From Sedimentisphaerales bacterium (lineage in GTDB: Bacteria > Planctomycetota > Phycisphaerae > Sedimentisphaerales > Anaerobacaceae): a stretch of 64,000 bases of DNA. Position numbers and translations under genes: made by a program. The stretch's first letter is position 1. Each line of letters opens with the position of its first letter. Below the pieces are notes generated by a model that made no database searches, was not told the origin of the DNA, and was given only the letters and a program-made list of their open reading frames with translations. This document shows, one piece after another, positions 1-64,000 of the stretch. The stretch spans positions 3,840,001-3,904,000 of the forward strand of contig OY970194.1 of the NCBI GenBank assembly GCA_963708075.1, written 5' to 3'.

Positions 1-77
1 CCTGTCGCGGTCGAGTTGCAGGGCCTCCAGTACGGAGCCGATCGACCCTTTCAATTTCGAATTGACGCTCTGTGGTT

Positions 78-851
78 TCATTCGTCTCTCAGGAAGCCGG
101 TAAGCGGGCTTGATGCTTCCGCCTTGCGAAGCGGATCTCGCGGCCCGGCCTCATACGCCCTTCGTCCCGCCTCCACGGCCAGTTTGAAGGCCAGTGCCAT
201 CTCGACAGGATCGCTCGCCGTGGCAATGGCCGTGTTGACGAGCACCGCATCGGCGCCGATTTCCATCGCCTCGGCCGCATGAGAAGGCAGTCCCAGGCCT
301 GCATCCACCACGACCGGGACGCTGCTCTGTTCGACGATGATCTCCAGCGCGGCACGGGTCTTGAGGCCCTGATTCGAGCCGATTGGGCTGCCCAGGGGCA
401 TGACGGTCGCCGTGCCGACATCCTGCAACCTCCTGGCGAGGATCGGATCGGCGTTGATGTACGGCAGGACCACGAACCCTTCTTTCACCAGGACCTCGGC
501 GGCCTTGAGCGTCTCTATCGGGCACGGCAGCAGGTAGTACGGATCAGGCGTCACCTCCAGCTTGACCCAGTTGATGCCGGTCGCAGCGCGGGCCAGTCGC
601 GAAAGACGAACCGCCTCTTCCGCACTCCTGGCGCCGGAGGTGTTCGGCAGAAGCAGGAATCGGTCGCGGTCGATCTCGCGGAGGGTGTCGTCGGTCGGGT
701 TGTCGATATCCACCCGACGAAGCGCCACGGTGACAATCTCGCAGCCGGATGCGCTCAAGGCCCGCGCCATGACCTTGGGCGATGCGAACTTGCCGGTCCC
801 CACGAGCAGACGGGAGTCGAACGTCCTGCCGGCGATGATGAGCTTCTCCAT
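78..851 (-). CDS. thiG: Thiazole synthase
   Basis: 257 aa; [22 protein letters not shown] (catalytic Lys), [30 protein letters not shown] motifs; directly downstream of thiS and a TPP riboswitch. Confidence 0.97.
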
Positions 852-856
852 GAACT

Positions 857-1069
857 CTAGCCTCCTCCCATGAGCTTGATCAGCTCGATCTGCTGGCCGT
901 CCCTAATCTGCGTTCGATCGAACTCTTCGCGGCGTACGATCCGGCCGTCCACCTCCGCGACAACCGCGGCCGGTCCTACGCCCAGCACACTCAGCAATGC
1001 TGAGAGCGTGCCAGGCATCTCGTCCGGGGCAAACTGCCGCTCCACGCCATTTACCTTCACCGACTTCAT
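857..1069 (-). CDS. thiS: Sulfur carrier protein ThiS
   Basis: 70 aa from the ATG at 1069 (MKSVKVNG...); ubiquitin-like pattern ending [10 protein letters not shown]; adjacent to thiG. Confidence 0.93.
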
Positions 1070-1080
1070 TCGGCACCTGT

Positions 1081-1113
1081 AAAGAAAAAGCACTCCCGCA
1101 AAAGGAGTGCTTT
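1081..1113 (-). terminator. Intrinsic terminator, expression platform of the TPP riboswitch
   Basis: Minus strand AAAGCACTCC-TTTTGCG-GGAGTGCTTT continuing into a U-rich run (TTTTTCTTT), between the aptamer and the thiS start. Confidence 0.88.
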
Positions 1114-1124
1114 CAAGCCCGGTC

Positions 1125-1230
1125 AAGCCTCCCTTCGCAGGTCTTAACCTGATCAGGTTCGTAGGGTCATCGCTCCCGGAGCGATCTCTCAGCCGCCGCG
1201 ACAGGCTACGCGCGACGGCTCCCCTGGCTT
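1125..1230 (-). ncRNA. TPP riboswitch (THI element)
   Basis: Minus strand AAGCCAGGGGAGCC...GGCTGAGAG...GACCCTACGAACCTGATCAGGTTAAGACCTGCGAAGGGAGGCTT; contains CUGAGA, ACCUGAUC and GCGNAGGGA hallmarks and a P1 pair AAGCC/GGCTT; upstream of thiS-thiG. Confidence 0.95.
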
Positions 1231-1248
1231 CATGCTAATACTCGTGTT

Positions 1249-1277
1249 ATGATACCTCCGTTCACGGTCTTTGGCAA
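1249..1277 (-). promoter_or_regulatory. Putative sigma70 promoter for riboswitch-thiS-thiG
   Basis: TTGCCA-N17-TATCAT on the minus strand, 18 nt upstream of the aptamer. Confidence 0.65.
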
Positions 1278-1315
1278 GAACATTAGCCCCCTGCTCCAGA
1301 AAGGGTGCACGATTC

Positions 1316-1690
1316 ATGAATGGCAACAAATTCGTCGTTCAGGAACACGCGACGCCGGAGGGAATCCACTGGGACCTCATGCTCGAACGGGATGGCGTTT
1401 TGCTCACATTTCGCCTGGAAGATGAGCCGGCACAATCCCTGGAGCGCGAGGTCCGGGCCGTGAAGATCTTCGACCATCCGCTGCGGTTCCTCACCTACGA
1501 AGGCCCTGTCCAGAAAGGAGCGGGCAACGTCAGGATCGTGGATCGCGGGGTGTATGAGTGTCGCAGTCAAAGCGAAAACCTCCTGGTCATCGACCTGGAC
1601 GGCGCCGTTCTAAGGGGGGATTTCACATTGACCCGCATTGAGGGCGACGAATGGCGTTTCTCAGCTCAGAACGCACACGAACGTGGCTAG
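1316..1690 (+). CDS. Stand-alone LigD 3'-phosphoesterase (LigD_N) domain protein
   Basis: FVVQEH...HWDLMLERDGVL...DHPLRFLTYEG...G.V.I.D.G.Y pattern of the LigD PE domain; ATG at 1316. Confidence 0.8.
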   Translation: MNGNKFVVQEHATPEGIHWDLMLERDGVLLTFRLEDEPAQSLEREVRAVKIFDHPLRFLTYEGPVQKGAGNVRIVDRGVYECRSQSENLLVIDLDGAVLRGDFTLTRIEGDEWRFSAQNAHERG

Positions 1691-2505
1691 CCAAGAAAGT
1701 CAAACCGCTTTTGAACGCAGCAGGGGCAGTCCGTCCGTGGCGTGGAGACATCGATCTGTTTGACTGTGTTGCCCCACAGGTCGAATACCGTCAAGTAGGG
1801 ACTGATACAATCGAGGTGGCCTGAAAGGACCTTCAGGGCCTCCGAGGCCTCGAATGCGGCTGTCACGGCGACGGCCACACCCAGGACCCCGCGATGCGAG
1901 GGATTATCTTCAGGTGCGGGCGGTGAGTCCGTCAGGCACCTCAGGCAAGCCGTCCGCCCCGGCACAATCGCCATCACCTGTGCCTTCGTGCCCAGAACGC
2001 CGGCAAATATCCATGGCTTTGACATCTTGACCGCACAGTCGTTGAGAATGAACCGGCTTTCGAAGTTGTCCGTTCCATCGACAACAACGTCCATATCCCG
2101 CATCAGACCTTCGGCCGTTGACCCGTCCAGGCGAGAGCAGACCGTCTCAATCGCGGTGCCGCCATTGATCTGGCGGAGCCGTTGTGCAGCGGCCGCTACC
2201 TTCAACACGCGGGCCTCAGCATCCGCCTCCGTGTACAACGATTGTCTATGGATGTTGGTGATGTCCACGCGGTCGTCGTCCACCAGCCGAATGCATCCGA
2301 CACCCGCTCGAACCAGCAGTTCCGCCACCCACGAGCCAAGCCCGCCGATACCGACAACCAGGACACTACTCTTGACGAGTGTTTCCTGGCCTTCGATCCC
2401 GAAGGGTTTGAAGACCGTCTGCTTCGCATAACGGGACAAATCCGGCACCTTTGGCTGCCGGAAGGATAGTCCATGTTGATCTTGTCGTCTTTCGTCCGGA
2501 TACAT
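1687..2505 (-). CDS. ThiF/MoeB/HesA family adenylyltransferase (E1-like)
   Basis: RY..Q, VVGIGGLG, DDDRVDITNIHRQ, DGTDNF, CLRC and CPCC zinc motifs; near thiS-thiG, so probably ThiF. Confidence 0.88.
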   Translation of the reverse strand: MYPDERRQDQHGLSFRQPKVPDLSRYAKQTVFKPFGIEGQETLVKSSVLVVGIGGLGSWVAELLVRAGVGCIRLVDDDRVDITNIHRQSLYTEADAEARVLKVAAAAQRLRQINGGTAIETVCSRLDGSTAEGLMRDMDVVVDGTDNFESRFILNDCAVKMSKPWIFAGVLGTKAQVMAIVPGRTACLRCLTDSPPAPEDNPSHRGVLGVAVAVTAAFEASEALKVLSGHLDCISPYLTVFDLWGNTVKQIDVSTPRTDCPCCVQKRFDFLG

Positions 2506-2521
2506 CTTTCACCTGATGCTG

Positions 2522-2550
2522 ATTGTAGCGGATTCCCGCCGGCGCTTCAA
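2522..2550 (-). promoter_or_regulatory. Putative sigma70 promoter of the ThiF-like gene
   Basis: TTGAAG-N17-TACAAT on the minus strand, 16 nt upstream of the ATG at 2505. Confidence 0.6.
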
Positions 2551-2578
2551 ACTTCATCAGATCATTCGGGCGCGGCGG

Positions 2579-3652
2579 CTATATGATGTAGTCATCCACA
2601 TAGACGCGAGATTGCTTGGGCCTGACATAGACGATGTCATCCTGACGCAAATTGAGACTCTTTGCTCGTTCGTGCGACACTTCGACCTGGACAAGCTGAC
2701 CATCCTCGGTCCGCAGCTCCAATTTCACGATGGGTCCGACAGATTGGATTCGAACCACGGTGGCTCGCAGCGAATCGGCCTCTGCAGGCGAGGAGGACAC
2801 CTCCAAGTCATAGGGGCGAACGAAGAGCCGGGCCTGGCGACCCTCGGCAGCCTTGGAACCGGGCACAGCCACAGCAAGCGGGCCGAAGACAGCCCGGTCC
2901 TGCTGGACGCGCCCGTGGAACACATTGACGTGTCCCAGGAAGTTCAGGACAAACTCATTGGCCGGCTGGTGAAAGACCTGTTCCGGCGTGCCCACCTGCT
3001 CGATTCGGCCCTCGTTCATCACGACCACCTGGTCGGCGACCTCCAAGGCCTCCTCCTGATCGTGGGTCACGAAAAGACTGGTGACATGAATCTCGTCGTG
3101 CAGTCGCCGCAGCCAGTGACGCAACTCCTGCCTCACCCGCGCATCCAGGGCGCCAAAAGGCTCGTCGAGCAGCAGAACCTCGGGCTCGACCGCCAACGCA
3201 CGGGCCAGGGCCACCCGCTGCCTCTGGCCCCCGGACAACTGGCTCGGATAGCGGTTGGCCAGGTTCTCCAATTGAATCAGGCGAAGCAGCTCGCCGACTT
3301 TCTGGCGTATCACCTGTCGCGAAGGGCGGCTGTGACGAGGGCGGACCGTCAACCCGAAGGCGATGTTGTTGAAGACGGTCATGTGTTTGAACAGCGCGTA
3401 GTGCTGGAATACGAAGCCCACCCGGCGGTGCCGCGCGTGACGATCACCCACGTCCTGATCGTGAAATTTCACCGGGCCGCTGCCGGGGTCGGCCATCTCC
3501 AGCCCCGCGACGATGCGCAACAACGTTGTTTTTCCCGAGCCCGAGGGGCCAAGCAAGGCCACCAATTCCCCGCTCGGAACATGCAGGCTGACGTTTTTCA
3601 GGGCGGCGAATCGGCCGAATGTCTTGCTGATGCTGCGAACTTCAATACTCAT
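2579..3652 (-). CDS. cysA: Sulfate/thiosulfate ABC transporter ATP-binding subunit
   Basis: [39 protein letters not shown]-like C-terminus; follows cysT-cysW; ends ...VDDYII. Confidence 0.96.
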
Positions 3653-3662
3653 GAGATTTCAC

Positions 3663-4597
3663 CTACCCATTTGTAGTGGCGCCATAAGGCGTTTCTTCCG
3701 AGCCGTTGCTTTCTTTGGATGCCCTTACGGGCACACTACCAACCTGCCTGCGGTCCACTGCCGCTTTCCATTCGACGAGACTCTTGAGAATCAACGTCAC
3801 AATGGCCAGCAAGGCAAGCAAGGACGCCACGGCAAAGGCGGCGACGGAGTTGTATTCGTTGTAGAGGTTCTCTATGTGCAGCGGCATCGTATTGGTTTGG
3901 CCACGAATGTGGCCCGACACGACGGATACCGCTCCGAACTCTCCCATCGCCCGTGCGTTGCAGAGAATCACGCCATACAGCACCGCCCACTTGACGTTGG
4001 GCAGAGTGACGCGCAGAAACGTCTGCCAGCCGCCGGCGCCCAGCGTGATGGCAGCCTCCTCGTCCTCAATCCCCTGCGTCTGCATCAGTGGTATGACCTC
4101 GCGGGCGATGAAGGGAAAGGTAACGAAGAGCGTCGCCAGGATGATCCCGGGCACGGCGAAGAGGATCCGGAGATTATGCTCCGCCAGGAACGATCCGAAC
4201 CAGCCCTGGCGCCAAACAGCAAAACGTAAATCAGTCCTGAGATCACCGGCGACACGGCAAAAGGCAGGTCAATCAGAGTGGTCAGAATGCTCTTGCCGAC
4301 AAAGTCGAATTTGCCAATAGCCCAGGCGGCCGCGATCCCAAAGACAAGGTTGCAGGGGACAGCCAGCCCCGCGACAAGCAAGGTCAGACGAATCGCAGCC
4401 AAAGCATCAGGATCGTGGAACGATGCGAAGTAAGCCCCGATCCCTTTTCTGAACGCTTCCACAAACACCAGCGCCAGCGGCAGAACAAGGAATAATCCCA
4501 GGAACGCCAGGACAATAATGATGATGGTCCACTTGACAATCGGCGACCCGCCGGTGGCAGCTATTACATTCTTGCCGCTATTGGCTTTGACGACCAT
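3663..4597 (-). CDS. cysW: Sulfate ABC transporter permease CysW (one -1 frameshift near 4208, probably a sequencing error)
   Basis: AGGAGAG RBS and ATG at 4597 (MVVKANSG...[14 protein letters not shown]); adding one base in GCC(C)AG gives LLFGAQGWFG and joins to [21 protein letters not shown]...[10 protein letters not shown]. Confidence 0.93.
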
Positions 4598-4605
4598 GCG
4601 CTCTC

Positions 4606-5481
4606 CTAAGACTCGTGCCGTGCAGTCCACTTCTGCAACAGGTTGATGACCAACAGCAATGCGAACGACAGGACCAGCATGACGACGGCAATTGCCGTGG
4701 CTCCGGCATAGTCGTACTCCCCGAGCTTCGTGATAATCAGCAGAGGAACGATCTCCGTCCGCATCGGCATATTGCCCGAGATGAACACCACCGAGCCGTA
4801 CTCGCCCAGGGCCCGGGCAAAGGCCAGGGCAAAACCTGTCAGCAGCGCCGGCAAGACCTCCGGCAAAATCACCCTTCGAAAGACCTGGACCCGGTTGGCC
4901 CCGAGACTCGCGGCCGCCTCCTCCACCTCCTTGTCCAACTCCTGCAGGACCGGCTGGACCGTGCGCACCACGAACGGCAATCCGATGAACGTCAAGGCGA
5001 TAACCACCCCGAGCGGCGTGAAGGCAACCTTGACCCCAAGCGGTTCCAGGAGTCGGCCCATCCAGCCGGTGGGAGCGTAGATCGTCGTCAGTGCGATGCC
5101 GGCCACCGCGGTCGGCAACGCAAACGGCAAGTCGATCATCGCATCCACGATCCGTCTGCCGGGGAAATCGTACCGGACGAGCGACCATGCCACCATGAGT
5201 CCGAACACCGCGTTGATGGCGGCGGCGGAAAGCGAGGCCCCGAGACTCAACTTGTAGGAAGCCAGCACGCGGGCGGATGTCACTGTACCCCAGAAATCGC
5301 CCCACTTCATGGACGCAGCACTGAGAAACATGGCCATCAGCGGGATCAAGACGATAAGGCTCAGATACAGGATCGAATAGCCCATGGTCAACCCGAACCC
5401 GGGGAGGATGCTGCGCTGTTTCAACGAATACGCCAAAATGGACCTCCTGCAGTGCTCCAGCAACGTGGGACGAAGCGTCAT
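4606..5481 (-). CDS. cysT: Sulfate ABC transporter permease CysT (CysU)
   Basis: [48 protein letters not shown] motifs. Confidence 0.96.
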
Positions 5482-6509
5482 CTCGTCGGCTGATAAATCT
5501 GGTCAAATATGCCTTTATCCGCAAAATGCGTTTTCTGGGCTTTCTGCCAACCGTCGAAGGCATCATCGATCGTGACCAGATTCACCTTGGGAAACTGCTG
5601 CTCATGTTTCTTGGCGACCGACTCAAGGCGCGGGCGATAGTAATGCCTGGCCGCGATCTCTTGGCCTTCTTCGGTGTAGAGGTATTCAAGATAGGCCTGG
5701 GCGACCGCTCGTGTGCCGTGACGGTCTACCACCTTGTCCACCAAGGCCACGGGCGGCTCGGCCAGAATGCTCAACGATGGCACGACAATCTCAAACTTGT
5801 CCTTGCCCAGCTCATTGATCGCCAGGAACGCCTCATTCTCCCAAGCCAGCAGAACGTCTCCGATGCCTCGCTGCACGAAGGTCGTCGTGGAGCCGCGGGC
5901 CCCGGAATCAAGTACAGGGACGTTCTTGAACAGTTTCGTCACAAACTCCTGTGCCCGCTGCTCGGGACTTTGACTCGTATCGGTCTTGTAGTGCTTCAGG
6001 GCGTAGGCCCATGCCGCCAGGTAATTCCATCTCGCCCCGCCGGAAGTCTTTGGATTGGGGGTGATCACCGCGATGCCGGGTTTGATGAGATCGTCCCAGT
6101 CCTTGATGTTCCTTGGATTGCCCTTATGCACGAGAAAGACAATCGTCGAAGTGTACGGGGAGCTATTGTTCGGCAGCCTGGTCTGCCAGTTCCTGGGCAG
6201 CAGGTTGGCCTTTTCATTAATCGCGTCGATGTCATACGCCAGCGCCAGTGTCACCACGTCGGCCTCCAGACCATCGATAACAGCGCGGCCCTGCTTACCG
6301 GAGCCGCCGTGGGATTGTTTGATCGTCACCTTGTCGCCCGTCTTGCCCTCCCAGTGCTTGGCAAACGCGGCATTGTACTCCTCGTAAAGCTCGCGTGTCG
6401 GGTCATAGGAGACGTTCAGCAGCGTGATCTTCCTGGCCGCCGCCGGCTGTGCGAAAACAGCGGCAACAAATAGAACAAGCATTGAAGACATGTGCATTCT
6501 CGTAGCCAT
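5478..6509 (-). CDS. sbp: Periplasmic sulfate-binding protein
   Basis: Signal peptide; [51 protein letters not shown]. Confidence 0.96.
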
Positions 6510-6547
6510 CTTAATTCACCTTTCATCGTTAGATGTTGTGGAACCGT

Positions 6548-7933
6548 TTAGAATGTGAGTTGTGCACGGACAAGGATGGCATCTTCCGCCTCGCGATCCC
6601 GACCGCCGGTCTCGCCGCCATCAAAGGCGGTGTGCTCGTAATCGAACATCCATTTGACGTTCCTGCTCCAGTACCAGTTCAGGCCCAGGCCCCAGGCCCT
6701 GGCTGACTGAGCGTATTTGGAGGGGTCCGCGTAGGTCGGAAATGCCTCGTCGTCCACATCGAGCTGACTGAGGCGCCCGACGACCTCGAACGCACCCCAC
6801 GTGCTGGCGACCGGGTCGAAGACTTCCCTGGGAACCACGGACTTGTACGAGGCCGCCTCGCCTGTCAGCACGTAGGACGCGGCGACCTGCCAGCCTTTGT
6901 TCTGCAGCTTGTCGGAACTGGCCCCGCGCACCACTTCCTGCGAGGAAACGATGTACTCGGTCAGCAATCCGAACGAGCCGTAACTGTAATAGGCCTGAGG
7001 CGAGTAGCGTATCGCCTCACCATCGGCAAATACGTCGTCGCGGTACTTGAAAAGGGTCTGTTGCCCCGGCGTCTTATAGCTGGGCAGGTACTGCCCGTGC
7101 CCGGCACTGCCATCCTTCTTGCCCGCTGTCACGGCAAAGCCGACGCCAAGTCCGTCGAGCAAGGGGATGTTCCCTCCCTTCCAGGGACTCACGAAGATCC
7201 TGGCCGCCAGCTCCTTATTGTCGTCCACGTCGGAGTCGCTGCTGCCGTTGTCTACGGCGCCGTTGAACACGCCCACGGCATAGCGGAGCTTGCCCCCCAG
7301 AAGGGTCTCGCTGTGGAACGTGGCCCCGAGATCGTAGTTGGGCGTCAAGTTGCCTGAGAGGGCAAGCTCGGTGAACAAGGTGTCGGCATTGGATTGCAGC
7401 CGCTCGATGCCGAACGGCACCTTGTACCGGCCGACCTGCAATTTCGCCTCCGGGATGTACTTGAAGTCCAGATACGCGTCCTGGATGGCTGCTTTGCCCT
7501 CGCCGAAATCAGGCACGAGCCGGAAATCGATGTCGCCGAAAACTGTGCCTTCGAAGAACGGTCGGGCGCGACGCAGCAGGAAGGTGTCATCGCTTGTCTT
7601 CGGGTCCTCCCGGCCACTGACGGAGCGGCTGTCCACCTGTAACAAGCCCCGCAATCTCAGCGAGAAATCGCCATCGGGACTCTTGATGGAGAAACCCTCT
7701 TTGGCATTTGCGGTTACGAAAGGCGAGGTCTTCGCTTCTTCCGCTGCCTGCTCGCGCTCGATCTCCAACTGCCTCTCCCTGATCCGCTCTCTTTGTTCCA
7801 ACTCGGCCACACGGTCTTCGACCGTTCTCGTTGATGTCGTATTTGGATCGTTCGATCCTGCCATTGCAGCGTTCGAACCGATAGGGTTCAAACCCGCAAG
7901 AATGATGATGGTCAGTACACTGTGACTCTTCAC
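6548..7933 (-). CDS. OprO/OprP-family anion-selective porin
   Basis: Signal peptide, coiled-coil N-region, LRRARP, DAYLD, PFGIERLQS, WGAFEVVGRLS, GLNWY, terminal Phe (AQLTF); GTG start. Confidence 0.85.
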   Translation of the reverse strand: MKSHSVLTIIILAGLNPIGSNAAMAGSNDPNTTSTRTVEDRVAELEQRERIRERQLEIEREQAAEEAKTSPFVTANAKEGFSIKSPDGDFSLRLRGLLQVDSRSVSGREDPKTSDDTFLLRRARPFFEGTVFGDIDFRLVPDFGEGKAAIQDAYLDFKYIPEAKLQVGRYKVPFGIERLQSNADTLFTELALSGNLTPNYDLGATFHSETLLGGKLRYAVGVFNGAVDNGSSDSDVDDNKELAARIFVSPWKGGNIPLLDGLGVGFAVTAGKKDGSAGHGQYLPSYKTPGQQTLFKYRDDVFADGEAIRYSPQAYYSYGSFGLLTEYIVSSQEVVRGASSDKLQNKGWQVAASYVLTGEAASYKSVVPREVFDPVASTWGAFEVVGRLSQLDVDDEAFPTYADPSKYAQSARAWGLGLNWYWSRNVKWMFDYEHTAFDGGETGGRDREAEDAILVRAQLTF

Positions 7934-8053
7934 TTGTGAGATACTTTCGTCTTGAGACAGTAGGATCTTCCGGTTGTCCGGTCAGATCAGATGAACTATG
8001 CTTCTGCATCGATGAGGCCGCCCGTTGATATGGGTAGGCTCTTGATTTGAGCG

Positions 8054-9196
8054 TCAACACGCCGCCAGTGCCTGGTCCAGATCCTCAATCAAGTCCTCGA
8101 TATCCTCAATGCCGACGGAAAGACGGATCGTGCCGTCGGTGATGCCGATCCTCTGTCGTTCCTCAGGAGTGAGGGTTGCGTGGCTCATCGTAGCCGGGTG
8201 ACAGGCCAGCGACTCGACGCCGCCGAGGCTCTCGGCGAACAGGAAGAGCTTCAGTCCCTTCACAAATCGTCGTACTTGCTCAACGCCGCCGTTCAATCGG
8301 AACGTGACGATCGCACCAAAGCCATCCATCTGCGCCTTGGCCAGCTCGTGCTGCGGGTGGCTGGGCAGGCCGGGATAGATCGTCTCTTGTACTTTCGGAT
8401 GCCCCTCCAGGAACTCGGCGACGGCCCGGGCGTTGGCCTCGTGCTGTTTCATACGGACCGCCAGCGTCTTGAGCCCGCGCAGGCTCAGCCAGCAGTCCCA
8501 CGGGCCCGGCACCGCTCCGGCTGCGTTCTGATGGAACTTGATCGCTTCGTGCAGACGGTCGTCGCTGGTCACCACCGCGCCGCCGATGACATCGCTGTGC
8601 CCGCTGACGTACTTGGTGGTGCTGTGCAGGACGACATCGGCCCCCTGCGTCAGAGGGCGTTGGAAGTACGGCGAAGGGAACGTATTGTCCGCCACCAGCT
8701 TGGCGCCGCGATCGTGGGCGATCTTCGCCACCGCCCGCACGTCCACCAGTTGCAGCAGCGGATTAGCGGGAGTCTCGATCCACACCAATTTCGTCATGGG
8801 TTGTGTCGCCTTGGCGAACGCCTCCGGCCGGGTTCCGTCCACGTAGGTGAAGCTCACGCCTCTCGGTCGATACACCTGCTCGAACAGCCGAAATGTCCCG
8901 CCGTAGATGTGTTCCGCCGACACGACGTGGTCGCCCGGGCGCAGGAGCGAAAGTACGGCGTCAACTGCAGCCATGCCCGAGCTGAACGCCAAGCCGAAGC
9001 GAGCTTCCTCCAGCGCCGCCAGGCACTGCTCCAGGGCCGTACGCGTGGGATTGCCGCTGCGGGAGTACTCGTACGCATGGGGCTGCCCGACGTCGTGGAA
9101 CGTGAAGTTCACCGTCTGGTACACCGGCACGATGATCGAACCCGTCGTCGGATCGGGCTGTTGGCCGACGCGAATCGCCTTGGTCGAAAATCTCAT
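8054..9196 (-). CDS. Cystathionine gamma-synthase/gamma-lyase family PLP enzyme
   Basis: YSRSGNPTR, FSSGMAA, WIETPANP, DNTF, HSTTKYVSGHSD, AESLGGVESL, IRLSVGIED; exact specificity (MetB vs MccB) not resolvable. Confidence 0.92.
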   Translation of the reverse strand: MRFSTKAIRVGQQPDPTTGSIIVPVYQTVNFTFHDVGQPHAYEYSRSGNPTRTALEQCLAALEEARFGLAFSSGMAAVDAVLSLLRPGDHVVSAEHIYGGTFRLFEQVYRPRGVSFTYVDGTRPEAFAKATQPMTKLVWIETPANPLLQLVDVRAVAKIAHDRGAKLVADNTFPSPYFQRPLTQGADVVLHSTTKYVSGHSDVIGGAVVTSDDRLHEAIKFHQNAAGAVPGPWDCWLSLRGLKTLAVRMKQHEANARAVAEFLEGHPKVQETIYPGLPSHPQHELAKAQMDGFGAIVTFRLNGGVEQVRRFVKGLKLFLFAESLGGVESLACHPATMSHATLTPEERQRIGITDGTIRLSVGIEDIEDLIEDLDQALAAC

Positions 9197-11062
9197 ATCT
9201 GGTAGTCCTGAATGTATTGCTTTTCCTGTAGCAGTGAGTGTAGCGCAGACAGGGCGTCGGGATCGACCTTGTCCAAAATGAGGTCGGGCTTGCGCCTGCC
9301 CAGTTGGACCTCGCCGACGTTCACAACGATCAGCTCGCCCGGCTGATTCAACGCGTCGATCGTCTGTAGCTCGAAGTCGTCCAGGTCGGCAATCGACGTG
9401 ATGACAATGAGTCCGGCGTCGGTGAACAGGTGGGCCGTCTCGCCCAGGCGGCGCAGGTACTCCTCTCGGCCGCCCAGGACGTTCAGGTCGGCGTTGAGTC
9501 CCAGCAACTGGTTGCTCAGGCCGAGGTAATAGGCGAGGCGTCCGGAGTTGTGGAGATGCTCTTCGATCGCGCGTCCCAGCGACTCCATGTCGCCGCCTTG
9601 CGGACCGCAGATCACCACCAGGGCCGGCCTCTGTCCGTGACGCGAGGCCCGCTCCTGGGGGCTGATCCCGCTGCGCACCCAGGCCTGGTTCCGCTGCCGC
9701 ACGTGCTCAAGCACGAGGGTGTTGGACGCCTGCTCGGCTGACAGAATCACGCCGCCCCCGGTGATCTCGTAGTCGTCGATGATAACAAACCGTCCGGTCT
9801 GCGGGATCTCGACGGCCGGGTCGCATCCCACGGGCTTGAGCGTCTCCAGCGTCACGTGGGCCACGTCATGGCGCTCGATCTGCCGGCGGTTGGCCACGGT
9901 GCTCAGATCGGAGGCGTCGATGACCGCGTGCACCCGCGTCAGGTACGCCGCCGCACGAGTGGCATGGAGTTTCAACTTGTAGCGTTTGCCCATGACCATC
10001 GGGTTGGGACTCAGCCAGAAGAGGTTCGCCTCCAGCTTGGCGGACGAGCGAGGTTGGGGCTCGTCGGCCCGGACCATCAGCTCGCCGGGCTTGACATACA
10101 CTTGAGTCTGGAGCGTCACGCCGGTGCTTTCGCCGGCCTGGGCTTCCTGACGCTGGGACCGCGGGAAGGTCTCCACGCTGCGGATGCGGGTCCGCTTCCC
10201 GCTGGGTAGAAAGACGACCTCGTCGCCCACGTGCAGCCGGCCGGTTACGATCCTGCCGGCGATGATGCGGCGATCATCCCCCTGCTTCGGTGAACTTGTA
10301 GATATCCTGGACCGGCAGGCGAAGGGGCTTGTCCACAGGCGCGGGCTCCTTCTGCAACTTGTCCAGCAGGTCGAGAATGGTCAGCCCTGTATGCCATGGC
10401 ATGGGCTCTGATCTGCGGGCCACATTGTCGCCCTCGCGGGCACTGATCGGGATGAAGGCCATCGGCTCCAGGCCGATCTTCGCCAGGAATTGGCCGTACT
10501 CATCGCGGACGGCCTCGAATGCCTCCTGTCGATATCCCACAATATCCATCTTGTTGACGCACACCGCGATCTGGCGGATGCCCAGCATGCTCATCAGGTA
10601 GCCGTGCCGGCGGGAGTTCTCCTGCACCCCCTCGGCCACATCGATCACCAGCAGTCCCGCCTCCGCTCGGGCCGCCCCGGAGATCATGTTCTTGAGAAAC
10701 TCGATGTGTCCGGGCGCATCGATGATGATGTACTCTCGCCTGGCGGTATGGAAGAAGCACCTGGCGGAGTCGATGGTGATGCCCTGCGCCTGCTCATCCT
10801 TGAGCGCATCCAGCAGGAAGGCGTACTCGAAAGGCTTGGCATTGCGGTGGCACGCCTGCTTGACCTGCTCCAGCTTACCCTCGGGCAGCGAGCCGGTGTC
10901 GGCCAGGAGCCGGCCGACGAGCGTGCTCTTGCCGTGGTCCACATGGCCGATGACCACAATGTCCATCTGCTCCCGTGCGACTGCGGATTTCAAATTCCCA
11001 ATTTGAGATTCTACGGAGGTCATGCTTTGTCTTCCATTTGTCACGGTCAGCGCCATTGTCAT
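9193..11062 (-). CDS. cysN: Sulfate adenylyltransferase large subunit with a degenerate C-terminal APS-kinase-like domain (one +1 frameshift in the G5 run at 10278-10282)
   Basis: [33 protein letters not shown]; removing one G gives [15 protein letters not shown] and joins to 9193..10230; start uncertain (11062, 11056 or 11023); ends ...IQDYQI. Confidence 0.9.
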
Positions 11063-11116
11063 TGTGCCCTGGTTGCGGTTGCTCAATCCGCAATCCACAA
11101 TCCGAAATCCGCAATC
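10979..11116. repeat. Inverted pair of heptamer tandem arrays at the cysD/cysN junction
   Basis: 11085-11116 AATCCGC-AATCCAC-AATCCGA-AATCCGC-AATC and the degenerate inverted arm 10979-11010 GACTGCGGATTTCAAATTCCCAATTTGAGATT. Confidence 0.75.
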
Positions 11117-11996
11117 ACATATAGCCTTCACGCCGGAGCGTTTCCAGGCCGTAGCCGTCTTCCTTGTCCTGGTCCCGGCCGGAGCGCTCGGCGATATTGG
11201 CGAACTTGCCGCTGCGCAGCTCTTCGATGATCTCGTGGACGTTCCTGGAAGTCGATTGCACCGGCTTGGTGCACGGCCAGCAGCCCAGCGAGCGGTAGCG
11301 TTGCCCCGTACCCTGGTCGAAGTACAGGCTCACCATGGGGATGCTCTCGCGCTCGATATACTCCCAGACGTTCAGCTCCGTCCAGTCCAGCAGCGGGTGA
11401 ATCCGCACGTGCGTGCCGGGGGCGAAGTCGGTCTTGAACTGGTTCCACAACTCGGGCGGCTGGTTCGACACGTCCCAGTCGCTGTGCCGGTCGCGCGGCG
11501 AGAAGTACCGTTCCTTGCTGCGGCTGCCCTCCTCATCGGCCCGGGCGCCGACGATCACACCGGTGAACGGCTCGCCGCCGGTGGTCTTGACGTATTCACC
11601 GGTCTGATGGTCCAGCACCCAACGGGGCCACTCCCCAGAGAGCGTGTGCTTCAGCGCTTCGCTCTTCAACGCCGCGCAGCATTGCAGGCGGGTGCACTGG
11701 CCGTCGGGGAACGTGCGCCTGGCCGACAGGGCCTCGTCGTTGCGGCCGAAGATCATGTTCAGCTTCCACTGCTTGGCCAGGCGGTCGCGATACTCGATCA
11801 TCTCGGGGATCTTGTACTGCGTGTCGATGTGCATCAGCGGCAGCGGCACGTGCCCGAAAAAGGCCTTGCGGGCCAGCCACAGCAGGACTGTGCTATCCTT
11901 GCCGATCGACCAGAGCATCACAAGCTGCTTGAACTCGCGATACGCCTCGCGAAGGATATAGACGCTCTGTGCTTCGAGCTTTTCGAGATGGTCCAT
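11115..11996 (-). CDS. cysD: Sulfate adenylyltransferase small subunit
   Basis: [59 protein letters not shown], ends EGYM; TAATG overlap with cysH. Confidence 0.96.
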
Positions 11997-12733
11997 TAGG
12001 GTCTCCTCCCGGGGATGATCTTGCCATCCTGGATGTGCAGACCGCACTCTTTGTGTTCCGGCTGCTCCCACCACCAGCGGCCGGCGCGGATATCGTCGCC
12101 CGGTTTCACCGCCCGGGTGCAGGGCGCGCAGCCGATGCTGGGAAACCCCTGGTCGTGCAGCGCGTTATAGGGAATCTTATTCGCCCGGATGTACTCCCAC
12201 ACCTGCTGCTCGGTCCAATCGATGAGCGGATTGATTTTGCACAGGCCGAACGTCCGATCCCACTCGACCTTCTGGGTCGACTGGCGCGTCACCGACTGCT
12301 CCCTTCGCAAGCCGCACATCCATGCGTCAGCCGTGGAAAGAACTCGCCTGAGCGGGTTAGTCTTTCGCACAGCACAGCACATCTTCCGAAGCTCCACACT
12401 CTGGTAGAACAGGTTCGGCCCATGCGTGCGGACCATTTCTTCAAGCTCCCGTGTGTCGGGCGCGAGGACCTCGTAGCGGAAACCGTACCGCTGCATCGTC
12501 CGTTCCATGGTTTCGTAAGTCTCGGGAAAGAGCCTGCCCGTGTCGAGGGTGAAAATCCTCGGCCTGGCAGTGACCGCGCACACGAGATGGGTCAGGACCT
12601 GGTCCTCGACGCTCAGGCTCGACGCGAGCACAAGCCGCTCGGCAGGAACAATCCGGAATGCTTCCCTGACCGCTCCTTCGGCATCCTTGCCTTCGATAGC
12701 GTTTTGAAGTCTGGAGAGAAGATCGTTCATCAT
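11996..12733 (-). CDS. cysH: APS reductase ([4Fe-4S]-type CysH)
   Basis: [43 protein letters not shown]; the CC plus CxxC ligands mark the Fe-S, APS-using type. Confidence 0.93.
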
Positions 12734-12960
12734 ATTGAATACTCCGGCGGCTTCTCTTGGATGCGGCCGAATGGGAGCCGGTTCCATGCCCGTTCATGCA
12801 GATAGTACAAAGTGACTTTGGTGAACAGCTCAACGATGCCGATGGATAGCGCTATTTTGAGCCTTCCGCTGATGAGGAAAGAGATCACAATAGTATCCAG
12901 CGTGCCGGTCAGTGCGCAGGAGAATGCTTTGAGTATACTGCGATACGCCTTCTCGTGCAT
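12730..12960 (-). CDS. DUF2061-like small membrane protein
   Basis: 76 aa; RSILKAFS...GTLDT...TK..LYYLHERAW pattern; ends ...PPEYSI. Confidence 0.8.
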   Translation of the reverse strand: MHEKAYRSILKAFSCALTGTLDTIVISFLISGRLKIALSIGIVELFTKVTLYYLHERAWNRLPFGRIQEKPPEYSI

Positions 12961-12962
12961 TC

Positions 12963-15713
12963 TCACGCCTTTCGGATAGTCACCGACCAATGATCGGCCG
13001 CCCTGGCCTGATCGAGGACGCGGTGTCCTTCCGCCTCCACGGATCGCGGGACATTCTCAATCGGCTCTCCATCATCGAGAAGCACCTGAAGAACCTGGCC
13101 TGCGTTCAACTGCGACAAGGCCATTTTCGTCTTCACGAAATTCATCGGGCAGGCCACTCCCCGCAGATCCTTGACAAGGTCGATACTCGCAGGCTCTGTT
13201 CTTCCATTCTCTCCGCTCTTTTGCGATGCGGGTGGATGGAACTGCAGGGTGTCATCCATCGACGCGTAGAGGTCTTCGATCTCTTTGGAGAAAGCCAAAG
13301 CCCGGTCGCTGACGGCCGCAAGAGCCTCTGCTCCACTTCGCGAAGCCTCAAGCACCAGCCTGAACCCTCCCGCGACGATACCGGTATCAATGAAACCTCG
13401 CTCGAACAGATCCAGAGCGTCATGGTCGTCAGCCGCCTCGACCCCCCTGGTAATGAGCAGCGCGCGTGCGGCCGTTACTACAAGCCTTCGCAGAATGGCC
13501 AACCTGACGGAAGGATCGCTCTCGGCGTCAAAAGCCGACCGATCCGCTCGCACCTTTTCCAGACCCACCTCGATCAGATCAAAGAGGCCGGCGGCGCATT
13601 CTCCCGTCCCCCTCCCGGCAAGGGAGAACGGCTCCTGGGCGCCCCAGTCGCGATAATAACTCTCATCTTCTTCGATCGTGGGGATGTTGCGATACTTCTC
13701 GCAGATTGCCCGGATGCGAACCTCACCCTCTTTATCGAGGTAGTCCTGGAAAGAGGAAAACGATTCCTTCCGGATTGCATATTCGTGGAGGAATTCCTCG
13801 ACGAAGCGAGGAACATCGTGCGCGCTGATCTCATCGATTCTGTGCGCCAGCGCTGAACCATTTGCCGAATCGATTTTCGCCCCGGCGACGATGGTGTATG
13901 CCGGATAACTGTGGCGGCCTTTACGCACCGCTTTACCGAAGAAACCCAGATCGGCGAGACTATGCCGGCCGCAGGAATTGGAGCAGCCGGAAAAGTGGAG
14001 ACGAAAATCACCCAGGCCGTCCAAATCAATATCCGAAGTCTTCAGCCGGTCGATTGTCGCGCTCAGCGCACCTCTCGAAAGGCAAATCCCGAGCTGGCAG
14101 GTGCTTGCCCCTGCGCAGGCAACAGCATTGGCAAAGAGCCTTGGAGAATCCCAGGACGTGGACACCTTGCGAACCAGCGCGAAGATATTCCCCAGATACT
14201 CCTCCGGAATGTTGCGCAGAGAAATATTCTGGTCGGCCGTGCAGCGTATGGTACTATCGCCGAACACGGCCAGGGCGTCAGCAAGCAGCGCCGCCTTTTC
14301 TGATGTAATATCCCCGAGCGGCAATGGCACGAGAATGGAAGAGAGTCCGCTTTGGCGTTGTGCCGTCACATACCGCTTCTTCCAGAGATCGAAGTCCGCG
14401 GATCGTTCGTCTATTGCAGCGAGTCCTGACGGCACTTGTGCCGTGTCGGACCATACCAGCGGTACAAAGGGGGCGGGGTGCTCCGCCTCAAGGGCAACTC
14501 GCTGTTTCTGATATTCCTCAACGAAACGATCTCTCCCCAGTGTATTCCAGAGAAACCGCAACCGGGCCGAGTGTTTATTTCTGCGGTTGCCGAGTCTTGA
14601 GAACAGGCGTTTGATCGCCTCCGCGACGAGAAAGACTTCGTCTTCCGCAATGAAATCGTGGAGCAATTGTCCGGCCTGAGGCGATCGTCCCATGCCCCCC
14701 GCCACGAATACCCTGAATCCCCGCCGTTTTCCCTTCACCATGGCAATGAACCCCACGTCATTGGCGGTCGCAAATGCGTTGTCAGCCGTGGAATTGGAGA
14801 AGGCAATTTTGAATTTCCGTGGAAGCAGCCATGAATCGCCAAGCGCGATCAGCCGCGAGGTCAATTCGACCGCATGCGGGGTGACATCGAATACCTCGTC
14901 AGCAGCAATGCCGGAGTCACAGGAAGCGATGATGTTGCGCACGGTGTTGCCGCCCCCTCCCCTGCTGGCAAGTCCGACAGCGGAGAGGCCCCTGATCACC
15001 GGGACCATGTTTTCGAGAGGCACGTCGTGCATCTGAATTTCCTGCCGGGTCGTGACGTGAAGCCGTCCGGACGCGAGCCTCGATGACAGATCCGCGATGC
15101 GGCGAAGTTGCCTGGGTGTGATGATTCCGGCCGCGCAGCGAATACGGACCATGAAGCTGCCTTTGGTGCGCTGTTCGTAGACCCCGAACGGGACCCTGCG
15201 GGCTTTGAATTCGGCCGCCGTCACCGTGCCGGAGCGCAACCGGTCGACAAACCCTTCCAGTTCGTTTATTTCCTTTGCGTAGTTCCCGGGAATCGCATAT
15301 GCCAGCATCATTTCTCCTTTGTCCTCGATAATGAGTGTTTCGTCTGTGACTGTTCCCTGACGGATGCGAAAAGCCTTTGCCTCTCGTTGGCCGGGGATCA
15401 GGGACACGATCGCATAGATGATGGCCGGATCGTAGGCGAGCCGGATGTCCTCGGCGGACGGCCGCGCCGGCGACGCAGGATGCGTATGGTAGACGGCCAG
15501 GATTTCGAGCCCCTCGGCGCGGACGTGCCGCAGGGCCGCGAATTGCTCCCGGGGATCAAGCGAAAAATGCTCCGGGCTGCGATCCACGTTCGTCATGGGG
15601 ATGGCCTTCTTCACCTCCCCGGCGGTCCCGGCAAGATAGCCGCACGCCTCGTTGGGCGACTCCCGCTCCCCCTGGGCGAGAATCGCGTCGCTGATGTCTC
15701 TCGGAATCTTCAT
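12963..15713 (-). CDS. JAMM/Mov34 metallopeptidase (HcyD/Mec-like) in frame with a siroheme sulfite reductase and a C-terminal TusA/SirA domain
   Basis: N-term EACG...YHTHPASPARPSAED; middle FGVYEQR, HVTTRQ, NTVRN, LPRKFK, CAGASTC, SGCSNSCG; C-term DLRGVACPMNFVKTK. An internal RBS AAGGAGA with ATG at 15311/15308 means these may be two genes. Confidence 0.88.
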   Translation of the reverse strand: MKIPRDISDAILAQGERESPNEACGYLAGTAGEVKKAIPMTNVDRSPEHFSLDPREQFAALRHVRAEGLEILAVYHTHPASPARPSAEDIRLAYDPAIIYAIVSLIPGQREAKAFRIRQGTVTDETLIIEDKGEMMLAYAIPGNYAKEINELEGFVDRLRSGTVTAAEFKARRVPFGVYEQRTKGSFMVRIRCAAGIITPRQLRRIADLSSRLASGRLHVTTRQEIQMHDVPLENMVPVIRGLSAVGLASRGGGGNTVRNIIASCDSGIAADEVFDVTPHAVELTSRLIALGDSWLLPRKFKIAFSNSTADNAFATANDVGFIAMVKGKRRGFRVFVAGGMGRSPQAGQLLHDFIAEDEVFLVAEAIKRLFSRLGNRRNKHSARLRFLWNTLGRDRFVEEYQKQRVALEAEHPAPFVPLVWSDTAQVPSGLAAIDERSADFDLWKKRYVTAQRQSGLSSILVPLPLGDITSEKAALLADALAVFGDSTIRCTADQNISLRNIPEEYLGNIFALVRKVSTSWDSPRLFANAVACAGASTCQLGICLSRGALSATIDRLKTSDIDLDGLGDFRLHFSGCSNSCGRHSLADLGFFGKAVRKGRHSYPAYTIVAGAKIDSANGSALAHRIDEISAHDVPRFVEEFLHEYAIRKESFSSFQDYLDKEGEVRIRAICEKYRNIPTIEEDESYYRDWGAQEPFSLAGRGTGECAAGLFDLIEVGLEKVRADRSAFDAESDPSVRLAILRRLVVTAARALLITRGVEAADDHDALDLFERGFIDTGIVAGGFRLVLEASRSGAEALAAVSDRALAFSKEIEDLYASMDDTLQFHPPASQKSGENGRTEPASIDLVKDLRGVACPMNFVKTKMALSQLNAGQVLQVLLDDGEPIENVPRSVEAEGHRVLDQARAADHWSVTIRKA

Positions 15714-16522
15714 TGTTCGTGTCTCTTCAAATCGCAAACGGGCTGCTCGTAATCCTCAAGCCGGGTAATCGTCGGGTGCGAGCCGCAGATCGGGCATTCC
15801 GGGTTCCGTTTGATGCGGATCGTCCGAAACTCCATGGATAGGGCGTTGAACGTCAGCAGGCGGCCGGTCAGGAGTTCCCCTTTGGCGATCAGGAACTTGA
15901 TCGCTTCCGCGGCCTGGATCGTCCCCAGCATGCCCGCTACTGCTCCGAGCACCCCCGCCTGGGAGCATGATGGCACGGCGTTCCTCGGCGGCGGACTCAG
16001 GAAGACGCATCGATAGCACGTGCTGCCCGGCACGTACGTCATGGTCTGTCCCTCGAAACGCAGGATCCCGCCGTGCGAGAAGGGCTTGCGAGCCATCACG
16101 CACGCGTCGTTCACGAGGAATTTCGCAGGGAAATTGTCGGTTCCGTCGATCACGAAATCGTAGTCGCGAATGATGTCGAGGACATTATCTGCAAAGACAC
16201 GCTCCTGATACGTCCTGACCGTGATGCCCGGATTGATCTGGAGCATCTTCTCTTTCGCCGAGACGACCTTGGGCGTGCCGATGTCGGGCGTGAAATGAAT
16301 GACTTGTCGCTGCAGATTGCTCCTGTCGACGGCGTCGCCATCGACAATGCCGATAGTGCCGACGCCTGCGGCGGCAAGATAGAGCGCCGCGGGAGCGCCC
16401 AGGCCGCCCGCGCCGACGATCAGGATCCTGCCCTGCAGGATTCTCTCCTGTCCCTCGATGCCGATGTCCCTGAGGATAATGTGTCGGCTGTATCGTTCGA
16501 GCTGTTCGTCATTCAATGGCAT
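15710..16522 (-). CDS. ThiF/MoeB-family sulfur-carrier adenylyltransferase (HcyF-like)
   Basis: RYSRHI, GAGGLG, SNLQRQ, DGTDNF, CYRC, PSCSQAGVLG, CPIC; flanked by the metY-like and JAMM genes. Confidence 0.92.
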   Translation of the reverse strand: MPLNDEQLERYSRHIILRDIGIEGQERILQGRILIVGAGGLGAPAALYLAAAGVGTIGIVDGDAVDRSNLQRQVIHFTPDIGTPKVVSAKEKMLQINPGITVRTYQERVFADNVLDIIRDYDFVIDGTDNFPAKFLVNDACVMARKPFSHGGILRFEGQTMTYVPGSTCYRCVFLSPPPRNAVPSCSQAGVLGAVAGMLGTIQAAEAIKFLIAKGELLTGRLLTFNALSMEFRTIRIKRNPECPICGSHPTITRLEDYEQPVCDLKRHEQ

Positions 16523-16525
16523 GGT

Positions 16526-17752
16526 TCACGCTCCCAGGGCCTGTTCGATATCCGCTTGCAGGTCTTCCACGTCCTCGATGCCAATGGATAGTCGTATCAG
16601 CGTGTCGGGGACGCCCATCTGCCGTTTCAACTCATCCGGGTATTCACTGAAGATTGTCGATGCCGGATGAAGAGCCAGCGTCTTGTTGTCGTTGATATTC
16701 GTCGCCCGGCGGACGAGCTTCAGCTTGTTGAGAAACGAGAAGCAGTCCTTCTTCGACGACAGGTCGAAGGTCAACAGCGCACCGCATCGCTCGCCAAAGA
16801 TGCCTGTTGCCACGCTGTGATGCGGCGAGGTTTTCAGGCCCGGGTAATTGACGCGCTGCACTCGAGAATTGCGGGCCAGATACTCCGCGATGGCCATGGT
16901 GTTCTGGCAGGACTTGTCGGCCCGCAGCGCCAGGGTCTCCAGGCCTATGCTCTGCAGATACGCGCTGTGCGGGGCCAGGCACCCGCCCGTATTGCGGAAC
17001 ACCTCCCGTTTGAGCTTGGTCATAAGGGTAAACGGGCCGCAGCGTCTGGCCTCCTGCTCCAGCTTGGGGTTGTGTCGCCAGTCGTAGGTGCCGTTGTCAA
17101 CGATGATCCCGCCGACCGTCGTGGCGCCGCCGGAGATGAGCTTCGTGCTGGAAAGCACCTCGAGATCGACGCCGAAATCCTTGCTTCGGAAGAAGTACAG
17201 CGGAGTGACGGTGGTATCCGCGATCAGCAGCAGACGATGCTTGCGAGCAATGGTCGAGAGAGCCTGGATATCGGCGACCTCAAGTTGCGGATTGGTGATC
17301 GTCTCGAAGAAGATGGCTCGTGTCCTGTCGTCGACCAGGGCCTCGATAGTATCTGGGCGGGATAGATCGGCATAGCGTACTTCCAGACCCCAGGGACCGA
17401 GCGTCTTTTCCAGAAGGGAGTACGTATTGCCGAAGACGTATCTCGTTGTGATGACATTGTCCCCCTGCCGGGCAATGCTCAGGAACGTGTTTGCGATCGC
17501 CGCCATCCCGGAAGAAACCGCCACCACAGCCAGGGCCCCGGAGATGTGTTTGATCTTCTGCTCCAGGTGCTCGACCGTCGGATTGCTGATCCGCGTGTAC
17601 ATGTGGCGGGGCCGCTTGCCCAGGAACGCCTCCTCAATCTCTTCGGCGGTCTCGAACTCGAAAGAGACCGACTCATAGATCGGCATGTGCAGCGAGCCGT
17701 GGGGATCTTTCCTGAGAAACGGAGCATGTATTGCCCTGGTGGTGAATCCCAT
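16526..17752 (-). CDS. O-acetylhomoserine sulfhydrylase-like PLP enzyme (MetY/MetZ family)
   Basis: YTRISNPT, SSGMAA, ETITNP, SSTKLISG (PLP Lys), LETL.LR, N.ND.KTLALHPAST, IRLSIGIED; ATG at 17752. Confidence 0.88.
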   Translation of the reverse strand: MGFTTRAIHAPFLRKDPHGSLHMPIYESVSFEFETAEEIEEAFLGKRPRHMYTRISNPTVEHLEQKIKHISGALAVVAVSSGMAAIANTFLSIARQGDNVITTRYVFGNTYSLLEKTLGPWGLEVRYADLSRPDTIEALVDDRTRAIFFETITNPQLEVADIQALSTIARKHRLLLIADTTVTPLYFFRSKDFGVDLEVLSSTKLISGGATTVGGIIVDNGTYDWRHNPKLEQEARRCGPFTLMTKLKREVFRNTGGCLAPHSAYLQSIGLETLALRADKSCQNTMAIAEYLARNSRVQRVNYPGLKTSPHHSVATGIFGERCGALLTFDLSSKKDCFSFLNKLKLVRRATNINDNKTLALHPASTIFSEYPDELKRQMGVPDTLIRLSIGIEDVEDLQADIEQALGA

Positions 17753-17756
17753 GATT

Positions 17757-17963
17757 TTATGCCCCTCCGCCCATGAAATAGAGGAAATCGACCTCGTCGT
17801 CTTCTTTGAGCACGGTGGCGCCGTACCGGTCGCGCTGCACAAACTCGCCGTTGAGTTGCACGCTCACCATTTCGGGCTGTTCCACCTTGTTGCGAACGAG
17901 CAGGTCAGCGATACTGAGCCCTGCTTCGATCTCCTGCGCCGCCCCATTGACTTTGATCTTCAT
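17757..17963 (-). CDS. ThiS-like sulfur carrier with a C-terminal Ala cap (HcyS-like)
   Basis: 68 aa MKIKVNG...VSVQLNGEFV...VDFLYFMGGGA; diglycine masked by Ala; JAMM peptidase in the same operon. Confidence 0.9.
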   Translation of the reverse strand: MKIKVNGAAQEIEAGLSIADLLVRNKVEQPEMVSVQLNGEFVQRDRYGATVLKEDDEVDFLYFMGGGA

Positions 17964-18013
17964 GCACAATCCTCATTCCGGGAGTAACGACAGAGACACA
18001 AGATATTACGTCT

Positions 18014-18961
18014 CTACGCTGTGATGTCAGCGAACAGGACCGACGACAGATAGCGCTCGCCGAAGCTGGGTATGATCGCCACGATCACCTTGCCCTTGTT
18101 CTCCGGCCGGGCAGCTACGATGCTCGCTGCCCGCAGCGCCGCCCCACTGGAGATGCCTACGAACAAGCCTTCTTCTTTCGCGGCTCGACGGGCATAATCA
18201 ATGGCCTCGTCCTGATCCACCTGAACGACCTCGTCCACGATCTTGAGATTCAACACCTTCGGGACAAATCCCGCACCGATCCCTTGGATCTTGTGCGGTC
18301 CGGGCTTGACCTCCTGGCCGGCCAGGGTCTGCGACAAAACCGGGCTCTGCGCCGGCTCGACCGCAATGGCCTTGAAGCTCGGCTTACGCGATTTAATCAC
18401 CTCCGCTACGCCGGTGATGGTGCCGCCCGTGCCCACGCCGGAGATCAGGATGTCGGCCTTGCCCTCGGTATCCCTCCAGATCTCCTCTGCGGTCGTCCGC
18501 CGGTGGATCTCCGGGTTCATCGGGTTCTCGAATTGCTGCGGGACAAATGCCCCCTTCTCCGCCTCGGCGATCTCCAAGGCCTTCTTCACCGCGCCTTTCA
18601 TCCCCTCGGCCGCTGGAGTCAGTACGAGCTCAGCACCAAGAGCCTTGAGCACCTTCCTTCGTTCAATGCTCATCGAGTCCGGCATGGTCAAGAGCAGTCG
18701 ATACCCTCGCACAGCGCAGACAAACGCCAGGGCAATACCCGTGTTCCCGCTGGTTGGCTCAACAATGGTCCCGCCCGGCTTGACCTTCCCGGCACGCTCT
18801 GCAGCGTCAATCATCGCCACCCCGATCCTATCCTTGACGGAGGCCAGCGGATTGCGGCTTTCGAGCTTGGCCAGGACGGTCCCGCCAGGAATCAACTTGT
18901 TCACTTGGACGAGAGGCGTCTCGCCTACCGTTGCGACGATGTCTTTGTACGTGCTCGCCAT
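18014..18961 (-). CDS. cysK: Cysteine synthase A (O-acetylserine sulfhydrylase)
   Basis: SVKDRIG (PLP Lys), [50 protein letters not shown]. Confidence 0.97.
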
Positions 18962-19031
18962 AATCCATCTCCTTTTCAGACCGTATCAGAGCCGTGACGC
19001 CATCTATAGTATTCCCATAAGAATCATACAC

Positions 19032-19053
19032 CACTATGTCTATGAGTATAGTG
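19032..19053. promoter_or_regulatory. Candidate Rrf2 operator overlapping the cysK -10 box
   Basis: Inverted repeat CACTAT-N10-ATAGTG; a related sequence, CACTATGTCAATG, lies on the minus strand at 19175-19187. Confidence 0.55.
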
Positions 19054-19072
19054 AACATTCAAAATATGTCAA
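19045..19072 (-). promoter_or_regulatory. sigma70 promoter of the cysK operon
   Basis: TTGACA-N16-TATACT on the minus strand in the AT-rich intergenic region. Confidence 0.8.
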
Positions 19073-19176
19073 GCGCTCACCTGCAAGAAAAAATGTGAAA
19101 TGGCTGCAAATCCTTGTTTAATAATGCTTTACAGAAATGTTTTTCTTGCGATAATCGCAAAATAGTCGAATGTCCA

Positions 19177-19205
19177 TTGACATAGTGAGCATTATTCGGG
19201 ACAAT
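19177..19205 (+). promoter_or_regulatory. sigma70 promoter of the Rrf2 gene
   Basis: TTGACA-N17-GACAAT. Confidence 0.7.
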
Positions 19206-19259
19206 CGCTCCTATAGCTTAGAGGAGGCATCAGAGTCTGAAGGTTGATAGGAGCCGAAT

Positions 19260-19709
19260 GTGAACCTGTCCCAGAAATGCCAATATGCCGTACGGGCTGT
19301 CCTTGAACTGGCGAAACACTATGGCCAGGGACCTGTGGCCATCAGCCAGATCGCAGCCAACCAGGCCATACCACAACGATTCCTTGAGAATATCCTCAAC
19401 GAGTTGAGACCGACGGGGTTGATCGAATCAAGACGTGGGATCCAAGGGGGCTACCTTCTCGCCCGCGATCCCGCAACAATATCCGTGGGCGAGATCATAC
19501 GCCTTGTCGAAGGGCCGCTCGATCCGGTGAAGTGCATGACAGACAAGAAGAGCCCTTCCTGTCCGCTGAAAGACAACTGTTCTCTCATCCACCTTTGGAG
19601 CAGGGCCAAGGCGGCCGTCGAGGAGGTATATGATAACGCCAACTTCCGTGACCTGGTCGAGGAGGAGAGGAAGTTGAGCAGATCGACGGTCATTGACTAC
19701 TGCATCTGA
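19260..19709 (+). CDS. Rrf2-family transcriptional regulator (CymR/IscR-like)
   Basis: YAVRAVLELA, IA..Q.IP..FLENIL, S.RG..GGY.LAR.P..I.VGEI; three Cys in C-x8-C-x5-C; GTG start after AGGAG; divergent from cysK; ends ...VIDYCI. Confidence 0.93.
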   Translation: MNLSQKCQYAVRAVLELAKHYGQGPVAISQIAANQAIPQRFLENILNELRPTGLIESRRGIQGGYLLARDPATISVGEIIRLVEGPLDPVKCMTDKKSPSCPLKDNCSLIHLWSRAKAAVEEVYDNANFRDLVEEERKLSRSTVIDYCI

Positions 19710-19785
19710 GCCGCCGGGACAGACGTCATTTTTGAAGACCACTTCCATGATGCTTGCCCAGCATACTCAACTCGCGGCATAGACC

Positions 19786-19814
19786 TTGAACTTGGACGCT
19801 TTGGAGGATAGCAT
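19786..19814 (+). promoter_or_regulatory. Putative sigma70 promoter of the GDPD gene
   Basis: TTGAAC-N17-TAGCAT. Confidence 0.45.
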
Positions 19815-19869
19815 AGCGGCCGGTCACAATGTCACACGTGCATTCGTTGTGTCTTCGTGGAGTGCCGAA

Positions 19870-20685
19870 ATGAAGCATGTTGTCGTCCAGGGACTATTCT
19901 GTCTGTTCATCTTCGGTGCACTGGGATGCAGGGGCCCTGTTGAGATTATCGCGCATCGTGGGGCATCTTACGATGCTCCGGAAAACACAATGACTTCGGT
20001 GATGCTCGGCTGGGAGAAACGGGCCGACGTGGAAATCGACGTGCACTTGTCGAAGGACAATCGCATCGTCGTGATTCATGACGCCACGACCAAGCGCACC
20101 GCCGGGACCGACCTGAAAGTCGAAGAGACCGACTTCAGCGAATTGTGCGAACTCGATGTAGGGCGTTTCAAGGCCCAGGAGTTCGCCGGGGAGCGAATCC
20201 CGCTTCTGACCAACGTGCTCAAAACGATTCCTCCCGCGCAGAAGCTCTACATTGAGATCAAATGCGGAAGAGAAGTACTGCCCTTGCTCCGACAGCTTCT
20301 TGTGGAGAGCGGCAAAATGTCCCAGATCGTGATCATCGGATTCCATCTGGAGACAGTAGCTGCGTCGAAGGAGTTGATCGATGTCCCCACTTACTGGCTC
20401 AAGGGGACCGAGAAGGTCAAGGAAACCGAGGAATGGCTTCCCCACGACCCCAAGCTCGTCCAAACGGCCAAGGACAGAGGTCTCGACGGCCTGGATGTTC
20501 ACTACGCCGGCGTCACCGAGGAGTTTGCCCGTGCCGTCAAGGCGTCCGGACTGAAGTTCTACGTGTGGACGGTGGATGACCCGGAAGAGGCGGTCCGGCT
20601 GATCAAGCTGGGTGTAGACGGAATTACCACCAATCGTCCGGACTGGCTCAGAGGACAGTTGAACAGTAGGAGAACCATCCCGTGA
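19870..20685 (+). CDS. Glycerophosphodiester phosphodiesterase, putative lipoprotein
   Basis: IIAHRGAS..APENT, EIDV.LSKD, VIHD, IEIK, WTVDD, GVDGITTN; lipobox-like ALGC. Confidence 0.93.
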   Translation: MKHVVVQGLFCLFIFGALGCRGPVEIIAHRGASYDAPENTMTSVMLGWEKRADVEIDVHLSKDNRIVVIHDATTKRTAGTDLKVEETDFSELCELDVGRFKAQEFAGERIPLLTNVLKTIPPAQKLYIEIKCGREVLPLLRQLLVESGKMSQIVIIGFHLETVAASKELIDVPTYWLKGTEKVKETEEWLPHDPKLVQTAKDRGLDGLDVHYAGVTEEFARAVKASGLKFYVWTVDDPEEAVRLIKLGVDGITTNRPDWLRGQLNSRRTIP

Positions 20686-20764
20686 ACATGCTGCGCGTGT
20701 GGCCGATTGTCTGCGAGCTCGGCGATGGCGCCGTGTTGTGCCTGATAGGAATCTGGGCCGAGCT

Positions 20765-23700
20765 ATGACAACAGCGCTGTGGGCGTTCATGTTACACACT
20801 TCGATTGTTTCTTCATTGGCCCCTGCCGCGCAGGCCGGGACCGCCAGCACTTCAAGCGGCGACCTCTTGAAGGTCGCGCCCTCCCAGAACTCAGCCGTCG
20901 TGCGCCAGTACGAGGTATTCGAGATCACGCTTCAACACGAGGGCACGTATGAGAATCCGTTCTTCGATGTGAGCATCGATGCCACCTTGACGTCGCCGTC
21001 CGCCAGGAACGTACATATCGGTGGCTTCTACTATAGACACGACTTGTGGAAGGTACGGTTCGCGCCGTCTGAGCTAGGCCGCTGGACCTATCGGTTCGCG
21101 CTTCGAAATGCCAGGGGACAGACCGCGTCGGGAGAAGGCACATTCACATGTGTCCAGGGCCACAAGCCCAACCCCGGCTTTGTCCGCCTGCATCCGGAAA
21201 ACCCCTTTCGCTTTGTATTTGATGACGGGACGCCGTACTTCCCCATCGGGGTGCAGGACTGCTGGGGCGACGGCAACCACAACGGCACCGTCCTCGATGA
21301 GTTCTCCATGGAAGGCCCCTTTCGGACCGATTTGAAGGAGCCTCCCGTCCTTCCGACTGGTCCATTGTTCGTGCGCGGGCCTTCGTCCAATCCGCAAAAC
21401 GCCGACGTCTTCTTTCGGTACTTCGGGCAGTGCGGCTTCAACTTGTACCGATTCTCCCAGAAGAATTGCTCCTACGAGTTGTATCGCGACCTGGACCACT
21501 ACCTCGTCCAGGAAGGGATCATGACGGACGAGTTGCTCCAATGTGCCCGCAAGTACGGCTTTCGAGTTTTCTACGGTCTCTTCGGCTATCAGCCCGTCTT
21601 CAACAAGGAGTCGGACAATGCCGAGGGGCTCGCCAAGGTCAAGAGATTCATCAAGTACAGCGTGGATCGCTGGGGCGCGTACGTGGACTTCTGGGAGTTT
21701 CTCAACGAGCAGCATGCCGACGACCGCTGGTACCAGGCGATGATCCCCTACCTGAAATCCATCGACCCCTATGAGCACCCTATTACTACAAGCTGGGAGA
21801 GGCCCGAGCTTGACGGGATCGAAATCAACGCTCCGCATTGGTATCAGCGGGAGGACGAGTTGGAGTCGGACCGGATCACCGCGGCGAAGGCCCAGGCGTG
21901 GAAAAGGTCCGGCAAGCCGGTCATCGTGGGCGAACAGGGCAACCACATCGACAAAAGCAAGCCGGTGCCGCCCGGGGTCGGCGGCGTGTGGGACGACCGC
22001 TCCGCTCTGCGCATGCGGATTCGCAACTGGACGGCCATGTTCCAGGAAATCGCTTTCATCTTCTGGAATACGAGCTACGCACGTGACGGCCACTATATGA
22101 ACATCTGGCTCGGTCCCCAGGAGCGACAGTACGTCCGAGCCATGCAGGACTTCGCCTACCGGCTCGACAAGGACGTCAGGATCCACGCGGTCAGCGTTTC
22201 GCCGTCGGACGCTATCCGAGGATATGCCTTAGCCTCCGAACACAACGCAGGAGTCTACCTGCACCGCTTCAAAGATCATACCAAGCCTGCGGAGGGTGTC
22301 AGGATCGAAGTGGATCTGCCGGGCGGAACGAGGGGATACTGGTACAACCCCGAAGACGCCTCCATCATCAAGACAATCGATATTGCAGCGGGCATGAACC
22401 AACTCGATGTTCCGCCTTTTACGGTGGATCTTGCGCTGCTCGTGACGGCTGACGGCGCTCCCGACATCGACCGCGACGGCCAACCCAACCCTGTGGATGC
22501 CGATGACGATAACGACGGCGCCCCGGACAATCAGGATGCGTTCCCGCTCGATCCCTCCGAATGGAAGGACCAGGACAAGGACTGGATCGGCGACAACCTC
22601 GATGCGGACGACAACGGCGATGGCGTCGCCGATGATGAGAACCAAAACGGCGTTGCGGATCACGAGGAGATGGATTTCGATGGGGACGGCGTACCGAGAA
22701 GCGGAGTGATCCCGTGGGACGCTTTCCCCCTGGACGCGAAAGAATGGCGGGACACAGACGGAGATGGCGTGGGAGATAATCGCGATCCGGATGACGACAA
22801 CGACGGCATGAGCGATACCCAAGAGCGAACGAACGGCTTTCAGGGGCGAATCGCGCTCAGCCATGACGGCAACTTCAACGATGAAGATGATTGGGGAGCT
22901 TTTCCGGTCGTTATCGCCATCCTTGATGCCTTTGGAGTCAAGGACAAGCTGGTGCACATCGAGTACAACAACATTATCCAAGCCAACGATGAGCGGTTTG
23001 AGAAGGAGATGACCGCGAGCGTTCTGGGTGCGGCTGAGAAGTACGGCATATCGCCGGCCATCCTGCACAACTGCCGCACGGACCTTGAGGGCGCCGTCGA
23101 GAGCATCAAGAACGCAGTCAACGCCTCTTCGCCCGAGAGCCCCCTCTACTATGTGCTGGCCGGCCCTATGGATGTGCCCTACAGGGGCATCCTCGCCGCC
23201 GACCCCGGGAGGCGACGACACGTCTACTGCATCTCGCACAGTTCTTGGAACGACGGTTACGGGAAACGCAGAATCGAAGGCCGCACCAAGAGGGATGTGA
23301 TCTCCCTCGGCGTAAAGTGGATTCAAGTGAAGCCCGGCCATCTGCTGGCGCATCCCGGCACGGTAGCAACGAAATCGACGCCTGCCCAGTGGGCCTTGTT
23401 TCACTGGATGCGGGATTCCAGCGACGAGCGGCTGCGCTGGCTGTTCACGCGGCTTGAGGCCGAGGAGCGATGCGACGTCTCCGACGCCACCATGACGTAT
23501 TTTCTCATGACTGGGGACGAGCAGTGTGACCCTCAGAAGCTGGCCGCCCTACTGGACAGGAAGCGAAAGCCCAACGTAATTGCCATTCGGCCGACGATCC
23601 GGCTGGAGGCGGAGAATTTCAGCTTGCTGGAGAACTTCGTGCCTGTCACCATCGGCAAGCAGGTATCGCAGAGTGTGACCGTGCGAATGTCGGATGCGCC

Positions 23701-24049
23701 CAAGGGCATCATCCGAACGGAATTCAGCGAGATCCATGCGGCGCAGTCGGGGCGATACGAGGTCGGCGTTCAGTACCGTGACATAGGCAACGGCGCAGTC
23801 TCCTTCCTGGCGCGGGTCAACGGTGTGCCACAGGGCAGTGGATGGAAGACCTCCGCCGACAATGGTGCATGGAAGACTCATGCGGTGAAAGAGGTGTTTC
23901 TCTCCCAGGGTGACGTAATCGAGATCGAGGGCCGGACTGATGGCAAGGGACGCGGGGAGATCGATTTCGTGCAGTTCACCTACCTGGGCCTGGACGATCC
24001 GGCCGCCATGCCCGGCCAGATCATCCTCGATCCAGCCAGTCCGAGATGA
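20765..24049 (+). CDS. Secreted multidomain protein: DUF5060-like N-domain, GH-A-like barrel, thrombospondin type 3-like Ca repeats, nucleoside-hydrolase-like domain, CBM6/35-like domain
   Basis: NPF, GFY...WKVRFAP...G.W.Y; WEFLNE and KPVIVGE; repeated DxDxDG / DAFPLDP.EW.D.D; HDGNFNDEDD...AGPM; RLEAENF; start uncertain (20699-20789). Confidence 0.7.
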   Translation: MTTALWAFMLHTSIVSSLAPAAQAGTASTSSGDLLKVAPSQNSAVVRQYEVFEITLQHEGTYENPFFDVSIDATLTSPSARNVHIGGFYYRHDLWKVRFAPSELGRWTYRFALRNARGQTASGEGTFTCVQGHKPNPGFVRLHPENPFRFVFDDGTPYFPIGVQDCWGDGNHNGTVLDEFSMEGPFRTDLKEPPVLPTGPLFVRGPSSNPQNADVFFRYFGQCGFNLYRFSQKNCSYELYRDLDHYLVQEGIMTDELLQCARKYGFRVFYGLFGYQPVFNKESDNAEGLAKVKRFIKYSVDRWGAYVDFWEFLNEQHADDRWYQAMIPYLKSIDPYEHPITTSWERPELDGIEINAPHWYQREDELESDRITAAKAQAWKRSGKPVIVGEQGNHIDKSKPVPPGVGGVWDDRSALRMRIRNWTAMFQEIAFIFWNTSYARDGHYMNIWLGPQERQYVRAMQDFAYRLDKDVRIHAVSVSPSDAIRGYALASEHNAGVYLHRFKDHTKPAEGVRIEVDLPGGTRGYWYNPEDASIIKTIDIAAGMNQLDVPPFTVDLALLVTADGAPDIDRDGQPNPVDADDDNDGAPDNQDAFPLDPSEWKDQDKDWIGDNLDADDNGDGVADDENQNGVADHEEMDFDGDGVPRSGVIPWDAFPLDAKEWRDTDGDGVGDNRDPDDDNDGMSDTQERTNGFQGRIALSHDGNFNDEDDWGAFPVVIAILDAFGVKDKLVHIEYNNIIQANDERFEKEMTASVLGAAEKYGISPAILHNCRTDLEGAVESIKNAVNASSPESPLYYVLAGPMDVPYRGILAADPGRRRHVYCISHSSWNDGYGKRRIEGRTKRDVISLGVKWIQVKPGHLLAHPGTVATKSTPAQWALFHWMRDSSDERLRWLFTRLEAEERCDVSDATMTYFLMTGDEQCDPQKLAALLDRKRKPNVIAIRPTIRLEAENFSLLENFVPVTIGKQVSQSVTVRMSDAPKGIIRTEFSEIHAAQSGRYEVGVQYRDIGNGAVSFLARVNGVPQGSGWKTSADNGAWKTHAVKEVFLSQGDVIEIEGRTDGKGRGEIDFVQFTYLGLDDPAAMPGQIILDPASPR
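22460..22810 (+). repeat. Coding Asp-rich calcium-binding repeats (TSP3-like)
   Basis: DIDRDG..DADDDNDG..DAFPLDPSEWKDQDKDWIGDNLDADDNGDG..DFDGDG..DAFPLDAKEWRDTDGDGVGDNRDPDDDNDG. Confidence 0.8.
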
Positions 24050-24477
24050 CTCAAGTACAACGGCGGAAAACGATGCTTCCTGTTCGGGGCAGGCAACCCC
24101 GAGGGTTTCCTTTTCTTCGGCAAGCGCCGGCCTGACGGGACACGCTCGGGCGGCAAGCAAGGCGAGGTCATCAGGAAACTCGCCGGCACCGGCGCCAACA
24201 CCTTCCATGTCCTGGCGATACGCTGTACGTTCTCGCCAGCGACGCCGGCACCTACATCGCCTATAGCAATAATGCCACCCAAGGTACAGGCATCCGCGAC
24301 GTGCAGGCGGGAACCTACCTGTTGCGATGGCTCGATACTGTGGACGGCGACACTATCGAGAAGGTAGTTGCAGTCACCGCCGGCAATCAGACATGGCCCA
24401 GACCAATGGAAATCGGCCCCGAGACAGCCCTGTACATCAAGCGTCTGGATGGCGTCGTGTCGCCGGACTCGAAATAG
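24050..24477 (+). pseudogene. Decayed C-terminal module of the upstream gene (premature TGA plus out-of-frame junction)
   Basis: In-frame read-through after the TGA gives LKYNGGKRCFLFGAGNPEGFLFFG...KLAGTGANTFHVLAIR; from 24223 another frame reads LYVLASDAGTYIAYS...GTYLLRWLDTVDG...ETALYIKR to TAG 24477. Confidence 0.65.
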
Positions 24478-24480
24478 CGA

Positions 24481-26327
24481 TCAAACGTCCCCACCGACGA
24501 TCCTGGCGCCAAGATGATACCATGGCTCCAGATGAGGGTACCTTCCGGCTACAAGTCGCCGGAAATACGGATTCTGCTTCGGCATGGTTCGCTTCGCATA
24601 AACGATCTTCTCCTTGCGCCCCGCCGACATGATGCGGCAGGCAGAGTATTGGGAGAAGACCTCGACGTTATCCGCCGGCTTTTTCCTGTGCCCATCGAAG
24701 TCCTCCCAGAGGCAGGAGCCTCCGTTGGCTGCGACGCTGGGGCGTGCGAGGCCCTGGGGATCGGCCGCGTTGACAGTGGCGCTGAACGTGCAGAACGACG
24801 CAAGCTGGACCCAGAACTGCGTGCGCTGCAGTGTGGCAGCTTCGGATCCATTCGCATCATAGGAGAGGTTGAAGAGCAGTTGCGCCCGCGCACCGCGGCC
24901 AACTCCCCGATCTCGTTCCATCGCGCATCGGACCCAATGGTAACGACAGCCGGCACCCCTTTGACCCTGAACCACATGGCCTTCGTATCGGCTCCTTCCT
25001 CGAACAGGTCCCGACGGTCCACGACCATCTGGTCATAGCGTGTGAGCAGATTGCCCTCGGGACCCACCGCGAACGCCGAGTTCCAACGTCTGGCGCCCTC
25101 GACGTGAGGCATTCCGAGAACTACGGTGATTCTGTGTTTCTGCGCCTCGGATTGAACCCTTGCCAGCACATCGCGATGAATGACGGCATCGGCGCGAATA
25201 ACATCATCGGCAATGGCGCCGGTAACTGCCAGTTCCGGAAAAACCACGACATCGGCGTGATTGCCGCCGGCCTCTCCGATGAGTTGCGTCATGCGTTCGA
25301 GGTTGGCGGATACGTCGCGGGAACAGGCCATCTGGGCGGCGGCCATCGCGATCTCGACCTGAGGCGAAGCGTACGGCTCCGGCAACCCAGCGCTCCCCGC
25401 TTCTCCCGACAGAATCCGCCGTCCCAGATCCCAATAGGGCTTGAAGACAGGGTGGTTGTGTCTGCGTGTAGCTTCCGTGGCGCGGGCCTTGGACAGATCA
25501 AGGGTCGCCATCAGCATCTGGTCTCCCGCATCATCGGCGCGAGCGGCAAAGGTGCCGTCCGGGTGGATGATGGCGGAGTGGCCGTGTCGAGACTCATCCG
25601 TTCCCTGTGCTGAATGCTCTCCCATGTTGCAGAAAATCGAATAGACGTTGTTCCTCAGGGCGCGGGTGACGGGCAGGTACCATGCGAACTCGGGAATCCA
25701 CTCTCTCCTGGCATTGGCGGAGCAATCGATCAGAATTCTTGCGCCGAGCGCGACCGGGAGCTCTTCAAAACCCCGAAGCCAGCGGTCGGCGCAGATCATG
25801 GCACAACAGGGAATGCCGTCAACGTAGAAAACGCCAGGCGCCCGGCGAGGATCGGATGGCGGCAGGTTGCAAATCAGCTTATTGAATCGCTGGACGATCC
25901 GGCCGTCGGGGCCGATCACGCGAAGGCAATGCCCCCGCCGGTCCGGGGCAAAGCCGGGGATCGCAAAGGGCGAGCAGAAGATGACATAAACATCGTTGGA
26001 GCGGGCCGCGTCTCGGATCGTATCCACCGCTTTCTCGATGTCCTCATTCGACGTTCCCACAGGGCAACCCAGCGCATCCTCCGGGAAAACCACCAGGCGA
26101 CATCCTCTCGTTTTGGCCTGACCGATGAAGCGCACAATCTTATCGCGATTCGCGATGAGCTCCTTCTCACGCGCCTGCTGCACCACACCCACAGTGATCG
26201 ACGGATGAGGAGGTTGCGTCGCGGATTCAGCGGTCTTATTCTCCTGCGTCTGGGTGGGCACGGCAGCGACAGCGGCTGCCAATATTGAGTGCCTGAGAAG
26301 ACCACGACGCGTGAGGGGCTTGTCCAT
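24481..26327 (-). CDS. Tat-exported tandem carbon-nitrogen hydrolase (nitrilase superfamily); one -1 frameshift near 24886
   Basis: MDKPLTRRGLL Tat signal; domain 1 FPE/FNKL/ICAD; domain 2 FPEL; adding one G gives AVRGAQLLFNLSYD and reads to the stop at 24481. Confidence 0.82.
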
Positions 26328-26338
26328 GCTCAAACTCT

Positions 26339-29300
26339 CTATCTCTTGTTTCCTTCTGGATCCGGCACCACGGTCGCACAAGCTCGGCGGAGGTATTCCT
26401 CATATGCCCAGTCACCGCTGCTGCCGGTCTGGCGGGTAATGACCAGGTCGAGGCTGGGCACGAAGGCAATGAGCTGGCCGCCGGAGCCGGGCTTATCGCG
26501 TGCATCGGGCGGGATGCCAAGACCGCTGCGGCCACCCTCGCCGGTCAGACGCGCGGGCAGCTCCCAGCCGTGCGAGAAGATCTGCGGATTGAGCTTCCAC
26601 CGCATCTCGGGGCTCCGAACGTCATGCGTCGGTGCGGCCGTCTCTTCGATGAACCACCTGGGGATCACCTGCCGGTCGCCCCACTGCCCGCCGCGGAGCA
26701 TACAGTAGGCAATGCGAGCCAGGTCGCGCGCGGGCATACCCAGCCCATGCGTTGGATGCCGGCCGATCTTCTCGCCGCCATCGAAATACTGGAACCACCA
26801 ATGCTCAACGCCGAGCGGCTTGAAGAGTGCCTCGATGGCGAATTGGTCGTAGGGTTTGCCCGTGACTGTCTCGCACACCAGCGCCGCATGGTGGAGCGCG
26901 TGCGTCGAATAACCACAGCCAGTCCCAGGGTCAAACGCGAGAGTCGCCGTGCGAGGGTCCCCGCTATGACCCAGCACATATTCCCAGGCACCGTCATTGG
27001 GTGAACCGTTGGCTTCGGGGCACAAGCCGGAGGTGTGATTGAGCAATTGCTTGACCGTGATCTGTGCCTTGCGCGGATCGCTCAACGGCTGAGCCCAGGG
27101 AATGAACTCGAACGCCGGATCATCGAATTTCATTTTGCGAGGCGTTAATCCCTGCTGGCTTTGCTCGGACGCGATCGCCAGCACCGTTGCACAAACGGCT
27201 TTGGACACTGAGGCGACGCGCCGAGAGTCCGTCTTGGCGCTATTGCCCCGCTCGACTTCAAGCACGATATAACCTCGACGGATCACCACCGCCGCAAAGT
27301 CCCGTTCATCGCTCTGCAGCAGCCACTCCTTCAACTCGCCCAACTTCGCAGGGTCCACCCCTGTAGTGTGGCGAATATCCTCCGGCTTGTCGAGCTTCCG
27401 CCAGCCCCCTTGTGATTCCGACGGAGGGAAGTAGCCGTTCGTAGCCGTACGGGCGGGCTGCAAACCCGCCCCTACAGTTCCAGGCACACCACGAGCTCTC
27501 GATCTCTCGGAAACCTCCACGAGAACGCGGCGGTATGCTGCAAGCGGCGGGGTCCCGTTGTCACGTATAGTAAGAACAACATGGATGGTCTCCGCCCGCC
27601 GCGTCATTCGGGATGTGCAGAAGGGCAAGCGACGATGCTGCATCGGCCAGTGTTACTTCGCCGTCGTACGTGCCGGCCTCACGATAGACGAACCACTCAT
27701 AAGTGAGCGTGTCACCGTCGGGGTCTTGCGAGAGATTAGCATCGAGCGATAGTGCCTGGCCGGGTTGGGCGGTGATGCGCAAAATCTCCTTTCCATCGAC
27801 GCCATTCACGATGGCGCGTGGGGCGTGGTTCGCCTCGCGCGGCGGCTTCACGCACCAGTCGAGCCTGACGCAGAAGTCGTTCTGCAAATCGGCCGCCCAC
27901 CGGGCGAGCGTATTGTCGCGGTTAGTGGCGCCGTTCCAGGTGTCGGTCTGGTTGGCCCAGTAGTACGGCTTGCCGGGGAAGTTCTCGTTCAGTCCATATC
28001 TGCCGGCCCAGGAACCCCAGAGCGGCTCGTTCGGATCGTTCATGCCCGCGGGCACCAGGTAGAGGAACGTCATCGTGTCGCCCTCTTTCGCCCAGTGCGT
28101 CGTGTTCGTCGGATAGAGCGCGCCAAGCGGACCGTGATCCGTGAGCACATCCCGTTTGAGGTCGAACCCGCCCGCCTGAGACGTGAGGGCGGAGAAACGA
28201 TGGTACCAGCGTTTGCCTTCGACCGGGGGCTGGAACGTGTTCACCCAGGTCGTGAACGGCGGCGCAATGGTGGTCGTGTGTTCGTCGAATTTGTCGTACG
28301 ACGAGAGCCGCAGCTTCGACTTGAACTGGGCGTACCCCTCCGGCCCGCGCTCGCGTTGCACGAGATCCAGAGCCCGCTTGAGGTTGTTCGTAGCCGCACC
28401 ACTGTCCGTGCCCCAGTCCGAGTACCAGACCGGACGCGGGTCGTCTTTGTCCACGGCGGCGAGGATGAGCTTCACCGCGTCGTTGGTGTCATTGTAGCCT
28501 GCGACGGTGCGTTGCCGGAGGGACTCCTTCGTGGGGTAGCGTGCATCGTGCTGCGCAAGATTGGGCCGGCATTCACCGTAGGCATCAAGCAGGCGGCGGA
28601 CGATACCCGGGCCGGTATCCTCGGGGTTCTTGTTCTCCGGACGGCGGGTCATGGGCCGATTCGCAATGATCCCTTCGATATCCCATTCGTTCGCGTAGAG
28701 AAGGAAACGCACAAGCGATTGCTCATCGTCCGGATCGCCGCCTGCGTCGGTTTCAATGATCAGCCGCAGTCTGGTGTCTGCCGTCATTCGCTTGATCGCG
28801 GCATACACTTCCGGGTCATCCGCCGCCCCCTGGAACGTGAACGGATAGTGCTGGTTCACCGCCACCTGCATGAAGCCCCACGATGCTCCGCCGGCCACAC
28901 ACATCTCGGCGGCCTTCGCGCCCTCGGCGCCCACCTTCTCGTCCTCGTTGCACACGATCGGCTTGTTGAACTTCCTCAGTGCGGCGATGCGTGCGGGGAT
29001 ATCCTCGACCCGCGTGCCATTGAAGTGGATCAGCAGAAAGTCGCTTGCCTGCACGACGCTGTCGGGCAACTGTCCATGCCCCAGGCCGCTGGCCGAGACC
29101 AGCAGCGTCGGCGATGTCTGTTTGGCCAGGCGAATCAGTTCCGCGATGCCATCGCCTGTCTTCAGCAGGCGATGATCGAAGCCACCGTGCCCGAATTCAT
29201 TGGCGATCTCCAGCATGACATTGGTGAATCCGCTGTCCTCGATCCACTTGGCGACATTGACGACGCCGGCGCGGACTGCGGCCTCATCCTTGAGCACCTG

Positions 29301-29798
29301 GTCCTGTCGCTGGTAGTAACAGCCAAGAATCACGGCCGCACCGTTGCGGTCACATGCCTCGATCACCCGCCGGACCCGCTGCAGGTAGGAATCGCGCAGT
29401 GAGCCGTCCAGGTTGAACGCGGAGTTCACAGCGCCTTCATAGCCGGGCATGCCACCCTGCAGACAGACTGTGAACGCACGAACGCCGTGAGCCACATAAT
29501 CCGGGATGCGGGCGATGAACTCCTCGGCATTCGAGTTGGGGTCGAACTCGGGACGGTTTCGGTCCTCGAAAACGGCATTGACCATTCGCACGTTCATCAG
29601 CAGTCCCTCGGCCTTTGCCCCTGGATATGTCACCTGGCCGTTGAGGAACCATTGCGTGCCGGCAAGCCGGATGGACGTGCCCGCCCCGGAAGCACCGGGC
29701 ACAGGTTCGCCCCCGAGCGCCCCTGCCGTCGCAGCAAAGAGCGACAGGCCCACAATGGTGATCGCCGTGTATCGATTGTGAATTCCCGGCTGGCTCAT
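26339..29798 (-). CDS. Secreted three-module hydrolase: GH-A-like barrel, DUF1593 nucleoside-hydrolase-like domain with C-terminal beta domain, and beta-lactamase-like serine hydrolase; one +1 frameshift near 27592
   Basis: GAGGAG RBS, signal peptide; EIANE...KPIVCNED; IETDAGGDPDDEQSLVRFLLYANEWDIEG, EGDT, WGSWAGRY, NHAP; after correction IPNDAAGETIHVVLTIRDNGTPPLAAYRRV; then SVSK (SxxK), LLNHTSG, YS, KPG. Confidence 0.78.
27447..27475 (-). repeat. GTAG-class REP-like palindrome inside the coding linker
   Basis: GTAG-GGGCGGG-TTTGCAG-CCCGCCC-GTAC, translated as VGAGLQPART. Confidence 0.7.
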
Positions 29799-29808
29799 GC
29801 AGTGCTCC

Positions 29809-30357
29809 TCATTTGTGCTGGACATATGTAACCGTTGCCACATTGACGGTGGCCGCAAGCAGAGGCGAATCATCGTTCGGCCGCGCGGAGTTGCGGTCGG
29901 CACGTCGAACTTCCAAAGCTGTTATGCCGGCGGCGTCGACAGCATCCAGTTGCGAAAGAAACGAGACAAGCTGAGCCAGGGTAAGGCTTTCCAGCCGCAC
30001 TTCCACCACGACCTCCTCATACGTGTTGTCGATCGCCACTGTCGCGGGCTTCATAGACAACACGTTCTCCGACAGACCACACGCCTTCCTGACATTCTCT
30101 ATGCTTGAGAGCATGCGCCGGTTTCCCCGCTGCTGAGCAACCATGGCGTGCAGATGGCCAATCTCACCCTGCAGTCTCTCGTACTCCAGGCGCTTCGCTC
30201 GCAGTTGGGCCAGGACCTCTCGTTTCTCGATTACAACGCGCCGAAGCGTCGAGGCTCGCTCGACAGTCGGGCGCACGGCAAACTGCAACGCGAGAAGCAG
30301 GACAAGCAGGCCCGCCCCGCCCAGGACAACCAGTTTTTCTCGTTTCGCCAAGCGCAT
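29809..30357 (-). CDS. gspM: Type II secretion protein M-like
   Basis: L..REK plus TM helix, coiled coil, V.V.LE.LTL.QLV.FL; last gene of the gsp operon. Confidence 0.72.
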   Translation of the reverse strand: MRLAKREKLVVLGGAGLLVLLLALQFAVRPTVERASTLRRVVIEKREVLAQLRAKRLEYERLQGEIGHLHAMVAQQRGNRRMLSSIENVRKACGLSENVLSMKPATVAIDNTYEEVVVEVRLESLTLAQLVSFLSQLDAVDAAGITALEVRRADRNSARPNDDSPLLAATVNVATVTYVQHK

Positions 30358-30362
30358 CGCTT

Positions 30363-31832
30363 TCAACCAGCCTTCAGTAAGATCACAAGCCGAAATTCGG
30401 GGCGGTCGCTGCCCCGGCTCAAAGCCACATCCTCCAGCGCCACGGAGTCAAACTCGGGGACCTGCCTCAGCTCATCGAGGAATTGCTCTACGGATTCAAA
30501 GGAGCTGCCTGTTGCCGTGACGCGAACGGTCCTATCTCTTACAGAAAACGATGAGATGCCGATCCCCTTCTCCGAGGTCATTTTCTCGCTCAGGACGTGC
30601 AACACCCGCAGCGGCTGGATTCGTTTGCCCATCACGGTGGCAAGCGTGTCGTGCTCTTTGCGAAGCGCGGCCAGGTGCTCACTCATCTGCGCCAGCTCAT
30701 TGACCACCTTCTTCTCCCCGGGAAAGGCCTCCACGAAGACGGCCCGGATCTCGCGGGCGAGCCGGCCACGCTCAGCCTCCAGGTTCTGCAACCGGTGGAG
30801 CATCCGCACGCCCAGCAGGACCAGGATGATTGCGAAGAGAACGGCGGATACGAGCGCCGAGCGTTTCGCTCTGGATTTGGCCACCCGATCCACCTGAGAA
30901 AGATCGGCGGTCAGGAAGTTCAACTTGTCGTCTCGCGAGTCAAGACCGATCAAGGCGAGCCCCAGAGCAACCGCGAACTGGCCGTCCAAGGTAGTGGCAG
31001 GGCTGCTGACTTCGGGTAACTCACAGCGAATGACTTGATGGCCGCTAGCCTGGGACAATCTCGTGGACAGTTCGCGAACGAGTTCGTCCGGTCCAGACAG
31101 CATGACCTGCAGAGGGTGCTGGTACCGTCTGCCTGGTGTCCCCCGCAATGTCAGCTCGATCTCGCGGGCGAGTGTCGTGCCGATGGTTTCGGCGTCGCCC
31201 GTGCAGGACAGGTGCCGGGCACGGGCGATGGCGCCGTCCTGCAAGAGACCGAGAATCGCCCGGCAGCCGTCGACATGCAGAATGATGTGGGGTCTGCTGT
31301 CGTCGTTCGGCTGGATCAGACGTGCGACTGCCGCAAGTGCACAGACATCCGTCGAGAGCACGGAACACTGCCGTCCCGCGCCATTCAACATTTGGACCGA
31401 GTCCTTGATCTGGCTGCGACTTGCGGCGGCGATCAGGTATTCGTACTTGTCGTCACCCGCACGGCGGCGGCTGCAGACATCCGCGACAAGATCATCGACC
31501 GGCAGAGGGAAGTCATCTTCGAGCTCGAATTTCAGCAGTCGCCGGACATCCTCGCGCTTTGTCAGTTCCGTCCTCAGGCTGCTGAAGAAGACCTTCTCAT
31601 AAGGCAGGCCGGTAACCACGACCGTATTGGCTCGGAGTTTCATATCCCGGATCGCCTCCGCCAATAGAGACGCAATATCTTGCGTCTCCACACCCACGGC
31701 TGCACAAGGGCGCTCTCGCTGTTGCACCGTCCTCGCATACGTGCCGAGCACGGAGAGTCTGCCGCGTCTGCGCGAGACCTGCACGAACCTGATACCGTCA
31801 GCGGTGATATCAATGCCTGCGGAACGAGCCAT
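30363..31832 (-). CDS. gspL: Type II secretion protein L (PilM-like actin fold plus PilN-like domain)
   Basis: GIDI, FELED..P, LSG, FAVALGLAL, LNF, TM helix, periplasmic ferredoxin-like tail. Confidence 0.8.
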   Translation of the reverse strand: MARSAGIDITADGIRFVQVSRRRGRLSVLGTYARTVQQRERPCAAVGVETQDIASLLAEAIRDMKLRANTVVVTGLPYEKVFFSSLRTELTKREDVRRLLKFELEDDFPLPVDDLVADVCSRRRAGDDKYEYLIAAASRSQIKDSVQMLNGAGRQCSVLSTDVCALAAVARLIQPNDDSRPHIILHVDGCRAILGLLQDGAIARARHLSCTGDAETIGTTLAREIELTLRGTPGRRYQHPLQVMLSGPDELVRELSTRLSQASGHQVIRCELPEVSSPATTLDGQFAVALGLALIGLDSRDDKLNFLTADLSQVDRVAKSRAKRSALVSAVLFAIILVLLGVRMLHRLQNLEAERGRLAREIRAVFVEAFPGEKKVVNELAQMSEHLAALRKEHDTLATVMGKRIQPLRVLHVLSEKMTSEKGIGISSFSVRDRTVRVTATGSSFESVEQFLDELRQVPEFDSVALEDVALSRGSDRPEFRLVILLKAG

Positions 31833-31868
31833 AATCACGTCAAAGCACTCTCTGCCGATCCCCCGGAT

Positions 31869-32903
31869 TCACATTTCCCAGCGAAGCAAGGGTGTCACGC
31901 GACCTCGAACGCCGTCCCTTTGGACCGCCAGCCGCAGCGTCCGGACACAGTTGCCCACGACGCCGCGCACGATCACAGTATAATATTCATCCCCCGGCTG
32001 CATAGTGACAAAGCCCCGGATCGCCTGCAATACTTCCGGGGTCATCCCCGGCACCTTGCCAAGATCATCCATATTCCGGTATGGCCGGTGCTGCACGATG
32101 CTCTCCGCCAGGGGCCGATCGATCTGTTCACAGAGCGCCTGCAACACGGTCGCAGACGCCTCGTTGATGTTCACCCTGCCCTCACCGTAGACTGTCAGGA
32201 ATTGCTCCAGCCCCACCGCCGGACCTGCCTGCTCCGCATCCGTGGGACCGTGGAAGATCTCACGGGTCATCCCTTTGACGAGCATCAGCTCGCTCAGGAC
32301 CTCCATGGGCTGATTCTTGCAGAGGTAAGGCTTGGCCAGGTTGCGGTAATAGTTGCTCTCGGCACCGCGGTTCTCGCCTTGCACATAAGGCAGCACCGTG
32401 ACCTCATCATCCGAGTCGATCCAGTCGATGATCGCCGGGACGAGACTATAGCTTACAGGATTGCGCTCCTGATATTGCGAATTCAGCACATCAATCAACC
32501 GCAGCATTTGATCGACCTGCTGACGAACAGGCTTGCCGTCACGTGTCACCAATCCGTTCACGCTGATCTTGCCCCGCTCCCCCGCAACGGATATTGTGCA
32601 GTAACCCCGGCCCATGGGCACCTGCATCGCTCCCGACAGAAGGCCGGCCAGTTTCTCATCCGCCCGGAGATTGCCCCTCTGCTCAAGCGAAGCTGTCGCA
32701 ATGGCCAGGCCCGCCTCCGCACAGTATAACGCTTGCTGAGAATCGCGTGTGTTCTCGGCCAGGTGGAATTTCACGCGCGAATCGTAGCAGAACTCAAAGA
32801 CAATGGCCGCAATCAGGGCGATAATCAGCAGAACGACGATCAGCGCAACTCCAGGTCTGCCCAGCGGGAGATATTCAGGATACATACGTTTCCGCTTCTT
32901 CAT
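31869..32903 (-). CDS. gspK: Type II secretion minor pseudopilin K
   Basis: G|VALIVVLL, AEAGL, E.GKI.VN, AIIDWID.D, GAE..YY, EL.LVKGM, VNINEA. Confidence 0.93.
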   Translation of the reverse strand: MKKRKRMYPEYLPLGRPGVALIVVLLIIALIAAIVFEFCYDSRVKFHLAENTRDSQQALYCAEAGLAIATASLEQRGNLRADEKLAGLLSGAMQVPMGRGYCTISVAGERGKISVNGLVTRDGKPVRQQVDQMLRLIDVLNSQYQERNPVSYSLVPAIIDWIDSDDEVTVLPYVQGENRGAESNYYRNLAKPYLCKNQPMEVLSELMLVKGMTREIFHGPTDAEQAGPAVGLEQFLTVYGEGRVNINEASATVLQALCEQIDRPLAESIVQHRPYRNMDDLGKVPGMTPEVLQAIRGFVTMQPGDEYYTVIVRGVVGNCVRTLRLAVQRDGVRGRVTPLLRWEM

Positions 32904-33677
32904 TCACCTGGCCCCGTCCTTGCTTTTGCCCACGGTCTCCTGGACCTGGGTCTTGCGTCCTTCCCGCGCACGACAGCGTATCGCAGCGACCGACGTGAAA
33001 GAGGCGGAGACATCATCCTGCTGGGACGCCAGCACGAGCTTGACTCGCAAGGCTCTGGGCAGGCCGCTTGAAACGTTCGAGTCCCATTCCTTCCGCCAGT
33101 CCGCGCCGTCGAAGTACTCGAATTCGGCTTCCAGCACGTCCTCCAGAACCACGCACCAGTCTTCATCATCCTCGTCCATGCTGCGCCGGCCGTAAATCTC
33201 TTCGCGAGTCAACAAGGTGCGCTCACGCGCGTTCACTTTGTACGATACGACTGCCAGGTACCCGATATCTGATCTTCGGTTGAGCGTGCTGCTCGTGGTC
33301 ACGAACTGCAGGACGCTATCATCAGACAATGTCCGGCCTTGAAATAAGCGGACTTCCTCTTGCGATACGGTCTTGCCCACATCGTTTTGATCCTGTACGG
33401 GACGGCTCGCCTGGTCCACACGGCCGCCGTAGCAGCATCGGACCTGCCGGGAGAGCCGCTGAAGGAAGAAGCGCCCCTTCTGATCGAGGTCCATCCGCGG
33501 CTGAAGGTCCGCGATGGAGCTCGTCACCGCCCGGTAGCTCCCATAGACGGCGCCCATGATCAGACCCAGGACGCTCAGAGCGACCAGAACCTCCAGCAAA
33601 GTGAAACCGCCCGGCCCACAAGCTTGATCACAGGCGGGTGCGAGGCAAAGCCGCCTTATTGTTGCTCTTGTCATCAT
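32904..33677 (-). CDS. gspJ: Type II secretion minor pseudopilin J
   Basis: G|FTLLEVLVAL; F.YFDG..W...WDS...LPRA.RV. Confidence 0.85.
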   Translation of the reverse strand: MMTRATIRRLCLAPACDQACGPGGFTLLEVLVALSVLGLIMGAVYGSYRAVTSSIADLQPRMDLDQKGRFFLQRLSRQVRCCYGGRVDQASRPVQDQNDVGKTVSQEEVRLFQGRTLSDDSVLQFVTTSSTLNRRSDIGYLAVVSYKVNARERTLLTREEIYGRRSMDEDDEDWCVVLEDVLEAEFEYFDGADWRKEWDSNVSSGLPRALRVKLVLASQQDDVSASFTSVAAIRCRAREGRKTQVQETVGKSKDGAR

Positions 33678-34128
33678 TCGGGTTGTCCAGAATTTCACGT
33701 TCGCCCCGGGCCGCAACATGGACAAGGGTGTCGAGCGAGACAATTGCCTCTCGCTCGCCGTCCTGCCAGGTGACGTCCACGTGCACCTGGCGTATGCCCA
33801 TCAACCGTGCAGATTCCAGTGCCGGCACAGGAGCATCCGTCACAACGGAGGACCAATGGTAGACAGTGCCGCGGGTCTCATCCTTCACGCGCCCGCTCGA
33901 TTTGCCAAGTTCCGGAACATCCCGGGCCAGGATTTCCGCGAGCCGGTCGCCGGCCATGAGCGTTGCCCGGGCCATGTGCGAACCGGAATCGATCATGCGG
34001 ATACTGGTAACGTGCAGATGGATCAATGGGACAAGTGCGATCAGCACAATGCACAGCGCCACGAGAATCTCCATCAATGTGAAGCCCGAAGGTTCATGCC
34101 CGCCGCTCGTGTTGTGTGAGTGTGACAT
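33628..34128 (-). CDS. gspI: Type II secretion minor pseudopilin I
   Basis: G|FTLMEILVAL; V.V.V.W near the C-terminus; position between H and J. Confidence 0.82.
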   Translation of the reverse strand: MSHSHNTSGGHEPSGFTLMEILVALCIVLIALVPLIHLHVTSIRMIDSGSHMARATLMAGDRLAEILARDVPELGKSSGRVKDETRGTVYHWSSVVTDAPVPALESARLMGIRQVHVDVTWQDGEREAIVSLDTLVHVAARGEREILDNPNDDKSNNKAALPRTRL

Positions 34129-34130
34129 GC

Positions 34131-34667
34131 CTATCCAGCCGGCTTGTCGCCGATAAGGTCTATCTCGCCAAACCATTCATCAATCGCAAGTTTCACGGTC
34201 TGTCCATCTGACGAGGTGATGGTCACTAGTACAGGATCACACCAGCCTTCCGGGCTGAACTCTATCGCGAGGACACTTTCAAAAGCCCCATCTTCCGCCG
34301 CCGGCTCGACATCCGTAATCGCAACTTCTTCAGGCAACTGTCCTCCCAAGCTTCTCTGAGGAACAGCGTTGTCAACCTGTTTGCCCGTGACCCAGTACCG
34401 GCCGGTTTCCACATCGATGTGCAGCACGAAGGCGGACTCCGTCACCATGGCCAGTTCATGGGCGTGCTTGGCCAGCCGCATGAGCTTCCTGCCGCTTCGC
34501 CACGGCTCGGGCTCCCGCAGCAACAGCCCATCCAGCTTGGGGAAAGCTACCGCGGCCGATATGCCCAGCACAATCAGCACCACGATAAGCTCAACGAATG
34601 TGAACGCTCGCGGCGTGCGATCACCGTCCCTATTGCTGGTCCAGGTTCCAGCTCTCGATATCCGCAT
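34131..34667 (-). CDS. gspH: Type II secretion minor pseudopilin H
   Basis: A|FTFVELIVVL; I.F.P.G motif; follows gspG; start approximate. Confidence 0.82.
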   Translation of the reverse strand: MRISRAGTWTSNRDGDRTPRAFTFVELIVVLIVLGISAAVAFPKLDGLLLREPEPWRSGRKLMRLAKHAHELAMVTESAFVLHIDVETGRYWVTGKQVDNAVPQRSLGGQLPEEVAITDVEPAAEDGAFESVLAIEFSPEGWCDPVLVTITSSDGQTVKLAIDEWFGEIDLIGDKPAG

Positions 34668-35088
34668 TGTCCTGCGTTCCGCCATCTTCGCTGTCTTTGC
34701 CATAAGATTCGAGGTCGTACTCATCCCGCGTGCCGGGACAGATGTAGATATACTGACTGTCCCAGGGATCGGCCGGGACCCTGCCTCCCTCGATATACCC
34801 GCCCTGCTTCCAGCCCTTGAGACCCGGATCGTTCACGAGTGCCTCCAATCCCTCGGACGTGGTCGGGAATCGCCCCGTATCCGTCTTGAAGAAGGCCAGC
34901 GCCGATTGAAGGTTACGGATCTGCACCTTGGCCTTCATGCGACGGGCCTGTTCCGGCCGGTCCAGGATCTTCGGCATCATGATCGTCGCCAGGATCCCCA
35001 GGATCACGATCACAACCATCAGCTCGATGAGGGTAAAGCCCGATGACAGGCGCCGCCCTCGCACTGTATCCAATTTCCGCACAGCCAC
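34630..35088 (-). CDS. gspG: Type II secretion major pseudopilin G
   Basis: G|FTLIELMVVIVILGIL, D.GRFPTT.EGL.AL, DPW, Y.Y..PG, S.G.D. Confidence 0.95.
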   Translation of the reverse strand: MAVRKLDTVRGRRLSSGFTLIELMVVIVILGILATIMMPKILDRPEQARRMKAKVQIRNLQSALAFFKTDTGRFPTTSEGLEALVNDPGLKGWKQGGYIEGGRVPADPWDSQYIYICPGTRDEYDLESYGKDSEDGGTQDNADIESWNLDQQ

Positions 35089-35093
35089 ACCTC

Positions 35094-36311
35094 CTACGCA
35101 ATCGCCTGGTTGATATCGAATATCGGCAGAAGCATCGCCAACACGATGAATCCGACAATCACGCCCAGCACAAGGATCATGATGGGCTCGAGCAGCGACG
35201 TGAGCGTACCCAATCGGGCCTCCACGTCGCCGTCCAGCAGATCGGCAATCCGGGCCAGTCCCTCCTCGACCGTCCCGCTCTGCTCGCCGGCTGCGATCAT
35301 ATTCACGACCAGGGGCGGGAACACACCGCTGGCGTTGAGAGAATCCGCAATCGTCCCGCCGTGACTGACAGCTTCCTGGGCGTCGGCCGCCGCCTGAGCG
35401 ATCACGCTGTTGCCTGCCACCCGCTCGGAGAGCCTCAGGGCCTCAACGATGGTCACTCCGCTGGCCAGCAAAACGCCGAGGGTACGGCAGAAGCGAGACA
35501 GCGACACTTTGAGCACAACCTCGCCGAGCAGCGGGCATCGCAGCTTGAACCGGTCCCAGAACTTGCGCCCCGCCCCCGTCCGAATCCAGTAGATGTTTCC
35601 GGCGATCAGACCGGCCAACAGGACTGCGAAGACCCACACATAGCGTGAGGCAATATCGCTGGTCTTAATCAGCACGACCGTCGGCCAGGGCAGCCGCATT
35701 TTCATTTCCAGGAAGAGCTTCGTTACGCTCGGCAGCACGAAGCTCAGGATGAAAATGACCACGCACGTGCCCACGACCATCATGAAAATGGGATAGGCCA
35801 GAGCCGTCTTGACCTTGTTCATCAGCTTGGCGCGTCGCTCGAACAAGTCCGCCAGTTGGGATAGCACGTTCTCCAGCGTGCCCGCTGCTTCCGCCGCCTC
35901 CACCATGCTAACATACACCGGGGGAAACACGGATGGATGTTCCTCCAGGGCCCGCGCCAGGGCGATGCCTTCATTGACGCTGTCGCGGATCTGGGCGAAG
36001 ATCCTTCCGAGGCGATTGTCTCCCAACTGCTGCACGAGGGCCGACAGGGCGCCCAGAAGCGGCATGCCCGCGAGCAGGAGGACGGACAACTGACGTGTGG
36101 CGGCGGACAATTCACGCACGCTGACCCGGCCGGTCCGCGATCGCTCCGATGTCTTATTGCCCTGAGCCTCCGTCTGCTTCTGGGCAATCTCGGCGACATG
36201 GGCTCCGGCTGCGCGCAGCCGCCTGCGGGCCTCCCCCAGTGACGGCGCATCGATCATGCCGCGGGATTCCCGGCCCGTGCCACTCACCTGCGTGTATTCG
36301 AATAGCGCCAT
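35094..36311 (-). CDS. gspF: Type II secretion inner membrane protein F
   Basis: TRQL..LL.AG.PL, AL..HP..FP..Y..MV.A.E..G.L, ALAYP, AGEQSG, LLEP. Confidence 0.95.
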   Translation of the reverse strand: MALFEYTQVSGTGRESRGMIDAPSLGEARRRLRAAGAHVAEIAQKQTEAQGNKTSERSRTGRVSVRELSAATRQLSVLLLAGMPLLGALSALVQQLGDNRLGRIFAQIRDSVNEGIALARALEEHPSVFPPVYVSMVEAAEAAGTLENVLSQLADLFERRAKLMNKVKTALAYPIFMMVVGTCVVIFILSFVLPSVTKLFLEMKMRLPWPTVVLIKTSDIASRYVWVFAVLLAGLIAGNIYWIRTGAGRKFWDRFKLRCPLLGEVVLKVSLSRFCRTLGVLLASGVTIVEALRLSERVAGNSVIAQAAADAQEAVSHGGTIADSLNASGVFPPLVVNMIAAGEQSGTVEEGLARIADLLDGDVEARLGTLTSLLEPIMILVLGVIVGFIVLAMLLPIFDINQAIA

Positions 36312-38017
36312 TACTCCTGCGCCCCCCGTGAATCCGCAGAATCCGAATCCTCCTGCGTCACCCGAAAGACCTCTTCTGCTGTGGTCATCCCGCGCAGAAC
36401 CTTTCGCAAGCCATCATCACGCAGCGTGCACATACCCCTTTTCAGCCCGGCCTGTCTGATGGGATGAGCCCTCGCATCGGTCAAGACCAGTTCCCGGAGG
36501 TCATCGTCCAACACGAGCAATTCGAAAATACCCATCCGGCCGCGATAGCCTGTACCGCTGCAGTTCGGACATACATTAGCCGCCAAGTTCAAATCCGGAT
36601 CACGCCGTGCCCCCCCAACAGCCTTGTCAAGAGCTTCACCCTGGCACTCCGGGCAGACCCGCCGCACCAGCCTCTGCGCCATGACTCCAAGCAGCGAGGA
36701 TGAGACGAGATAAGGTTCGATACCCATATCCACCAGCCGCGTGACGGCGCTGGAGGCGTCGTTGGTGTGCAAGGTGCTGAACACGAGGTGGCCGGTGAGA
36801 GCCGCCTGGATCGCAATCCGCGCCGTCTCAAGATCGCGGATTTCGCCGATCATGATGACGTCCGGGTCCTGCCGGAGAATGTGACGCAGGCAGGCGGCAA
36901 ACGTCAGGCCGATCTTCGGCATCACCTGCGTCTGACTGACGCCGGACAGGCGGTACTCGATCGGGTCCTCCACCGTCATAATGTTGCGATCGTCGCAATT
37001 CAACTCCGTGATCGCGCCGTAGAGCGTGGTGGTCTTGCCGCTGCCGGTCGGGCCTGTCAACAAGATGATCCCGTGCGGCCGGGAGATAAGCCCGCGGAAT
37101 TGCTTTTCCGTCGGCGGCTCGAATCCGATCTGCTCCAACCCGAAGCGGGCACCCGATTCATCGAGAAGGCGCAGGACCACGCGCTCCCCCCACGCGGTTG
37201 GGATCGTCGAGACACGTATGTCGAGCTCCCGGTCGCCGATCTTGATTCGGCTGCGCCCATCCTGGGGGAGCCTGCGTTCGGCGATATTCAGCTTGGCCAT
37301 GATTTTCAGCCGCGACACCATGGCGGCAAAGTACTGTCTCGGGAATGTCGATCGCGTATAAAGCACGCCATCGATTCTGAACCGTATCTTCACCTCATGC
37401 TCGTATGGCTCGACGTGGATATCACTGGCCCGCGATTGGCCGGCCTGGAAGAGGAACGCGTTGACCAGCTTGATGATCGGCGCGCCTTTCGACAGGTCCA
37501 GGAGGTCCTCCGTGTACGTCTCGGCACTGACGTTCTGCAACCGTTCATCGGTGCTCAACTCCGTTTGTGCGGCGGGGTCGCCGTCATGATAGTAGTACTG
37601 GCTCAGGCCCGCCTCGATCACCGTACGGGCACAGAGCACCTTAGTGCAGGGAGAGCCGAGGGCATTGACTACCGAGTCCACGGTCATGGTATCTGTCGGG
37701 TCCGCCACAGCCAGGGCAAGCCCCTCCTGCCCTTTGCGAAACGGGAGAATGCCATGCTTGCGGAGGAATTCGATCGGCAAGTTCTGGAGCAACTCCGTGC
37801 CGATGGACTCGGCGGTAATCTCCTCCACGTACGGATACCCCCACTGCTCGGCCAGAGCCTTGCCGACATCGGTCTCGCTGATGCGCCCCATTTCGACGAG
37901 CAACTGCCCGATCCGTTTCTCCGGCGCCTGCTCCTCCTGGATTGCCAGTGCGCCGGCAAGGTCCTCTTTTGAGAGGGCCGTGCGATGGACAAGAATCTCA
38001 CCGATCAAGGGAATCAT
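36311..38017 (-). CDS. gspE: Type II secretion ATPase E
   Basis: ASDIHVEP, RLPQDGR, GPTGSGKTTT, TVEDPIE, LRQDPDVIMIGEIRD, TGHLVFSTLH, two CxxC. Confidence 0.97.
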   Translation of the reverse strand: MIPLIGEILVHRTALSKEDLAGALAIQEEQAPEKRIGQLLVEMGRISETDVGKALAEQWGYPYVEEITAESIGTELLQNLPIEFLRKHGILPFRKGQEGLALAVADPTDTMTVDSVVNALGSPCTKVLCARTVIEAGLSQYYYHDGDPAAQTELSTDERLQNVSAETYTEDLLDLSKGAPIIKLVNAFLFQAGQSRASDIHVEPYEHEVKIRFRIDGVLYTRSTFPRQYFAAMVSRLKIMAKLNIAERRLPQDGRSRIKIGDRELDIRVSTIPTAWGERVVLRLLDESGARFGLEQIGFEPPTEKQFRGLISRPHGIILLTGPTGSGKTTTLYGAITELNCDDRNIMTVEDPIEYRLSGVSQTQVMPKIGLTFAACLRHILRQDPDVIMIGEIRDLETARIAIQAALTGHLVFSTLHTNDASSAVTRLVDMGIEPYLVSSSLLGVMAQRLVRRVCPECQGEALDKAVGGARRDPDLNLAANVCPNCSGTGYRGRMGIFELLVLDDDLRELVLTDARAHPIRQAGLKRGMCTLRDDGLRKVLRGMTTAEEVFRVTQEDSDSADSRGAQE

Positions 38018-38074
38018 GCGATTCGTCCCATGCAGGCAGGCGGCACTGCACTCGGCATTGACATGTGATTGAGG

Positions 38075-40066
38075 TCACGGCTCCGCGGCTTCATTGTTAC
38101 CCTGCTCCCGTTTCTTGCGTTCGGTCATCTCCGTCAGGCTGTCACGATCCGCCAGAACATGCGGCGTGATGAAAAGAAGCAGATTCGTCTTCTGGAGGCG
38201 CGACTGTGTCGACTTGAACAGCACGCCTACCAGCGGCAAATCGCCCAGAAGCGGCACCTTCTTCTCGACCTTCTCCTTGTCATCTCTCATCAGGCCCCCG
38301 ATGACGACGGTCGAGCCGCTCATGATCGAGATGATGGTCTTGGCTTCCCGCTTGGCGGTTGTGGGCGTCTCGGCGCCCAGGCCCGTCATGCCCTCAATAA
38401 GTTTGCTGAAGGTCGCTTCGATCTCCATCCGCACGAGGCCCGTCCCACTGACGTGCGGGCGCACTTTCAGGATGATGCCGACATCCTTGAAATCGAAGGT
38501 TTGGATGGCGGTCGGAGTGGCCGGGTCAAATTCCGTCACTCTCGACTGGCTCACGTAGGGCACATTGTCGGCCACGGTAATCGTGGCCTCCTGGTGGTTC
38601 GATGTCAGAATGTGGGGCGTGGAGAGAATATTGACGGACGAATTCTTTTCCAGGGCCTGCAGGATCGCCGCGATCTGCGGCGTCCCATCCACATCCTTCC
38701 ACAGGCCGATCCCGACGCCCTGCAGGTCGCCCGAGGCGGCCTCCACCCGCGGCCCGAGATTCGTGAACCCAAAGCCCCGGACGCTGTCGGCAACCGCTTC
38801 ATCGAGCGTCGCCCAATCGAAGCCCAGTTGCTTGAGGACATTGTCGCTGGCCTCGATGATCTGGAATTCGACGAGCACCTGCTCGCGCACGATATCCAGT
38901 TTCTTGACCATCTCCGCGATCAGCCGGTAATCCTGCGGTGAGCACATGACGATCAGCGAATTGGTGCTCTCGTCCGAGGTGATCTGGAGAGGCTGCGTCG
39001 TCTCCGGGCCTGCGGGCACTGTGATTTTTCCCACGGCAGCGGAAATGGCCTTTTCGATCTCCTTGGCCTGCGCGTGCTCCAGGTAAATCACGTGAACGTT
39101 CTCAGCCTCCAGAGGCCGCTCGATATCGAGCCGGGCGATGATCCCCCTGGCCATGTCCGCATCGGATGGGCCCGCGACGACGATCACCGAATTGGTCCGC
39201 TCGTCCGGCAGGATCTTCATGGGACTGGAAGCCTCCTGCGGCGCCGGAGTTGCGGGACGCCGCAGCCGGCTCTGCGCCTGGCCCCGCTGGAGAATCTGTG
39301 TCACCTGCTCGCAGATCTTGCCGGCCGAGGCATATTTGAGCCGCACCACCTCGACGTTGTCTTGCGGGCCCTCGACATCCAGCTCCCGCACGATCTTCGC
39401 CGCACGATGGATGGCTGATGACGTATCCGTGATGATGATCGTGTTGGTTTCCGCAAATGCGGTCACTTGGCCGCCCGTGGATACCAGCGCGGTCACGATC
39501 GTGCTCACCTGGGCTACATCGGCGTGCTTCAAGGGCATGATCTGTGTCACGAGACCATCGTCCACGGGGATCTCGGCAGGATCGCACCCGACGCGGATGG
39601 GCAGATTGCTTCTGCCTCCGTCGGCGCGAGGCATGATTTTCACGAGGCTGCCGGCGGGGATCGCGGCAAAGCCCTTCGTCTGGAGCACGGACTCGAATAC
39701 GCTGTACACTTCCCCCAGCCGGATCTTGCTTGGCGAGATCAGCGTCACCGTCCCCGAAATCTTGTCATCGACGAGGAAGTTGATGCCCGTGAGCTGACCG
39801 ATCGTCTTAATGAAGATGCGGATATCCACCTGGTTGAAATCGAGCGAGATCAGCCGGTTCGCCGCACCCGGCTCCAGGAGAAAAGGCATTTCGATACACG
39901 GCTGTCCCCCCGCCGGACCGGCTGCGGGTCGAGCCGCCAGATCGCACCACAATCCACAAAACAGCACCAAAAGTGCGGCCGCAAGAGCCGCGATTTTCAC
40001 CCCATCGCTTACCACAGTTACCCTCCATGTATCCACGGGCAAGCCATTGTGCAGACGAACTACCAT
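38075..40066 (-). CDS. gspD: Type II secretion secretin D
   Basis: LDF.QVDI..FI..I..LTG.NF; repeated N-domains (LKHADV, LKYASA, LEHAQA; DERTNS); QVLVE, KDVGIILKVRP, KVPLLGDLP; start uncertain. Confidence 0.95.
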   Translation of the reverse strand: MVVRLHNGLPVDTWRVTVVSDGVKIAALAAALLVLFCGLWCDLAARPAAGPAGGQPCIEMPFLLEPGAANRLISLDFNQVDIRIFIKTIGQLTGINFLVDDKISGTVTLISPSKIRLGEVYSVFESVLQTKGFAAIPAGSLVKIMPRADGGRSNLPIRVGCDPAEIPVDDGLVTQIMPLKHADVAQVSTIVTALVSTGGQVTAFAETNTIIITDTSSAIHRAAKIVRELDVEGPQDNVEVVRLKYASAGKICEQVTQILQRGQAQSRLRRPATPAPQEASSPMKILPDERTNSVIVVAGPSDADMARGIIARLDIERPLEAENVHVIYLEHAQAKEIEKAISAAVGKITVPAGPETTQPLQITSDESTNSLIVMCSPQDYRLIAEMVKKLDIVREQVLVEFQIIEASDNVLKQLGFDWATLDEAVADSVRGFGFTNLGPRVEAASGDLQGVGIGLWKDVDGTPQIAAILQALEKNSSVNILSTPHILTSNHQEATITVADNVPYVSQSRVTEFDPATPTAIQTFDFKDVGIILKVRPHVSGTGLVRMEIEATFSKLIEGMTGLGAETPTTAKREAKTIISIMSGSTVVIGGLMRDDKEKVEKKVPLLGDLPLVGVLFKSTQSRLQKTNLLLFITPHVLADRDSLTEMTERKKREQGNNEAAEP

Positions 40067-40983
40067 GACCCGGCGCGAAAGGCCAACGACTTCCTTTCCT
40101 GTCCCCGCACCAGCTCGATTTCCGCGGAGCCCAGCCTCCTGGCCTTTCGCAGCACTTGAGCGGCTTTCCTCTGATTCTGCACCACATGGCCGTTGACGGC
40201 CTCAATGACGTCGCCGTCCCGAAGTCCCACGAGCTGAACCATGGCCGAGTCGCCCAATCCGGATACCCGCAGCCCATTCGACTGGCCATCCGTCACGTGC
40301 GGAGACAACCGCAGCTTGCTCATGAACTGCGCCGCTCGCGCCGCGCTGCCGGCCGACACGCTTGTATTGATGTGCCGCTCCGAATCCGACACGACTTTCA
40401 CGACTTCACCGACGCCGACCTTGACCGGCTCCGCAGGCGGGGCCTGGCTCGCCACGGCCGTCGCCGGCACATCGCGGGCCGTCAGTGCGATGCTCAGCAT
40501 CTCGCGCACCCCCATATTCACCACGACAATCCGGTTCTGCTCGATACTGTCGATGCGCGTATCACCGATCACGTCTCCAACACGATAAATGTCCTGGGCC
40601 TTGGTGGCCAGGTTCTCCAGGATGGCGTAGGATGCGTTCTTCTCATCGACCACAGTCCCCAGAAGCCGCAACGAGAGTTCCCGCTTGGTTTCCTGCTTGG
40701 GACGCTCCAATATAACGGCCTCCGCCTTGTCCGGTCCTTTGGCCACTCGACCGGGCCCGGTCCCAAAGATGTCACGCTCGAGAATCAGCTTGGGATCGAT
40801 GCTGCCCCCGGCCTCCTGCGAATTCGAGTTTCGAGCCTCGAACTTCGAGTCTTCCCGGGCGGCGGCCGCGTGACGACCGGATCGCTCAGGAACCAGGGAG
40901 ACGACTGCGACGAACAATGCCGCGGTTAACAGGCCTGCATTCAAGACCCACAGGAATCCATTCACCCGACCGATGAACCGCAT
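40060..40983 (-). CDS. gspC: Type II secretion protein C with PDZ domain
   Basis: N-terminal TM, R.IFG, L.LLGTV...YAIL, Y.VGD.I, GLRDGDVIEAVNG. Confidence 0.88.
   Translation of the reverse strand: MRFIGRVNGFLWVLNAGLLTAALFVAVVSLVPERSGRHAAAAREDSKFEARNSNSQEAGGSIDPKLILERDIFGTGPGRVAKGPDKAEAVILERPKQETKRELSLRLLGTVVDEKNASYAILENLATKAQDIYRVGDVIGDTRIDSIEQNRIVVVNMGVREMLSIALTARDVPATAVASQAPPAEPVKVGVGEVVKVVSDSERHINTSVSAGSAARAAQFMSKLRLSPHVTDGQSNGLRVSGLGDSAMVQLVGLRDGDVIEAVNGHVVQNQRKAAQVLRKARRLGSAEIELVRGQERKSLAFRAGSW
40823..40850. repeat. Heptamer tandem array within the gspC linker
   Basis: TTCGAGT-TTCGAGC-CTCGAAC-TTCGAGT. Confidence 0.55.
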
Positions 40984-41022
40984 CTTCTACCCCCCAGCAT
41001 GCAGCGTCCCGGTTGCACATGC

Positions 41023-41751
41023 TCACATGAACATCCCGCCCATCATCACATAACTTACATTCGCTGTCCCGTGCAGCAGAATCGATGGTGTCAACGTGCC
41101 CATTCTAACGAACAGCCACCCAAAAATCAATCCAGGGAAAAACGTCAGGGCGGAAACGGGATCGCCCAGAACTAACACATGGGAAAGGGCAAACACCCCG
41201 GCGGACAACACAACACTCAAAAGACCCGCAGTCGAGGCGTCCATCTTCACATTTGTTTTGAACAAGTACAGGCTATTACTCAGGAAGTACCCCCGGAAAA
41301 ACAGCTCCTCGGGAAACGCGACGCAAACGAACTGAAACAGAACCCACAAGGGCCACCGCTCCTTCGGGATCGATGCCATCAAGGGCGGCTCGACGGTCAG
41401 GTACCGGAGAACCACCAGACCAATGAATCCCAGAACAAGCATGCAGACGCCGCTGGCACCCAGCAGCAGAATCCCCCGTCTGATTCGTCCGAGGTGTAGC
41501 CCAAGCCCGCTCAGATCCCCGCCGCGAGCAAGCGTGGGAAGTACGGCTCCCATCACCAGCGCAAATGGGCTCAGGGACGACACCCAGTGGCCGCTTGCCC
41601 AATGACATAGGCGGAGCAATGCCACGACGCCAATTGAGACGAGCACGATTTCCAGCGGGCGGGCAAAGAGCCCCAGCCCGGTGAACGAAGCCGGAAGGCA
41701 GTCCACTCCATATCTGTCGGCATGTCGAATTCGCTGCTGCTCTGCACGCAT
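41023..41751 (-). CDS. CPBP (Rce1/Abi) glutamic-type intramembrane protease, myxosortase-like
   Basis: Multi-TM; EELFFRGY, FALSH, FFPGLIFGWL, HGTAN; 39 nt upstream of gspC on the same strand. Confidence 0.88.
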   Translation of the reverse strand: MRAEQQRIRHADRYGVDCLPASFTGLGLFARPLEIVLVSIGVVALLRLCHWASGHWVSSLSPFALVMGAVLPTLARGGDLSGLGLHLGRIRRGILLLGASGVCMLVLGFIGLVVLRYLTVEPPLMASIPKERWPLWVLFQFVCVAFPEELFFRGYFLSNSLYLFKTNVKMDASTAGLLSVVLSAGVFALSHVLVLGDPVSALTFFPGLIFGWLFVRMGTLTPSILLHGTANVSYVMMGGMFM

Positions 41752-41800
41752 GAATCAACCGGTCCCCGATACGAGCATGACATAGACTGTATCGGTGGTC

Positions 41801-41829
41801 AACATACGGCCGATTGAGACCTTTGTCAA
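41801..41829 (-). promoter_or_regulatory. sigma70 promoter of the CPBP-gspC...M operon
   Basis: TTGACA-N17-TATGTT on the minus strand. Confidence 0.7.
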
Positions 41830-41976
41830 AGATTGTGGATGGAGTCTAGTGTCAACTGTTTCGACGACAGGAAATCCCTTACATCGTAACGATGAAGAAG
41901 GGCTGCAAGCGTACGCTCACAGCCCAACCGGTTCCTCGAATGCAAGCCCCGATCCGCACTATTGCGAGATGTGCTC

Positions 41977-43791
41977 CTACTGCCTGCTCCCTTCAGGGAG
42001 CAGTTCGTCAGATCCGAGTTGATAGTCGTCACCGGTGGATGCGTTCTCTCTGTCAACAGGCTCGAGTGTGTCCATTCGGTGGTAGGTTATCTGTGGCCGC
42101 GGCAGCAGGCCATCCACGAGCGTCACGGTTACGACCTCATAGACAGGAAGATATGTCCCGTCAGGCATCGGCAGCATGCCGGCCTTGATGCTCTTGATAT
42201 CGCCCGCCGTCGAGAGCATTATCTTCGCCTGCTGGACGTTTGGCAACGCCCCCTTCAGGGATTCCACCTTGCTGATCGTACGGCCATACTTGTAGCGACT
42301 GACCAAGGACGCGACCTTCCCGTTTTGACCGATCTCAACACGGATCGTATCGGTATCGTCAGTGAGAACCGGCAACTCACCAACGTTCCTCTTGAAAACG
42401 ACTGTATACCGTGCCACCTGCGGCTGGGAACTGTAGGACCCATCCTCAGTCCCCTGTTTTGCGGCCATCATGTAGCTCTCCTTGACGACACTATCCACCT
42501 CCACTTCATTGGGTCCGACAATCTTGTTGCCGATCAGGAAGGACATGGCTCGATCGATACATTCCTCCCCGGATAATCCGCTGGGTCCGGACAGCGCCAA
42601 GACGCTGGTATCTTGATAGAGCAAGCAGTCCGTACGGCGGTCAATCGACACCTGCCGCCCATCGGCAATCTTGTAGATAGTGCGTTCTTTCGGAGAGTCG
42701 TATAGCATGGCACTGTTCTTAACCCCTAGCACAGTCAGGTATTTCACAAGCGTGGCATCTTCCACGGCCGTTGAGTCGCTGCTATCATACGCCCATCCCG
42801 CACTCGGAAGAGGGGCCGTCTCACCTGCCCCCGCATCCGCTGCACCGGCGCCGTTTGCGCCACTCCATACGTACCATCCATCATAGTTCCGAACCCGATC
42901 CGCACCCCACCAGCGGCAATACAGCTCGTTAGCCCCGTTGGGACGGCCCGTCTGGAAATCAGGCTCGTTCATGATCGCTATGCACTCGTTCCTATCCTGC
43001 CCCAAGGTCAGCACTACGGGTTTATGGTTGCTGTACGCATCGAGCGCGGTATTGGCGAAGGACCAGGCAATCGAATAGCCCAAGTCGTGGTATTCCTTGA
43101 ACCGTCGGTATTTGCTTTGATCATAAATGCTGCCATACTCGTAATCGGTATGACCCATGACCATCCGCAGTCCATTCGTCATGACAGGTTTCCAGATGTT
43201 GTTGGGATCGGCATGATTCGGATTCGTCTTGCTGAAGAGATCGGGCCGGGAGAACGTCGGATGGCCGTTGTCGGACATGGCAGGACCAATGGCGACTGTA
43301 TTGCACCCGAGCGCCATGAAGTAGCGGCAGTATCCCGGGTAAGGATCACCCCAGAAGTAGCCTTCGCTTTCGCCGAGCCTGAGGATATCGCTGGTAATCG
43401 CATTACTGCCTCCCCATTCACCTTTTGCCCGCATGACACAGTAGAAGGTATTGGTCGAGGCATCCTTGAAAGTACCCGCATGGCCGCAGTGTACGGTCAA
43501 CGTCGAGTAGTCCGCTCGCTCCGAATCAAATCCGGGATACTGGTATGTCCAGTACTGGTCGACGAACATGTTCTCATAGAACTGCCATGGGGTGCTGGTC
43601 AGGCATTTGTACGGGGTCAGGCCCATTTCGTCGAATGCATCCATCAAACCAAATACCTTGTACTTCCCATAGTTGCCATAGTCAGTATCGTCGTAGCCGG
43701 CGAATATCGAGTAGTCCACGGCGGACGTGACGAGACAATGGACCAGGACGAGGACCAGTGCGGCCGGCAGGATGGAATGGAGTCTGTTCAT
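41977..43791 (-). CDS. Secreted hypothetical protein, DUF6345-like N-domain with a possible His/Cys dyad
   Basis: AAGGAGA RBS, signal peptide; TVHCGHAG...RLGE...YFMALGCNTV...W......GLRMVMGH; C-terminal YycH-like alpha/beta region. Confidence 0.55.
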   Translation of the reverse strand: MNRLHSILPAALVLVLVHCLVTSAVDYSIFAGYDDTDYGNYGKYKVFGLMDAFDEMGLTPYKCLTSTPWQFYENMFVDQYWTYQYPGFDSERADYSTLTVHCGHAGTFKDASTNTFYCVMRAKGEWGGSNAITSDILRLGESEGYFWGDPYPGYCRYFMALGCNTVAIGPAMSDNGHPTFSRPDLFSKTNPNHADPNNIWKPVMTNGLRMVMGHTDYEYGSIYDQSKYRRFKEYHDLGYSIAWSFANTALDAYSNHKPVVLTLGQDRNECIAIMNEPDFQTGRPNGANELYCRWWGADRVRNYDGWYVWSGANGAGAADAGAGETAPLPSAGWAYDSSDSTAVEDATLVKYLTVLGVKNSAMLYDSPKERTIYKIADGRQVSIDRRTDCLLYQDTSVLALSGPSGLSGEECIDRAMSFLIGNKIVGPNEVEVDSVVKESYMMAAKQGTEDGSYSSQPQVARYTVVFKRNVGELPVLTDDTDTIRVEIGQNGKVASLVSRYKYGRTISKVESLKGALPNVQQAKIMLSTAGDIKSIKAGMLPMPDGTYLPVYEVVTVTLVDGLLPRPQITYHRMDTLEPVDRENASTGDDYQLGSDELLPEGSRQ

Positions 43792-43934
43792 GGTAGTCTC
43801 CTTGACAATTGTGGTGCTTGGTTCGTGATGCTTTACGGCAGCTTGTGGTTGAGATTCTCTCTTGTTCATGACTGTGTCCTCTCAGAAAGGGTGTATGGTA
43901 TGTGTCGCTCACCCGGAGCCCAACGGATCCGAGT

Positions 43935-46004
43935 CTACGGTCGCGAAATCGGGAAGCTGATGTCGTCCAGCCAGGCACAATCGTCTCCCTCCGAGAGCAT
44001 GTAGTCCTTGGAGTACTCCCATTGGAAGGTGTGCCGGCCGGCACTCACAGGGAAGGAAACACGCTGCCAGTCCTTCTCGCCGGACCATCTGTCCTGCAGA
44101 CGGCCGTCGATGCGGAACATCAGGCAGTCATAACTATCCTCTGATGACAGCTTGCTGTAGAAGGAGATATCACCCCCCTGACAATCCAGCGTGACAGACA
44201 GCGATGATGACTCATTATCGCTAATCGCCTTGCTTCTCATGCTGTGGGCGGGGGAAGTCCACGCAGTATCCGTCAGGACCCAGTCGGTGACCCAATCCAC
44301 GGGATGCACGGTCCGGCTATCATCGAAGGTTTCGATGCTGCCATCGCCCCTACCGGCAGCCCCGTTCTCGTCCTCGGGGCCGGCCTGCGTGAATTCCACG
44401 GCCCAGACATTTCCACAGAGCGGACTGGAATCGACGGACTGTCCCGTTGCGACAATTCGTTCTTCCGGCGTGAATGTGCATCCAGGCTTGCTCACGGAGA
44501 TTCGACAGCGGCTTTCGGAAGCCAAACCCGTGAACGCATAGACGCCCCTCTCATTGGTTGCAGCCATCCTCTGCGTAGTGCCCTCTGTCAGCAGCACAGT
44601 GGCATCGCGGACCGGGCGGTCCTGTGGGTCGGTGACTCGCCCACTGATGATCTCCCCGCCGCCGCGCGGGAAGATGTTGTAGATGCAGGCCCCGACCAAG
44701 CTGTAGGGATTCACGTGCGGCAGGTTGTACCAGGCATCGTCGACACCACTCCAACCCATGTTCAGATGATAGTAGGCAGAGGAGTAGTTGTACCCGTACC
44801 CATCGGCCACAATGGCGTGCCCGCGAACAGGGGACAAGAGACAGAGAATGACGGGGCTGCCTGCGTCAAGGTTCGGGTTCATCATGGACGCCAACTCGGA
44901 CGACAGGTTGTCGATTCGCTGACCATCGCAGTTGATTCCCAGAAGGGCGCTTTCGTAGTGAAACGTGTCTCGAAGGGCGGGGGAAATGCTGTCCATGCTG
45001 GTTCCTGAGCGATCGGCGCCATAGGTCATGTGGACGGCGGCACCGGCGTCCGCACATAGTGCCCCAACGGCCTGGCGTTGCTCCTCTGTCGCATCCTCTG
45101 TGGGGACAGCAAGCATCTGGTCCCAGTTGTACGGTCCACCCTTGAAATCGCCGCCGAGCAGAGGAACAGCGACCTCGTAGATCCGACCACTGTCTACAGC
45201 AGCTATTGTGACCGCATACTGGGATTGCTGGGGAGCGTGGTCCGGATAGTGATGGTAGTAGAGAACTTGCGCGATCGCCGTGGCCACACAGCCACACGGG
45301 TAATTGTCCAATGCGCCCGCGGTGAAGAGGATTTTGCTGTTCCGCAGTTGAGGGGTGAAGTAGTTGTAACAGGAATACCCGTGCTCGGTCGTCTGGTTCC
45401 AGCGGCTGCTGAGCAGCGGCGGCACACGCACATCGCCAAGAAAGGACTCCGGACTCTCCGCGGCAGCAGAATACAAGTGCACGTCCGCCTGATCCATCAG
45501 CAGACGCCACTTGGATGCAGCCTCACTGGTGGCAGGTGCCACGACCCCGGCCGCAGAGAGCCCGCTGCCTCTGGATGGACGGCTCTCCAGACTGCCCCTG
45601 CTGCTCATGCGAGCCTGCATGTCCTGCGTCACCAAGACGAACAACGGGTTGTTCTCCGAAAACTCGCACGTCCCATCGTCCGCAAAGGCGATAATAGGCT
45701 CGATCTCATCGTCAGCAGATGTGATCACAAATCCGGTCGGTTTCAGGCGAACGACGTGGTAGAGCGCTACATCAGCCCCCTCGAAATAGGAGTCCACTTT
45801 CAGGACGTCCCTGTTCATTCTGATGTCGAAAACCTGCCTGCTGGTGCGCAGCCATCCCTGAGCGACACGCCGAGCATCTCCATCGGTCGTGGGACGCGCA
45901 CAGATGCTTCCACAGCAGGTGTAGACCACCATCACAAGGCTAGCGGCGAGAATCTTCTTCAAGCAATGAATGCGTGTGTGAAGCGGTCTGCTGACGGAAT
46001 GCAT
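43935..46004 (-). CDS. C10 (streptopain/SpeB-like) cysteine peptidase with prodomain and C-terminal beta domains
   Basis: GFVITSADD...PIIAF prodomain; PLL..RWNQ, CGCVATAIAQ, YNWDQM, GHAIVADGY, YHLNMGWSG; ISGRVTD...TNERGVY.F. Confidence 0.9.
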   Translation of the reverse strand: MHSVSRPLHTRIHCLKKILAASLVMVVYTCCGSICARPTTDGDARRVAQGWLRTSRQVFDIRMNRDVLKVDSYFEGADVALYHVVRLKPTGFVITSADDEIEPIIAFADDGTCEFSENNPLFVLVTQDMQARMSSRGSLESRPSRGSGLSAAGVVAPATSEAASKWRLLMDQADVHLYSAAAESPESFLGDVRVPPLLSSRWNQTTEHGYSCYNYFTPQLRNSKILFTAGALDNYPCGCVATAIAQVLYYHHYPDHAPQQSQYAVTIAAVDSGRIYEVAVPLLGGDFKGGPYNWDQMLAVPTEDATEEQRQAVGALCADAGAAVHMTYGADRSGTSMDSISPALRDTFHYESALLGINCDGQRIDNLSSELASMMNPNLDAGSPVILCLLSPVRGHAIVADGYGYNYSSAYYHLNMGWSGVDDAWYNLPHVNPYSLVGACIYNIFPRGGGEIISGRVTDPQDRPVRDATVLLTEGTTQRMAATNERGVYAFTGLASESRCRISVSKPGCTFTPEERIVATGQSVDSSPLCGNVWAVEFTQAGPEDENGAAGRGDGSIETFDDSRTVHPVDWVTDWVLTDTAWTSPAHSMRSKAISDNESSSLSVTLDCQGGDISFYSKLSSEDSYDCLMFRIDGRLQDRWSGEKDWQRVSFPVSAGRHTFQWEYSKDYMLSEGDDCAWLDDISFPISRP

Positions 46005-46171
46005 GATTTCACCTCCATTCACTTGTTCCATGTGCCGGCCGAATCGAGTCGCCTCAATCCATGGCCGCTCTGTTTCTGCGCCTATTGGTTCGCTCTCTGC
46101 GCAGCGATCCTGCGCGGCAGGAGTGTTTTTCTTGGAATTCCCTGGCGATTGAGCAAGAAGTGAGCGGACGG

Positions 46172-46200
46172 GTCGGGACGGGCGTGAAACCTGCGCGTAC
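46172..46200 (+). repeat. Degenerate second copy of the REP-like element
   Basis: GTCGGGACGGGCGTGAAACCTGCGCGTAC, 21/29 identical to the 27447-27475 copy; intergenic. Confidence 0.5.
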
Positions 46201-46252
46201 TGAGCCGCCCTACGCTATCAGCCATCGACAATGGAATAGCAGGACGGCAGGG

Positions 46253-46786
46253 CTACAGGGGATTGCAGGCTTTCTCGAAGAGGGATAGCAGCTCCGGCGG
46301 AACCCCGTTTCGCTTCCTCAGGGTTTCAAAGGCACTCTGGAGCTTACTGTTGCTGTGCTGGGAGATCCGGGCATCATGAAACACCATTGCACTGGCGATG
46401 GCCGCGAAGTAGACCGCCAGAGCCACCTCCCGCTCGATCTCGCTCGTTGCCGCGGCTCCCAATTCCTTGGCGTGGTCTTTGATCCTCGTGAGGACATGGA
46501 CATCCGTATCGGGACTGGTGATCAGAAAGCCGATGGAATCGCCCGAGAACGGCCGAAGCTTCCGGCAGAGCCGGCCCAGCGCCTCCGGCAACAGCGATGC
46601 AAGCGTTTGCGTCTCCGCCGAGTCGGGCGGCAACGGCCGGGCCATCCAGTCACGCAGCAGCTCCGCGAAGCATTCCTCGGAGCCACCTGCCCCATCAGCG
46701 GGATCGACATGAACGTCCGATCCAATGTCCCACAATCGCGCCAGTCTCTCGGGACCGAGATCAGAGGTTTTTGGTACCTGGTCCAT
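46253..46786 (-). CDS. Hypothetical helical protein downstream of the ECF sigma factor
   Basis: GGAG RBS; 177 aa; IKDHAK...ALAVYFAAIASA.V.H..RIS; function unknown. Confidence 0.65.
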   Translation of the reverse strand: MDQVPKTSDLGPERLARLWDIGSDVHVDPADGAGGSEECFAELLRDWMARPLPPDSAETQTLASLLPEALGRLCRKLRPFSGDSIGFLITSPDTDVHVLTRIKDHAKELGAAATSEIEREVALAVYFAAIASAMVFHDARISQHSNSKLQSAFETLRKRNGVPPELLSLFEKACNPL

Positions 46787-46832
46787 CAAACTGAATCTCC
46801 GTCGTACATGATCCTATTCGCCGGGCGCACCC

Positions 46833-47603
46833 TCATCCTGCGCGAGCCTGGGAGAGAATTTGGAAGATATCATTCAGTTCGTCCTCCGCCTCAGCGTCAG
46901 ACCCAACCAGGTCCCGCAGACGACGTTTCAGAACCGCTCGAAACCGGCGTTTGACCGTCACGATGATGTTCGCGGCCTTTGACTCGTCGTCGATACCGAG
47001 CTCGGTGCACAAATGCGCCAGCGGAGGACTGTCCGCATCCTCAAGGATCGGCGCCAGCACTTTCAAGCGGAATACCTCCCAATAGGCGGCACGACCCGTG
47101 CTGCAGTACTCCTCCCGGACTTCCGACAGGACCTGATCGAGCAGGTCAGCCGCCCAGCGAAAGTGAAACGCCTGCTCGGCCGTGGCTGCCGCCTGAGGGG
47201 TCTGCAGGTTTGCCAGATCCTCGAAATCGAGGGCGACGATGCCGCCCTGAGGGGTAGCCTTGCGCCTTGTATCATGGCGGATGACATTGACCACATATCG
47301 GTCGAGGGCCGTAAGCAGAAAGGTCCGAAACCGGCCCTTCTCACGATCCGCCTTGTGCACCAACCCGCGTCCGAACACGATCTCGCAGAAGAAGCCCTGT
47401 GTAAGGTCCTTGGCGGCTTCATTGTCATACCCTCGCCTCTTCAGGTAGCAGTAGACCGGTCTCCAATAGGTGGCCATGAGGTTGCCAACGATGGTCTGCC
47501 GCCGCGTCAGATCGTCGGTCTTGGCCGCCTGAATGATCGACCAGTGCGTCGTCTGAAAGCTGCTCTTGCCGCCTCCTGTATTTGTCCTGTCCGGATACTT
47601 CAT
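46833..47603 (-). CDS. ECF-type RNA polymerase sigma factor (FxTTxWS type)
   Basis: FQTTHWS, YWRPVYCYL, AKDLTQGFF, GRFRTFL, F...WA..LL..V, sigma4-like HTH, R.R..L...L. Confidence 0.88.
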   Translation of the reverse strand: MKYPDRTNTGGGKSSFQTTHWSIIQAAKTDDLTRRQTIVGNLMATYWRPVYCYLKRRGYDNEAAKDLTQGFFCEIVFGRGLVHKADREKGRFRTFLLTALDRYVVNVIRHDTRRKATPQGGIVALDFEDLANLQTPQAAATAEQAFHFRWAADLLDQVLSEVREEYCSTGRAAYWEVFRLKVLAPILEDADSPPLAHLCTELGIDDESKAANIIVTVKRRFRAVLKRRLRDLVGSDAEAEDELNDIFQILSQARAG

Positions 47604-48002
47604 GAAATGAGCCCTGCCTTCACCTGCCAGTTCCCATTGTACGGTACCAGACGATCTGCTGCAACGGCGAAACGGTCTTCCATGCTGTCGTCGGGCTCGA
47701 CACATGATGTGGACGCATGGCAGTCCACCGGAGTCCCTGTCTCATCATAGAAATCCACCCGCCGCGCAAGAACTGGACTTGTTTGACGAATAGAAGGTCG
47801 TAAACCGGCATGAGCACCGTCCTCGATTTCGAATTTCCGCGCAGTGGACGGCGCAGGATCAGCCCGGCAACGGCGAATCCGGCACGGCTGTGTGTCCGGC
47901 GTCATGATGGCAGCGGATCTGTCCGGCCAAACAGCGATGGTGAATATCGCCAGGTAGGATAATGTCGTGATGAGTCAGCAAGAATACATAGAGCCTCAAT
48001 GG

Positions 48003-48031
48003 TTGCAAACGGGGCGACATTATCGTATAAT
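48003..48031 (+). promoter_or_regulatory. sigma70 promoter of the rightward gene cluster
   Basis: TTGCAA-N17-TATAAT. Confidence 0.75.
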
Positions 48032-48109
48032 CAAGTGATTCCCGTGTTCGCACAACGCAAACGGAGGTTTGTTCACTGTAGTCTTTGACCCGGTGAAAGG
48101 AGATGGGCC

Positions 48110-49072
48110 ATGAGGCGATGGCGTCTATCTGCAGTTCTGCTGAGTCTATTCAGCGTCTCTTGCCTTATCATCCAGTCGGTATCTGCCGGCCCGGAAGCAG
48201 TCAGCACGGGGTCCAGCACGTCAGAGCCGAATGGTGCTGCGAGCAAGAGCGGCGCGGTCATACCAGCGGCGACAACTACTTCCGGCGACGAAGGTGGCTC
48301 AGCCAGCATCGGGACTCTGATAGAGGAGATCCACTGCGAGGGCTTCTGCCTGGACCTCGACAGAAGTCGCGTCGCCGATGAGAGAGATGCCTGGCTGGTG
48401 TATGTCGTTACAGGCAATCCTGTGGTCGTGCAGCCTCTGGGACAGGAGGCCTATCTTGCCGCAGCCCGACTCAAGCTCCAAGCGGCAGCCCAACTCCCTT
48501 ACCAACTGGTTCAGCTCTATGATGATCCTCCACAAGCCACAGAGAGCCCGCTCCGCGACTGTTTGCGGGAGATCGAAGTTGATCCCACCGGGAATGTCTA
48601 CGTGCTGAACGTCCATCGACTCAATGAGAACTGCATTCTCTGGAAATATGCATCCAACGGGACTGTGCTCGACCGAATCGGCCTGATGGACCCGAACCGC
48701 CCTGTACAGGTGGAGGACCCGATTGGACTGCACATCTCGCGGGATGGGAAACTGCTGTACGTGGCTTCCGCCCAGCGTCATCCGGAGCACCCCGACAGCA
48801 CGGTCTTCTACGGCTTCTTCACGGAGGATTTCTCGCTGGTCAGAACTATTGCCATTGCCGATATGCAGCAGGTGACTTCCCTGGCAGAAGCGGACAATGG
48901 CATTCTCTGGGTGACCGGCTTCAACATCCCCGACAAGCCGACGGCCGAGTCGTATGCCTGGCCGTGTCTGGCGAAGGTCTATCTCGCCGATGAGAACGTG
49001 CAGGCCACATACCTTTCCGGCCCCAATCTGACTGTGCCCATGTCAATGGTCTGGACGGGGGAAGTGAAATGA
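48110..49072 (+). CDS. Secreted protein; internally deleted paralog of the C-terminus of the downstream giant protein (beta-propeller-like)
   Basis: GGAG RBS, signal peptide, S/T/G linker; last 217 aa differ from 53852-54502 at 19 positions. Confidence 0.85.
   Translation: MRRWRLSAVLLSLFSVSCLIIQSVSAGPEAVSTGSSTSEPNGAASKSGAVIPAATTTSGDEGGSASIGTLIEEIHCEGFCLDLDRSRVADERDAWLVYVVTGNPVVVQPLGQEAYLAAARLKLQAAAQLPYQLVQLYDDPPQATESPLRDCLREIEVDPTGNVYVLNVHRLNENCILWKYASNGTVLDRIGLMDPNRPVQVEDPIGLHISRDGKLLYVASAQRHPEHPDSTVFYGFFTEDFSLVRTIAIADMQQVTSLAEADNGILWVTGFNIPDKPTAESYAWPCLAKVYLADENVQATYLSGPNLTVPMSMVWTGEVK
48293..49072 (+). repeat. Direct repeat copy A (matches 53114-53248 joined to 53852-54505)
   Basis: Long near-identical nucleotide runs; differences mainly at third codon positions. 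Confidence 0.95.
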
Positions 49073-49097
49073 CCAATAGCAGGTGAGGAGAGGAATC

Positions 49098-52000
49098 ATG
49101 AGGCGGTTTTGTCTTTCCCTTATCTTGGTAAGCACGGCCATTGCGTCCATGGCTACGGCTCCTGCCGCGGCCGCGACCACCAACGTCGCATCGGGCGCTA
49201 CCGTAAGCCTGGAAGGAGGACCGTTCTTCATCACCGACCAGGGATCAGGATCCAATGAGGTGGTGAATGCCGGCACAGTCGTTGACGGCGTGTTTCTTCC
49301 GAGGAACCGTGTTCGAGACAGAGGCACCGTCTGGTGGGACTCGATTTCCACGTCCGGCCAGTACATCCGGATTAACCTTCAAACCGCTGCCGTGATCGAG
49401 AGCCTGATCGTGCAGGCGGACGACAATGATGCATACCGGGTTTACTATCTGGACCCTGGGAGCCTCACCTGGAAGCTTGCCTGGGAGGCGCCGAACTACG
49501 ATACCTATGGCTGGGGCATGCAGACCCGGCCGAATCCAGCCAATGAAGCACAGGCATATAAGCTCGGTCAGGAGATCACCACGAGTGCCTTGAAGATCGA
49601 AGGCGTTCTCACGGATGGCGACGGGCAGTTCGCGGTGTCCGAGGTACAGGCGTACGGAAGGTGGGTGATTCCCCCTGCTTCCGTCAAGCACACACTGACC
49701 ATCAAGGCGACTCAGGGCGGCTCTGTCACCGTCCCGGGCGAGGGACAATTCCAGTACGCCGAGGGTACAGAAGTTCCCATCGAGGCGAAGGCACACGGAC
49801 TATTCGGCGAGTTTGCAGGCTGGACCGGTTCCCCCGTCGACCTTGGCAAGGTGAAAAACTCTAGGGCCGCCAAAACCTCGGTCGTGGTCGACGCCGACTA
49901 TTCGTTGCAGGCCAATTTCCAGGGTGTACTGGAGTCGTGGAGCATCGTGTACACGAACAGCTTCCAGAGTGCCATAGGACGTGAGTGGTCAAGGACAAAC
50001 ACTGATGTCACGCCCGCGGGCCAGCGGAGGTTTCTCGGGCAGTTCGGCAACGAGACGGTGACCCTCGCTCTGCAGAACCTGCCAAAAAACCATGCCCAGG
50101 TGAGAGTATCGTTCGACTTGCTGGTTATCCGCTCGTGGGACGGGGTGGATTCCAGCTACGGTCCGGACCTGTGGGCGTTGTCCGTCCGCTCCGGGCCAGG
50201 GCTGATCCGCACCACGTTCGACAACAACTACTTCACGTCCCAGGACACTCACAGACAATCGTACCCGCGTGAGTACCCGGATGGCAGTTCGATGCCTCAG
50301 ACAGAGGCCGTGGAGAGGAACTCGCTCGGCTACTATTGGGGGTACGACAGGTGCGACGCCGTCTATCACCTCACGTTCACGTTTGACCATTCAGACCCGA
50401 CCCTCGGTCTGGATTTCTGGGCCGCCGGGCTCGAGGACCGATCGAATGAGAGCTGGGGGATCGACAACGTGAAAGTGGAGTTGGGACGGGACATCGTCGG
50501 CTCTCCCATACCCCCTGAGTCTCCGCCGTCTCCTGAGCATATTGAGGCTTCTCATCCTTACCCGTCCGATGGGGCCAGGAACGTCGTTTCGCCCGTGCTC
50601 GCGTGGCGTTCGGAGCCGGCCGCGACACTCCACGACGTGTATTTCGACGCGACGCAAGATCCCAAAATCTGCTACGGGCGGAAGATGAAGACCACGTTCA
50701 AAGTTCCCTTCCCCTACAGCCCCGGGACAAAGTACTACTGGCGCATCGATGAGGTGAAGACCCAGGGCAGTGGCGAATTCGTATCAAGTGGCAAGGTCTG
50801 GAGTTTCACCACCGCGGGCCTGCAGGCACACAGTCCGTACCCGCTGGACCAGCGCGAGTGGAGACCGTCGCAAGTGCATCTATCCTGGGGATCGGGTCTG
50901 AACGCTGCCTTTCATGATGTCTACATCGGCACACAGCAGAGGACCCTGAATTGCGTCGACCGCGTAACCCAGGCCGATTACGTGTACCCTCAATCTCTCG
51001 CTCCGGGCACCACCTACTACTGGCGGATCGATGAAGTGGAAGCCGATGGCAAGACCGTACACAGCGGCCCGGTCTGGAGCTTCAAGACGCCCAGCGCCAT
51101 CATTGTGGACGACGATGCACCCGGCGATCCGCGACCGCGCGATCCGGCGGTCAGCGATCCGGCCGAAAACGGCACGGCCCAGCACCCCTACGACTCTATC
51201 CAGGAGGCGATCGACAAGAGTCCTTCCACGGGCGTGATCCTGGTGCGCGACGGCCTGTACACGGATCGCGACAGGAGCTGGACGGGAATGCGCTTCCGAG
51301 GCAAAAGGATCACGCTCAGGAGCGAGCATGGTCCTTCACAATGCATCATCGACTGCCAGAACAATGGACGTGGGTTCATCTTCGACCAGGGCGAAGGAAA
51401 TGAAAGCGTTCTGGAAGGATTCACCATCACCAACGGCTATTCGGGGGAGAGCGGAGGGGCGATTCAATGCAGCCCCGGCACGAGCCCACGGATCGTCAAC
51501 TGCCGGTTTGTGGAGAACACGGCCAATGAGTTTGGAGCGGCGGTCTTTCTGACCAGCGCCAGTCCCACGATCTCCGGCTGCGTGCTTTCCGGGAACAAAG
51601 CCACGCGTGCGCAAGGCTGTGGCGGAATCTACTGTACCGGCAGCAGCGAACCGACCCTGATCGACACGGAAATCAGCGGAAACACCGGGACAGGATTCTT
51701 CTCGGGCGGCAAGCGCATCTATTTCGAGGGGGATGTGAAGTTCTCCGGCAACGACATCGTCGGAGCGGGGATGATTCTTCTGAGCAACGGCACGTGCCTG
51801 GAACTGGCGGGCTGTCGCGTCAGTCACAATATCCAGGGCCCGGGTCGAATCCGTATTCCCCCCGGCTCGACCGCTACCATCGACGGGAGCAACATCGTGA
51901 TGGACCTGTCCGGAGAGGGAATGATCGAGTGCACCGGCCGGCTCCTGATCACCAAGGCTACGCTGAAAGGGGCGTACGTGCGAGTGCGCGCCGCCGGCGT

Positions 52001-54505
52001 CGTGCTGGACGAAGGGGCCACGGTCGAAGGCAATACCTTCCGGCTGGACGATCCCACCGGCATCAGCGAGCTCGAGGTCCTGGGCACGGTCAACTCCTTC
52101 AAATCCAACACAATCTACGCCACAAACGACGACTGCCTGAAGATCAACCCCAAGGAGTTCCTCGCCAGAGCGCCAAGGAGAACCTGATTTACGTGACTCT
52201 CGTCGGCGGCCACGTGTTCGAGGTCCGCGGCAAGGATGAGAACGCCTCCGCGCCCGATAAGGAATCCTGCCTGGTCCCGGGGACGGACTGCCTCACGTAC
52301 TTCGACCTGACCCGGTGGAGCATCAACACCATGACCCTGCGCCAGGGTTCTGCGGTCGCGTTGACCAATCGCTCCCAGGACCAGCGGGGTCTGTTGACCC
52401 GCGAAGCGCTGTACGTGAAGACGCTTGTGCTGGAGCCCAACTCGGTTCTGAACCTGGCCTCCAATCGGCTGTACTGCGAGAACCTCATTCAGGATCCCAC
52501 GGCCCGAATTGTCAATGAGCCGCTGTTGGCGTGGTCACTGGGCCAGGTGGATTTCTCCGATCCCAACGGCCTTACCGAACAGGTCCAACCGAACAATGTC
52601 CAAGCCTCTGACGACCCGCAGTATACCCGGGTGCACGTAGAGCGGATCCTCGGCCTCCCTCCTGATCCGGGCGGGGTGATGCGAATGCGGAATCTGGAGG
52701 ACGTTGATCCGTGTTCTGCAACGCACGGCACGCTCGTAACCGCCCGGGCCAAAGTGGCATTCGACAGGTGTTATGAGAGTTCCGTCCTGGTCCGCTTCTC
52801 GTACTTGTTTGAGAATCCGGCCCCGGGGTTGGGGTTGGTAGCGTATCTCTGCGATATGCCGAACCTGCTGGGCTATAATGATCCGTTGCGAGAGAGGCAC
52901 TACCGGGAGATCGGCCGAGTGACGCCGCCTCCGGAGGGATCCCCCGGCTCTATCGGCAGTGGGCGGATGGCTATTTTCGAAGAGCGGGTCCCCACGGCAG
53001 GACTGAATCTGGTCAATGGCACATGGGTGGAATTGGAGCTCGTGGAAGCGCAGCCGCAGGTCTATGCAGCCGCCTCCTACGGAGGCCTCCACCTAGCAGC
53101 CGCCGGTGGAGGCGGCGGCTCCGCCAGTATCGGGATCCTAAAGGAAGAGATCCACTGCGAGGGCTTCTGCCTGGACCTCAACAGAAATCGCATCGCCGAC
53201 GAGGAGGACGCCTGGCTGGTGTATGTCGTTTCAGGCAGCCCTGTGGTCCTGGGCGACGGGGGTACAGGCATTGCCAGTTGTGTTGACGGCGTCTTCAGCA
53301 GTGATGGCTATGTCGATTTCTACGACACCTGTTCATGGGATTGGGCACTGAAGCACCTGAACTACGTGCAGTGCGGAAAACCGCGGTTGATACCTTTTTC
53401 CGACACGGTTTTCAGCGCAACGAATGGCGGGTATTCTGCCTCCAAGGTCTCCGCGGGGCTGAGACCCAGCAGTCCAGACCCTCTGCCGGAGGGATTGCTG
53501 ATCCTTGGCAAATCTCAGACGGATCTTCTGAGTGATTCCCTCTGCTTTTTCAACAGCGATCCGACACAAGCGGTGGACTACAGTCCACCCGGCTTGCCCG
53601 CTCGCGGCAATATCCGCATCGTGCCAAACCCGGCCAGGCAACTCTGCCTCCTCAATTCTGAACAAGGCGTGCTCCTGCTGGACAATCCGGCAAAGTCCCT
53701 CATTCCGCCCGGCAGGATCAGTATCGCCAGCGATCCACGCCACCATAAGTCGGCGACTGTCTGCGTCGGCGTTCAGACGGGAAGCTTGAGTTGCTTCGGC
53801 CGGCCCATCTTCGATCTGGCCTTCGGACCGGACGGGGACGCCTACGCCGTTCCCGTGGTCGTGCAGCCCCAGGGCCAGGAGGCCTATCTCGCGGCGGCCC
53901 GACTCAAGCTGCAAACTGGCGCCTCACTCCCTTATCAACTGGTCCAGCTCTATGACGATCCTCCACCGGCCACAGAGAGCCAGTTCCGCGACTGTTTGCG
54001 GGAGATCGAAGTCGATTCCGCCGAGAACATCTACGTGCTGAACGTCCATCGATTCAACGAGAACTGCATGCTCTGGAAGTATGCCTCCAACGGGACCGTA
54101 CTCGACCGAATCAGCCTGATGGACCCGAATGGCCCTGTGCAGGTGGAGGACCCGATTGGACTGCACATCTCGCGGGATGGGAAACTGCTCTACGTAGCTT
54201 CCGCCCAGCGTCATCCGGAGCACCCCGACAGCACGGTCTTCTATGGCTTCTTCACGGAGGATTTCTCGCTGGTCAGAACTATTGCCATTGCCGATATGCA
54301 GCAGGTGACTTCTCTGGCGGAAGCGGAAAATGGCATCCTCTGGGTGACCGGATTCAATATCCCCGACAGGCCGACGGCCGAGTCCTATGCCTGGCCGTGT
54401 CTGGCGAAGGTCTATCTCGCCGATGAGAACGTGCAGGCCACATACCTTTCCGGTCCCAATCTGACCATACCTATGTCAATGGTCTGGACGGGGCAAGTGA
54501 AATGA
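49098..54505 (+). CDS. Giant (~1800 aa) secreted/surface protein; one -1 frameshift near 52165
   Basis: Signal peptide; discoidin-like domain (..VSEVQAYG); B-repeat-like (GGSVTVPGEG...F.GW.G); lectin-like domain (ESWGIDNV); two FN3-like YYWRIDEV..G.VWSF repeats; beta-helix (PY.SIQEAID, GFTITNG, GGAI); EF-hand-like DLN.N/DGYVD; propeller-like tail. Adding one base gives EFLGQSAKENLIYV. Confidence 0.8.
53114..54505 (+). repeat. Direct repeat copy B (612 nt longer than copy A)
   Basis: See copy A; the extra segment lies between CCTGTGGTC (53240) and CCCGTGGTC (53852). Confidence 0.95.
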
Positions 54506-54545
54506 ACGACAATAGGAAAGTTCCCCTGATTCCGGAGTAAACGCG

Positions 54546-56090
54546 ATGGATGAGACAGCCCCGCTGCAATTTTCAGACGGCGGGCCGGACGGCCGCTCGC
54601 GTCAGATCAGCCCGCAGGTTACGTTCGAGGGCTATCAGATCCTGGAAGAGCTTACGCACGGCGGTCAGGCCGTGGTCTATAAAGCCCTGCATAAGGCGAC
54701 CAGGACAAAAGTGGCCCTCAAGGTCCTCCTGCCGGCGCTGACCGCTTCCGCAAAAGCCCGTCAGTACTTCCGGCAGGAAGTGGACCTCGCCGCCAGCCTC
54801 AGTCATCCGAACATCGTGACGATTCGAGACAGCGGTATTGCGCAGGGCCAGTACTACTTCGCCATGAACTATGTGCATGGCCAGCCGCTCGACCGACATG
54901 TGCTCGCTAAGAACCTGTCGCTCCGGGATAAGCTCATTCTGTTCGCCAAGATCTGCGACGCGATGACGCATGCCCATCAGCGAGGCGTCATTCACCGGGA
55001 CCTCAAGCCCTCCAATATCCTGGTCGATGAGCGAGACGAGCCACAGATCCTGGACTTCGGCCTGGCCAAGACCGCCGCCAATCTCAGCGCGGTTTCCGAC
55101 GGTGGGGTCATGCCGACCATCACCGGCCAGATCCAGGGCACTGTCGCATATATGTCCCCGGAACAGGCTGCCGGCCGGCCCGACCTCATGGACGTGCGAA
55201 CCGATGTCTATTCGCTCGGCGTGATCCTCTACGAGATGTGCACGGGCAAGCTACCATATGATGTGCATGGCTCGATCCTCGAGGCGCTGAAGACCATTCA
55301 GTGCACTGAGCCGGCAAGGCCCAGACAGATCCTCGGCCGGTTCAATTCGGATGTGGAGGCGATCATCCTGAAGTGCCTGGCGAAAGACCCCGACCAGAGA
55401 TATCAATCCGCCAGCGAGTTGAAGCAGGATGTGCAGCGATGGCTGGACGGACTGCCTATCGTCGCCAAATCCGTCAGCTCCATCTACGTGCTTCGGAAGA
55501 TCGTCTCCCGCCACAGGTATACCACCACGGTGGTCGGGCTGCTGCTGGTGATTGTAGCCGGTGTTGCCGCTTTCAGCCTGCAGTTCCATCACTTGCTGAG
55601 AAATACAAGAGGCGATCTGAAGAAAGCTGACGAGCGGTATGAGGCGATGTCCAGGCAAGTCCTCCAGATGACTCGCGACGGCACATTCCTCCGGTTCCTG
55701 GAGGCGTGGCGGCAAGGTGATCTTGACACGGCCCGGAAGATGGCCGTATACATGATCGATGATCAATCGAGGGGGAAGAAAAGTGCAATGTTCCTGCTGC
55801 GGTCTGCGATGGTCTCGGAAAGCGACGACAGCTTCCGGGACAGTCTCGGCAATGAAGAAAGATGGTTTGCCGACTTCGTGCTGGCCGAGAAATGCATGCG
55901 CGATGGGAAGTCCGAACAGGCCAGACAGTTGAGTAAGAGCAGTTATCAGGCCATGAGCCGCCGGTCCGGCACGAACGGGAGCCTGCCGGATAAGTTGTTC
56001 GAAGGATACATCAGGACCCGGCTTCTCGAAATCATGTTGTCCGGCCAGGAGCCGGAGATCACGGCTGCGGGGCAGCACGGAGGCGAATGA
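54546..56090 (+). CDS. Hanks-type Ser/Thr protein kinase with a TM helix
   Basis: [63 protein letters not shown]. Confidence 0.96.
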
Positions 56091-56920
56091 CAATGACAGC
56101 CGAAACACATGCCATGCACGCGAGAGCAAAGGCCTGCACAGGCTTCACCTTGATCGAGCTGCTCGTGGTGGTGGCCACGATCTCCCTGTTGCTGGCCCTT
56201 CTCCTCCCTGCACTGAACAGGGCCCGCGCCTGGAGCAGACAGACGGTCTGCACCGGCAATCTCAGACAACTCCACCTGGCCTGGCACAACTACCTGGTGG
56301 ACAGCAACAACCGCTTCTATCAACTGCCAAATGCAAACATGTACTATGGCGGATGGCACAGCAAGAAGGGCTGGTGGCCGCGAGTGCTCAACCCGTATGT
56401 CTTCGGGGAGGGGGCGAACAGCGTGACGGAGCAGAGCGCCAGGGTATTCTACTGTCCGGCGGATCGTGGCGGCGTTCCGGGCCTCTCTGCTTACGCGCAG
56501 GTGTATCACACGCATGGAACCAGCTATCAGACCAATCTGTTCCTGGTTGGTTCGCCGATCAATAATATCCCGTACAGCAAGTACACCCAGGAGCTGGACA
56601 ACGCGATCTTCGACCGACTGCCGAACCTTACGACTGACCGGGTGGCGGGACCGGCCCGTGTATTATTGATGGGCGACTATGGATGGGTCAATCAGTGGGA
56701 CCCCATGGATCCGGGCGAGGACCCCGGCACGGAGTTGAAGGAACTGGCAGAATGGCATGGCAGGACGGATTGTCACAACGTGGTTTTCCTGGACGGGCAT
56801 GCAAAGTACACGGAGATCCGGAAGGGAAGGTACGTTGACGATGAGTACTGCGTACTGCCCTTTCAGGAACTTCGGGGCATGGCGAATGACATCCAGCGCC
56901 AACATGAACAAGAAAAGTAG
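56087..56920 (+). CDS. Prepilin-type N-terminal cleavage/methylation protein with H...DGH C-terminal motif (DUF1559-like)
   Basis: [41 protein letters not shown]....[12 protein letters not shown] overlap with the kinase. Confidence 0.9.
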
Positions 56921-56961
56921 AAGGTCCGCTGGGCCGAATCCGCCGACTGCCTATTGGTGAA

Positions 56962-58377
56962 TCACCGTTGCGGCGCTCCCTTCTTTCGTCCACCGGTCTT
57001 TTGTGTTGAGGCCTTCGGTTCCTCGCCTTTCTGGCCCGAAGGCACCGCGTTTTTGAGGAAAGCATCAAGGCGGGCGCGCATCTGTTTCACTTTCTCCGGT
57101 TGCGACACGGCAAGGTTCTTCGACTCACCGACGTCATCGGTGAGGTTATAGAGTTCCACCTTAGCCGTGACGCCGTCGCCACCGGGAGGAGTCTCTTCGG
57201 CGTTCTGTTCGCCGGCGTTGAGCAGGAGCTTCCAGTCGCCCATGCGGATGGCCGCCTTCGACGGCACAGTCCCGGCCAGCAGGATGGCATCGTGCGGCGA
57301 CCTCTCTCCTTTCGTGAGCATCGGCCATACATCGAGGCCATCGGGTGCGAACTTCTGCTCCCGCGAAGCCCCAGCGAGTCTCAGCAGCGTGGGATACCAG
57401 TCCACCGCGTGCATTCGCTCCCTGATGGTTGTGCCCGCCGGGACGTGGCCGGGCCACGTCGCAAACGCACATGCACGGAGGCCGCCTTCGTAGATGGTGC
57501 CCTTACCCGCGCGCAGCGGCGTATTCCTGGAAACCCTGCCCGGAGCCGGGCCGCCGTTGTCGCTGGAGAAAATGATAAGCGTGTTCTTCCGCAGGCCCTT
57601 CTCCTCGAGCGCTGTGGTGATCTGCCCGATGGCTTCGTCCACCACCGAAAGCATCGCCGCCATCGTCTGCCGATTACCGCTGAGATTCGGGAACGCCTTC
57701 TTGTATTCCGGCGGTACCTGGTACGGCGCGTGGACGCCGTTGAACGGAACGTAGAGAAACAGGGGTTTGTCGGTGGGTTGCTCGCGAATGAGCCGGCAGG
57801 CTTCCTTCGCGACCAGGTGCGTGGTGTAGCCCTCTTCCCGCAAGGGTTTGTCGTCGCGATACCAGTCGGGTTTGCCGTCGCGGACATGAGTGAAGTAGTC
57901 CAGGGCGCCGAACATGTGGCCGTATTGATGGTCAAAGCCGCGGCGCGTGGGCATGTACTCCGGCTGGAATTCGCCGAGATGCCACTTTCCGCAGATGGCC
58001 GTGGTGTAGCCCGCATCGCGCAGCGCCTGCGGCAACGTCCGCTCCTCCAATGGCAGCCCCCACGGCGCGCCTGGCCGCACGACCGTGTACACACCTGTGT
58101 GCGTCGCGTACCGGCCCGTCAACAGTGCCGCGCGCGTGGGCGAACACACCGGCTGCACATAGAACGATTCGAGCACCGCCCCTTCTTTCGCGAGCCGGTC
58201 GATGTTCGGCGTGCGAACGTCCTTGCTGCCCATGAAGCCGACGTCCGCATACCCGAGATCGTCTACAAGGAAATAGACAATGTTCGGCTTGGCACGCTGG
58301 GTTTGCGCGCTTAGTTCAGCGGCGAATGCCCCTGTGCCGCAGACGACGGCGATGGCGAACAAAACACTGTGTTTCAC
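56962..58377 (-). CDS. Arylsulfatase (formylglycine-dependent, Cys-type)
   Basis: PNIVYFLVDDLGY, CSPTRAALLTGRY, GKWHLG, SDNGG, GKGTIYEGG; GTG start with signal peptide. Confidence 0.95.
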   Translation of the reverse strand: MKHSVLFAIAVVCGTGAFAAELSAQTQRAKPNIVYFLVDDLGYADVGFMGSKDVRTPNIDRLAKEGAVLESFYVQPVCSPTRAALLTGRYATHTGVYTVVRPGAPWGLPLEERTLPQALRDAGYTTAICGKWHLGEFQPEYMPTRRGFDHQYGHMFGALDYFTHVRDGKPDWYRDDKPLREEGYTTHLVAKEACRLIREQPTDKPLFLYVPFNGVHAPYQVPPEYKKAFPNLSGNRQTMAAMLSVVDEAIGQITTALEEKGLRKNTLIIFSSDNGGPAPGRVSRNTPLRAGKGTIYEGGLRACAFATWPGHVPAGTTIRERMHAVDWYPTLLRLAGASREQKFAPDGLDVWPMLTKGERSPHDAILLAGTVPSKAAIRMGDWKLLLNAGEQNAEETPPGGDGVTAKVELYNLTDDVGESKNLAVSQPEKVKQMRARLDAFLKNAVPSGQKGEEPKASTQKTGGRKKGAPQR

Positions 58378-58440
58378 GTTAACCCTTTCCACCGGCACAG
58401 CCGAATGTGTAGCGATCGCTTCGCTCCCTTTCTGACTGCA

Positions 58441-60000
58441 TCAACTCCGAGCAGTTTTCTCCGCCGGCTTGATAGTTTCCTCATGTGTGCGAGGCGAGTG
58501 TACGACGTTGATGCCGTACATCTGGCAAAACGCCTCGACGTCGCGCCGATGATTGCCGTAGAAGACGACCTGGTGGAATCCCAGGACATCGCGGCAATCC
58601 TCGATGCCATCCATCTGGATCTCCACGCTCGTCCGGCAGCCGCCGGCCGGGGGCGTGTTCACGTTGCCGACCACGGTGCCTGTATCGAGATAGAGCGCAT
58701 CGGGCTTGAAGAATTGCACGAGCGTCACCGGCTGGCCGACCGGCCAGAGGACCTGCGGCGAGACGCCCAGGCTCGACTCGGAGTGGCTGCGGAGGATATA
58801 GGGCGCGTGTTCCTTCTGTCGGCCGAGGCCGTAAATCCGCGTGCCGCTGACGCAATGGGCGGCAACCAGCACGTTCTTGACGGTCTCCGGCACGGGGTCA
58901 TTCATGAATCCCGGCTTGTCGAACAGGTAGCTCGTCAGCATGAGCGACACCGCCGGCCCGACCGCCGCCTCGCAGCCGTAGGTCACCCCCGCATCCTGGA
59001 AGATCGATGCCCCCATGCACGGCGGGGTCGGCACTTTCTTCTGCGTGACCATGCCCAGGCAGTCGGTCGTCAGCGCATTGCAGCCTTCGTTCTTGAGCAG
59101 TTGCTTTGCGGCAATGTACGACCGTGCGGCGTTCAGGCCATCCTGCTTCGTCGGCTCGATGACCTTCTCCGCCTCGCGGAATCGCTGATGCGCGACCCAC
59201 TCGGCCTCCTCGCTGACCGGCGTCTGACTGAACATCTCCTCGAAGGTCGCCCGGGGAACATGCTGGAGGCTCACGAAACCGAATTTGCCTTCCTTGCGCT
59301 CGTTACCGCTTACAACGAGCATTCTGGTTGCTTCGAGCTGCCGCTTCGCGCGGACCATGCGCAGCGCCTGCTCGATGGCTGGCGTCTCCAGCGATGAGAT
59401 GACGTGGACAGCGGGTTGAAAAGCCAGGCTGTTGATGTGTCCCGTGAAGGCGGTGCCGACCGGTGCAAAGACGATCGTGGGCACGCCGGCCTTGGCAATC
59501 TCGCTCGCCATGCCCCAGCTCTGCAGGTGCTGGAGCGTGACAAGGACGGCATCGGGCTTCTCGGCCTGCACTTTCTTGACGAACGAGGCGACGGCCGCAT
59601 TCTCCTCAAGAGGCTGCCCCTCCTGGAGGATTTCAACCCCGATGCGCTGGGCAGCATCGGCGGTTGCCTTGGCGTATCTTGCCCGCTCGCCTTCTACGTC
59701 ATACGAAGTGCCCGGCCAGCCGAGCCAATAGGGCGGTTTCTGGCGGGCGACCACGCTCATCACCCGGACCTTCGGTCGCGGCCGGAACGACGCCAGATCG
59801 ATTTCCTCGTTCGATTTGGGCGTGGTGTGGAGTGAAGGGGCGAAAGATTTTTCGCCCCTACTGGCACACCCCGTCGTCAGTGCCGCTGTGCAGACCGCTG
59901 CCGTGCCCAGAAAAGACCGCCTGGACATCGCGCAACAACTGCACGGATGCCTGTGAGCACTGGGGCTTTCATTCGATTTGAACTGACTGTTGCTGGACAT
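58441..60000 (-). CDS. Tat-signal protein, L-fucose/L-arabinose isomerase-like fold
   Basis: SRRSFLG Tat motif; DCL, PCM, GCE, GFMNDP, AHC, CRT, GFHQVVFYGN pattern resembling FucI/AraA-related proteins. Confidence 0.6.
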   Translation of the reverse strand: MSSNSQFKSNESPSAHRHPCSCCAMSRRSFLGTAAVCTAALTTGCASRGEKSFAPSLHTTPKSNEEIDLASFRPRPKVRVMSVVARQKPPYWLGWPGTSYDVEGERARYAKATADAAQRIGVEILQEGQPLEENAAVASFVKKVQAEKPDAVLVTLQHLQSWGMASEIAKAGVPTIVFAPVGTAFTGHINSLAFQPAVHVISSLETPAIEQALRMVRAKRQLEATRMLVVSGNERKEGKFGFVSLQHVPRATFEEMFSQTPVSEEAEWVAHQRFREAEKVIEPTKQDGLNAARSYIAAKQLLKNEGCNALTTDCLGMVTQKKVPTPPCMGASIFQDAGVTYGCEAAVGPAVSLMLTSYLFDKPGFMNDPVPETVKNVLVAAHCVSGTRIYGLGRQKEHAPYILRSHSESSLGVSPQVLWPVGQPVTLVQFFKPDALYLDTGTVVGNVNTPPAGGCRTSVEIQMDGIEDCRDVLGFHQVVFYGNHRRDVEAFCQMYGINVVHSPRTHEETIKPAEKTARS

Positions 60001-60177
60001 CGTTTTTCTCCTTCTCTATATTGCCGCCACAAAGCAACCGAATTTCCGTTTCCTGTGGAGCGCCTCCGTCGACGGAGCGAGTATAAACACTATTGGGACC
60101 TCTGGAAATACTTCTTCACGATCCACTCCGGCTGCCATTGGTCTGGAACGCGCTTTCGCCCGGTCAGATCAACGGCA

Positions 60178-61560
60178 TCAGGAGGTCTTGTTCTCGGTGG
60201 GCAGCGCCAGTGTGTCGCCGACCTTGGCCTGCCATTCGCTCATCAACTTGAGCAACCGCCGGACATGTTCCGCGTATTCCGCACGGTCGATCAGATTGGT
60301 TTTCTCGTCCGGATCGGTCTGCAGATCGAACAATTGCATGTGGCCGATCTTCGGGTAGCAGATCAGTTTCCAGCGTTCGTCCCGCACCGCGCGCTGGATA
60401 TTGATGTATGGCAGAAACACCGAATCGCGGACTCGGTCCTTCTTGCCCTCCCACAGGGGACGCAGGCTCTCGCCTTCCAGGTCCGCGGGAGGTTGAACCC
60501 CGATCAGATCACACAGGGTTGGGAAAACATCCAGCAGGTAGCTGAAGGCCTGCGTGGATTTGCCTTGCGGAATGCCGGGACCGACGAAGATCAGCGGGAC
60601 ACGCATGCTGTGCTCGAACACGCTCTGCTTGCCCAGCAGGCCGTGGCTGCCCAGGGCAAGTCCGTTGTCGGCGGCATAGATGATCAAGGTGTTGTCTGCC
60701 TGGCCGGTCTGTTTCAAGGCCTCCAGAATCCGCCCGATCTGCCCGTCCAGGTGCGTGATCATGCCATAGTATTCGGCCAGTTGGTCGCGAATGACGGCCT
60801 CGGTCCGCGGCCAGGCGGCCAGGTTCTCGTCGCGGCCGCCTTTCATCATGCCGTTGTCGAAGGGAAGCTGCGGAAGGAAGTTCGCGGGCAGCGGAGGCAG
60901 ATTCCGATAGTACATTTCCCGAAACGCCATCGGCGGCATCCGGGGATCATGCGGGGCGGTAAAGGCCACATAGGCAAAGAAGGGCTTTTTCCCATCCTGG
61001 TTTCGAAGGAACTCGATCGCGGCGTCCGCAAACAACTCGCTGGAGAACTTCTCGCCCGTGCGCACTTCGGTCAGCTTGCCGTCCGGGCCGAGGTCTCGGA
61101 CCGGCACCTTGGTGTGATCCGCCATGCCGCCGAAGAAGATGTTCTTCCCCTGCTGGAAGGCACGCAGCCAGGAGGGCTGGCCGTTGTGCCATTTGCCGGT
61201 GCCGAACGTCACGTAGCCGTTCTCCTGCAGCAGTTCCGGCAGCAGTTTGGCGCCTTTGAGGGACGCGGTATCCACGTGGAACCAGGTCTTGCCGCTCATC
61301 AGCATCGCCCGGCTGGGCACGCATACCGCACCGCTGTTGCCTCCAAAGCAGTAGTTGGTCCGGAAGCTGAAACCTGAGGCCACCAGCTTGTCTAGGTTCG
61401 GGGTCTTGATGTGCGGATTGCCCAGGGCTGCGATGGTGTCGGCGCGCTGGTCGTCGGCGAAAAGGAACAGGATATTGGGCTTCCCGGCGCCGCAGGCCAA
61501 GGGGCCGGAACAAGACACGACCAACAACAAGCTAATGACCCACTGGGTACGGCGTCTCAT
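60178..61560 (-). CDS. Sulfatase (Cys-type)
   Basis: [35 protein letters not shown]...GSHG..GKQ..FEHS.RVP. Confidence 0.94.
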
Positions 61561-64000
61561 TTTTTGTCCTTTCGTCTGGTCTTCATCGTCGCCTTTTGAC
61601 CTTTGGCTTTGCCTTCGTTCGCCTGCTCAAAGGCGCGGTCGAGCTCCGGGGGCCGGGCACCTTTGAACTGATCCAATACTCCCTGAAGCCGCTTCGCCGC
61701 TGTCACGGCTTCACCATCGAGCGATGCCACTGCGAGCGGCTGTTTCTCCTCCACATCCTTGCGGAGGTCGAAGAATTCGCCGGAGCGGTAGAGCTTGTAA
61801 TGCTGATTGAAAGCAAACTCCCTGACGGTCATGTCGGCAGATTGGCGAGGCGAATACCATGAGTAGATCCAGTCGCGCGGCTGTCCTTCCGCGCCGAGGA
61901 GTTGTGGGAGAAACGTGCGGCCGTCCAACATCAGACTGGACTGTGCCGTCACACCTGCGGCATCGAGGAGGGTTGGCAGGAAGTCCGTGCTATCCACAAG
62001 GTCGGAGCAGATATTTCCGGCCGCAATCTTCCCGGGCCAGTTCACAATGAGCGGCACGTGCATCCCTGCGACAGTAGTTTGCCCCTTGCCACCAACGACC
62101 AGCTTGTCTCCCATCATCGAGCGCGTGCCCCGGCCCGTGCCATTGTCGCCGACAAAGAGAAGAAGCGTATTGTCGCGGATGCCAAGCGAATCGAGCCGTG
62201 CGACCAGTTTGCCGACGAGCTTGTCCATGTACGCGACCATGTCGGCAAAGTGTTCCGCCTTTGCGTTTACCTGCTCGCCCTGTGCCTTCGGGTCCCAGTC
62301 CTTACTATCAGGCGTCGGCTGGTAAGGAGCGTGCGTCAGCATCATGGGGTAGTAGAGGAAGAACGGGCCGTCTTTCTTGCGCGTGATGAAATCGAGCGCG
62401 TAGTCGTTCACGAGATCGGGCCCGTATTCGCCGTTGGCGTAGTCCTTCTCAACCCCGTTGATTTCGAGACCCGGGTTCGCGTAACGCGGCGGACGGCGGG
62501 TGTGCTGCCAGAGGCAGTACTCGTCGAATCCGAACTTCTTCGGCAACCCGACCTCCCGGCCCAGTTGCCATTTGCCCGCGATGCACGTCGCGTAACCGGC
62601 TTGCCTGAGCAGATTGCCAAAAGTGACCGCCGTGCGGATCCATGTTCCCGAAGTTGATGTAGTTCCTCACATTGTAGCGGCCAGTCATTATTTGCACGCG
62701 GGTCGGCGTGCAGAGCGGCTGCACGAAACAGTGCGTGAAGCGCATCCCGGTTGCGGTCAGCTTGTCGAGCTGGGGCGTCTTGTAGCTGGTGCCGCCGTCA
62801 GCGCCGATGGTCTCATAGCCAAGGTCGTCGGCCATAATGAGGATGATGTTTGGCTGGCCGGCGGCCTGCCTGGGGCCAGATTCCGATTTCGGTTCAAAGC
62901 CCGGCCGTACCTTGCCATCTTGTCCGATGAGTGGCTGAGCGTCCGCCACTTTGCCGAGGGGACGGCAGCCCGGTCCGAAGCCGCCGACGCCGAGGTCGTC
63001 CTTCATCCTTGTCACGAGCTTCTTCCAGCCGTGCAACGATTTCTGGATGCCGTGCGGCGACATCAGTGCTCTCGCCAACGTCCGACTTGAGATTGAACAG
63101 AAGAGCGGCAGTCCTTGCTTTCGCGCCCCCTCTGGCTTTCGCCTTGCCGGCGGCAGCGACGGGCAGCACGAGCTTCCATTCCCCATCGCGGACGGCTTCG
63201 AGCTCAAGACCCCGGAAATAATAGAAGACCTCGTGAGGACCAGGTTTGCCGGGGTCATCCATAAAGACGGAGCGAATGTCCGCGCCGTCGATCTTCCGGT
63301 CGGCGGGAACTGTGGCGCCGGCGAGGCCCGCGAACGTGGGCAGGATATCGAACATGCCGCAGATGGCATCGCTGGATGTCCCCGCAGGGATTCTGCCCGG
63401 CCACCAGGCGATGGCTGGAACGCGCACCCCGCCTTCCCAGGTCGAGCCTTTATTGCCCCGCAGCGGACGGTTGACGGCCCTGGGTGTGCCGCCGTTGTCG
63501 CTCACGAAAACAACGAGCGTCTTTTCCGCTATGCCGTGTGTCCGTAGAGCGTTGAGCACTTCGCCCACGCTCCAGTCCATTTCCTCGACCCAATCCCCGT
63601 AGAGGCCGTTGGCCGATTTGCCACGGAACCTTTCGCCCGGATACAGCGGAAAATGCACTGCGTTGTGCGCGAGGTAGAGGAAGAAGTGTTTGTCCTTGTG
63701 TGCCTGGATGAATCGCAACGCCTCCTCGGTGTATCGAGTGACCAGTTGGGTCTGGTCCGACGCGAGGACCCGCTGGATGACTGTCTCCCCCCGCATCAAC
63801 GGCAGCGGCGGCTGCGGGTTCTTTGGCGAGACTGGCAACGGATCGCCGAAGTTGCTCTTGACGCCATCGGCCGCGGGGCCCATGTCATTGGAGTAGGGAA
63901 GACCGAACCATTCGTCGAATCCCTGACGCGTGGGTAAAAACTCCGGTTGATCGCCGAGATGCCATTTGCCCACGATGCCCGTGACATAGCCGGCCGACTT
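61557..64000 (-). CDS. Tandem two-domain sulfatase, 5' end outside the window; +1 frameshifts near 63023 and 62632
   Basis: Domain 1 GKWHLG...PYSNDM...SDNGG...KGSTWEGG; corrected [14 protein letters not shown] linker; domain 2 [17 protein letters not shown]; corrected [28 protein letters not shown] continues into 61557..62546. Confidence 0.85.

Follow-up and report, generated by a model that had tools for sequence, protein, structure and literature searches.

Four proteins of unrelated families encoded at one cysK locus, namely the sulfate transporter ATPase CysA, the ATP sulfurylase subunit CysN, a small DUF2061 membrane protein and an Rrf2-type regulator, share a C-terminal [DE]-Y-x-I tail. 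It is probable that the docking tail of CysE and CymR has been reused on the transporter ATPase, ATP sulfurylase and the DUF2061 protein, with cysteine synthase A (CysK) serving as a multi-target sensor of O-acetylserine (OAS). Within the window, the whole stretch of 64,000 nucleotides that was analysed, all four tails lie where the original prediction had placed them (Table 1); as it had also claimed, no further open reading frame (ORF) of at least 50 aa ends in this way. The family names of the four carriers are upheld by profile matches.

Table 1. Positions of the cysK locus genes, C-terminal tails and inverted repeat in the window
Feature	Position	Strand	Basis or remark
cysA, sulfate ABC transporter ATPase, C-terminal TOBE domain	2579..3652	-	TIGR00968 389.8 bits (cut-off 342.75); PF17850, PF12857; ends VDDYII
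CysA tail D-Y-I-I + stop (ATA TAG)	2579..2593	-	residues 351-357 in CysK pocket in model
cysW, cysT, sulfate-binding protein, porin; all without tail	3663..7933	-	profile matches; one-base break in cysW at 4208
Cystathionine gamma-synthase/lyase family PLP enzyme, without tail	8054..9196	-	ATG overlaps cysN stop
cysN, ATP sulfurylase GTPase subunit fused to APS-kinase-like domain	9193..11131	-	C-part 9193-10230, ends IQDYQI; one-base break at 10284
CysN tail D-Y-Q-I + stop (ATA TGA)	9193..9207	-	sequence
cysD and cysH, without tails here	11115..12787	-	profile matches
DUF2061 protein, 76 aa	12730..12960	-	PF09834 68.3 bits (cut-off 23.1); ends PPEYSI
DUF2061 tail E-Y-S-I + stop (ATA TGA)	12730..12744	-	sequence
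JAB-sulfite reductase-TusA fusion, ThiF-family adenylyltransferase, O-acetylhomoserine sulfhydrylase-like enzyme, ThiS-like carrier; no tails	12963..17969	-	profile matches
cysK, cysteine synthase A, predicted docking partner	18014..18961	-	TIGR01139 439.6 bits (cut-off 350.95)
Inverted repeat CACTAT-N10-ATAGTG over likely cysK -10 box	19032..19053	.	conserved
Rrf2 regulator, divergent from cysK	19260..19709	+	PF02082 136.5 bits; Cys92, Cys101, Cys107; ends VIDYCI
Rrf2 tail D-Y-C-I + stop (ATC TGA)	19695..19709	+	sequence

Distribution of the tail within and among genomes

The enrichment over the proteome background that had been anticipated is present: six of 5,889 genes, as called genome-wide in this analysis with a rough codon model, end in [DE]Y.I, as do 7 of 52,032 six-frame ORFs, against an expectation of 0.27-0.96. 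All six genes belong to sulfur-related families and comprise the four of the window, a second Rrf2 gene beside a second cysK, and ComA. The probability that at least 4 of the 19 genes of the locus would carry such an end is ~3e-12. When runs of 19 genes were scanned for any shared end motif, runs of 3 arose by chance, and the other runs of 4-6 were all paralogue-like, with near-identical last 8 residues.

Among homologues of all four carriers, position x is variable and the last Ile is near-fixed, in line with the predicted conservation in orthologues. Where [DE][YF] occupies positions -4/-3, the last residue is Ile in 90/90 DUF2061, 81/84 CysA and 22/29 CysN sequences, with 8-10 different residues at x. 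The tail is carried by 90 of 107 DUF2061 homologues, 81 of 120 CysA homologues and 32 of 48 Rrf2 homologues, the last set having a [YF]xI end in 42 and a terminal Ile in 44. Conservation is weakest in CysN, with the tail in 22 of 150 distant representatives, many of them fragments, and six Leu-ending variants.

The circuit had been envisaged as a multi-partner one within a single operon; the four tailed proteins at the locus accord with the first part, and the limitation to one operon falls, as the tail is present in at least six phyla and has further carrier families, CysH and LuxR-type regulators. The carrier differs among genomes (CysA, CysN, CysH or DUF2061), and the CysH of two relatives ends in LLDYQI or LLNYQI. 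In counts to which a few loci contributed twice, other proteins of the same loci lack the tail (CysD 0/25, CysK 0/35, sulfite reductase 0/29, CysT/W 0/11), and 3 of 7,455 unassigned ORFs carry it.

CysA, with cysT/W/sbp genes as neighbours, scores 452 against NF008105, below the cut-off of 502, and cysA was detected in only 2 of the 24 genomes of the genus searched. The two halves of CysN score 236 and 80 against TIGR02034, the gene being split in the assembly and adjoined by cysD; its APS-kinase-like domain has GPQGGDMES at the P-loop position, without GK[ST]. The DUF2061 protein is modelled as a two-helix hairpin followed by an unstructured end, and an ESM Atlas search with it returned DUF2061 clusters only. 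Viral DUF2061 proteins were considered as hijackers of CysK and rejected, since among at least 539 viral relatives the 80 best all lack the tail.

The CysA tail occurs in 19 of 28 genomes with cysK and in 0 of 8 without (Fisher p=8e-4, kinship ignored), as had been expected, though the two groups are not independent of kinship. A tree-corrected test, in which the 8 genomes fall into 5 families and yield a single independent pair when only well-supported branches are used (5 with all branches), gave a sign test p=1 and is underpowered. Completeness is 88-89% for three of the eight, and in one, G044, a divergent homologue carries an HRIQG loop; of 12 Rrf2 proteins in five of the eight, none has the tail. 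CysA is tail-less in 9 of the 28 genomes with cysK, so a CysA-CysK link would be dispensable.

The sole CysE found in this genome is encoded at C1:10878-11828, beyond the window, in agreement with the earlier remark that the window holds no cysE. In the window's order 29 of 30 CysE proteins lack a terminal Ile; across the phylum 8 of 20 end in WDYVI, PEYTI, GEYAI, GQYSI, LMYEI or GxGI, and at the level of sequence the [DE]-Y-x-I motif is identical to the native CysE tails of some Planctomycetota. The GDGI end reported for the Salmonella CysE peptide (PMC12895370) is found on CysA in locus L010 and on DUF2061 in locus L054. CysE and CysA tails occur together in four genomes, so the CysE tail need not be lost, and mutual exclusion between the CysE tail and the other tails is unsupported at phylum level.

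CysK, the Rrf2 regulator and a candidate operator

The KPGPHKIQG loop attributed to the CysK of the window is intact, as are T70-S-G-N-T74, Q143 and F144; the protein has the peptide-binding residues TSGNT, Q143/F144, GxGT and the H-x-IQG-I-G-A loop, which are invariant across 26 aligned CysK. The genome encodes two cysK genes, plus a CysM-like protein and several Cys/Met PLP enzymes, and with two cysK genes the docking partner need not be the window's copy.

In a model of CysK2 with the C-terminal domain of CysA, CysA residues 351-357 were placed in the known CysE pocket, the position foreseen for the tails, with a score of 0.67 vs 0.39 for the best of three controls, the one in which CysK was replaced by an unrelated protein. 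Of 157 solved complexes, 116 reach the mark for such models, as do 2 of 215 mismatched pairs; the complex model covers CysA only, was built from alignments made in this analysis, and includes a ligand that the calibration did not cover. The runs agreed in at least 40% of their contacts, with a partner pLDDT of at least 72. The modelled interface joins CysA 351-357 to CysK 70-74, 94, 117-124, 143-144, 177-178 and 220-231, with the terminal Ile set against TSGNT, Q143/F144, G177/T178 and G227-G231; these contact residues are those listed for the CysE-peptide site of H. influenzae (PMC9547175). The result may reflect memory of solved CysK-peptide complexes.

The Rrf2 protein scores above the TIGR00738 cut-off and resembles the Bacillus subtilis CymR-CysK co-repressor system in its position beside cysK and its aromatic/Ile C-terminus; the CymR C-terminus has been modelled as an anchor in CysK (PMC11487621). 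It differs in scoring 107.3 against the CymR model NF047409, below the cut-off of 195, in having three cysteines in a segment that CymR misses, and in being one of four tailed proteins in its locus. By analogy it would work like CymR, though outside the CymR cut-off. Its three cysteines, placed by the alignment in the segment missing from CymR, make binding of an Fe-S cluster a further possibility. Against the IscR model TIGR02010 it scores 96, below the cut-off of 207.55.

Of 12 upstream regions in the alignment, counting that of the window, 11 match the inverted repeat ahead of cysK, which is a candidate Rrf2 operator. A genome scan for this putative operator gave no clear additional regulon member. 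A weaker copy of the repeat lies near 19166-19193.

Proposed mechanism and alternatives

In the proposed mechanism, whose individual directions of effect are modelled on other systems, plentiful sulfide would keep OAS low and the CysK pocket free, so that CysK dimers would dock on the tails. Docked CysK would act as co-repressor of Rrf2, as with CymR, would damp sulfate import through the regulatory domain of CysA, and would damp the ATP/GTP-costly activation of sulfate through CysN. Under sulfur starvation OAS would displace all tails, switching on transcription, import and activation together. The DUF2061 protein could serve as a membrane tether or buffer for CysK, and the mostly tail-less CysE of the order would leave the pocket to other partners. 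The balance is even for a wider version, in which CysK serves many bacterial phyla as a general hub for sulfur status. A single OAS switch would then govern import, activation and transcription by way of a four-residue C-terminal plug, acquired separately by an ABC transporter ATPase, ATP sulfurylase, APS reductase and a membrane hairpin, as well as by regulators of two unrelated families.

The tails might instead bind CysK to regulate or position CysK itself, through titration by abundant pathway proteins or in a loose metabolon that would keep it close to the membrane and to the enzymes of sulfate activation, with the Rrf2 link as the only true switch. An inserted tail blocks CysK, which in the E. 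coli complex is left with 10% activity (PMC9547175), the DUF2061 protein is scarcely more than a predicted hairpin and a tail, and the change of carrier from genome to genome looks like exchangeability. This reading is nevertheless unlikely, since the tail sits on regulators and on the steps by which sulfate enters the pathway, namely import, activation and APS reduction, the tail-less sulfite reductase is the maker of CysK's substrate, and the CysA tail stands directly behind the regulatory TOBE domain.

Very improbable is a coincidence, in which private structural ends or by-products of ATATGA stop/start overlaps match by chance in four families, or only the Rrf2 tail works. ComA (C1:697937-698800) is such a case; its last residue varies (36 Ile, 28 Val and 17 Leu among 90), which excludes it as a fifth partner and shows that a [DE]YxI end is possible without a fixed Ile. 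The CysA tail follows closely on the last strand, and the CysN and DUF2061 tails do lie in ATATGA overlaps, as the original prediction had cautioned. Against this stand the chance probability given above and the relatives, where only 9 of 51 distinct tails lie in such overlaps and where Ile codons ATC/ATT and all three stops occur, so that the overlap was rejected as the cause of the tail. The motif moreover follows the C-terminus rather than the fold: the spacer before it differs in length (P0195, P0207), homologues without it end at the fold or extend beyond it, and the model shows no structure at the DUF2061 end.

C-terminal degrons exist in bacteria, and the motif might be read by a protease or adaptor for fast turnover of sulfur-starvation proteins, or by another of the genome's PLP enzymes, CysK binding being a model prediction in which the CysA domain also scored with an unrelated protein. 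Such a reader has the slimmest prospects, as the motif is that of CysE tails of the same phylum, with Ile specifically required, is not seen in genomes where cysK was not found, and matches tails reported not to be bound by CysM (PMC9547175).

Related systems and further observations

The cysteine synthase complex, with the CysE tail in the CysK active site, shares with CysK docking as proposed here the terminal Ile, the same pocket residues (in the model) and the motif on some planctomycete CysE; it differs in the carriers of the tail, here a transporter ATPase, ATP sulfurylase, a membrane hairpin and a regulator, and in that nearly all CysE of the order end without Ile. The enteric association of ATP sulfurylase with cysteine synthase, EIIA(Glc)-MalK inducer exclusion and PII hubs are alike in that ATP sulfurylase, or else an ABC ATPase through its regulatory domain, is the docking site for a metabolic enzyme or signal protein; we know of no Ile-tail mechanism for them. 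To our knowledge, post-translational control of bacterial sulfate import and ATP sulfurylase is little understood.

The motif is short and searchable, its candidate partners are named, and for some of the DUF2061 proteins it suggests a role for the first time; CysK inhibitors would affect all tail partners. If the wider version is true, CysK would be to sulfur what PII is to nitrogen, and the protein ends of any genome would reveal which targets are regulated.

The CdiA-CT toxin and EGL-9, unrelated moonlighting partners of CysK homologues, also dock by an Ile-ending tail (PMC12895370), but they are single partners outside sulfate assimilation, whereas here several pathway members are tailed. 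A parallel to the plant link between cysteine synthase and sulfate transport is also apparent: Arabidopsis OASTL-A1 binds the cytosolic STAS domain of the sulfate transporter SULTR1;2 and lowers transport (PMC4263312), although the transporter family is unrelated and OASTL activity reportedly rises, at odds with active-site insertion. A literature search found these CysK partners nowhere reported, and Campanini 2015, the main review of CysK partners, could name some; one review names CysD and CysN among complex-forming enzymes in a passage without detail (PMC6829319), and a 2026 paper presents further CysK partners as an open question (PMC12895370).

Both cysN and cysW are frameshifted in this assembly, a point unmentioned in the original prediction. 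The breaks are likely assembly errors because they are missing from contigs of two studies (runs X1 and X3, depth 2-3.5); with both genes in frame in relatives, true pseudogenes were rejected. An Rfam search of window positions 1-24000 returned a TPP riboswitch as its sole match.

The sulfur cluster and a proposed O-acetylserine switch

Four proteins encoded at the cysK locus, CysA, CysN, DUF2061 and the divergently encoded Rrf2, were originally noted to share a C-terminal [D/E]-Y-x-I end (the tail), and this end is confirmed in all four window sequences. The genes form a sulfate uptake and assimilation cluster that, beside the divergent rrf2 gene, comprises on the minus strand cysK, a ThiS-like carrier, an O-acetylhomoserine sulfhydrylase-like enzyme, ThiF, a JAB-sulfite reductase-TusA fusion, DUF2061, cysH, cysD, cysN, a cystathionine lyase-family enzyme, a porin, sbp, cysT, cysW, and cysA. 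Close homologues come from Planctomycetes, among those with a source name. The fusion, with the adjoining ThiS-like carrier, ThiF and sulfhydrylase, resembles the Wolinella protein-thiocarboxylate route to homocysteine. In this assembly cysN and cysW each carry a one-base break; both genes are taken as intact because they are in frame in relatives and the breaks are missing from low-depth contigs of two sequencing runs from two studies (X1 and X3). Similar errors are likely elsewhere in this assembly.

Features and coordinates (window positions unless a contig or locus is named)
Feature	Coordinates	Strand	Remark
Cluster with divergent rrf2	2579-19709		
CysA	2579-3652	-	ends VDDYII
CysN			ends IQDYQI
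DUF2061	12730-12960	-	ends PPEYSI
Rrf2	19260-19709	+	ends VIDYCI
CysK	18014-18961	-	
JAB protease-sulfite reductase-TusA	12963-15737	-	single 924-aa frame; one frame in locus L004 too
One-base breaks	4208; 10284		cysW; cysN
Small insertion/deletion differences from short-read contigs	4208; 10284; 12913-12916		
Inverted repeat	19032-19053		conserved; over likely cysK -10 box; candidate Rrf2 site
Inverted repeat	19166-19193		with the former, over divergent cysK/rrf2 promoters
Two more high-scoring repeat copies	C1:1746380; C1:1336001		no called gene start nearby
TPP riboswitch	1113-1235	-	upstream of thiS-thiG
Second locus (L134)	G000:C1:9412-14816		rrf2 (ends GSDYQI) directly upstream of cysK2, cysE (rrf2 to cysE, 9412-11828)
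ComA locus (L135)	G000:C1:692000-701400		
LuxR-type response regulator	L007:9112-9768	-	ends LTEYYI
LuxR-type response regulator	L036:423-1115	-	ends SIDYVI

We infer one O-acetylserine (OAS) switch common to all tailed partners, and consider the full circuit, with CysK as that switch, reasonably likely. With enough sulfide, OAS would be scarce and the tails would be bound by CysK, which would co-repress via Rrf2 at the conserved inverted repeat, lower import via the TOBE domain of CysA, and lower sulfate activation via the APS-kinase-like end of CysN, which looks regulatory because it is without the P-loop lysine. Under starvation OAS would free all tails, and DUF2061 may act as a tether or buffer holding CysK at the membrane. 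Some loci in Planctomycetota, Verrucomicrobiota, Campylobacterota and Lentisphaerota bear two or three tailed families. That the tails instead scaffold or titrate CysK is unlikely.

The docking principle underlying this switch is already known. The window Rrf2 may work like the Bacillus co-repressor CymR in its proposed link to CysK, although it falls below both the CymR and the IscR cut-offs and, in the alignment, carries three cysteines without a counterpart in CymR. Enteric ATP sulfurylase associates with cysteine synthase. Placement of a docking tail on CysA, CysN, CysH, DUF2061 and LuxR-type regulators turned up nowhere in full-text searches, in which subscription papers were thinly represented; interaction screens could contain such pairs. 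Passages of PMC6829319 mention complexes of CysD and CysN without detail, and those of PMC13040420 give nothing further on these tailed partners.

Enrichment and conservation of the tail

The tail is a real, selected motif. It was expected to be enriched over the proteome and conserved in orthologs, and both expectations were borne out. In the 7.5 Mb genome, [DE]Y.I ends occur in 7/52,032 six-frame ORFs of at least 50 aa and in 6 of 5,889 genes (rough calls from a codon model) vs 0.27-0.96 expected; permuted motifs and [DE]Y.[LV] ends gave 0 genes, and the probability of at least four tailed among 19 locus genes is ~3e-12. The remaining two tailed genes encode a second Rrf2, beside a second cysK, and the phosphosulfolactate synthase ComA. 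The former tail is kept across the order, and the CysE there ends in basic residues; nadA-, nifU- and nifS-like genes, named by eye, lie downstream of cysE. ComA was dropped as a partner because, with [DE][YF] at -4/-3, its last residue is Ile in just 36/90; its gene sits next to one for a YeiH-like membrane protein and to fumarase-like and MmgE/PrpD genes, which together may form a sulfonate pathway.

Because the homologue sets were ordered by similarity to the query, their frequencies overstate family-wide ones: [DE][YF]xI ends 90/107 DUF2061 homologues, and the tail is found in 81 of the best 120 CysA of 8,000 scored, in 32/48 Rrf2 of the order (42/48 for [YF]xI) and in 22 of the best 150 distant CysN representatives, a set with many fragments. 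Within the genus, all complete cysN genes at syntenic loci are tailed (G005, G007, G013). Among the best 80 of at least 471 DUF2061 genome loci, 18 are tailed (Planctomycetota 3/3, Campylobacterota 6/6, Verrucomicrobiota 4/7, Spirochaetota 2/2, Bacteroidota 2/20, unplaced 1/4, Pseudomonadota 0/35). Viral contigs often encode DUF2061 as well, with at least 539 matches, and 0/80 copies examined there (L305-L384) carry the tail. Longer DUF2061 proteins, with about twice the single-domain score and probably tandem repeats, are without it (L033, L039, L044, L051, L056, L061, L069, L081, L082).

That the tails reflect coincidence or structure is improbable. Where [DE][YF] occupies -4/-3, the protein closes with Ile in 90/90 DUF2061, 81/84 CysA and 22/29 CysN, while x varies; the spacer from fold to motif varies in length, and the DUF2061 model (mean pLDDT 65) shows a helical hairpin (residues 14-71) before an unstructured end. 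The caution that ATATGA stop/start overlaps slightly favour a terminal Ile is true for two window tails, but only 9/51 distinct tails lie in such overlaps. In the same loci, a few counted twice, the tail is absent from CysD (0/25), CysK (0/35), sulfite reductase (0/29), permeases (0/11) and ThiF (0/15), and present in 3/7,455 unassigned ORFs of at least 60 aa. Among the unassigned tailed ORFs listed, two encode LuxR-type regulators, a second regulator family, in Bacteroidota DUF2061 loci. CysH is tailed in two relatives. In single members (L010 CysA, L054 DUF2061, L131 Rrf2) the usual end gives way to G[DE]GI, which resembles the tail of enteric CysE, and a CysN subgroup (L030, L128, several representatives) ends in EYYL, with Leu in place of Ile.

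The probable tie to CysK

Three independent lines, CysE tails, cysK co-occurrence and a complex model, tie the tails to CysK, and docking on it is very likely; reading by another factor, such as a protease, is highly improbable. The window CysK, originally noted to keep the CysK-type KPGPHKIQG loop, passes the CysK profile cut-off and retains the CysE-peptide-binding residues. Since Ile closes 8/20 CysE of phylum genomes (ends WDYVI, PEYTI, GEYAI, GQYSI, LMYEI or GxGI), the motif is the phylum's own CysE tail. In the window's order, terminal Ile is missing from CysE in 29/30 loci (30 of 41 matches fetched); that of the window genome ends GRPI, and an assembly error possibly lies there too.

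Comparison with genomes lacking cysK agreed with the original prediction. Draws of 301, 401 and 41 genomes supplied 36 others that have cysA, and in these the CysA tail occurs in 19/28 with cysK (26 above cut-off, two truncated at contig ends and scored present) vs 0/8 without cysK above cut-off (Fisher p=8e-4). Against this, the eight represent five families, three are <90% complete and one encodes a divergent homologue whose loop reads HRIQG. Also against it, a kinship test on a CysA tree that omitted the final 12 residues had 1 independent pair on its starred branches (sign test p=1).

The CysA tail is predicted to insert into the CysK pocket. The modelled complex (two CysK, two PLP, CysA 240-357) scored 0.67 (three runs, 0.65-0.74) vs 0.39 for the best control, although this pass may stem from the model's memory of solved CysK-peptide complexes; the score mark, met by 116/157 solved complexes and 2/215 mismatched pairs, applies just roughly to this pair. 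Runs had at least 40% of contacts in common, with partner pLDDT no lower than 72. Confidence in the interface is limited to CysA 351-357, and in the model Ile357 lies against CysK G177, T178, T74, N73, Q143, F144, G227 and A230, the published CysE pocket.
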